Shown: positions 1-34,283 of the stretch, piece after piece
How positions within the stretch are numbered: position 1 is the stretch's first letter
How the letters are laid out: each line of letters starts with the position of its first letter
DNA from: a virus
Lineage: Duplodnaviria; Caudoviricetes
Strand: one strand, 5' to 3'
IMG/VR virus record: IMGVR_UViG_3300038556_000010
Location: 1-34,283 of that record
Length of the DNA: 34,283 nucleotides
The notes under the pieces: generated by a model
What the model was told of the DNA's origin: nothing
What the model saw: only the letters and a program-made list of their open reading frames with translations
Database searches by the model: none
Program-made: the position numbers and the translations under genes

Positions 1-6
1 CCCCAG

Positions 7-29
7 CCCCTCCCCACAAGGGGGAGGGG
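7..29. repeat. REP/RIME-like palindrome (host)
   Basis: CCCCTCCCC-ACAAG-GGGGAGGGG perfect 9-bp inverted repeat, resembling intergenic repeats common in rhizobial genomes. Confidence 0.65.
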
Positions 30-102
30 AGCCGCGTCGAGGCTCCCGCGCCTCGGCCTGAAGGCGGGGGCCCCGGAGGGCGAACCCTGAGCGAACTGGA
101 CG

Positions 103-141
103 ATCCTTCGAGACGCCGTGCGCGGGGTCGCAGGATGAGGG
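103..141. repeat. Degenerate REP-like element (host)
   Basis: ATCCTTCGAGACGC...CAGGATGAGG resembles the CATCCTTCGAGACG...CTCAGGATGAG intergenic repeat of Hyphomicrobiales. Confidence 0.45.
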
Positions 142-328
142 TGGTGGGATCGCCTGACAGCAGAAGTGCGCGCTTTACAACACCTTCAAGACCGCTTCAT
201 CCTGTCGCTGAACGACGTGCCCGAGGTGCGCGAGCTGTTCGCTTGGGCGACGATCGAGTCGTTCGAGCTGAGCAATCAGGCGGGTGGCGCGGGACACACC
301 CAGCGGGTGATCAGCGGAGCATAGCGCA

Positions 329-1576
329 GTGTCAATCCGCATTCAGAATGCAGAGCCAGGCCAGATCGTATGGAGTGATGTCGAGGCACTGGTACAGACC
401 AAAGCCACCGAAACCGCGCGTCTCGAATTCAAACGCTCCCTTTCGCATCCTAAAGGCGAGCCTGACGGTTGGTACCAGGGGCGCGATATCGGACGAGCCG
501 CCAAGGAGGCTATAGGGGCTGAGGTGGTTGCGTTCGCCAATGCCTACGGCGGCATTCTGATCCTCGGCGTCGACGAAGATCGTCAGAAACCGCCCACGGC
601 GACCGATTTGGTTCGCCTGCCGCGCCTGCATGAACTGGCGGAAAAACTTACCCGCTATATGGACAGCGCGATCGACCCTCCGATCGATGGTCTGGGCGTC
701 CAAGCTGTAGAAGACCCAAACCAGCCAGATACCGGCGTCTTGATCATCCGCATCCCCGGCTCGCTCGTCGCTCCACACGGCGTAGGCCTCCCTCCTGTCG
801 CGTATGTGCGGAGAGGCACGTCATGCACGCCCATGACCATGCGCGACATCCAAACGCGCTTCTGGGAAGCTCGCACGGGTATCGCGCGCATCGAAGGGTT
901 GCGGGAGGAGTCGAGGCAACGGTTAGAGCTTTTTAAAGGCAAGTTGGTGGAAAGCGAAAAACCTCTTGCAGTGATTTTTCGTTGTTCAGCGATTGCAGGT
1001 CAGCGGCTCGATCTGTCGCCGATTGATTATCGGAAGAACTGGCTACTCAATCTTTGCCCAGGCCCCGGCCAGTTCGGCATCGGCCACTCTGCCGCCTCGA
1101 CCCCCGGAAGCTACACCGGCTGGATACCGCGAGCACATGGGGCCTTCACGCGAACCTACGATGAGAGGGCGGTTTGGAACGTCACCGATGATGGGACGGT
1201 GGCCGTGGAAGGTGTGTCTTTCTCCGACAAGGGCCAGCATGATCCGGAGTGGTATTTTGCGATCGCGCTTCAGGTTGTGACAGCGGCAATACGGCTCCGC
1301 ATGAGAGCCGGGAGGCCCGACGTTCCTATCCACCTTGACCTAAACTTTCACCTTGGCGATCAAGTCACTCGATGGACGCACCCCGGATTCGTCTCGGCGA
1401 AGCCGCTACCCACCAGCGCGATAGGCCCCTTCTCTCTACTTCGGCTCGCGGAACTTCCCGACGTCATGGCAGCGGCGAAGCGGGAAGTTTACGGCGGGTT
1501 CGCTTCTGAACCCCGTGGGGTCACGTCGCTCGATCTTCAACACCTTTTCGAGGACTGGGGACGGATCAACACATAA
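329..1576 (+). CDS. AlbA_2 (Schlafen-like) domain protein with uncharacterised C-terminal domain
   Basis: 415 aa; LEFKR...EVVAFANAYGGILILGVDE and YVRRG motifs of AlbA_2; lower GC than the prophage; GTG start uncertain. Confidence 0.85.
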   Translation: MSIRIQNAEPGQIVWSDVEALVQTKATETARLEFKRSLSHPKGEPDGWYQGRDIGRAAKEAIGAEVVAFANAYGGILILGVDEDRQKPPTATDLVRLPRLHELAEKLTRYMDSAIDPPIDGLGVQAVEDPNQPDTGVLIIRIPGSLVAPHGVGLPPVAYVRRGTSCTPMTMRDIQTRFWEARTGIARIEGLREESRQRLELFKGKLVESEKPLAVIFRCSAIAGQRLDLSPIDYRKNWLLNLCPGPGQFGIGHSAASTPGSYTGWIPRAHGAFTRTYDERAVWNVTDDGTVAVEGVSFSDKGQHDPEWYFAIALQVVTAAIRLRMRAGRPDVPIHLDLNFHLGDQVTRWTHPGFVSAKPLPTSAIGPFSLLRLAELPDVMAAAKREVYGGFASEPRGVTSLDLQHLFEDWGRINT

Positions 1577-1583
1577 CGCGATC

Positions 1584-1786
1584 TGTTGCCATTTGATTGT
1601 TCGTTTATTTCCATCTGAAATTCGCGCTACACGCCCTGTGAAACGAACAATCATATGGCAATGGCAGGGCGTAGGCGGGATTATCCGGGATTGAGCGGGA
1701 TCAGCCGGAAAGTGGCGTGATCGCAAGGGCATAGGCGGCGGCCGAAGTGGCCCGGCGGCCAATTCATTGCCATATGATCCTTCGCT
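1584..1786. repeat. Prophage left end with three putative transposase-binding sites
   Basis: TGTTGCCATTTGATTGTTCGTTT (1584-1606); inverted copy AAACGAACAATCATATGGCAA (1641-1661); direct copy TTGCCATATGATCCTTCG (1767-1784). Confidence 0.8.
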
Positions 1787-2011
1787 GGTTCTGCAGGCCT
1801 GAAAGCCCGAAATCCCGGTAGCCAGAAATCGGGCTCGCCATAAGTGCTTGAAATGTCGTGCCCGACGCGGCCAGAACCCGGAACAAAAACCTGAGTGCAC
1901 CATCATCGCTTCCGAGTTACGAAAAACGACGCATTTTCAGTGGGATAAGCTTCAAAGCCGGAGCGGGCGCTCCTTCTCGAACCCGGAAGCGAAATTGGCC
2001 TCGAAGCCGGT

Positions 2012-2398
2012 TCAAACCGCCATTCCCGGAGTGTCTTCTTTCTGCCGCCCCGCTTCGATCTCCTCCAGCCCCCAGCGCGCCATGCGTTGTCGGCGAGCTA
2101 GTTCTTGCGGCGACGGCGGCTGCTCGGGCTCGAAAAAATGGGCGACCGGCTTGTCGATCCGCTGGCCGCCGAACTCGGCCTGAAAGGCGTTGGCCTTATC
2201 GGCGCTCTTGAAGCACCAATGCATGATCTGGCGGCCGGTGCGATCCGAGCCCATCGTTTCGTAATCATGCATCGCTGCCCAGCGCAGCATGGCGTCCATC
2301 GCTTGGCCAAGCCCCCGCTCGGGGATGGCAATCTGAACCTGGAACGGGTGCGTCCGGTTCCGCCGGGTGTTCGTAACCTCGCCCTTGCGCCTCACCAT
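2012..2398 (-). CDS. Hypothetical protein (128 aa)
   Basis: Likely start MVRRKGE at 2398, coupled (ATGGTGA) to the upstream small ORF; HPFQV...WCFKSADKANAFQAEFGG looks like a conserved rhizobial small-protein family. Confidence 0.65.
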   Translation of the reverse strand: MVRRKGEVTNTRRNRTHPFQVQIAIPERGLGQAMDAMLRWAAMHDYETMGSDRTGRQIMHWCFKSADKANAFQAEFGGQRIDKPVAHFFEPEQPPSPQELARRQRMARWGLEEIEAGRQKEDTPGMAV

Positions 2399-2526
2399 CC
2401 CAGCCACCGGCGGGTTACGAGGCCGAGCGCGCCGCCCAGTCCAGCCAGGGCCGCCATCGCCCAGAGAAAGCGCCGGCGCGCTACCAGCCGTTCGCGCGGC
2501 CATTCGATCGGTTCCCGCTCGCCCAT
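2392..2526 (-). CDS. Small membrane protein (44 aa)
   Basis: MGEREPIEWPRERLVARRRFLWAMAALAGLGGALGLVTRRWLGW; AGGAG RBS; below the ORF-track cutoff. Confidence 0.5.
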   Translation of the reverse strand: MGEREPIEWPRERLVARRRFLWAMAALAGLGGALGLVTRRWLGW

Positions 2527-2586
2527 CCACAGCTCCTACCGAGTCCTGTCAGCAGCCTAGGCCGCGCGGTCGCCATCTGCAATTAT

Positions 2587-2601
2587 GTTCTTGTTCTGTT
2601 C
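2587..2601. promoter_or_regulatory. Alphaproteobacterial LexA (SOS) box
   Basis: GTTC-TTGTTCT-GTTC, a perfect GTTC-N7-GTTC in an AT-rich divergent intergenic region. Confidence 0.75.
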
Positions 2602-2667
2602 TCATATCCGCGCTTTCCTAGAGTCAGCCCCGGCGCTCAGACCGGGGCGCAACAGGAGAGCGTCGTC

Positions 2668-3012
2668 ATGAGTAAGGCCCGCCTGCAGAGAGAGACCGTC
2701 AAGAACCTGACTTATTTCGTCGTCCAGACCTTCAGCGCGGTGAAGGGCTCGAAGACCAAGATCAACGCCGACACGCCGATGGAGGCGCGGGACGAGCAGC
2801 ACGCCAGGCGTCTGATCGAGCGCTACAGGCCGATCCGCGCCGGCGTCGTCGCGTTCCACCGCACCGGAGACCCGAAGACGGGCGATTGGGAGGAAGGCGT
2901 TCTCATCGCCAGGCACGGCCTCGTCTCGGCAGAGTATGACGGCATGCCGGAAGCCGATGAGCCGGAGTTCGACTCGGGCGATCTGACCGATGTCGATCTA
3001 AAGGTGGCCTGA
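2668..3012 (+). CDS. Conserved hypothetical protein (114 aa), likely LexA-regulated
   Basis: AGGAG RBS; TYFVVQTF...GVVAFHRTGDPKTGDW pattern; acidic tail. Confidence 0.8.
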   Translation: MSKARLQRETVKNLTYFVVQTFSAVKGSKTKINADTPMEARDEQHARRLIERYRPIRAGVVAFHRTGDPKTGDWEEGVLIARHGLVSAEYDGMPEADEPEFDSGDLTDVDLKVA

Positions 3013-3019
3013 CGCCTGG

Positions 3020-3042
3020 CGCGGCGGCTTCGCGCCGCCGCG
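3020..3042. terminator. Hairpin between convergent genes
   Basis: CGCGGCGGC-TTCGC-GCCGCCGCG, 9-bp stem. Confidence 0.6.
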
Positions 3043-3044
3043 TT

Positions 3045-3362
3045 CTACTTGGTGAACCCGTAGCTCTTTGCGACGCGCCGAATTTGCGTGCAATGCGCGG
3101 TTTTGGACGATGCGCTCATGCCTCTGAGCTGAAATTCGTTGCCGCTGGTCATCATCTTGAGGCTAGAGGCGAAGGCGAGATCGTCGGCTCTCACGCGCTT
3201 CTCGATGAAACCGGCGATCGCCGCCTGATCATATGCCAGGCCGCATAGCTCCTCCGACGCGAGAACGGAGCCAAGCTCGTTTGCCAGGGTCATCGATTTG
3301 ATGTCCTGGGCCGCAAGGGGCGCGGCCCCTAAGACCAGAAAGGCAAAAAACAGACGCCTCAT
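3045..3362 (-). CDS. Exported/periplasmic protein (105 aa)
   Basis: Signal peptide MRRLFFAFLVLGAAPLAA; two Cys; 4-nt overlap with the upstream gene. Confidence 0.8.
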   Translation of the reverse strand: MRRLFFAFLVLGAAPLAAQDIKSMTLANELGSVLASEELCGLAYDQAAIAGFIEKRVRADDLAFASSLKMMTSGNEFQLRGMSASSKTAHCTQIRRVAKSYGFTK

Positions 3363-3715
3363 GGCTGTACCGCCTGCTGCAACGCCGCCGGCCGTTTTCC
3401 AAACAGCGCCAGGACCCCACCGATCAGGGCCAGCGCCATGAACAGCGCCACGAATGTGCCGCCTAAGATAGCCCCAGCCAAGGCGCAGATAATCAACAGG
3501 ACGCCAGGCCAGCGCGACGTCGCTCCCATGCAGACCGCGCCGAGCACGATGGTCAGGAACGAGAACACAACGCCGCCCCAGCCCAACATGACGACGGTTT
3601 CAGCGTTCTTCGCCTCGAAGGCTGTCGCCGCGCCACCGATCATCAATGTAAACAGCGCAGCGATCACGGCGAATATGCCCGCGATCAGCGCGATGATCCC
3701 TCCAGCCTTCCTCAT
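3359..3715 (-). CDS. Integral membrane protein (~4 TM, 118 aa)
   Basis: GGAGGAG RBS before MRKAGG; highly hydrophobic. Confidence 0.8.
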   Translation of the reverse strand: MRKAGGIIALIAGIFAVIAALFTLMIGGAATAFEAKNAETVVMLGWGGVVFSFLTIVLGAVCMGATSRWPGVLLIICALAGAILGGTFVALFMALALIGGVLALFGKRPAALQQAVQP

Positions 3716-3732
3716 GTGTCGCTCCTCCGCTT

Positions 3733-4437
3733 TCAAATCTTGCCGCCGGCCCACACAACCTTGCCCGCAACGCGCAGCGCCTCGGCCTCCGGGCCGGCCA
3801 ACGTCTCGTTGGGATACTTCTCATTATCCGAGATCAGCTCGATGCGTCCCTCGAAACCACGGCCGATCCGTTTGATCCTGACATTGTCGCCGTCGAGCAG
3901 CACGTAGACACCGTCTAAGCGAGGCCGCTGGTGGCGGATGTCGGCCAGGCAGACGGCCCCCTCGGGGATCGTCGGCCACATGCTGTCGCCCCTGCTGTCG
4001 AGAAACCGCGCCGCTTCCTCCGGCACGCCAAGCCATTCGAGCCACTGTCGCGGAAACGGGAGGCGGTCCAGCTCGTAGGGGTACGGGTTCTCGAACCCCG
4101 GGCCGGCGCTGGCGATGACGTCCAACTTTGCGATCATCGCGACGTCAGGGTCGTCATCGAGGGCCGGCAGTTCCATGCTCTGGCGCATCACGCCCAGCTG
4201 CGCGGTTCCAAACGCTAGCCAATCGAGCGAGCGACCCGTTGCCCTCGCCAGAATCGCCGCCTGCCAAAAGGGGATGCGCGCCTTGCCGCTGCTCCATTTG
4301 GCGATCTGCTGGACGGAGTTTCCGGTCAGTTCGGATGCTCCCTGACGTTTTCCGGCGGCCTCAACCAGCTCTTTAAAGCGAACGAGCAGCCCCGCATCGA
4401 CTTCTTCGGCGTCGTCAGTGTCCGATTGCATCGTCAT
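3733..4437 (-). CDS. Phage repressor (HTH plus S24 peptidase)
   Basis: N-terminal HTH (SLDWLAFG); ASAGPG cleavage site; GDSMWP catalytic Ser; IKR catalytic Lys; divergent from ner. Confidence 0.92.
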   Translation of the reverse strand: MTMQSDTDDAEEVDAGLLVRFKELVEAAGKRQGASELTGNSVQQIAKWSSGKARIPFWQAAILARATGRSLDWLAFGTAQLGVMRQSMELPALDDDPDVAMIAKLDVIASAGPGFENPYPYELDRLPFPRQWLEWLGVPEEAARFLDSRGDSMWPTIPEGAVCLADIRHQRPRLDGVYVLLDGDNVRIKRIGRGFEGRIELISDNEKYPNETLAGPEAEALRVAGKVVWAGGKI

Positions 4438-4531
4438 GGCGCTTGCGTATATCCAAAAAGATAGATACGGTATCGTTCGTTACCTCAATGGTTAACAGAA
4501 CACGCCGAAAAGCGCCAATCGGATAGGCACC
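4438..4531. promoter_or_regulatory. Repressor/ner divergent control region
   Basis: AT-rich; TTGCGT -35-like hexamer; imperfect dyad CGTAT...ATACG (4446-4469). Confidence 0.55.
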
Positions 4532-4777
4532 ATGCACGAAGCTGACATCTTGGCCGCCGTTCGGAAGTCCGACTTCCGGTTCCTGCCTGCGATCGCCAAG
4601 CAGTATGGCGTCTCTGACGTCGCGCTTCGCGCCGCATTTCGCCGGCCCCAGCTCGCGGCGGAACGAGCCATCTCGAAGGCGCTACGCATCCCGCTGCATG
4701 TGATCTGGCCGGAGCGCTGGTCCAGCGATGGCAAGCGCCTCGTCCGGCGCGGCCGCCCGATGAAAAGGGCCGCGTGA
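4532..4777 (+). CDS. ner: Ner/Nlp-family transcription regulator
   Basis: AERAISKAL...IWPERW Ner motif; first early gene. Confidence 0.85.
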   Translation: MHEADILAAVRKSDFRFLPAIAKQYGVSDVALRAAFRRPQLAAERAISKALRIPLHVIWPERWSSDGKRLVRRGRPMKRAA

Positions 4778-5655
4778 TGTCCCTGCTCACACACCTCACG
4801 GCCGGCGCTCCGGTTTTTCTCGCCCCGCTCGCGGCCATCGACGCCACCGGCCGGCTGCGGCCCGTCGACGAGGCGCACGCGCAGATGATCGCAGCGAGCC
4901 TTAACGAAACCGGCCTGATCCAGCCGGTCGTGGTCCGCGCCGCGCCAGACGGGAACGGGCTGAAGCTCGTCGTCGGCGGCCACCGCCTGCGCGCCGCGGA
5001 AATCAACGTCTGGGACGAGATCGCCGCCATCTTGATCGAGTGCACTGACGACGAGGCACGACAGATCGAGATCGACGAAAACCTGGCCCGCCGGGAACTC
5101 ACAGTGCTCGAAAGAGCCGAGTTCCTGGCCGAGCGGAAGCGCATTTATGAGGTGCTCCACCCCGAGACGGCGAACGGCAAGGCGAAGAAGCCCAAGACCG
5201 ACAAGGCAAAGGTCGCCAACTTGGCGACCTTTGCCCGGTTCTCAAAGGACGCCGCCCGTTCGACCGGCCTTGGCGAGCGCACGGTCCAGCGCGCCTGCGA
5301 GCTTGCCGCAGCGCTCTCCCCCGAAGTCATCACCCTCATTCGCGGCACCAAGCTCGCCAACAACCAGGCCCAGCTGCAGGCGCTGGCCGCGCTCGATCCG
5401 GCTGACCAGGTCACGGTCGCGGGGCTGATCGCGGCCAATGCCGCCAGCAATGTCGCGAAGGCCCGCGTCATCGGCGGTTTCGTCCCGCCCGGTGGCGCTG
5501 CGCGCGAGGGCGAGGCCCAGCTCAAGCGGCTGGAACCGATCGTCGCCCGCATGGCGCTGAAGGAGCTGCAGGCGCTGGCCGCCATGGTCACCGCCCGCAT
5601 CGCGGCGCTGACGCCGCCGGCCAAGCAGGCGAAGGCGAAGGGCGGCGCGGCATGA
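4774..5655 (+). CDS. ParB-like N-terminal domain protein with HTH
   Basis: GLIQPVVVR...VVGGHRLRA...EIDENLARRELT. Confidence 0.88.
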   Translation: MMSLLTHLTAGAPVFLAPLAAIDATGRLRPVDEAHAQMIAASLNETGLIQPVVVRAAPDGNGLKLVVGGHRLRAAEINVWDEIAAILIECTDDEARQIEIDENLARRELTVLERAEFLAERKRIYEVLHPETANGKAKKPKTDKAKVANLATFARFSKDAARSTGLGERTVQRACELAAALSPEVITLIRGTKLANNQAQLQALAALDPADQVTVAGLIAANAASNVAKARVIGGFVPPGGAAREGEAQLKRLEPIVARMALKELQALAAMVTARIAALTPPAKQAKAKGGAA

Positions 5656-5906
5656 GCGAAGTGCTATCTCCTGACGTCTTGAAAGCCCGGCTCAGGGTCG
5701 TTCTCGCCTTCGCCGACGGGGGCGACATGGCGTCGGCGACCGCAACGTGGCTTTCGATCGAGCCCGAGGCTGACGAGGCTATGGGCGCGCGACTGGTCGA
5801 GGCCGTCGCGCAGGTCATAGGCGATGACCGGCTGCTCAGCCTCATCCTGTTCGCTTCATCAGCGTTTCGCTTGGAGATCACGGAGGCGGTCGATGGCTGC
5901 CTCTAG
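5652..5906 (+). CDS. Hypothetical protein (84 aa)
   Basis: ATGA coupling to the ParB gene. Confidence 0.6.
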   Translation: MSEVLSPDVLKARLRVVLAFADGGDMASATATWLSIEPEADEAMGARLVEAVAQVIGDDRLLSLILFASSAFRLEITEAVDGCL

Positions 5907-6104
5907 CCGGATCTTGCCCGACGGTCCGGGTGCCGCCGCCAACATCTCCGTCAGCCGGTCCTGCAGGCTAGCCCAGTCAACGCGCCCGTCCCGCACAAGA
6001 ACTTGCAGGGCTGCTTCCTTGATCATCATCACTGCCGACGCCTCACTGGCGAACATCTCGTCGATGCGCTTGCGGGCGCGTTCGAGCTTCTCGTCCTTCG
6101 TCAT
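5859..6104 (-). CDS. Counter-oriented hypothetical protein (81 aa)
   Basis: GGAGGA RBS; charged helical composition unlike shadow ORFs. Confidence 0.6.
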   Translation of the reverse strand: MTKDEKLERARKRIDEMFASEASAVMMIKEAALQVLVRDGRVDWASLQDRLTEMLAAAPGPSGKIRLEAAIDRLRDLQAKR

Positions 6105-6218
6105 TCCAGCTTCCTCCGGTGGGCGTTCTCGCAGGCCCCATCATGGAGGAGGAGCGCGCGGCGGGGTAGCTATCCCCCCAGCCGGCCCCGCCGCGCGTCT
6201 CGCATTCGGAGGCCGCCG

Positions 6219-8396
6219 GTGAAGCTCTGGCTGACCTCCTCCGAACTCGCCGATCTGGCGCTGCCCGACATGCCGGGCACCGATCGCGGTGTCCGCATGC
6301 TCGCCGAGCGCGAGGGCTGGGAGCGGTTCTCGGCCTGGTGCCGGCCGCGCGCCGGGCGCGGCGGCGGGCTCGAATATCACGTCAACCTGCTCCCGATCGC
6401 GGCGCGCATCGCCTATCTCGGCGCGGGCTCAGGCCCTCTGGCCGAGGCGACCGGCGAGGCGCTGCAGGCCTCCCCCGAGCCGGCCGCAGGCCAGGCCCGC
6501 ACCGCCACGCTGCAGCTCGATGCGCGGCTGGCCGTGCTCGATGCGCTGCGCGGCTTCCTGCGGACCTCCGAGCTGAAGCAGACGCTGGCGATCAGCTATT
6601 TCGTCGATCTCTACAATCTCGGCCGGATCGAGGTGCCCTCTTGGGCGAAGCCGATCCTGCCGCGCCTCGCCACGCGCACGCTGCTGCGCTGGCTCTCGGC
6701 CGCCCGCGAAGGCGAGACGCAGCGGCTGGCGGTGGATCGCGGGGCCGGCCGGCGCGGCCAGGGCGTGCTCGACGCCGCCTTCGAGGGCGAGATCAAGCAT
6801 TTCGCCGTCGCGGTTCACTCCTTCAACGACCTCTACACCGCCAGGCATATCCATGGCGCGGTGAAGGACGAGTTCGGCGCGCGGCTGGCCGCCGCCGGGC
6901 TGGAACTGCCGGGCCTGCGCGCCTTTGAAGTCCGCTTCAAGGCCTGGAAACAGGACTACGCCGCCGGCCTGCTCCGGATGATGGACCCGGACGGGTTCCG
7001 CAACAAAATGCGCGTCTCGGGCTCCTACGCCCACATGGCCCCGCATCTCAACGCGCTCTGGCAGATCGACGCTTCGCCGGTCGATGCGCTCTGCGTCGAT
7101 GGCCGGCACTCGATCTATGTCTGCATCGACATCTGGTCGCGCCGCATCAGCCTGTTCGTCTCGAAGACGCCGCGCTCGGAGGCCGTGCAGCTGCTGATGC
7201 GCAAGGCGATCCTCGCCTGGGGCGTGCCCGATGCGGTGAAGACCGACAACGGCTCGGATTTCGTGGCCCGCGCCACCGTGCGCCTTTTCGCCAAGCTGCA
7301 GATCGAGGCGATCCGCTCGGACGCCTTCGCGCCCTGGCAGAAGGGCGTCGTCGAGCGCAACATCCGCACCTTCCAGACCGACTGCGCGCGCATGCTGACC
7401 GGCTTCGTCGGCCACAACGTCGCCCAGCGCAAGAAGATCGAGGGCCGCAAGGCCTTCGCGGCCCGGCTCGGCCAGGGCGACGCCGAGGCCTTCTCGGTGA
7501 CCATGACCGGCCAGGAGCTGCAGGCGACCTGCGACAGCTGGGCGGACGGAATCTACGCCCACAACGCCCATGGCGGCATCGGGCGGATGACGCCCTTCGC
7601 CCGCGCCGCCTCCTCGACCAGGGCCATCCGCACGGTCGATCCCGATGCGCTGGCCAGCCTGCTGATGCAGGCTCCCGACGCGCAGGGCCTGCGCCGCTAC
7701 GGCAAGGAAGGCGTCCGCGTCGCCGGCTTCCACTATCTCGCGCCCGGCATCCTGCCCGGCGAGACGGTGTTCGTCCGCATGGACCCCTCCGACGCCGGCA
7801 CCGTCTGGCTGTTCGACGAGACCGGCGACGAATTCCGGGCGCGCGGCCGCAACGCCGAGCTGCTCGGCGTCGATCCGGCCGGGCTGATCGCCGAGACCAA
7901 GGCGGCGCAGAAGCGCCTGCTCGACGAGCAGATGGCCGAGGTGAAGGCCATGACGAGGAAGCGCGTCACCCAGCGCACCGTGCTGGATGCGCGGCTGGCG
8001 CAGGCCGCCGCCGCCAGCGGCAACCTGGTCGCCTTCCCGCAGCGCTCCGAGGCGCATTCGACGCCGGCGCTCGATGCCGGGCTGGAGATCGCGGCCATGC
8101 GCCGGGGCGATGCGCCGGTCGCGGCACCGCTGTCCGACGCCGCCGCCAGGATTCATCGCGAGTTGCTTGAAGCGCCGGCGCTGGAAGCCCGGCCGGACCC
8201 GAAGGTGACGCAGCTGCGAACCTCCGAGACCCCGCGCCAGCGCTTCCGTCGCGCCATGGAGATCGAGGCGGCGATCGCCGCTGGCGAGCCGGTCGAGACC
8301 GAACAGGCGCTCTGGCTCGGCTCATACCGGACGAGCGGCGAATACCGCTCGGAGAAGGACTTCCACACGGAATTTGGAGAGGCGGCGTCGCGTTAG
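6219..8396 (+). CDS. Mu-type DDE transposase (MuA)
   Basis: GGAGG RBS plus GTG at 6219; Mu DNA-binding N-terminus (GRGGGLEYHVNLLP); WQID...KTDNGSDF...KGVVER DDE triad. Confidence 0.95.
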   Translation: MKLWLTSSELADLALPDMPGTDRGVRMLAEREGWERFSAWCRPRAGRGGGLEYHVNLLPIAARIAYLGAGSGPLAEATGEALQASPEPAAGQARTATLQLDARLAVLDALRGFLRTSELKQTLAISYFVDLYNLGRIEVPSWAKPILPRLATRTLLRWLSAAREGETQRLAVDRGAGRRGQGVLDAAFEGEIKHFAVAVHSFNDLYTARHIHGAVKDEFGARLAAAGLELPGLRAFEVRFKAWKQDYAAGLLRMMDPDGFRNKMRVSGSYAHMAPHLNALWQIDASPVDALCVDGRHSIYVCIDIWSRRISLFVSKTPRSEAVQLLMRKAILAWGVPDAVKTDNGSDFVARATVRLFAKLQIEAIRSDAFAPWQKGVVERNIRTFQTDCARMLTGFVGHNVAQRKKIEGRKAFAARLGQGDAEAFSVTMTGQELQATCDSWADGIYAHNAHGGIGRMTPFARAASSTRAIRTVDPDALASLLMQAPDAQGLRRYGKEGVRVAGFHYLAPGILPGETVFVRMDPSDAGTVWLFDETGDEFRARGRNAELLGVDPAGLIAETKAAQKRLLDEQMAEVKAMTRKRVTQRTVLDARLAQAAAASGNLVAFPQRSEAHSTPALDAGLEIAAMRRGDAPVAAPLSDAAARIHRELLEAPALEARPDPKVTQLRTSETPRQRFRRAMEIEAAIAAGEPVETEQALWLGSYRTSGEYRSEKDFHTEFGEAASR

Positions 8397-8403
8397 GCCG
8401 GCC

Positions 8404-8431
8404 CAAAAAGAAGCCCCGGCGAACCGGGGCT
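8404..8431 (-). terminator. Intrinsic terminator oriented on the minus strand
   Basis: AGCCCCGG-CGAA-CCGGGGCT with an A-run on its 5' side (TCTTTTT on the minus strand). Confidence 0.55.
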
Positions 8432-8457
8432 CATCAAGTCTGATCGAAGGTGAGCAT

Positions 8458-9228
8458 ATGTCGACCATCACGGAATACAAGCCCAAGGGCACGCTCGCGC
8501 CGCTCAAGAACGTGGCGTCGATGCTGACGCTGGCCACGCGCCTGATCGAGCGCGCTCCGCATCTGCCGGGGCTCGGCGCGTTCTACGGCTATTCTGGCTA
8601 CGGCAAGAGCTGGGCGGCGATCTACCTCCAGAACAAGCGCGATGCCCTGCGCGTCGAGGTCGGGGAGAGCTGGACCAAGCTGACCCTGATCAAGGCGATC
8701 CTTCGCGAGCTCGGCGTCAACGAACCGAAGGGCACGGTCGCGACGCTGACGGAGGCTGCGATCGAGCGGCTTTCGCGTCCCGGCCACCCGCCGCTGCTGA
8801 TCGACGAGGCCGACCGCCTGGTCGACAAGGGCTTCATCGAGATCGTCCGCGAGATCCACGAGGCGAGCCAGGTGCCGATCATCCTGATCGGCGAGGAAGA
8901 GCTGCCCGGAAAGCTCGCCCGCTCCGAGCGCACCCATAACCGCGTGCTGGCCTGGATGCCGGCCCAGCCCTGCGATCTCGAAGACGCCCAGCTCCTTGCC
9001 CAGCTCTATGTGCCGGGCTGGCTGACGATCGCGCCCGATTTGCTCGACCATCTCCGCAACAAGTCGCAAGGCCGCGCCCGGCGCATCTGCAGCAACATCG
9101 ACAACGTCACCGAGTGGGCGAAGATCAGGAACGCCAAGCTCGTCGATCTGAAAAGCTATGACGGGCCGATCGACACGGGCGAGCCGCCCAAGCGCTCCAA
9201 CCTCGGCGCATCGCGGAGGGCGTCATGA
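8458..9228 (+). CDS. MuB-like AAA ATPase (transposition protein B)
   Basis: Walker A GYSGYGKS, Walker B LLIDEAD; follows A; GAAGGTG RBS. Confidence 0.93.
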   Translation: MSTITEYKPKGTLAPLKNVASMLTLATRLIERAPHLPGLGAFYGYSGYGKSWAAIYLQNKRDALRVEVGESWTKLTLIKAILRELGVNEPKGTVATLTEAAIERLSRPGHPPLLIDEADRLVDKGFIEIVREIHEASQVPIILIGEEELPGKLARSERTHNRVLAWMPAQPCDLEDAQLLAQLYVPGWLTIAPDLLDHLRNKSQGRARRICSNIDNVTEWAKIRNAKLVDLKSYDGPIDTGEPPKRSNLGASRRAS

Positions 9229-9845
9229 AGCGCGCCGTGCCCAACCCGCTTCCGCAGGGGCCGCAGCACTACTGGTCGCAGATGGTCGCCTTCACGCGGC
9301 GCGGCGGCTTCACGGTCACCGACATCCACAAGGCCTGCGCGCTGCGCTCGCGCAGCACGGTGAAAGCCTATGTCGCCTTCTGCGCGCAGACCGGCCATCT
9401 GGAGAAGATCGCCGAGGAGACGACAGTCAAGAACCGCGCGGCCTTCCTCTACCGCGTGCGCAATCTGCGCGCCGAGGCCCCGGTGCAGCGGCGCGAGAGC
9501 TTCACCGGCGATCGTGGCCGGCGCTGCCAGCAGCTCTGGACGGCGATCCGGGCGCTGCGGACGTTTACGGTGCGCGACCTTGCCATCGCCGCCGCCACCG
9601 ACACGATCGCCGTCTCGGAGGCGACCGCGCGGACCTACGTCACCGCGCTGATGAAGGCCGGCTACCTGGTCGAAATCGGCCACCGCCGGCAGCGCGGCGT
9701 CCAGGCGCACTGGAAGCTGATGCCCTCTTTCAATACCGGCCCGCTCGCGCCCGCCACGATCGAGCGCGGGAGCGCCGTCTACGACCGCAATTTGGGCAGG
9801 GTCGTTAACCTTAACCCCTCCGAAACGACCGGGAGGGCGGCATGA
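9225..9845 (+). CDS. Conserved Mu-like protein, probably tandem winged-HTH
   Basis: Two similar halves (FTVTDI...YV / FTVRDL...YV..L.KAGYL); ATGA coupling. Confidence 0.75.
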   Translation: MKRAVPNPLPQGPQHYWSQMVAFTRRGGFTVTDIHKACALRSRSTVKAYVAFCAQTGHLEKIAEETTVKNRAAFLYRVRNLRAEAPVQRRESFTGDRGRRCQQLWTAIRALRTFTVRDLAIAAATDTIAVSEATARTYVTALMKAGYLVEIGHRRQRGVQAHWKLMPSFNTGPLAPATIERGSAVYDRNLGRVVNLNPSETTGRAA

Positions 9846-10237
9846 ACCGTGGACCCATCCCCGGCGCGAACAAGGTCGATCCGCTCGCCAAGGCGCAGGC
9901 CGCCTGGGGCGAGACCCCTCCCAGGGAGATCGTCGCGCTGGCGGAAGCCTGCCGCGCCTCGACCGCCGGCGCGGTCGCCGAGCGGCTGAACTATTCCGCC
10001 GCCGTGGTCAGCCAGACGCTGGCGCGCACGTATCGCGGCGACGTGGCCAAGGTTTTCGCCACGATCCGCGGCGCCCTGCTGGGCGAGGTCGTGATGTGCC
10101 CGGTCCTCGACGAGATCGGCAAGGATCGCTGCCTCAGCGAGCAGGTCAAGCCGTTCTCGGCGACCAGTTCGACCCGCGCCCGCCTCTTCCATGCCTGCAA
10201 AATCTGCCCGAACCGCCAGCAGAAGGACGCCGCCTGA
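9842..10237 (+). CDS. HTH regulator with Cys cluster
   Basis: VAERLNYSAAVVSQ HTH; CPVL...C...CKIC. Confidence 0.8.
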   Translation: MNRGPIPGANKVDPLAKAQAAWGETPPREIVALAEACRASTAGAVAERLNYSAAVVSQTLARTYRGDVAKVFATIRGALLGEVVMCPVLDEIGKDRCLSEQVKPFSATSSTRARLFHACKICPNRQQKDAA

Positions 10238-10458
10238 TGATCGTCTTCTCCGCCATCGCCAAGCTCGCGGCCGTCACCTGCGCCGTGCTCGGCCCGTTCA
10301 TCGCCGGCACGGTCTCGCCCTTCGCGCTCGACCCGGAGGTCTACGCGTTCTGCGTCATGTCGGGCATCGCGCTCGGCCTGGCCGGCCTGTTCGCCTTCGC
10401 CGCCATCGAGCGGGAGGAAGGCGTGCGCCACGCCCGCAACCTCCGCCGGGAGGGCTGA
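10237..10458 (+). CDS. Small 2-TM membrane protein (73 aa)
   Basis: TGATG coupling; MIVFSAIAKL..., hydrophobic. Confidence 0.65.
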   Translation: MIVFSAIAKLAAVTCAVLGPFIAGTVSPFALDPEVYAFCVMSGIALGLAGLFAFAAIEREEGVRHARNLRREG

Positions 10459-10462
10459 AGCT

Positions 10463-10903
10463 ATGCAGCCTCTCCATCCCCATGTCGCCGAGCTGCGCGC
10501 TTTGCGCGACCTGTTCCGGCGCTATGTCTCGTCCCACCAGCAGCCGACGATCGACGCCTGCCGCGAGCTGACCGTCAAGCTCGGCGCGATGGCGGAGGAT
10601 GCGCTCGTCCTTTCGCTGCAGGCGCGCGTCGGCGAAGAGCTGGAGGCCGTCGCGGCCGACCTCGACGTCATCGCCTACGCCAAGACGGGCGCTCTCGGCC
10701 CGCCCTCGCAAGCGGCGCTGCGCGAGGAGCAGCGCGCCCTGCAGCAGCGGCTCGATACGGCCGGCCCGGTCCGGGCCGGGCGCCTCGGCCTCGCGGCTCT
10801 CTCGGCCCCGATCGGCGACGGCCGCGTCGTCACCTTTCCGAAGGCCCCGCAGCCGCGCCCGGTGCGTGTCGACTGCCAGGGCGACGACGGAGACGCGGCA
10901 TGA
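10463..10903 (+). CDS. Hypothetical protein
   Basis: In-operon 146-aa ORF with GGAGGG RBS. Confidence 0.7.
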   Translation: MQPLHPHVAELRALRDLFRRYVSSHQQPTIDACRELTVKLGAMAEDALVLSLQARVGEELEAVAADLDVIAYAKTGALGPPSQAALREEQRALQQRLDTAGPVRAGRLGLAALSAPIGDGRVVTFPKAPQPRPVRVDCQGDDGDAA

Positions 10904-11175
10904 GCGTCCGGGATCACGACGTGACGGACTACCCGGCGATCCAGCGCCAGCTCGCCGCCTCGATCGAGCGCCGCGCCTGCGAGCGCGGCGAGGACATCCT
11001 CGCAAAGGTCGAGACCCTGCCAGGCCTCGGGCTCGATCAGGGTCTGCGCCATCTCGCTGGCCAGGTCCGCCGCCAGCTCGATCTGCCGCGCGATGCCGCC
11101 CGCGACGGGCGCTTCCTCGGCCATCTCGAACACGCGCTGCGCGATCTCGCGGTCCAGGGAGCGGGCGTGCGATGA
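10900..11175 (+). CDS. Hypothetical protein
   Basis: ATGA overlaps on both sides. Confidence 0.7.
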   Translation: MSVRDHDVTDYPAIQRQLAASIERRACERGEDILAKVETLPGLGLDQGLRHLAGQVRRQLDLPRDAARDGRFLGHLEHALRDLAVQGAGVR

Positions 11176-11672
11176 GCGAGCGTCACGTCACCATCGACAT
11201 GATCATGCAGGCCGTCGGCGCGGTCGCCGGCGTGACCAGGCTCGATCTCACGTCTGATCGCCGGCCGGCCGAACTCGCGGCCGCGCGCTTCGCCGTCTAC
11301 TGGCTCGCCACGAAGATGACGACGCTGTCCTCGGTCGAGATCGGCCGGCTGCTAGGCGACCGCGATCACACGAGCGTGCTCCACGGTCTCGCCCGCGCCG
11401 AGGAACTGCGCGCCACCGATCCCCAGTTCCGCGTCACCACGGACACGATCCTCGCCACGCTGATCGCCGCCGAACGCACCGGCACGCTGCGGCTGGCGGC
11501 GATAGCCGATCCGCTCGCCACCGCCCGCCGGGTGCTCGCCGCGCCCGAGCGCGAGGCCGTGCGCGTCCCCGTCATCGAGATCGTCGCCCTCTGCCGTCTC
11601 GTCGCCGAGACGTTCGGCGAAGAGCCAGACCCTTCCGAGCCCGCTTCAAAGGAGATCGATCATGCAGCCTAA
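11172..11672 (+). CDS. DnaA domain-IV-like HTH protein
   Basis: DLTSDRR...AARFAVYWLATKMTTLSSVEIGRLLGDRDHTSVLHG matches the DnaA C-terminal signature. Confidence 0.85.
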   Translation: MSERHVTIDMIMQAVGAVAGVTRLDLTSDRRPAELAAARFAVYWLATKMTTLSSVEIGRLLGDRDHTSVLHGLARAEELRATDPQFRVTTDTILATLIAAERTGTLRLAAIADPLATARRVLAAPEREAVRVPVIEIVALCRLVAETFGEEPDPSEPASKEIDHAA

Positions 11673-12534
11673 CGTCACCTATCTGCAGCCGCCCTTCGAC
11701 GCCGACGCGCCAGCGCCGCACGTCCCGCGCGAAGTGCTCGGCCGCGCGGCTTACGAGGCCGCGCTCAAGCGGCCTGACCTCTGTGTCAGCTTGCCATGGG
11801 ATGATGTGCTCGACGATGAGCGCGCCGACTGGACGTCGGTCGCCGAGGCCGTCCTCTCCACCGCCGGCCTCGATGCCCTCGCCGAAGACGTGCTGGCCGA
11901 GCGCGAGGCCGTCGATACCGGCATCGTCGAGGCGGGTGGCGCGAAGTATCTGCGCGATCCCAAGGGCGCGCTGATCCCGCTCGGCATGGTCAAGCCGCAG
12001 CGCCTCCTCGAAGACGAGATGGTCCGCAAGATCATGCGCTTCGCGCTCGACCTCTCAGCCCAGGTCGCCCGGTTCAAGGGCCACACCTTCGCCGATCTCG
12101 CCGCCTTCCAGTCGCTGCTCGAGCAGCAATACGGCGCGAAGGCCGGCGGCCCGAAGGGCAACGTCAGCTTCACGACCTTCGACGACAGCATGCGGATCGA
12201 GGTCAAGATCGCCGATCTGATCACCTTCGGAGCCGAGCTGCAGGCGGCCAAGAAGCTGGTCGACGAGTGCCTGGAGGAATGGGGCGCAGACAGCCACGAG
12301 GCGATCCGCGCGCTGGTGAACCGCGTCTTCAGCGTCGGCAAGGAAGGCCAGATCAACCGCGCCGAGCTGTTCTCGCTGCTCGCGATGGAGGTCGAGGATC
12401 CGCGCTGGCAGCGCGGCATGGAGGCGATCCGCGACAGCATCCGCGTGATCGGCACCAAGGCCTATCTGCGCTTTCGCATCCGCGACGAGGCCGGCGCGCT
12501 CGGCACCGTTACCATCGACCTCGCGGCTGCGTGA
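11662..12534 (+). CDS. DUF3164-family Mu-like protein
   Basis: DPKGALIP...GGPKGNVSFTTFD...FGAELQAAKKLVDECL...WQRGMEAIRDS. Confidence 0.85.
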   Translation: MQPNVTYLQPPFDADAPAPHVPREVLGRAAYEAALKRPDLCVSLPWDDVLDDERADWTSVAEAVLSTAGLDALAEDVLAEREAVDTGIVEAGGAKYLRDPKGALIPLGMVKPQRLLEDEMVRKIMRFALDLSAQVARFKGHTFADLAAFQSLLEQQYGAKAGGPKGNVSFTTFDDSMRIEVKIADLITFGAELQAAKKLVDECLEEWGADSHEAIRALVNRVFSVGKEGQINRAELFSLLAMEVEDPRWQRGMEAIRDSIRVIGTKAYLRFRIRDEAGALGTVTIDLAAA

Positions 12535-12541
12535 GGGCGTC

Positions 12542-12859
12542 ATGGCCAGCACCGATCAGATCGCCGATCTCATCAACGCCATGTCGCACAAGACGACAGC
12601 GTCCTGCGTCGCCGAGGCCCAGCGGCTTCACGATGGTGGCCTGCCTGCCACCGTCGCCACCTCGATCGTGCTGGATGCGACGCTCATGGCGGCTGCCAGC
12701 TTTATCAAGACGGCCATCTTCAATGGCGCGGTCGCGATCACGCTTCCGATCGAGGAACTGCTTCCCCTTCGCCTGACCGAAATCATGGCGATGCAGACGA
12801 AGCTCTTCCAGCAGCTCCCGGACGGGTCGTTTGATCCGGTCGGGCTCACGCGCAACTGA
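12542..12859 (+). CDS. Hypothetical protein
   Basis: GAGGG RBS; 105 aa. Confidence 0.65.
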   Translation: MASTDQIADLINAMSHKTTASCVAEAQRLHDGGLPATVATSIVLDATLMAAASFIKTAIFNGAVAITLPIEELLPLRLTEIMAMQTKLFQQLPDGSFDPVGLTRN

Positions 12860-12869
12860 GGGCGGGCCG

Positions 12870-13103
12870 ATGACCCAGCTCCGCCCCTTCACGCCGGCCG
12901 AGGAGCGCGCCCTGGTCAGCCTCGCCGGGCTGCCCGGCGAGAGCACGCTCATCGTCACCCGGAGCCGCCCGTCCGTCTACGAGCGACTTTCCGACAAAGG
13001 CCTGGCCAGCGTCACGCTCGTCTCCCGCCAGAAGCGCGCCCGGCTCACCGCGACCGGCCGCTATTTCGCAAAGCTCGTCGCGGCGCGAGGTGACCAGCCA
13101 TGA
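12870..13103 (+). CDS. Hypothetical protein, possible winged helix (77 aa)
   Basis: ATG after GAGGG; ERLSDKGLA...ARLTATGR. Confidence 0.65.
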   Translation: MTQLRPFTPAEERALVSLAGLPGESTLIVTRSRPSVYERLSDKGLASVTLVSRQKRARLTATGRYFAKLVAARGDQP

Positions 13104-13927
13104 GCGCTCTTCGTCCCGTCGCCCCTCTGGCGCTGCCGGCATCTGTCACGCCCGCCGTGCTGGAGAGCTTCCAGCCGCGCTTCGAATGGGTTGCGCCCGC
13201 GACGCTGCTGATCGACCCCACCTACCAGCGCAACCTGACCGAGGCGTCGGTGCGGCTGATCTACCGCATCGTCTCAGGATGGTCCTGGCGGCGCTACAAG
13301 CCGCCGATCGTCGCCGACACCGAAGCAGGCCTGCATGTCCTCGATGGCCAGCACACGGCGATCGGCGCGGCCACGCATGGCGGTCTGTCCGCAATCCCGG
13401 TGATGATCGTGGACAGCATCGGCCAGCTAGAGCGGGCGCAGGCCTTCCTCGGGCATAACCGCGATCGCGTCGGGCTCACGGCGCTGAGCCTGTTTCATGC
13501 CGGCGTCGCTGCCGGCGACGAGCTGACGGTCACCGCCATGCAGGTCTGCCAGCGCGCCGGGGTCACCGTGCTGCGGACGCCGAACATGCAGGGCTCCTTC
13601 GAGGCCGGGCAGACCGTCGCCGTGGCGTCGCTCACCGCACTCTGTCGCCGGCGCACCGCCATGCAGGCCCGCGTCGTCATGGAGACGCTGGCCCAGGCGC
13701 GCATCGCGCCGATCTCGTCGGACGCGATCAAGGCGACCGAGGAGCTCTTCCACGGCCAGGCTTATGCCGGCGACATCGCGCCCGAGGATCTGAAGGCGAC
13801 GCTCCTGGCGCGCTGGCCCGACATGCAGCGCAAGGCCTCAGACCTCGCTCTGGCCAAGAGCCTGCCGAAATGGCGGGCGCTGGCGATCACGCTCTACCAG
13901 AACACGAGGAAGCGCCGTGCAGCATGA
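13100..13927 (+). CDS. ParB/Srx-superfamily (DGQH-type) protein
   Basis: LLIDPTYQRNL...PPIV...VLDGQHT. Confidence 0.8.
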   Translation: MSALRPVAPLALPASVTPAVLESFQPRFEWVAPATLLIDPTYQRNLTEASVRLIYRIVSGWSWRRYKPPIVADTEAGLHVLDGQHTAIGAATHGGLSAIPVMIVDSIGQLERAQAFLGHNRDRVGLTALSLFHAGVAAGDELTVTAMQVCQRAGVTVLRTPNMQGSFEAGQTVAVASLTALCRRRTAMQARVVMETLAQARIAPISSDAIKATEELFHGQAYAGDIAPEDLKATLLARWPDMQRKASDLALAKSLPKWRALAITLYQNTRKRRAA

Positions 13928-14294
13928 GGGCGGCCTTGCCGCGCTTCAGGAGCGCAACGAGTGGCTGGAGGAGCGCATCGCGTTCCTCGAACGCCTCCTC
14001 GTGCCGATCGTGCAGCTGCCGCTTGAGTGGCGGCTGACGGCGACGGAAGCGCGCTTCATCTCGGCGCTTTACGGCCGGGCCTCCTGCTCGAAGGACCAGC
14101 TCATGGCGGCGGTATATCGCAACGACGCACGGGACGAACCGATGGAAAAAATTCTCGACGTCTTCGCCTGCAAGACGCGGGCGAAAATGAAGCCGTTCGG
14201 AGCGGGCATCGAAACAGAGTGGGGCCGGGGCTATCGGCTCGACGCTGCCGCCCGCGCTGCGATCGACGCCCTGAACGCGCAGGTGCCAGCATGA
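13917..14294 (+). CDS. Stand-alone OmpR/CtrA-type winged-helix DNA-binding protein
   Basis: DEPMEKILDVFACKTRAKM...IETEWGRGYRL; coiled-coil N-terminus; no receiver domain. Confidence 0.85.
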   Translation: MQHEGGLAALQERNEWLEERIAFLERLLVPIVQLPLEWRLTATEARFISALYGRASCSKDQLMAAVYRNDARDEPMEKILDVFACKTRAKMKPFGAGIETEWGRGYRLDAAARAAIDALNAQVPA

Positions 14295-14494
14295 CCGCGC
14301 CCGTTTTCACCTTCGAGCAGCTCACGGCCTGCGCCGAGCGCGAGGTCCTCCAGCGCCAGCGCGTCTATGCCCGACAGGTCGAGCTCGGCCGGATGCGGCA
14401 GGACAAGGCCGACAGCGAGATCGCCATGATGCAGGCGATCGCCGCGCAGCTGCGCGAGCAGGCCGGGCGCGAAAACTTGTTTGGAGGGCGGTGA
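14291..14494 (+). CDS. Small conserved phage protein (67 aa)
   Basis: CAEREVLQRQRVY...EIAMMQAI; ATGA coupling. Confidence 0.7.
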   Translation: MTAPVFTFEQLTACAEREVLQRQRVYARQVELGRMRQDKADSEIAMMQAIAAQLREQAGRENLFGGR

Positions 14495-14907
14495 TGGTCG
14501 CCTATTCCTTCAACCGCCGCTTCGCCGAGCCGATCGCCAGCGGGCATCCGGCCACCGGCATCGTCAAGCGCCAGACCATCCGCGCGCCGCGCAAGCGACA
14601 TGCGCGGCCGGGGGAGCTGCTGCAGCTCTATCAGGGCATGCGGACCAAGCACTGCCGCCGCATCGTCGCCGACCAGCTCTGCACGGTTGTCCGGCCCGTC
14701 CGCCTGTGGATCGCGCGCGGCTATGTGCAACATCTCGATACCGGCGAGGCCTTCGGCATCGAGGCGATGCTGGACGATTTCGCCCGCCGCGACGGCTTCC
14801 TTCACTGGGCCGATCTCCAGGCGTTCTGGCAGGCCGCGCATCCGCAGGCCGCCGACCCGGACATGGCGTTCGAGGGCGTGCTGATCTCATGGGAGCCGCG
14901 CCCATGA
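14491..14907 (+). CDS. ASCH/PUA-like protein
   Basis: F...I.SG...KRQTIR...RPGELLQL...FARRDGF. Confidence 0.75.
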   Translation: MMVAYSFNRRFAEPIASGHPATGIVKRQTIRAPRKRHARPGELLQLYQGMRTKHCRRIVADQLCTVVRPVRLWIARGYVQHLDTGEAFGIEAMLDDFARRDGFLHWADLQAFWQAAHPQAADPDMAFEGVLISWEPRP

Positions 14908-15230
14908 CCGATCTCCCCAAGTTCTCCCTCGGCCAGCAGATCGAGGCGGTGCGCTTCGCCGAGACGCGCCAGCGCTCGCTGATCGGCCGCAACCGCTCGG
15001 TGAAGGAGCTGCGGCCCGAAAGCGTGGCCCAGATGGACATGCAGCGCCTCGGCGCGGCCGCGCGCACGCTGGAGACGCTGCAGGAGAACGCCGACGAGAT
15101 CCGCGCCTTCCTGAAGCTGCCGGCCGAGGCGCGCCAGGCGGTGCTCCAGCACGGCGCAACGCTGGCCAAGATGTGCATGCAGGTCGTGAAGGCCGAGGCC
15201 GCCGCCAAGGCCGGAGGGCCGGTGCGATGA
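14904..15230 (+). CDS. Hypothetical protein (108 aa)
   Basis: MTDLPKFSLGQQIEAV; ATGA coupling. Confidence 0.65.
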   Translation: MTDLPKFSLGQQIEAVRFAETRQRSLIGRNRSVKELRPESVAQMDMQRLGAAARTLETLQENADEIRAFLKLPAEARQAVLQHGATLAKMCMQVVKAEAAAKAGGPVR

Positions 15231-15556
15231 TGGGGCTGACACAGCGCCAGGCGGACTGCCTTCGGGTGATCCGCGAGACCTCGATCGACGGCGTGTCGCC
15301 GACCTTTGACGACATCGCCAAGGCGCTCGGCATCAGCTCGAAGAGCGGCGTCTCGCGCCTTGTCGACGCGCTGGTCGAGCGCGGCTACCTGCGCCGCCTC
15401 GCCAATCGCCGGCAGACGCTGATGCTCGTCGCCGATGGACTGACGGGCGACACTGAAAGCGTGCTGGCCTTCCTCGGTCGCCGTCTCGGCCGGAGCCGCG
15501 ACCAGCTCGTCGCCCAGGCGATCGACGAGTTCATCGAGCGGCAGGTGCGCTCATGA
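15227..15556 (+). CDS. LexA DNA-binding-domain protein without peptidase domain
   Basis: LTQRQ...GVSPTFDDIAKALGISSKSGVSRLVDALVERGYLRRL; C-terminal RHH-like segment. Confidence 0.8.
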   Translation: MMGLTQRQADCLRVIRETSIDGVSPTFDDIAKALGISSKSGVSRLVDALVERGYLRRLANRRQTLMLVADGLTGDTESVLAFLGRRLGRSRDQLVAQAIDEFIERQVRS

Positions 15557-16227
15557 CCGACCAGCGCACCTTCGCCTTCTCGCCGGCGGTCGCGGCCCAG
15601 CGCTCCGAGCCCCACGATTCGCTCGACTTCTTTCCGACGCCGCCCTGGGCGACGCGCGCCTTCGTCAGGCATGTCGCCGTGCCGGTGCTCGATGTCCGCG
15701 CCGACGACGCGGTCTGGGAGCCGGCCTGCGGCGAGGGCCACATGGCCGAGCCGCTGCGCGAGGCCTATCCGTTCACGCTGGCGACCGACGTCCACGACTA
15801 TGGCTACGGCCACGCCCAGGACTTCCTGACCGCCGGCGACAACTACCGGGCCGACTGGATCGTCACCAACCCGCCCTTCAATGCGGCCGTGGACTTCGCG
15901 CGCCAGGCGCTGGCGGTCTCCGATCGCGGCGTCGCGCTCCTCGTCCGGACGCAGTGGCTGCACACGATCGAACGCTACGAGCTGTTCCGCGACCAACCGC
16001 CCTTCGTGATCGCCTACTATGTCGAGCGCGTGCCGATGCATCGCGGCCGCTGGGAGCCCGAGGGCTCGACCGCGACCGATTATGCCTGGGTCTGCTGGAA
16101 GCACGGCGCGGAGCCGCGCGCACCGTTGTGGATCCCGCCCGGCCAGCGCCAGGCGCTCACCCGGCCCGACGACGCCATGCGCTTCGGCGCGCCCGTCGCA
16201 GCCCCGCTCCTGGATGCGGGAGCATGA
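15553..16227 (+). CDS. Orphan amino (N6A/N4C) DNA methyltransferase
   Basis: DFFPTP, WEPACGEG (SAM binding), IVTNPPF (catalytic motif IV). Confidence 0.88.
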   Translation: MTDQRTFAFSPAVAAQRSEPHDSLDFFPTPPWATRAFVRHVAVPVLDVRADDAVWEPACGEGHMAEPLREAYPFTLATDVHDYGYGHAQDFLTAGDNYRADWIVTNPPFNAAVDFARQALAVSDRGVALLVRTQWLHTIERYELFRDQPPFVIAYYVERVPMHRGRWEPEGSTATDYAWVCWKHGAEPRAPLWIPPGQRQALTRPDDAMRFGAPVAAPLLDAGA

Positions 16228-16448
16228 TGATGTTCCGCGCCGATCGTCCCGCCCCGTCCGACGCCAGCGCCATCTCGGCGCTGCTGGCGCGCGGCGAGCT
16301 GGAGACGATCGACGTCGAGCGCGAGCGCCTCATGGCCGTGGTCGCCCAGGTCAGCCCGCGTCGCTCGACCATCATTGAAGGCGAATTGAAGCGGCTGACC
16401 CGCCGCCGCGTCGAGCTGCTCGCGGCGATCGGGAGGTCAGGCCGATGA
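16224..16448 (+). CDS. Hypothetical protein
   Basis: ATGA coupling; helical, 74 aa. Confidence 0.6.
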   Translation: MMMFRADRPAPSDASAISALLARGELETIDVERERLMAVVAQVSPRRSTIIEGELKRLTRRRVELLAAIGRSGR

Positions 16449-16780
16449 TCGACCGCATTTCCTGCTGTGTTCCGTTCTGTCGCCGGACCGCGTCGCGCGA
16501 CAAGTTTCCAGACTGCGACGAGATCATCTGCGGCAAGCACTGGCGCATGGCGAGCAAGAAGGCACGGAGCTTCAAGGCGAAAGCCGAGAAGGAGCTTCGC
16601 CGCTGGGAGGCCAAGTGCGAGGCGATCGAGGCGGATTGCGCGGATAGGCCGATCCATACGGGGGACCACGAGCGCTTCCGCGTCGCGGCCGCCGCCAGGC
16701 AGAAGGCATGGGACCGAGCCGTCCGTTCGTGGGAGCGCTGCAAGCGACAGGCAATCGAAGCGGGGATGGGCATCGGATGA
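16445..16780 (+). CDS. Cys/His-rich (zinc-finger-like) hypothetical protein
   Basis: CCVPFC...ICGKHW. Confidence 0.7.
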   Translation: MIDRISCCVPFCRRTASRDKFPDCDEIICGKHWRMASKKARSFKAKAEKELRRWEAKCEAIEADCADRPIHTGDHERFRVAAAARQKAWDRAVRSWERCKRQAIEAGMGIG

Positions 16781-17190
16781 GCCACGCCGCCATGGTCCAG
16801 AAGATCCAGATCGCCAAGCGCCAGCTTCGCCTCGACGAGCCGGAATACCGCGCGCTGCTGAAGCGCGTCGGCAAGGTCGAGAGTTCGCGCGACCTGACCG
16901 ATCGGGCCGCCGTCGCCGTCCTCGACGAACTGAAGCGGCTCGGCTTCGTGGCGAAGGCCCCGACCCGCAAGCCCGCCGATCGCGGCGACATCCGCAAGAT
17001 CTACGCGCTCTGGGGCGCGCTCCACGACAAGGGCCGCATCGCCTCCCGGGAGAGCGACGCCCTGCGCGCCTGGACGTTGCGCCAGTTCAAGGTCGGCGCG
17101 CCGGAGTTCCTCAAGCCGCCGCAGGCACGCGAGGCGATCGAGCAGTTGAAGGCCTGGTTGAACCGCCCTTCAAGCGCGGGTGAAGCGTGA
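16777..17190 (+). CDS. gemA: GemA / Mu gp16 (DUF1018)
   Basis: KIQIAKRQLRLDEPEYRALL...SSRDL...KIYALW...IEQLKAW. Confidence 0.88.
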   Translation: MSHAAMVQKIQIAKRQLRLDEPEYRALLKRVGKVESSRDLTDRAAVAVLDELKRLGFVAKAPTRKPADRGDIRKIYALWGALHDKGRIASRESDALRAWTLRQFKVGAPEFLKPPQAREAIEQLKAWLNRPSSAGEA

Positions 17191-17432
17191 TGCTGAAGGT
17201 CACCGACCACGCCCTCATCCGCTTCCTCGATCGCTCCGGCGCGGCCGCGATCGAGGAGATGCGCGTGACGCTTGCGCATGCGCTGGAGCGCGCCCGCCTT
17301 GGGGCCGAGCGCGCCGGCATCGACGACTACGTCATCGTGGCGGACGGGCTGCGCTATGTCGTCAAGGACGGCGCGCTCGTCACCGTGCTCGACCAGGACA
17401 TGGTCGCCGGCCGACGCAAGAGGCGGCGATGA
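17187..17432 (+). CDS. Hypothetical protein (81 aa)
   Basis: VTDHALIRFLDR...VVKDGALVTVL. Confidence 0.7.
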   Translation: MMLKVTDHALIRFLDRSGAAAIEEMRVTLAHALERARLGAERAGIDDYVIVADGLRYVVKDGALVTVLDQDMVAGRRKRRR

Positions 17433-17797
17433 CGCTGCCGCCCCCGACCGAGGATATCGCCGGCCTGGTCGAGGCGGTCGGCCCGCAGGCCGCGCTGAAG
17501 CTCTTCGAGCAGCGCGGCGGCACTCGCCTCTATGTCGCGAGCCCCGAGAAGGGCGATGCGATCGTCCAGATGCTTGGGCTTGACGCGGCCACCGCCCTGC
17601 ATGCCAAATACGGGCGCGGCGACATGCGCGTGCCGCTCGCCCGCGACTGGCGGGTGCTGTGCTACATCGCCATGGGTCTCTCGGGCCCCAAGGCGGCGCT
17701 CAAGGCGGGCTGCACCGAGAAGACGGTGGCGGCCATCCTGAAGCGCCACGGCCGCCCCGACCGTCTCCAGCTCGATCTCTTCGCCCGCTCGGCCTGA
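17429..17797 (+). CDS. mor: Mor/C-family transcription activator
   Basis: LVEAVGPQAALKL...GGTRLYV...VPLA plus C-terminal HTH; position just before the lysis genes. Confidence 0.8.
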   Translation: MTLPPPTEDIAGLVEAVGPQAALKLFEQRGGTRLYVASPEKGDAIVQMLGLDAATALHAKYGRGDMRVPLARDWRVLCYIAMGLSGPKAALKAGCTEKTVAAILKRHGRPDRLQLDLFARSA

Positions 17798-17844
17798 CGC
17801 CCCCGCCGGGGGGCGTGCCGCGCATCGGCCCCAGCGCGCATCTT
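17797..17844 (+). promoter_or_regulatory. Putative activator-dependent late promoter (Plys-like)
   Basis: Dyad ACGCCCCC-GCCG-GGGGGCGT followed by GCC; -10-like CATCTT starting 23 nt after the dyad end. Confidence 0.65.
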
Positions 17845-17897
17845 CGGCGGACTTATCCGAGATCCGCGGATCCGGACATCCTCCGCCGGAGCGCCGA

Positions 17898-18707
17898 ATG
17901 TCCCTGTCTCTCGTCGAACGGCTCAGCCCTGCGACCCTGCGCGCCATCGCGCCGCCGGCGAGAACCGCCATCATCGGGCCGGTCGGGCTGGCTTTGCCCC
18001 GCGTCCTGCCGCGCTATGACATCGTCACCCCGCTGCGGATTTGCCACTTCCTCGCCCAGTCGGCCCATGAGAGCGACAGCTTCAGGACGCTGAAGGAACA
18101 TGGCGGCGCGGCCTATTTCGCGCGCTATGACGGCCGCAAGGATCTCGGCAACGTCAAGGCCGGCGACGGGGCGCGCTATCACGGGCGCGGCATCTTCCAG
18201 CTCACCGGCCGCGCGAACTATCGCGAATTCGGCGCTCTGCTAGGCCTCGACCTCGAAGGCAACCCGGAGCGCGCGGCGGAGCCCGAGCTCTCGCTGGAGA
18301 TCGCCTGCCTCTACTGGAAGCGGAAGGGCCTCAACGCGCATGCCGAGCGCGACGACGTCGTCGCGATCACCCGCCTGATCAATGGCGGCCGCAACGGGCT
18401 GGAGGATCGCCGCAAGAAGCTCGGCGTCGCCAAGCGCGAGATCGCGGCGCTGGTCGCGGCGGGGCTGACGTCAACCGATCCGCGGCACTATCCGATCCTG
18501 CGGCGGGGCAGCGACAACGATGCGGCGATCGAAGATCTGCAGGCGCGGCTGCGCAAGCACGGCTTCCTCGTCACGATCGATGGCGATTTCGGGCCGGCGA
18601 CCGAACTGGCCGTCAAGGCCGTCCAGGCCCGCGCCGGCCTCGATACGGATGGCGTCGTCGGCCCGCTGACCTGGAAGGCGCTCGTCCCGCCGGACCGGGA
18701 GGTCTGA
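17898..18707 (+). CDS. Endolysin: GH19 plus C-terminal peptidoglycan-binding domain
   Basis: HFLAQSAHES, YHGRGIFQLTGRANY, INGGRNGL; DGDFGPAT...DGVVGPLTW. Confidence 0.92.
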   Translation: MSLSLVERLSPATLRAIAPPARTAIIGPVGLALPRVLPRYDIVTPLRICHFLAQSAHESDSFRTLKEHGGAAYFARYDGRKDLGNVKAGDGARYHGRGIFQLTGRANYREFGALLGLDLEGNPERAAEPELSLEIACLYWKRKGLNAHAERDDVVAITRLINGGRNGLEDRRKKLGVAKREIAALVAAGLTSTDPRHYPILRRGSDNDAAIEDLQARLRKHGFLVTIDGDFGPATELAVKAVQARAGLDTDGVVGPLTWKALVPPDREV

Positions 18708-18708
18708 G

Positions 18709-19116
18709 ATGGGCGAGGCCAGATGCCGGCGCGACACCGGGCACATTCCCGGCCATATCGAGCGGCCGCGCGAGCGCACGCTGCCGCCGCTCTGGCTGCT
18801 CGGCCTGCTGGTGCTGGTCGCCGCGCTGGCCGCCTGGCTCTCGCCGGCCCGCGCCCATTCCTTCTACCCGTGGGAGTGCTGTTCCTCGCAGGATTGCTGG
18901 CCGACGGGCACGGGCGCGGACGCCCGCGAACCCGATCCCGTCGCCGGCCCCGGAGGCTGGCGGCTCTTCGACGGCACGATCGTGCCCTACGCCGCCACGC
19001 GGCCTTCGCCGGACGGCCGCTTCCATGTCTGCCGCCATGGCGGCCGCCTCGCGGGCGGACTGATCACACCGCACGACAAGCCGCCCTGTCTCTGGGTTCC
19101 GCCGAACGGCTCCTGA
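18709..19116 (+). CDS. Cys-rich exported protein
   Basis: Hydrophobic signal ending ARA-H; CCSSQDC, SPDGRFHVC, CLWVPP. Confidence 0.75.
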   Translation: MGEARCRRDTGHIPGHIERPRERTLPPLWLLGLLVLVAALAAWLSPARAHSFYPWECCSSQDCWPTGTGADAREPDPVAGPGGWRLFDGTIVPYAATRPSPDGRFHVCRHGGRLAGGLITPHDKPPCLWVPPNGS

Positions 19117-19127
19117 AAGGATTTCCG

Positions 19128-19625
19128 ATGTTGCTGCTTCGCTTCGCTGTACTCCTCGTCGCCTGCGCCCTCTTGGCGGTGTCCGCGCTGCCCGCCCTGG
19201 CGGCCGATGCCGCGCCCGCCTGGGGCGAGTGGCTGAAGCCCTGGTGGGACATGGTCACGCAAGGGGTGATCGCGGCCGTGGTCATGATGGTCGCGGCCGG
19301 GGCCAAGCGCTGGTTTGGCGTGTCGCTGGAGGAAAGCCACCAGCGCACGCTTCACCTCGCGCTGAAGACCGGCGCGGACGCCGCCTGGGCCAAGCTGATG
19401 CAGTGGACCGGCCAGGGCCTGTCCCGCGAGGAGATCGAGCTGCGCCTGATCTCGGAGACCATCGCCCATGCCCAGGGCGGCGCGGCCGACGCGATCGCCG
19501 TCTTCAACCTCGACGAGGCCGATCCGCGCCTGATCAACCTCGCCATCTCCAAGCTGAAGCAGACTGCCCCGCAGGGCGCTGCCGCCTTCTCGTCGCCGCC
19601 CGAGCTGGCGGCGATCGCCGCCTAG
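19128..19625 (+). CDS. Putative holin / lysis membrane protein
   Basis: AAGGA RBS; two hydrophobic segments; position in the lysis cassette. Confidence 0.6.
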   Translation: MLLLRFAVLLVACALLAVSALPALAADAAPAWGEWLKPWWDMVTQGVIAAVVMMVAAGAKRWFGVSLEESHQRTLHLALKTGADAAWAKLMQWTGQGLSREEIELRLISETIAHAQGGAADAIAVFNLDEADPRLINLAISKLKQTAPQGAAAFSSPPELAAIAA

Positions 19626-19638
19626 GCCGGAGCCTGTC

Positions 19639-20028
19639 GTGAACGAGATGATTGCCTTCTTTCAGAGCCACAGCGGCGCGATCGCCATCTTCATTTCGCT
19701 CGCGTCGGCGCTGATCGCGACCCGCTTCGTCTCGAAGCTCGAGTTCAAGGAGATGCTCGCCTCCACCAAGGCCGACCACGAAAAAGCGGTCTCGTCGCTC
19801 GATGCAAAGTTCACACTCGCGATCGAGAAGGTCGACAAGGCCGAGGATCGGATCGCCAAGCTCGAAAACGAGTTCCGCCATCTGCCCGATCGCGACAGCG
19901 TCCACCGGATCGAGCTGTCGCTGTCGGCCGTGAAGGGCGAGCTGAAGGCGCTGGGCGAGCAGCTCAAGCCGGTGGCGGCGATCTCCGACCGCCTGCAGGA
20001 ATTCCTGCTGGAGCAGGCGAAGCGATGA
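19639..20028 (+). CDS. DUF2730 / Mu gp25-like protein
   Basis: N-terminal TM, coiled coil, HLPD...LLE. Confidence 0.8.
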   Translation: MNEMIAFFQSHSGAIAIFISLASALIATRFVSKLEFKEMLASTKADHEKAVSSLDAKFTLAIEKVDKAEDRIAKLENEFRHLPDRDSVHRIELSLSAVKGELKALGEQLKPVAAISDRLQEFLLEQAKR

Positions 20029-20324
20029 GCATGGACGCCCTCATCCGCCAGGAGGCGCGCCTCATCATCCTGCGCGCGCTGGAGGAGCAGCCGGACGGCC
20101 GGCTGAACTCCGAGCTGCTCCGCCTTTCCCTCGAAGCCTATGGCATCACCAAGTCGCGCGACTGGGTCCATGACGAGTTGAACTGGCTGGCCGAGATGGG
20201 CGCGCTCACCGTCATCGTGGCCGGATCCGTGCGCGTCGCGAGCCTGACCGCCAAGGGCAGCGACCATGTCCTGCGCCGCACCGTCATCGAGGGCGTCAAG
20301 CGGCCGTCGCGCGGAGAGGGCTGA
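20025..20324 (+). CDS. Mu gp26-like winged-helix protein
   Basis: RLIILRAL...LNWLAEMG...LTAKG...GVKRPS. Confidence 0.85.
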   Translation: MSMDALIRQEARLIILRALEEQPDGRLNSELLRLSLEAYGITKSRDWVHDELNWLAEMGALTVIVAGSVRVASLTAKGSDHVLRRTVIEGVKRPSRGEG

Positions 20325-20326
20325 CG

Positions 20327-20893
20327 ATGAAGCGCCCGAGCGGCCGGCTCTCCTCGATCGACCTCGTGCCGGAGCACGCCCAGGACGAGATCGTCTGGGC
20401 GATCGGCGAGCTGAACCAGCGTAACCGCACTCAGGCCGACATCCTGCTCGAGCTGAACGATCGGCTCGTCACCAAGGGCGTCGAGCCGATCTCGTCCTCC
20501 GCCTTCAACCGGAAGGCATTGAAGCTACGCGCGGCGCAGATCCGGTTGGACGAGGCGCGCCACATCTTCACCGGCATCGCGCCGCAGTTCACGCCGGAGA
20601 AGGTCGACGAGAATTCGATCGTTCTCGGCGAGTTTATCAAGATGCTCGTCTTCGAGCTCGCCCAGGCCGACGTCCAGTCGCCGAAGGGCGCGATGGAGCT
20701 GGCGCGGGCCTTCCACGACACGATCAAGGGCCAGGCGATGTCGAGCGCGCGCCGCGCGCAGATCGAGGCGGCGAAAACGAAGCTCGTGCAGTCGGCCGAG
20801 GCGGCAATCGGCGCGGCTGCGAAGGAAGGTCGCATCATCGACGCGCCCGAGGTGCTGCGCATGATCCGCGAAGCCTACGGCACCGCCTCATGA
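20327..20893 (+). CDS. DUF3486 / Mu gp27, terminase small subunit
   Basis: GRLSSIDLVP...ISSSAFNR...IREAYG; upstream of terL. Confidence 0.85.
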   Translation: MKRPSGRLSSIDLVPEHAQDEIVWAIGELNQRNRTQADILLELNDRLVTKGVEPISSSAFNRKALKLRAAQIRLDEARHIFTGIAPQFTPEKVDENSIVLGEFIKMLVFELAQADVQSPKGAMELARAFHDTIKGQAMSSARRAQIEAAKTKLVQSAEAAIGAAAKEGRIIDAPEVLRMIREAYGTAS

Positions 20894-22236
20894 GCACGCC
20901 GTTGTTCTATCCCTATCAACGCCGCTGGGTCGCCGACAAATCGCGTTTCAAGCTCGGGAAGTTCGCTCGCCAGACCGGCAAGACGTTCACGACGACCTAC
21001 GAGATCGTCGACGACGCATTCGAGGCGGCGACGCAGGGCCGCCGTAGCCGGTGGGTGATCCTGTCGCGAGGCGAGCGCCAGGCCAAGGAAGCGATGGACG
21101 AAGGCGTGAAGCGGCATGCCAAGGCCTACGGCATGGTGTTCAAGGAAGCGGATCACGACTGGCAGGGCGGCGACGGCACCTATCGCGCCATGGAGATCGA
21201 GCTGCCGCACGGCTCGCGCATCACGGCGCTGCCGGCCAATGCCGACACGGCGCGCGGCTTCTCGGCCAACGTATTTCTCGACGAGTTCGCGTTTCACAAG
21301 GATTCGGGCGCGATCTGGAAGGCGCTCTTTCCCGTGATTTCGGCCGGCTGGAAGCTACGGGTCACCTCGACGCCGAATGGCAAAAGCGGCAAGTTCTACG
21401 AGCTGGACACGGCTGCGGACACCCTCTGGTCCCGCCACGTCGTCGACATCTACGACGCGGTTAGGGATGGGCTGCCGCGCGACATCGCCGAGCTGCGCGC
21501 CGGCATCGCCGACGATGACGCCTGGGCGCAGGAATACGAGCTTCAATACCTCGACGAGGCCTCGGCATGGCTGCCCTACGACCTGATCAGCTCGGTCGAG
21601 GACGAGCGTGCCGGCGAGCGTGAGCGCTACGAGGGTGGCGTCTGCTTCGTCGGCGTCGATATCGGGCGGCGCAACGACCTTTTCGTGATCGTCGTGCTGG
21701 AGCTGATCGGCGACGTGCTGTGGTGCCGCGAGATCGTCGAGATGAAGCGGGCGACCTTTGCGGCGCAAGACGCAGAGCTTGATCGCGTCATGCGCTACTA
21801 CCGCATCGGCCGGGCCTGTATGGACCAGACCGGCATGGGCGAAAAGCCGGTCGAGGATGCGCAACGCCGCTACGGTGAGCATCGGATCGAGGGCGTGCTG
21901 TTCACGGGGCCGAACAAACTCGTCCTGGCGACGGCCGGCAAGGAGCGCTTCGAGGACCGCACCATCCGGATCCCGGAAGGTCGGCCGGCTTTGCGAGCGG
22001 ATTTGCACAAGCTGCGCAAGCTGACGACCCTGACTGGCGCGCCACGCTTTGTCGCCGACCGCGACGACGATCACGCCGACCGGACCTGGGCACTGTTCCT
22101 GGCAATCCATGCGGCGGCGGGCGTTGTCGCTGCCTATGGCTACCAGCCGGTGGGGCGTTCAACCGCAGGCGCCTTCGACGAACTCGATCACGACGACGAC
22201 GCGCCGAGGTTCGGACTGCGCGGGAGGATCTACTGA
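20890..22236 (+). CDS. terL: Terminase large subunit (Mu gp28-like)
   Basis: RQTGKT Walker A, VFLDEFAF Walker B, STPNG, GVDIGRRND nuclease. Confidence 0.95.
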   Translation: MSTPLFYPYQRRWVADKSRFKLGKFARQTGKTFTTTYEIVDDAFEAATQGRRSRWVILSRGERQAKEAMDEGVKRHAKAYGMVFKEADHDWQGGDGTYRAMEIELPHGSRITALPANADTARGFSANVFLDEFAFHKDSGAIWKALFPVISAGWKLRVTSTPNGKSGKFYELDTAADTLWSRHVVDIYDAVRDGLPRDIAELRAGIADDDAWAQEYELQYLDEASAWLPYDLISSVEDERAGERERYEGGVCFVGVDIGRRNDLFVIVVLELIGDVLWCREIVEMKRATFAAQDAELDRVMRYYRIGRACMDQTGMGEKPVEDAQRRYGEHRIEGVLFTGPNKLVLATAGKERFEDRTIRIPEGRPALRADLHKLRKLTTLTGAPRFVADRDDDHADRTWALFLAIHAAAGVVAAYGYQPVGRSTAGAFDELDHDDDAPRFGLRGRIY

Positions 22237-23876
22237 TGCCGAGGTTGTCGCGCATTCTCGGCCCCGATGGCGAGCGGATCGACCTCGACGAGCTGTTCGG
22301 CGAAGCCAGGGCGGGCCCCACGCTGACCGGCGTCCGCTCGCCGATCTCGGGCTTCCCGGCCGAGGGCCTGACGCCCAACCGGCTTGCGGCGATCCATCGC
22401 GCGGCGGCCCAGGGCGATCCGCTGGCCTGGCTTGAGCTGGCGGAGGACATCGAGGAGCGCGACCCGCACTACACGTCGGTGCTCGGCACGCGCCGCCGAC
22501 AGGTGGCGCAGCTTCCGACCAATGTCGAGGCGGCCAGCGACGACGCCGAGCATATCCGCCATGCCGACTTCATTCGCGACTGGCTGAAGGAAAGCATCCT
22601 CGACCAGGCGCTGTTCGACATGCTCGACGCGATCGGCAAGGGCTTCTCCGTCATGGAGATCGATTGGGAATCGACGCCCGAGGCGGTCATGCCGCGCGGC
22701 TTCGACTACCGGCCGCAGCGCTGGTTCACCTTCGATCCAATCGATGGCGACACGATCCAGCTGCAGGAAGGCGTCACCCGCGAGCCGCTCTCGGCGCACA
22801 AATTCATCGTTCATCGGCACAAGGCCAAGTCCGGGCTGACGATCCGGTCTGGCCTTGCGCGCGTCGCGTCCTGGTCGTGGATGATGAAAGCCTTCACCTC
22901 GAAGGACTGGGCGATCTACACCCAGAACTACGGCATGCCGATCCGCATCGGCCGCTACGAGCAGACCGCGAGCGACGCCGACAAGGCGGTGCTCTGGCGC
23001 GCCGTCGCCAATGTCGCCGGCGACTGCGCCGCGATCATCCCCAAGGGCATGGAGATCGAGTTCGTCGGTCTGAAGGATTCGGCCAAGGGGAGCGGGACCG
23101 AGGGCTATCTCGCCCGCTGCGACTGGCTCGACCGCCAGATCTCCAAGCTCGTGCTCGGCCAGACCACGACAACCGACGCGGTGTCGGGCGGGCACGCCGT
23201 CTCCCAGGAGCACCGCCTGGTCCAGGAGGACATCGAGCGCGCCGACGCCAAGATGATCTCGGCGACGCTGACCCGGCAGCTCGTGCCGCTGATGATCGCG
23301 CTCAACTTCGGCCCGCAGTCCAAGTATCCCCGCATCATGATCGGGCGGCCCGACGAGGTGCCGCTCAACGATGTCGTCAACGCGCTGGACAAGCTCGGCC
23401 CGCATGGCCTGACGGTCGAGCTGAGCGAGTTCCGCGATCGGCTTGGCTTCTCGGAGCCGGCAGCCGATGCGCAGGTGATCGGCGGCCGCCCGCCCAAGCC
23501 GGAGCCAGCCGCCTTGCCTAAACCCGGCGCTGCTCTCCTGCCCGGCCTGGGCGGCAAGCCGGCCGCGCCGCTCGACCAGCTCCGCCATCTCGTCTCGCGC
23601 CACGCCAGCGCGCCGGAGCCCGAACTGGTCGACGTGCTGGTCGAGCGCCTGGCGCAGGACGCCGCCGGCGCGATGGGCGGGCTGACGGCGGAGATCCGCG
23701 CCGCATTCGACGCAGCCGCCGATCTGCCCGACCTGGCCGACCGGCTCTCGCGCCTGAGCCTCGATCCGAAGGCGCTGGCGGACGCGATGGGCCGGGGTCT
23801 GGCGCTGGCCCATCTGGCCGGCCGGGCGGCGCTTCTCGACGAGCTGGAGGGCGAGCGCGATGGCGGGTCGCGATAG
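22236..23876 (+). CDS. Portal protein (DUF935, Mu gp29)
   Basis: IEERDPHY...DAIGKGFSVME...YGMPIRIGRY...ISKLVLGQT. Confidence 0.93.
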   Translation: MPRLSRILGPDGERIDLDELFGEARAGPTLTGVRSPISGFPAEGLTPNRLAAIHRAAAQGDPLAWLELAEDIEERDPHYTSVLGTRRRQVAQLPTNVEAASDDAEHIRHADFIRDWLKESILDQALFDMLDAIGKGFSVMEIDWESTPEAVMPRGFDYRPQRWFTFDPIDGDTIQLQEGVTREPLSAHKFIVHRHKAKSGLTIRSGLARVASWSWMMKAFTSKDWAIYTQNYGMPIRIGRYEQTASDADKAVLWRAVANVAGDCAAIIPKGMEIEFVGLKDSAKGSGTEGYLARCDWLDRQISKLVLGQTTTTDAVSGGHAVSQEHRLVQEDIERADAKMISATLTRQLVPLMIALNFGPQSKYPRIMIGRPDEVPLNDVVNALDKLGPHGLTVELSEFRDRLGFSEPAADAQVIGGRPPKPEPAALPKPGAALLPGLGGKPAAPLDQLRHLVSRHASAPEPELVDVLVERLAQDAAGAMGGLTAEIRAAFDAAADLPDLADRLSRLSLDPKALADAMGRGLALAHLAGRAALLDELEGERDGGSR

Positions 23877-24020
23877 CCGCCGATCCCCCGCGCTTATAAT
23901 CGCCGTTGAAGGGGTTTTGAAACGCTTGGGCGGCGTTCTCCGGAACATCCGGCCCATCGGCGCGGCAGCGGCCGGCGGGCCTGTACGGGCTTCCCTGCGG
24001 CTTGGCCCCGGAGCGCAGCC

Positions 24021-25238
24021 GTGACCGACTACACCGCCACGACCAAGGCGCTGGATCTGCCCTTCGAGGAGGCGATCGAATACCTGCGCCAGAAGAGCAA
24101 CGTCACCTCGACCGGGTGGACCGATGTCTGGCAGAAGGCCAACGCGAAAGCCTTCACGGTAGCCGGCGCGACGACGCAGGCGCTCGTCGAGGATTTCCGG
24201 CGCGAGGTCGCCAGCGCGCTGGAGAGCGGCTCGTCGATCCAGGCGTTCCGCAAGACCTTCGACGCGATCGTGAAGAAGCATGGCTGGGAGCATGTCGGGC
24301 AGCCGGGGTGGCGCTCCCGCGTGATCTTCGAGACCAATCTCGGCATGGCGTATTCGGCCGGGCGCTACGCCCAGGCGACCGAGCCCGAGACGCTGGCCGC
24401 CTTCCCCTACTGGCAATACGTCCACTCCGGCGCGAAGCATCCGCGCAAGCAGCATCTCGCATGGAACGGCACCGTACTGGCGGCGACCGATCCGTTCTGG
24501 GACTGGGCCTATCCGCCCAATGGCTGGGGCTGCGGCTGCAGGGTGCGGCCAGTCTCGGAGGCCGGGCTGAAGCGACAGGGCCGCTCGGGGCTCGACACCG
24601 CGCCGGAGCGCATTCCGACGCAGACGATCAATCGCCGCACCGGCGAGGTACTAAAGGGCTCGGCCGGCGTCGATCCAGGCTTCGACTACAATCCCGGCCA
24701 GCAGTGGAAGAACGCCCCGGCGGTCGCCGTGCCCGGCGTCTCGACGTCGCCGCCGCTGCGCGCTCCTGCGACGCCGGCCGAGATCAGGTCTTTCGCCGAG
24801 GGCGTTCTCAACCGCTCGATCGCGGACCCGGCGCGCTCGATTGTCGCCGCCCGGCTGCCGCCCGCTCTCGCCGAGGCGCTCGGCGGAGCGCTGACCGAGG
24901 TCGAGCTGAACGCGTTCCGCGTCGCCAAGGTCGCTGGCCGCGCGGCCGAGTTCGGCGGCTTTCCCAGCACGCCCCATCCGGAGATCACGCCCAAGGACTG
25001 GGCACGGCTGCAGGACATCATCGATCGCGGCAGCGTCCATCTCGACCCGGCCGTCACCAGCGGCTTCCGCCAGCTCGTCATTCATGATCGCCCGAAAGCC
25101 GGGCGGCAGGTGATGCTGATCCTGCGCCGCGTGCCGCGCCCTGGCGGCGGCGAGCGTCTGATCGTGCCCAATTTCGAGCAGACCGGCTACCGGCGCCGAG
25201 ACAAGGTGACGAAGAGGCTGACGCAGGTGCGGGAGTGA
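24021..25238 (+). CDS. MuF (gp30) head morphogenesis protein with ~150-aa C-terminal extension (putative nuclease)
   Basis: AFTVAG, IFETN, PYWQY...HLAWNG, YPPNGWGCGC, DPGFDYNPG; then HPEITPKDWARLQDIIDRG. Confidence 0.92.
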   Translation: MTDYTATTKALDLPFEEAIEYLRQKSNVTSTGWTDVWQKANAKAFTVAGATTQALVEDFRREVASALESGSSIQAFRKTFDAIVKKHGWEHVGQPGWRSRVIFETNLGMAYSAGRYAQATEPETLAAFPYWQYVHSGAKHPRKQHLAWNGTVLAATDPFWDWAYPPNGWGCGCRVRPVSEAGLKRQGRSGLDTAPERIPTQTINRRTGEVLKGSAGVDPGFDYNPGQQWKNAPAVAVPGVSTSPPLRAPATPAEIRSFAEGVLNRSIADPARSIVAARLPPALAEALGGALTEVELNAFRVAKVAGRAAEFGGFPSTPHPEITPKDWARLQDIIDRGSVHLDPAVTSGFRQLVIHDRPKAGRQVMLILRRVPRPGGGERLIVPNFEQTGYRRRDKVTKRLTQVRE

Positions 25239-25239
25239 G

Positions 25240-25312
25240 TGGGGCGCTTGGGGGGTCGTAACATCCCCGCGGGGCTTGCCCGGCGTACGAAGCAGCTTTC
25301 TCAAGCGCCCCA
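25240..25312 (-). ncRNA. Candidate tRNA-like small RNA convergent with muF
   Basis: 11-bp closing stem, internal hairpins, 3' CCA, and a sigma70-like promoter placing +1 at the stem start. Confidence 0.6.
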
Positions 25313-25316
25313 TGCG

Positions 25317-25345
25317 AATGTGGACTGAAACGGGATCGGATTCAA
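25317..25345 (-). promoter_or_regulatory. sigma70-like promoter for the small RNA
   Basis: TTGAAT-N17-CACATT on the minus strand. Confidence 0.6.
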
Positions 25346-25346
25346 G

Positions 25347-25886
25347 ATGAGCGGCGCGGTCCTGATCACCCGCATGGATGTCCGCGACGCGCAGGCAGGT
25401 TTCGGTCGGCTCGCCGCCGTCATGGCGGACACGACGTCGGTGATGCGCGCGATCGGCACCGGTCTCGTCGCCAACACGCATGACCGCTTCGACGCCGCGC
25501 AGGATCCCGACGGTAAGGCCTGGGCGCCGCTGGAGCCGAACTACGCCGCCAGCAAGCGCGGCCCCGGCATCCTGCGGGAGAGCGCCATGCGCGGTGGCCT
25601 GCAGGGCTCGATCACCCATCGCTCCGGCCGCGCCGAGGTCGAGGTCGGCACCAACAAGATCTATGGCGCGACACACCAGTTCGGCAACGTCATCACCGCC
25701 AAGGGCGGCGGCTTCCTCGTCTTCAAAATCGGCGGCACGCTGGTCAAGGCGCGCTCGGTCACCATTCCGGCCCGGCCCTATCTCGGCATCAGCGCGGAGG
25801 ACCAGGTGATGATCCTCGACGTCGTCGAGGGCGCTCTTGCCCGCGCCGTCGGTTCTAGGTCATCATCCATCACGCGCCGGCGGTAG
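25347..25886 (+). CDS. Mu gpG-like virion morphogenesis protein
   Basis: DPDGKAWAPL...VGTNKIYGATHQFG...IPARPYLGIS. Confidence 0.92.
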   Translation: MSGAVLITRMDVRDAQAGFGRLAAVMADTTSVMRAIGTGLVANTHDRFDAAQDPDGKAWAPLEPNYAASKRGPGILRESAMRGGLQGSITHRSGRAEVEVGTNKIYGATHQFGNVITAKGGGFLVFKIGGTLVKARSVTIPARPYLGISAEDQVMILDVVEGALARAVGSRSSSITRRR

Positions 25887-25921
25887 CCGCGCTTCGCCCC
25901 GCCATCGCCGGCACGCCCGTC

Positions 25922-25969
25922 ACGCCCCTCCCCAGGGGCGTGCCCGGTGAGGCCCGCTCCCGCCAGATT
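25922..25969 (+). promoter_or_regulatory. Putative late promoter (PI-like)
   Basis: Dyad ACGCCCCT-CCCC-AGGGGCGT followed by GCC; CAGATT at the same offset as at 17797. Confidence 0.65.
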
Positions 25970-25976
25970 GGCGGGG

Positions 25977-27074
25977 ATGACGACGATTTCCTCCCTTCAC
26001 TTCCAGATCCCGGCCGGCGGTGTTCCCGATTGGGTTCACCTCACGCCGGCCGGGACTTTTTCCGGGGTGGACGGCCGCGGCCCCTTCACACTGAACGACG
26101 CGGCCGCCGTCATCGCGACATCCATGGCTGCCGGAAGGCTCGCCATCGACGAGAACCACGCCATCGACGTCGCCGGGCCGAAGGGTCAGCCCTCACCGGC
26201 GCGCGGCTGGATCGTCGAGATGCAGCTGCGCGACGACGGCATCTGGGGCCGGGTCGAATGGACCGCATCGGGGCGCGCCCTGATGGAAGACAAGGCCTAT
26301 CGCGGCATCTCGCCCGTCCTGGTCGCCGAGAAGGAGGGCGGGCGCGTCGTCAAGCTGCTGCGCGCGGCGCTGACCAACGATCCCAACCTCACCCTGACCA
26401 CCCTTCACTCAAGGACGCCCGACATGGATTTCATCGCCAAGCTGCGCAGCGCGCTCGGCCTCAAGGCCGACGCGGCCGAGGCGGACGTGCTGACCGCCGT
26501 CACCTCGCATGCCGCGACCGTGACGGCCTATGCGGCGCTGCTGACCGCTGCCGGATTGAAGGCCGACGCCGCCCCGGCCGATCTGCTCGCCCAGGTCACG
26601 GCGCATGCCGCCGACGCCGGCAAGCTCACCGCCATCTCGGCGCATTTCACCAAGGCCGGGCTCGATCTCGCCAAGATGACGCCGTCCGAGCTGGAGACCC
26701 ATCTCCAGGCGAAGGGCGCTGGCGACGAGGCCGAGCTGCGCCGCACCGTCGTCTCGCTGCAGTCGCAGCTCACGACGCTCCAGCAGGATGGCGCGAAGGA
26801 GAAGGCGATCGCCTTCGTCGACGGTGCGATCAAGGCCGGCAAGCAGATCAAGCCGCTGCGCGACCACTACATCGCCCGCCACCAGAAGGACGCCGCCGCC
26901 GTCGAGACCGAGATCAACGGCATGCTGTCGCTCAACGCCGGCGGCATCGTCCGCCCGGCCCAGCCCGAGGGCGGCGCGCTCGATGCCGACGAGCTGGCGA
27001 CCTGCGAGCTGATGGGCCTCGACCCCAAGAAGTTTGCCGAGAGCAAGGCCGCCCTGGAAAAGGTCGCGGGCTGA
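25977..27074 (+). CDS. Mu gpI head protease/scaffold (internal Z start probably at 26424)
   Basis: IDENH, PARGWI, VEWT, YRGISPV, ALTNDPNL; AAGGA plus ATG at 26424. Confidence 0.92.
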   Translation: MTTISSLHFQIPAGGVPDWVHLTPAGTFSGVDGRGPFTLNDAAAVIATSMAAGRLAIDENHAIDVAGPKGQPSPARGWIVEMQLRDDGIWGRVEWTASGRALMEDKAYRGISPVLVAEKEGGRVVKLLRAALTNDPNLTLTTLHSRTPDMDFIAKLRSALGLKADAAEADVLTAVTSHAATVTAYAALLTAAGLKADAAPADLLAQVTAHAADAGKLTAISAHFTKAGLDLAKMTPSELETHLQAKGAGDEAELRRTVVSLQSQLTTLQQDGAKEKAIAFVDGAIKAGKQIKPLRDHYIARHQKDAAAVETEINGMLSLNAGGIVRPAQPEGGALDADELATCELMGLDPKKFAESKAALEKVAG

Positions 27075-27114
27075 CCGCCCGCGCCGTCCCTGAACCGAAC
27101 CGGAGCCGCATGAC

Positions 27115-27528
27115 ATGACCGCCCTGACCGCCGACCGCGCCACGCCCGACCGCAAGGGCGAGGTGCTCGAACTCCCGGCCGCCGCCGCCCAGACGTTCTT
27201 CGCCGGTGCGCTGGGCGCGCTCGACGCGGCCGGCCGGGCGACGCCCGGCGCGGTAGCCGCCACGCTGAAGGGGCTCGGCCGTATCGAGGCCTTCGCCGAC
27301 AACTCGGCCGGCGCGGCTGGCGCGATCAAGGTCAGGATCCGGATGGGCTGCTTCCGCTGGGCGAACTCGGCCTCGGGCGACGCCATCACCACCGCCGATA
27401 TCGGCGCGGACGCCTACATCGTCGACGACCAGACGGTCGCCAAGACCAACGGGACCAACACCCGCTCGGTCGCCGGCAAGATCGTCGACGTGGACGCCCA
27501 GGGCGTCTGGGTTCGCTCCGGCTTCTGA
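27115..27528 (+). CDS. Capsid decoration/cement-like protein
   Basis: MTALTADR...YIVDDQTVAKT...GVWV; lies between I and T. Confidence 0.8.
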   Translation: MTALTADRATPDRKGEVLELPAAAAQTFFAGALGALDAAGRATPGAVAATLKGLGRIEAFADNSAGAAGAIKVRIRMGCFRWANSASGDAITTADIGADAYIVDDQTVAKTNGTNTRSVAGKIVDVDAQGVWVRSGF

Positions 27529-27561
27529 CGCCGCCTTCTCACACTCACGGAGCCTCAGCTC

Positions 27562-28458
27562 ATGATCGTCAACCAGGCCTCCCTCCGGACGCTGTTCATC
27601 GGCTTCAACACTGCCTTCAAGGCCGGGCTGATGACCTCGGCCGCGTCCCAGTTCGGGCGCGTCGCCACCGTCGTTCCCTCGACCACAAAGGAGAACGACT
27701 ATGGCTGGCTCGGCCGCTTCCCCAATGTCCGGGAATGGGTCGGCGACCGTGTCGTCAACTCGATCGCCCAGTCGGCCTACACCATCCGCAACAAGTCCTA
27801 CGAGCTCACCGTCGGCGTCGGCCGCGAGGACATCGAGGACGACAATCTCGGCATCTACTCGCCGATGTTCCAGGAGCTGGGCGCGGCCTCGGGCGCGCAT
27901 TACGACCAGCTCGTCTTCAACCAGCTGAAGGCCGGTTTCACGACCGCCTGCTACGACAAGCAGTTCTTCTTCGACACCGATCACCCGGTCCTCGACGCCA
28001 ATGGCAACGTCATCTCGGTCGCCAACACCGATGGCGGCGCCGGCGCGCCCTGGTTCCTGATCGACGACACCCGCACGCTGAAGCCGATCATCCTGCAGAA
28101 GCGCAAGGACTGGGAGCTGGTCCGCAAGGACGACGCGAAGGACGACAACGTCTTCGACCGGAAGGAGTTCGTCTACGGCGTCGATGCCCGCCACAATGTC
28201 GGGTTCGGCTTCTGGCAATTCGCCTGGGGCTCCAAGCAGACCCTCAACAAGGCCAATTACAAGATCGCCCGCGAGGCGATGATGGGCCAGAAGGGCGATT
28301 TCGACCGCCCGCTGGGTGTCCGCCCGCGCCTGCTGCTGGTCCCGCCCAGCCTCGAGGGCCAGGCGCTGGAGATCGTCAACTCCGAGCGCGACGCCGCCGG
28401 CGCGACCAACGTCTACAAGGGCACCGCCGAACTCGTCGTCTGTCCCTGGCTCGCCTGA
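27562..28458 (+). CDS. Mu gpT major capsid protein
   Basis: YGWLGRFP.VREWVGDR, CYDKQFFFDTDHP, YGVDAR.NVGFGFWQ. Confidence 0.96.
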   Translation: MIVNQASLRTLFIGFNTAFKAGLMTSAASQFGRVATVVPSTTKENDYGWLGRFPNVREWVGDRVVNSIAQSAYTIRNKSYELTVGVGREDIEDDNLGIYSPMFQELGAASGAHYDQLVFNQLKAGFTTACYDKQFFFDTDHPVLDANGNVISVANTDGGAGAPWFLIDDTRTLKPIILQKRKDWELVRKDDAKDDNVFDRKEFVYGVDARHNVGFGFWQFAWGSKQTLNKANYKIAREAMMGQKGDFDRPLGVRPRLLLVPPSLEGQALEIVNSERDAAGATNVYKGTAELVVCPWLA

Positions 28459-28485
28459 GCCGTCGCCCGCGCGACGTCTTGTCAG

Positions 28486-28512
28486 GACCGCCGGCGCACG
28501 CCGCCGGCGGTC
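28486..28512. terminator. Strong hairpin after the capsid gene
   Basis: GACCGCCGGCG-CACGC-CGCCGGCGGTC, 11-bp stem; no U-tract, so it may stabilise the mRNA instead. Confidence 0.45.
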
Positions 28513-28544
28513 TCGGAGAGGACGCCACCGAACCGGAGACCACC

Positions 28545-28766
28545 ATGTCCGAGACTGCAGCCGAGACCAAGCCGGCCCCCGGCATCCGCATCATCAACCG
28601 CGCGCATGTGGGCTTCCGGCGCGGCGGCCACTCCCATCCTGCCGACGCGACCTATCCGGCCGATCACTTCACGGCCGAACAGCTCGCGCAGATCGAGGCG
28701 GAGCCGCTGCTCTCCGTCATCGTCGAGGACGGTGCCCAGGTGCCGAAGGGCTCGCGCAAGAAATAA
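28545..28766 (+). CDS. Mu gp35 / HI1506-like protein
   Basis: GFRRGG...FTAEQLAQIEAEPLLSV; GGAG RBS. Confidence 0.8.
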   Translation: MSETAAETKPAPGIRIINRAHVGFRRGGHSHPADATYPADHFTAEQLAQIEAEPLLSVIVEDGAQVPKGSRKK

Positions 28767-28869
28767 CCCAGAGGGCGGTCTGGCACGGCTCGCGAGGCCT
28801 CCAGCACCCTATGGGGACGGCTCGACCGTAGGAACCCAGTTCGCCGCCCGCACGCTTTCGAGAGACGAC

Positions 28870-29106
28870 ATGACCGCTCATGCCGGCCTGCCAGTCGAGG
28901 GATACCGCCCACAAGGCGACGGCGCGGTCGCGCTCGTCAACGCCAACAAGCGCGCCGAGGAGCAGGTGCTTCGCCTGCTCGACGCGCTGGGCGAGCAGCC
29001 CGAAGTCGACAAGCGCTGGCTCGCGATCGGCCGGAGCCAGATCGAACAAGGCTTCATGGCTGTCAATCGCGCCATCTTCAAACCCGCCCGCGTCGAGATC
29101 GACTGA
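28870..29106 (+). CDS. acb2: Acb2-like anti-CBASS cyclic-nucleotide sponge (78 aa)
   Basis: GYR...N..K, RWLAIGRSQIEQGFMAVNRAIFKP aligns by eye with Acb2 (GYR...NRVK, [24 protein letters not shown]). Confidence 0.8.
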   Translation: MTAHAGLPVEGYRPQGDGAVALVNANKRAEEQVLRLLDALGEQPEVDKRWLAIGRSQIEQGFMAVNRAIFKPARVEID

Positions 29107-29110
29107 CCCC

Positions 29111-29536
29111 ATGCCCTACGCCACCGCCCAGGACATGATCGGACGCTTCGGCGAGACGGAGATGCTTCGGCTCTCCTCCGTCGACGGCGTGCTGCCCGAG
29201 ACGGTGAACCTCGCACCCGTCGCGCAGGCGATCGCCGACGCCGACGCGATCATCGACTCCTTCCTGCGCAAGCGCCACTCGGTGCCGCTCAGCCCCGTTC
29301 CCCAGGTCATCACCCGCGCCTCATGCGTGCTCGCCCGCTACGAGCTGTCGATCGGCGGCGACCGCGAACCCGCGACGCAGGTCAAAGATGACCGCAAGGA
29401 GACGATGGACTGGCTGAAGAAAATCGCCGACGGCACCGTCACGCTGGAGGGCACCACGCCGATCGTCGCCAGCTCGACTGCGCAGACGCAGGATCGCGAG
29501 CGTATGTTCGGCCGGCATGGGGAGCGTGGGCTCTGA
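29111..29536 (+). CDS. Mu gp36-like (DUF1320) head-tail adaptor
   Basis: MPYATAQDM..RFG, AIADADAIIDSFL, WLKKIADG. Confidence 0.9.
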   Translation: MPYATAQDMIGRFGETEMLRLSSVDGVLPETVNLAPVAQAIADADAIIDSFLRKRHSVPLSPVPQVITRASCVLARYELSIGGDREPATQVKDDRKETMDWLKKIADGTVTLEGTTPIVASSTAQTQDRERMFGRHGERGL

Positions 29537-30105
29537 TGGCCGATCTCGATCCCTTCTCGGCCACTGTAACCGCCATCGAGCAGCGCCTGCGCCTCGGCTT
29601 TGCGGCCAATCGCTGGCAGTTCGCCATCGTGCCGGACCCGCTCTCGCTCGACGAGTTCAAGTCGCTGGTCCGCAGCACGCCCTTCCTCGCGCTCGGCTGG
29701 CGTCAGCTCAATCCCGAAAAGGATGTCGGCCGGCGTTTCAGCGGGCCGATGGGCCTGCGCCTGACGATCGTCGTCAAGAACCCGATCGCGAAGGCCCGCT
29801 TCCTCGGTGATGCGCGTGGGCCGGGTCTGTTTCCGTCGATCGCCGGCGCACTGGCGCTGCTCAACGGCTTCACCATTCCGGGCGTCGGGACGCTCTTCGC
29901 GTCGGCCTGCGCCCAGGCCTATGCCGAGGGCTACGCCGATGCCGACTGCGCCATCGCGACGATCGACCTGACGATGCAGGTGGCGCTCGGCGACGTGCTC
30001 GGCAGCATCGCGGCGTCGGACGACTTCCTCTCGATGCTGTCCGATTTCGAGCCGAGGCCGGACGGCCAGGCCCCCGACGAACCCTACGATGTGAGGCCAT
30101 CATGA
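29536..30105 (+). CDS. Mu gp37-like neck/tail completion protein
   Basis: Position between gp36 and gp38; ARFLGD...PGL motif. Confidence 0.65.
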   Translation: MADLDPFSATVTAIEQRLRLGFAANRWQFAIVPDPLSLDEFKSLVRSTPFLALGWRQLNPEKDVGRRFSGPMGLRLTIVVKNPIAKARFLGDARGPGLFPSIAGALALLNGFTIPGVGTLFASACAQAYAEGYADADCAIATIDLTMQVALGDVLGSIAASDDFLSMLSDFEPRPDGQAPDEPYDVRPS

Positions 30106-30302
30106 GCGCAGAGACCCGCAATTTCCTGAAGGTCGCCGAGGGCCGCACCGTGCGCCGCGAGGCCGATGGCCAGCCCTGGGACGCCGCCGGCGAGTTCGCC
30201 GAGGACAGCCGCTTCATCCGCCGCCGGCTTGCCGATGGCGACCTGATCGTAGCGAGCCCGCCCAAGCCCGAGAAGCCGGCCAAGCCCGCCGGCGAGAACT
30301 GA
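30102..30302 (+). CDS. DUF2635 / Mu gp38-like protein
   Basis: GRTVR...RRRLADGDL. Confidence 0.8.
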   Translation: MSAETRNFLKVAEGRTVRREADGQPWDAAGEFAEDSRFIRRRLADGDLIVASPPKPEKPAKPAGEN

Positions 30303-30314
30303 GGATAGCGCCCG

Positions 30315-31775
30315 ATGATCAACTTCAGCGAGATCCCGTATGACTGGCGCGTGCCGGGCACCTATGTCGAGGTCCGGCCGAGCTACACCAGGCGCGGGCT
30401 GATCCCGTTCCCGGCGGTCGCGATCCTGTTCGTGCAGATGCTCGCCACCGGCTCGGCCATCGCCGGCCAGAAATACGAGGTCACCCGGCCCGAGGACGGC
30501 ACCGCCCTGTTCGGCGCGGGCTCGATCGGCCAGCAGATGGTGCGGTCCTTCAAGAAGGCCAACAAGACCAGCCGCGTCTTCGCCATCGCGCTTGCGGACG
30601 CCGTCGCCGGCGTCAAAGCGACGAAGACGCTGACGATCACGGGCTCCGGCGCGGGCACGATCGCGCTCTACATCCAGAACCGGCGCGTGCGCTACAAGGC
30701 GACCTCGACGATGACGGTGACGCAGCACGCCACGGCTGCGGTTGCGGCGATCAACGCCGACGCGGACATGCCGGTGGTGGCGACCTCGGCCGTCGGCGTC
30801 GTCACCCTGACCGCCAAGCATGCCGGCGAGGTCGGCAACCATATCGACGTCCGCATCCGCAAGACGGCCGAGGACGTTCTGCCGGGCACGCTGGCGATCG
30901 CGGTGGCCGACGGCGTCGCCGGGACCGGCAATCCGGACGTCCAGGACATCCTCGACGTCATCGCCAACGACTGGTTCACCGACATCGCCATGCCCTGGGA
31001 CGACGCCGCCAATCTGGAGGCGCTCGCGGCCGAACTCGCCGCCCGCTACGTCGCGATGGGCAAGAAGGACGGGCACGCCTATGTCGGCCTGCGCGGCACC
31101 TATGGCCAGCTCGGCACCAAGGGCGGCCTGACCAACTCCCCGCACATCACCCTGTTCGGTGGCAAGCGGCCTTACGACGCGCCCTGGGAGTGGGCGGCGC
31201 AGCTCTGCGGGCTTGCGACCTTCCACACCACGAACGACCCGGCGCGCCAGCTCCGCTCGCTGGTCCTGCCCGGCCTGACCGCGCCCGACGAGGTCGATTG
31301 CTTCACCGAGACCGAACGCGACCTGCTGCTGCGCCAGGGCGTCTCGACCTTCACCCGCCTGGTCGACGGCTCGGTCGTGATCGAGCGCATCATCACGACC
31401 TACAAGGTCACGACCCTCAACGTCGCCGACGACGCGTGGCTCGACATCATGATCCCCAAGACCATGACGCGGATCCGCTACGACTGGTCGGCCTATGTCA
31501 CGCAGCTCTATCCGCGCCACAAGCTCGCCGACGACGACAGCGTCGCAGCCAACAACAACGACGTGGTGGTGACGCCGCGCCGGATGCAGGGCTCCTGGGC
31601 GACGCGCTGCAAGATCTACGAGCGCCAGGCCTGGATCGAGAAGGCGAGCGAGACGGTCGGCCGCAGCGTCTTCGAGCGCGACGAGAGCAACCGTAACCGC
31701 CTCAACTCGCAGCAGCCCGTCATCATCATCGGCAACCTGATGAACCTGATGGCGGTGCTGGAATTCGAGGTCTGA
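30315..31775 (+). CDS. Tail sheath protein (Mu gpL)
   Basis: FSEIP...RVPGTYVE, LFGAGS, DPARQL, VIERIITTY. Confidence 0.95.
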   Translation: MINFSEIPYDWRVPGTYVEVRPSYTRRGLIPFPAVAILFVQMLATGSAIAGQKYEVTRPEDGTALFGAGSIGQQMVRSFKKANKTSRVFAIALADAVAGVKATKTLTITGSGAGTIALYIQNRRVRYKATSTMTVTQHATAAVAAINADADMPVVATSAVGVVTLTAKHAGEVGNHIDVRIRKTAEDVLPGTLAIAVADGVAGTGNPDVQDILDVIANDWFTDIAMPWDDAANLEALAAELAARYVAMGKKDGHAYVGLRGTYGQLGTKGGLTNSPHITLFGGKRPYDAPWEWAAQLCGLATFHTTNDPARQLRSLVLPGLTAPDEVDCFTETERDLLLRQGVSTFTRLVDGSVVIERIITTYKVTTLNVADDAWLDIMIPKTMTRIRYDWSAYVTQLYPRHKLADDDSVAANNNDVVVTPRRMQGSWATRCKIYERQAWIEKASETVGRSVFERDESNRNRLNSQQPVIIIGNLMNLMAVLEFEV

Positions 31776-31843
31776 CCGGCGACGGCCGGACCTCCCGCCA
31801 ACGTTTGAACCGGCGCTTAGAGCGCCTTTGAAAGGAGCCCGTC

Positions 31844-32206
31844 ATGGGGCAGGTGCTCGGCATCGTCGACATCGTCTGGAAGGGCCGGAACATCCCGGTC
31901 GAGAAGGGCGCCAAGTGCAAGCTCGGCGGCATCGCCAACAAGGGCGTGGTCTATGGCCGCAAGGTCGGCCGCGCCCAGGAGTACATGGCATCCGAGATCG
32001 AGGCAGTGACCGCCGTCGAGCGCGGCCAGCGCGTCAGCGAGCTCTACACCGCCGAGGAAGGCGAGCTGCAGGTGATCTGCGACACCGGCCAGACCTTCGT
32101 CTTCCCGGACGCTTTCCTGACCGACCTGCGCGAATTCACCGGCAACGAAGGCGGCAAGCTGCCGCTGAAATGGACCGCCGGCGACTATGAGGAGATCGTG
32201 GGCTGA
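31844..32206 (+). CDS. Tail tube protein
   Basis: AAGGAG RBS; follows the sheath gene; 120 aa. Confidence 0.85.
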   Translation: MGQVLGIVDIVWKGRNIPVEKGAKCKLGGIANKGVVYGRKVGRAQEYMASEIEAVTAVERGQRVSELYTAEEGELQVICDTGQTFVFPDAFLTDLREFTGNEGGKLPLKWTAGDYEEIVG

Positions 32207-32667
32207 TGGCTAAGAACGTGATGATCGACGAAGGCGGCGATGACGCAGTCGACGAGACCGTGATCGACGAGACGAAGGTCGGCGCGTCGGCCAAGCCTCG
32301 AGCTGGCGCCCCCGCCGACGTCGTCGATGAGGACGAGGTGGACGATCAGCCCAAGAAGGCAAAGCTCCCGCCGCGCGCCATCGTCAACGAGGACGGTACG
32401 ATCTCGCTGCCTCTGAGCGAGCCGGTGAGCTATGGCATCAAGACCGCATCGGGCATCCGCCGCGAGACGCTCGATGAACTGGTCTTCCATCCGCTCTACG
32501 GGGCCGATCTGCGGATCATGGCGCAGGCGTCGGACGAGATGAAGGGCCCGGTCGCGCTCGCCCGCGCCACGCGGATCGCAACGAACCGGATGGTCGTGAT
32601 CTTCGACAAGATGCGGGAGCGGGACGTCAAGGCCGCCACCGATATCATCAACTTTCTTGCAGAGTGA
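32206..32667 (+). CDS. Tail assembly chaperone (gp41-like)
   Basis: Between tube and tape measure; LPLSEPV...GADLR...FDKM..RD. Confidence 0.82.
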   Translation: MAKNVMIDEGGDDAVDETVIDETKVGASAKPRAGAPADVVDEDEVDDQPKKAKLPPRAIVNEDGTISLPLSEPVSYGIKTASGIRRETLDELVFHPLYGADLRIMAQASDEMKGPVALARATRIATNRMVVIFDKMRERDVKAATDIINFLAE

Positions 32668-32818
32668 GTGGCCGCACGACTGGCCGCTGATCGTCGGAGT
32701 CGTCGCGCGCTACTACGGCGGCGGCTTCGACAAGGCCGAAGCGCTCACGCTGGCCGAACTGCGCTGGTGGCACAACATCGCCTGCGACATTGAAGAGCGC
32801 GCCAAAGCGGAGCGATAG
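32657..32818 (+). CDS. Chaperone extension (gpT/E'-like), frameshift product or small separate gene
   Basis: WPHDWPLIVGVVARYYGGG...LTLAELRWW; +1 frame open 32600-32818. Confidence 0.65.
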   Translation: MQSEWPHDWPLIVGVVARYYGGGFDKAEALTLAELRWWHNIACDIEERAKAER

Positions 32819-34283
32819 ATGGCCAACCGCGACATGAAGGTGAGCGTCCTCGTCCAGCTCGTGGACCGCCTCACCGCACCCCTGCGGGGCCTGACGCGGG
32901 GCATCGCCTCGGTGGCCAACTCGATCGGCGATCTCGGCCGGCGCATCGGCATCGTCGGCGCTGCGTTCGCGGCGCTGTCCTTCACCGCCCCCTTGCAGCA
33001 GGCGGCCGCCTGGGACGCGCAGCTGCGCGACATCGCGATCACCGCCGGCAAGACCGGTGGAGCCGTTGAGCAGATGATCTCGGAATCGGGCAGACGCTAC
33101 GAAAAGCTCGCGCTCGAAGTCGGCCAGCGCTCGGCCGACCTCGCCAAGGGCGCGCAGACGCTGATCGCGTCCGGCATGGACGCCGGGCTGATCGACAGGC
33201 TGATGCCGACGATCGGCCGCGTGGCGACGGCCGCGAACGCCACGATCGAGGACACGGCCAAGACCGCATTTGCCCTCTCGGACACCCTGAAGGTTGCGCC
33301 CGAGCAGATGGAGGCGGCGCTCGCCAAGCTCGTCACGGCGGGCAAGCTCGGCCGCTTCGAATTCAAGAACATGGCGCAGGAATTTCCGGGCCTCACGGCC
33401 CAGATGGCGAAGTTCGGCATCACCGGGATGGAGGCGGTCGAATCGCTCGGCGCGGGCCTGCAGATCGCGATGCTGGGCACCGCCAACCCCTCGGAGGCGG
33501 CGACGAACTTCACCAACTTCCTGACCAAGATCAACGCCCCCGAGGCGATCAAGAAGTTCGAGAAGGAGCTGAAGGTCGATGTCACCGGCGTGATGACGGA
33601 CGCGGCCGCCAAGGGCATCAACCCGATCGAGGCCGTGCTGGAGAAGATGACCAGCAAGCTTGCTCCGCAGCAGGCCGAGATCGACAAGATCATGAAGAAG
33701 GCCGGCATCACCGACAAGGAGCGCGAGAAGCAGATCCGCACGCTGCTCGCCGGCACCAAGGTCGGGAAGCTCTATGCCGACATGCAGGTGCTCGGCTTCG
33801 TGCTGCCGTTCATGCAGAACCGGGAGCGATACAAGCAGTTCCGCCAGGAGATCGCGGCTTCGGGCATCGACGTCATCGCCCAGGACTTCGAGAGCCGGAT
33901 GCGGGGCCTCTCCCAGAGCCTGATGGTGTTCGGCGAGCTCGGTACCCAGGCGATGCGCCGGATCGGGCTGGCCTTCGCCTCGAACCTGCCGGCCGCGAAC
34001 CGGGCGCTGGGCAGCCTCCTCCGGGCCGTTTCCGCGATCGACGCCAAATGGCCGGGCCTGATCGACGCCAGCTTGTCATGGGCCGGTGCGGTTCTGTTGC
34101 TGGGAGCCGGGCTTGCGATCCTGACGCCCGTGGTCTCGGCGCTGGCGGCGGCGCTCGCCGTCCTGCTCTCGCCGATCAGCCTGATCCTGATCGGGCTGGC
34201 TGCGCTCGCGGCCGGCGCGGCGTATGTCTACCAGAACTGGGCGTCGATCGGCCCGCAACTCGGCGCGGCATGGACCGATATCG
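32819..34283 (+). CDS. Tail tape measure protein (partial, runs off the window)
   Basis: MANRDMKVSVLVQLVDRLTAPLR...AGKLGRFEFKNMAQEFP...; no stop seen, which explains its absence from the ORF track. Confidence 0.92.
   Translation, partial: MANRDMKVSVLVQLVDRLTAPLRGLTRGIASVANSIGDLGRRIGIVGAAFAALSFTAPLQQAAAWDAQLRDIAITAGKTGGAVEQMISESGRRYEKLALEVGQRSADLAKGAQTLIASGMDAGLIDRLMPTIGRVATAANATIEDTAKTAFALSDTLKVAPEQMEAALAKLVTAGKLGRFEFKNMAQEFPGLTAQMAKFGITGMEAVESLGAGLQIAMLGTANPSEAATNFTNFLTKINAPEAIKKFEKELKVDVTGVMTDAAAKGINPIEAVLEKMTSKLAPQQAEIDKIMKKAGITDKEREKQIRTLLAGTKVGKLYADMQVLGFVLPFMQNRERYKQFRQEIAASGIDVIAQDFESRMRGLSQSLMVFGELGTQAMRRIGLAFASNLPAANRALGSLLRAVSAIDAKWPGLIDASLSWAGAVLLLGAGLAILTPVVSALAAALAVLLSPISLILIGLAALAAGAAYVYQNWASIGPQLGAAWTDI

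Follow-up and report, generated by a model that had tools for sequence, protein, structure and literature searches.

The window, the whole 34,283-nt stretch of DNA that was analysed, was assigned by its Pfam matches and gene content to a Mu-like transposable phage or prophage, with genes for a repressor, transposase, MuB-like ATPase, GemA, terminase, portal, MuF, gpG, protease I, gpT, and sheath. With portal, MuF, transposase, and repressor genes all in the window, a MuF domain follows the portal gene in a temperate phage. The nearest relatives of the MuF N-terminus came from Bosea, and the C-terminal tip is exchangeable, in that close N-terminal MuF relatives carried no tip, an ART tip, or a tip of the window type. 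The muF stop ends at 25238 and the gpG ATG lies at 25347, leaving a gap of 108 bp. The initial annotation had read this gap as free of protein genes, and we agree, since it held no sense ORF longer than 29 aa and thus no small immunity ORF directly downstream of muF. Two antisense frames cross the gap, one of 341 aa (24651-25676, under muF and gpG) and one of 58 aa. The minus strand reads TTGAAT, 17 nt, CACATT, and then 73 nt (25312-25240) with an 11-bp closing stem; the boxes, spacer, length, and stem given in the initial annotation were exact on re-check. The features are collected in Table 1.

Table 1. Coordinates of genes and predicted features around the muF-gpG gap.
Feature	Position	Strand	Basis or remark
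Portal gene	22236-23876		directly upstream of muF
muF, 405 aa	24021..25238	+	Phage_Mu_F domain aa 58-175 (PF04233, E 1e-14) plus C-terminal extension
C-terminal tip, predicted BECR/PBECR-type RNase	24771..25235	+	AF2 model, fold comparison, ESM neighbours, alignments
His319, N-terminal helix	24975-24977	+	invariant: 9/9 aligned tips, 21/21 chosen tips
Asn384, strand-4 Ser/Thr site	25170-25172	+	tip alignments
Predicted structured RNA, 73 nt	25240..25312	-	covariation; sole copy within the window
P1 closing stem, 3' strand	25240..25250	-	ends in paired CCA; CCA not conserved
P4 hairpin	25251..25268	-	abuts P1 3' strand; 99% of cells paired; stem end 0 nt from P1
Pseudoknot strand UACGA in P4 loop	25256-25260	-	partner of 25286-25290
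P3 middle hairpin, 4 bp	25270..25282	-	95% of cells paired; 4/4 pairs with two-sided change
Pseudoknot strand UCGUA, 5' linker	25286..25290	-	pairs with 25256-25260
P1 closing stem, 5' strand	25302..25312	-	pairs with 25240-25250
Predicted -10 box CACATT	25317..25322	-	family consensus TATATT
Predicted -35 box TTGAAT	25340..25345	-	family consensus TTG
gpG-like gene (Phage_tail_S)	25347..25886	+	adjoins muF stop in short-MuF relatives

Judged from the window by itself, the element gives a weak signal, which rises above chance only once relatives are compared. The folding z-score of the window element was -1.9 on 86 nt and -3.2 on the trimmed RNA, a strict consensus promoter scan of the window gave 0 sites, and the promoter taken alone had a shuffle p of 0.16. 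Two contigs from close relatives were aligned to the window. One differed at 1 of 73 RNA positions versus 9 of 100 in the muF end (p 0.05), the second differed at 3 of 73 RNA positions, and the promoter boxes were untouched by any change listed for either. A 240-nt contig of depth 3, from a run guessed to be RNA, spanned the element; since strand and ends are invisible in contigs, it was not counted as expression, and no run was on record as RNA among the listed holders of the element.

The initial annotation had proposed examining related muF-gpG gaps for covariation, and the structure proved to be both conserved and covarying. RNAalifold, applied to a plain MAFFT alignment of 12 copies that was not fitted to a model (A5), returned P1, P3, and P4 with 19 pairs, 15 of which had changed on both sides. 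In an alignment of 42 copies fitted to a covariance model (A7), 88.5% of cells were paired and 20 of the 25 pairs showed two-sided compensatory change; 0 of 500 shuffles, which ignore kinship, reached this level, and slid controls were 38-50% paired. A pseudoknot, in which the 5' linker pairs with the P4 loop, was added by hand. Its three core pairs held in 12 of 12 copies of the smaller set, with one pair switching from U-A (8 copies) to C-G (4 copies). Over the 42 copies, two of the core pairs were G-C in 38/38 and C-G in 30/33, and the third was C-G in 16, U-A in 14, U-G in 2, and G-C in 1 of 39. This pseudoknot had been overlooked in the initial annotation. Short sequence marks were conserved in the same 42 copies, namely AG after P1 (36/42), AGYCA (28/42), and CG in the P4 loop (41/42). 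The idea of a P4 loop complementary to 16S rRNA helix 44 was rejected, since 1 copy out of 42 had the motif.

All 10 distinct loci with a close tip homologue (34-59% identity) carried the element right after the muF stop, and it was present at 2 of 3 loci with distant tip homologues. The covariance model R1 gave 20 matches in 15 of the 151 genomes of the Bosea family. A degenerate pattern search yielded 25 viral loci, which comprised 9 muF-tip-RNA loci (7 of them new) and 16 chance loci; every one of the 7 new loci from this RNA-first scan lay behind a window-type MuF tip, and R1 run on 8 of the 16 chance loci found no match. The exact 17-nt P4 pattern had 0 viral matches. To gauge specificity, 151 genomes from across the phylum were searched, and a single marginal match came up, inside a coding region. 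Rfam contained no match to the window element or to the family. A generic stem-plus-promoter detector was dropped, as null loci scored up to 15 and controls up to 20 without discrimination. Together, our results show that the element belongs to a genuine and conserved RNA family, which is associated with predicted RNase tips of MuF and apparently undescribed.

In tRNA, the T-arm abuts the acceptor stem and the T-loop contacts the D-loop. The predicted structure of the element has a comparable architecture, in which P4 directly continues P1 and the covarying pseudoknot joins the P4 loop to the 5' linker, and P4 may stack on P1 in the manner of a T-arm on an acceptor stem. The element is tRNA-like in architecture only, because conservation does not extend to the CCA end, D-arm, or T-loop. 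The initial annotation had taken the CCA end and a D-like arm as tRNA marks, and both were lost on comparison: in the window the CCA takes part in stem pairing, and 1 of 42 copies has it single-stranded after the stem, and the D-like arm was merely an optional insertion in the family. Its T-arm-like hairpin was right in position, with P4 abutting the P1 3' strand, but not in its loop, since the canonical T-loop (UUCRANY) was present in 0 of 42 copies. No canonical tRNA or Rfam match had been anticipated and none appeared, ARAGORN reporting 0 tRNAs in the window and 0 in 36 loci, with no cloverleaf at any of them. A decayed tRNA gene or integration-site remnant would share the acceptor/T-arm-like layout, but the ARAGORN and Rfam results and the counts for T-loop and free CCA contradict it, and the compensatory changes indicate ongoing selection. 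This explanation is already largely refuted, and its remaining probability is close to nil.

Promoters were scored with approximate σ70 weights, and the upstream site was compared with its mirror position. The predicted promoter beat the mirror position in 38 of 42 copies (mean 6.0 versus -0.1 bits; consensus TTG-17-TATATT) and in 10 of 13 orphan copies, and in muF-linked copies it lay 13-17 nt before the conserved AG. At one locus, L077, the RNA was co-oriented with muF and the promoter was inverted together with the RNA. The claim of a self-promoted element was therefore upheld, in the sense that a predicted σ70-like promoter sits at a fixed distance and turns with the RNA, and the description of the element as convergent fails as a defining trait in view of L077. 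A U-run followed the stem in 8 of 42 copies only, and the 3' end would therefore need processing.

The strand is picked out by the promoter and not by folding energy, which gave no choice (mean z -1.9 versus -2.0). In inner P1, P3, and P4, 17 G-U pairs stood against 5 A-C oppositions, whereas the top of P4 has 8 A-C oppositions, which would become G-U when the plus strand is read. The equal folding of both strands and these 8 oppositions would suit a plus-strand cis element (a late-mRNA structure, processing site, or autoregulation site) or a DNA inverted repeat such as a MITE. Such an element, however, would not account for a promoter that follows the RNA orientation, for the excess of G-U, for a terminal repeat that covaries freely, unlike transposase-bound ends, or for the promoters carried by orphans, and we regard it as very improbable. 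The convergent promoter could also act by type I-like silencing, with antisense transcription into muF suppressing leaky late transcripts in the lysogen and the structure merely stabilising the transcript. Nearly all muF-linked copies are convergent and most lack a U-tract, and the muF stop lies inside the RNA at L067. Complementarity to the muF mRNA would follow from position in the window, given a late mRNA that spans the gap, but not at the inverted L077 or for orphans. Against silencing, the RNA and promoter of L077 point away from muF, orphans lack any muF as a pairing partner, a covarying pseudoknot is unnecessary for pairing, and many RNAs linked to PBECR2 genes were seen by eye to end in a hairpin and U-run ahead of the stop codon. 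We therefore judge silencing to be decidedly unlikely.

Distribution was related to the type of MuF. In six short-MuF Bosea loci gpG lay at the muF stop, and in three loci with other tips a small ORF followed muF. An unbiased set of MuF proteins was taken from the same 151 Bosea-family genomes, giving 37 rows, of which 33 were classed as 10 short, 2 ART, 15 His-Pro-type tips, and 6 PBECR2 tips. L008 and L138 (running off the contig), L051 and L049 (internal stop), L045 (duplicate of L032), L136, and two weak rows of the MuF set were left out of the counts. R1 matched behind 9 of 15 His-Pro-type tips versus 0 of 12 short or ART MuFs (p 0.001, kinship ignored), and both ART tips were followed by an ORF of 54-72 aa. 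The initial annotation had held that the same element behind short MuF proteins would speak against it, and the count of 0 in 12 went in its favour. Its further expectation, that the RNA would be present only with a C-terminal extension, held in so far as short and ART MuFs lacked the RNA, but about half of the RNA-first matches had no adjacent muF.

Among the His-Pro-type tips, R1 matched behind 8 of 10 with the His and behind 1 of 5 without it (p 0.09). Two His-bearing loci without an R1 match (L121 and L125) resembled the family by eye in stem layout and promoter. In a near-paralogous PBECR2 pair, L130 keeps the Thr and has the gap, promoter, and structure, whereas L131 has lost the Thr and gpG abuts. 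The element was retained behind His-less tips at L120 (by model) and L119 (by eye), and intact-looking tips lacked it at L061, L033, and L040, the last two being of PBECR2 type; L061 lacks it owing to IS insertions, and its genome has another copy of the element elsewhere. Conservation, covariation, and distribution together bore out the earlier placing of a structured RNA in the immunity position. RNA identity followed the MuF N-terminus (partial r 0.37) instead of the tip (partial r -0.05, p 0.74). Co-evolution of tip and RNA was not seen in this identity correlation, in which the tip alignments are noisy at ~25% identity.

Matches without an adjacent muF made up 10 of 20 in the Bosea family (R1) and 4 of 6 new ones order-wide (R2). 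Seven genomes with the RNA, which are possibly incomplete, gave no MuF and no tip match in searches whose positive controls were detected. Orphans stood beside mor in Mu-like remnants, as in the order gemA-RNA-mor of G935, the 4 copies around gemA-mor in a muF-less Mu remnant of G835, and the two copies of G848. Other orphans had a methylase or DUF5681 gene as neighbour, were flanked by IS elements, or occupied chromosomal sites; tandem copies were frequent, and some second copies had no promoter of their own. In one prophage (L067/L081), the first tip is followed by a cassette made up of another tip fragment and an RNA belonging to it. The orphan arrays and the inverted copy at L077 therefore argue for action in trans, and the orphans argue against a cis-mRNA or antisense role as the core function. 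The orphan RNA copies resemble the known orphan immunity genes; RNA without muF also fits a toxin-independent function. In such a case, the RNA would be a decoy or regulator in the shape of a tRNA, with a function of its own such as sequestering host defence enzymes that target tRNA, and the tip would process, carry, or bind the RNA without being neutralised. This would agree with orphans in muF-less Mu remnants (G835), other mobile elements, and chromosomal sites, with one RNA fold serving tips of ~20% identity without tracking them, with the lack of a terminator in most copies, and with the Asn at the Ser/Thr site of the window tip. A free-standing decoy, however, is not expected to track tip type, and the RNA was in the slot of 0 of 12 short or ART MuFs and mostly missing behind His-less tips. 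A decoy role is consequently unlikely in our view.

The initial annotation had taken the MuF extension for an RNase toxin, naming BECR folds among the known MuF tips, and the best, though low-scoring, fold matches of the window tip are BECR RNase toxins. The AlphaFold2 model of the window tip, built from 8 sequences, had a pLDDT of 92. In a wide VIA fold search, BrnT ranked first (Z 6.2, rmsd 3.5, 77 aligned), followed by a Salmonella TA toxin (Z 5.7), CdiA-CT of K. pneumoniae 342 (Z 5.4), and colicin D (Z 5.3), and CdiA-CT NC101 (Z 5.1) was also among the leading matches. The top nine rows were all RNase toxins of TA, CDI, or colicin type, with Z of 4.5-6.2 and thus below 8; ToxN and AbiF folds were absent from the listed rows, an absence that does not exclude them. 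Foldseek with the window tip gave no match at E 0.001, a PDB search by sequence gave none, and Pfam had neither a match of the extension's own nor a PBECR model scoring on the window tip. Its ESM neighbours were the PBECR2 and MuF_C clusters (0.86, a lead only), and its relatives scored weakly with PBECR3, PBECR2, and MuF_C. The tip family had a profile match of 99.6%, with shared members. Against a phage collection, tblastn found no match to the window tip or the L087 tip and 4 weak matches to a Saccharibacter tip, and HMMER over cluster representatives gave 4 matches, 2 of them credible.

The catalytic His that PBECR and BECR proteins carry in the N-terminal helix is present as His319, and the tip is basic, with a net charge of +10 in the window. 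The accessible text of Iyer 2017 (PMC5512222) names a strand-4 Ser/Thr as the second active-site residue of PBECRs, and calls phage Mu's own MuF tip inactive. At this site the window and 9 of its 11 closest proteins have Asn (Asn384 in the window) in place of Ser/Thr, and 7 of 9 tips of a wider alignment (A4) have Thr. Because of Asn384, the RNase activity of the window tip in particular is uncertain. For colicin-like BECRs, tRNA is given as the usual cleavage target in the available part of 10.64898/2026.08.28.747851.

PF18810 (PBECR2) was detected in 22 of 401 alphaproteobacterial genomes. Behind 27 PBECR2 genes, the convergent promoter scored above the plus strand in 22 (mean 8.0 versus 5.2 bits), compared with 2 of 8 controls (2.3 versus 2.7 bits). 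The promoter-to-stop segments, from which L038 and L131 were omitted since the promoter was too close, folded better than coding controls (mean z -1.48 versus -0.02, n=30, p 0.0005). The PBECR2-linked elements have different folds, often two hairpins and a U-run. R1 and R2 missed them (best L028, E 0.03-0.1), together with the RNAs of L009 and L064 and those of L121 and L125, and the missed elements were judged by eye, or by promoter and folding. L009 and L064, of Acetobacteraceae type, had by eye a larger four-way RNA with compensated loop-loop pairing. The extension to the PBECR2 family is weaker than the core result. That RNA genes serve generally as the immunity of phage polymorphic toxins, with tip and RNA moving as cassettes, defective prophages and chromosomes gathering orphan arrays as acquired immunity to incoming phages, and other RNA folds behind PBECR2, is a tentative generalisation to which we give a little less than an even chance.

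Polymorphic toxins are normally paired with immunity proteins. In this family, the element is probably a trans-acting RNA immunity factor that blocks the predicted RNase of the MuF tip, in place of such a protein. This reading is built on where the element lies, on its covariation and conserved promoter, on the likeness of the tip fold to RNase toxins, on presence and absence, and on the orphans, and from these we infer transcription, RNase activity, binding, and delivery. A host σ70 promoter would make the RNA in the lysogen, constitutively and independent of the late operon. P1 stacked on P4, together with the linker-loop pseudoknot, would give the RNA a compact tRNA-like shape, which a colicin-D/CdiA-like tip would take for its substrate, so that the RNA would block the active site. 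The lysogen would be shielded both from its own MuF, made by leaky expression or on induction, and from MuF that related phages bring in, and orphan copies and arrays would be kept since they would protect against the tips of other phages. From the RNA-antitoxin reading of the initial annotation, the structured RNA in the slot, its covariation, the tip-linked distribution, and the BECR-like fold were retained, but the specific tRNA marks were not. Alternatively, RNA and nuclease could be packaged together in the virion as a ribonucleoprotein effector, in which the RNA would guide the enzyme or be a cofactor needed for its activity; this would be in keeping with the tight linkage to His-bearing tips, the basic tip of the window, and the variable loops. 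However, the RNA has no long variable single-stranded segment, its loop is constrained by the internal pseudoknot, orphans occur without the enzyme, and a lysogen-type promoter would better suit protection; we find a guide role highly improbable.

Protein-binding RNA antitoxins are known from a few type III systems. If the immunity reading is true, polymorphic toxins and RNA antitoxins would meet in a virion-protein toxin whose immunity slot holds an RNA, and the BECR fold would be added to the RNA-inhibited nucleases. It would also answer whether proteobacterial MuF extensions are toxins, and why they have no immunity ORF, and orphan RNA arrays would form a small unannotated layer of anti-phage immunity. 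A candidate inhibitor of 60-90 nt would make MuF tips clonable and testable. Should the RNA prove not to be an antitoxin, it would still represent a mobile structured RNA family without an Rfam match.

A closing stem stacked on a hairpin of 4-5 bp, with a loop contacting the 5' linker, is common to tRNA, the tRNA-like domain of tmRNA, and YrlA. The window RNA is predicted to have the same stacked layout, but has no T-loop, free CCA, or fixed D or anticodon arm, and its loop contact is a Watson-Crick pseudoknot, unlike that of the tRNA-like RNAs. With the MuF polymorphic toxins, as presented in the accessible part of Jamet 2017 (PMC5576092), the window shares a MuF after the portal, exchangeable tips, a downstream immunity slot, and a temperate phage; it differs in that the slot holds a predicted self-promoted structured RNA and not a small ORF. 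The same part of that paper leaves the proteobacterial MuF extensions (Ct_MAD and unknown tips) unresolved. A helix His, a fold predicted to be BECR-like, MuF fusion, and predicted RNase activity are shared with PBECRs including MuF-C (PMC5512222) and with colicin-like BECR RNases (10.64898/2026.08.28.747851), as far as the available text of both describes them, whereas the window tip has no Pfam PBECR score and has Asn at the Ser/Thr site. Over 14 of the 16 MuF places in the table of Fremin 2021 (PMC8040213), one clostridial candidate near MuF and PBECR genes was found. This candidate, HMP2_3504, is a 78-nt structured RNA candidate from Clostridia with Phage_Mu_F (63), PBECR2 (23), and PBECR3 (21) within 5 kb; its table row gives no function, and a kinship with the window RNA is conjectural. 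The accessible text of the open literature, including PMC5512222, PMC5576092, 10.64898/2026.08.28.747851, PMC11806420, and the Minerva preprint, gave no RNA partner for MuF or PBECR, and subscription papers and supplements may bear on novelty.

In the type III systems ToxIN, CptIN, TenpIN, and AbiF-RCd22, as described in the available part of 10.1101/2025.04.15.648962, a structured RNA neutralises a protein RNase, as it would in the window if our reading holds. A pseudoknotted RNA is a feature of ToxI and is predicted from covariation for the window RNA too, and AbiF-RCd22 is likewise prophage-borne and acts in trans, according to the same portion of that source. The toxin candidate of the window is, unlike those of type III, fused to a virion protein and has its best fold matches among BECR toxins, and orphan arrays of the RNA exist. 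The RNAs of type III systems are repeats upstream of a stand-alone toxin and co-transcribed with it, whereas the window has a single downstream unit with its own predicted promoter. By this arrangement of its RNA the system is not a member of type III, though it would work like one.

In muF-linked copies the RNA and its predicted promoter usually lie directly after the muF stop, convergent with muF and ahead of gpG, and several comparison loci were found in which the RNA or the tip (the C-terminal extension of MuF, a predicted BECR/PBECR-type RNase) departed from this layout. At L077, where both RNA and promoter were inverted, the predicted -35 box fell inside the final muF codons. At L067/L081, a tip and its RNA were followed at a distance of 1 kb by a second tip fragment, which was fused to a protease-I fragment and had its own RNA behind the fusion; this double arrangement looks like a cassette exchange in progress. 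The tip reading frame had lost its stop and continued through the RNA element at L030 and L062, and at L062 the tip was truncated, yet a divergent RNA and its promoter were retained.

RNA copies also adjoined mor in Mu-like remnants, preceded by gemA in two cases. Genome G835 (L143) had as many as four or five such copies, interrupted by an IS, and neither portal nor muF was found near them. Behind a related tip (L009, L064) lay a larger RNA of about 105 nt with a four-way junction and a 6-bp loop-loop pairing showing compensatory change. PBECR2-like genes standing alone without MuF (L044, L050) were followed by structured convergent elements of about 140-150 nt, which shared sequence motifs. 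MuFs bearing ADP-ribosyltransferase or other tips (L001/L113, L116, L010, L011) were followed by ORFs of 54-80 aa, candidate protein immunity genes.

Elsewhere in the window, the Schlafen/AlbA_2 gene and its inverted repeats possibly represent the left end of the phage, or host DNA flanking it. The ORF behind the lysin probably encodes a holin-like membrane protein, and that in the head-gene region is a candidate anti-CBASS/anti-Thoeris nucleotide sponge.

Coordinates of features in the window and comparison loci
Feature	Location	Strand	Match
RNA copies adjoining mor	L143 (G835) 14900-16974		
RNA copies adjoining mor	L066		
RNA copies adjoining mor	L146 15584-15858		
RNA and promoter, inverted	L077 1501-1600		
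Schlafen/AlbA_2 protein, contig start	window 329-1576	+	
Three related ~20-bp repeats, inverted arrangement, behind Schlafen/AlbA_2 gene	window 1586-1784		
Early-region gene	window 10599-11672	+	DnaA C-terminal HTH domain, E 4e-15
ORF 3' of GH19 lysin	window 18723-19625	+	TrbC/VirB2 pilin, weak, below cut-off
ORF, head-gene region	window 28606-29106	+	Acb2/Tad1 hairpin domain, PF24729, E 1e-16
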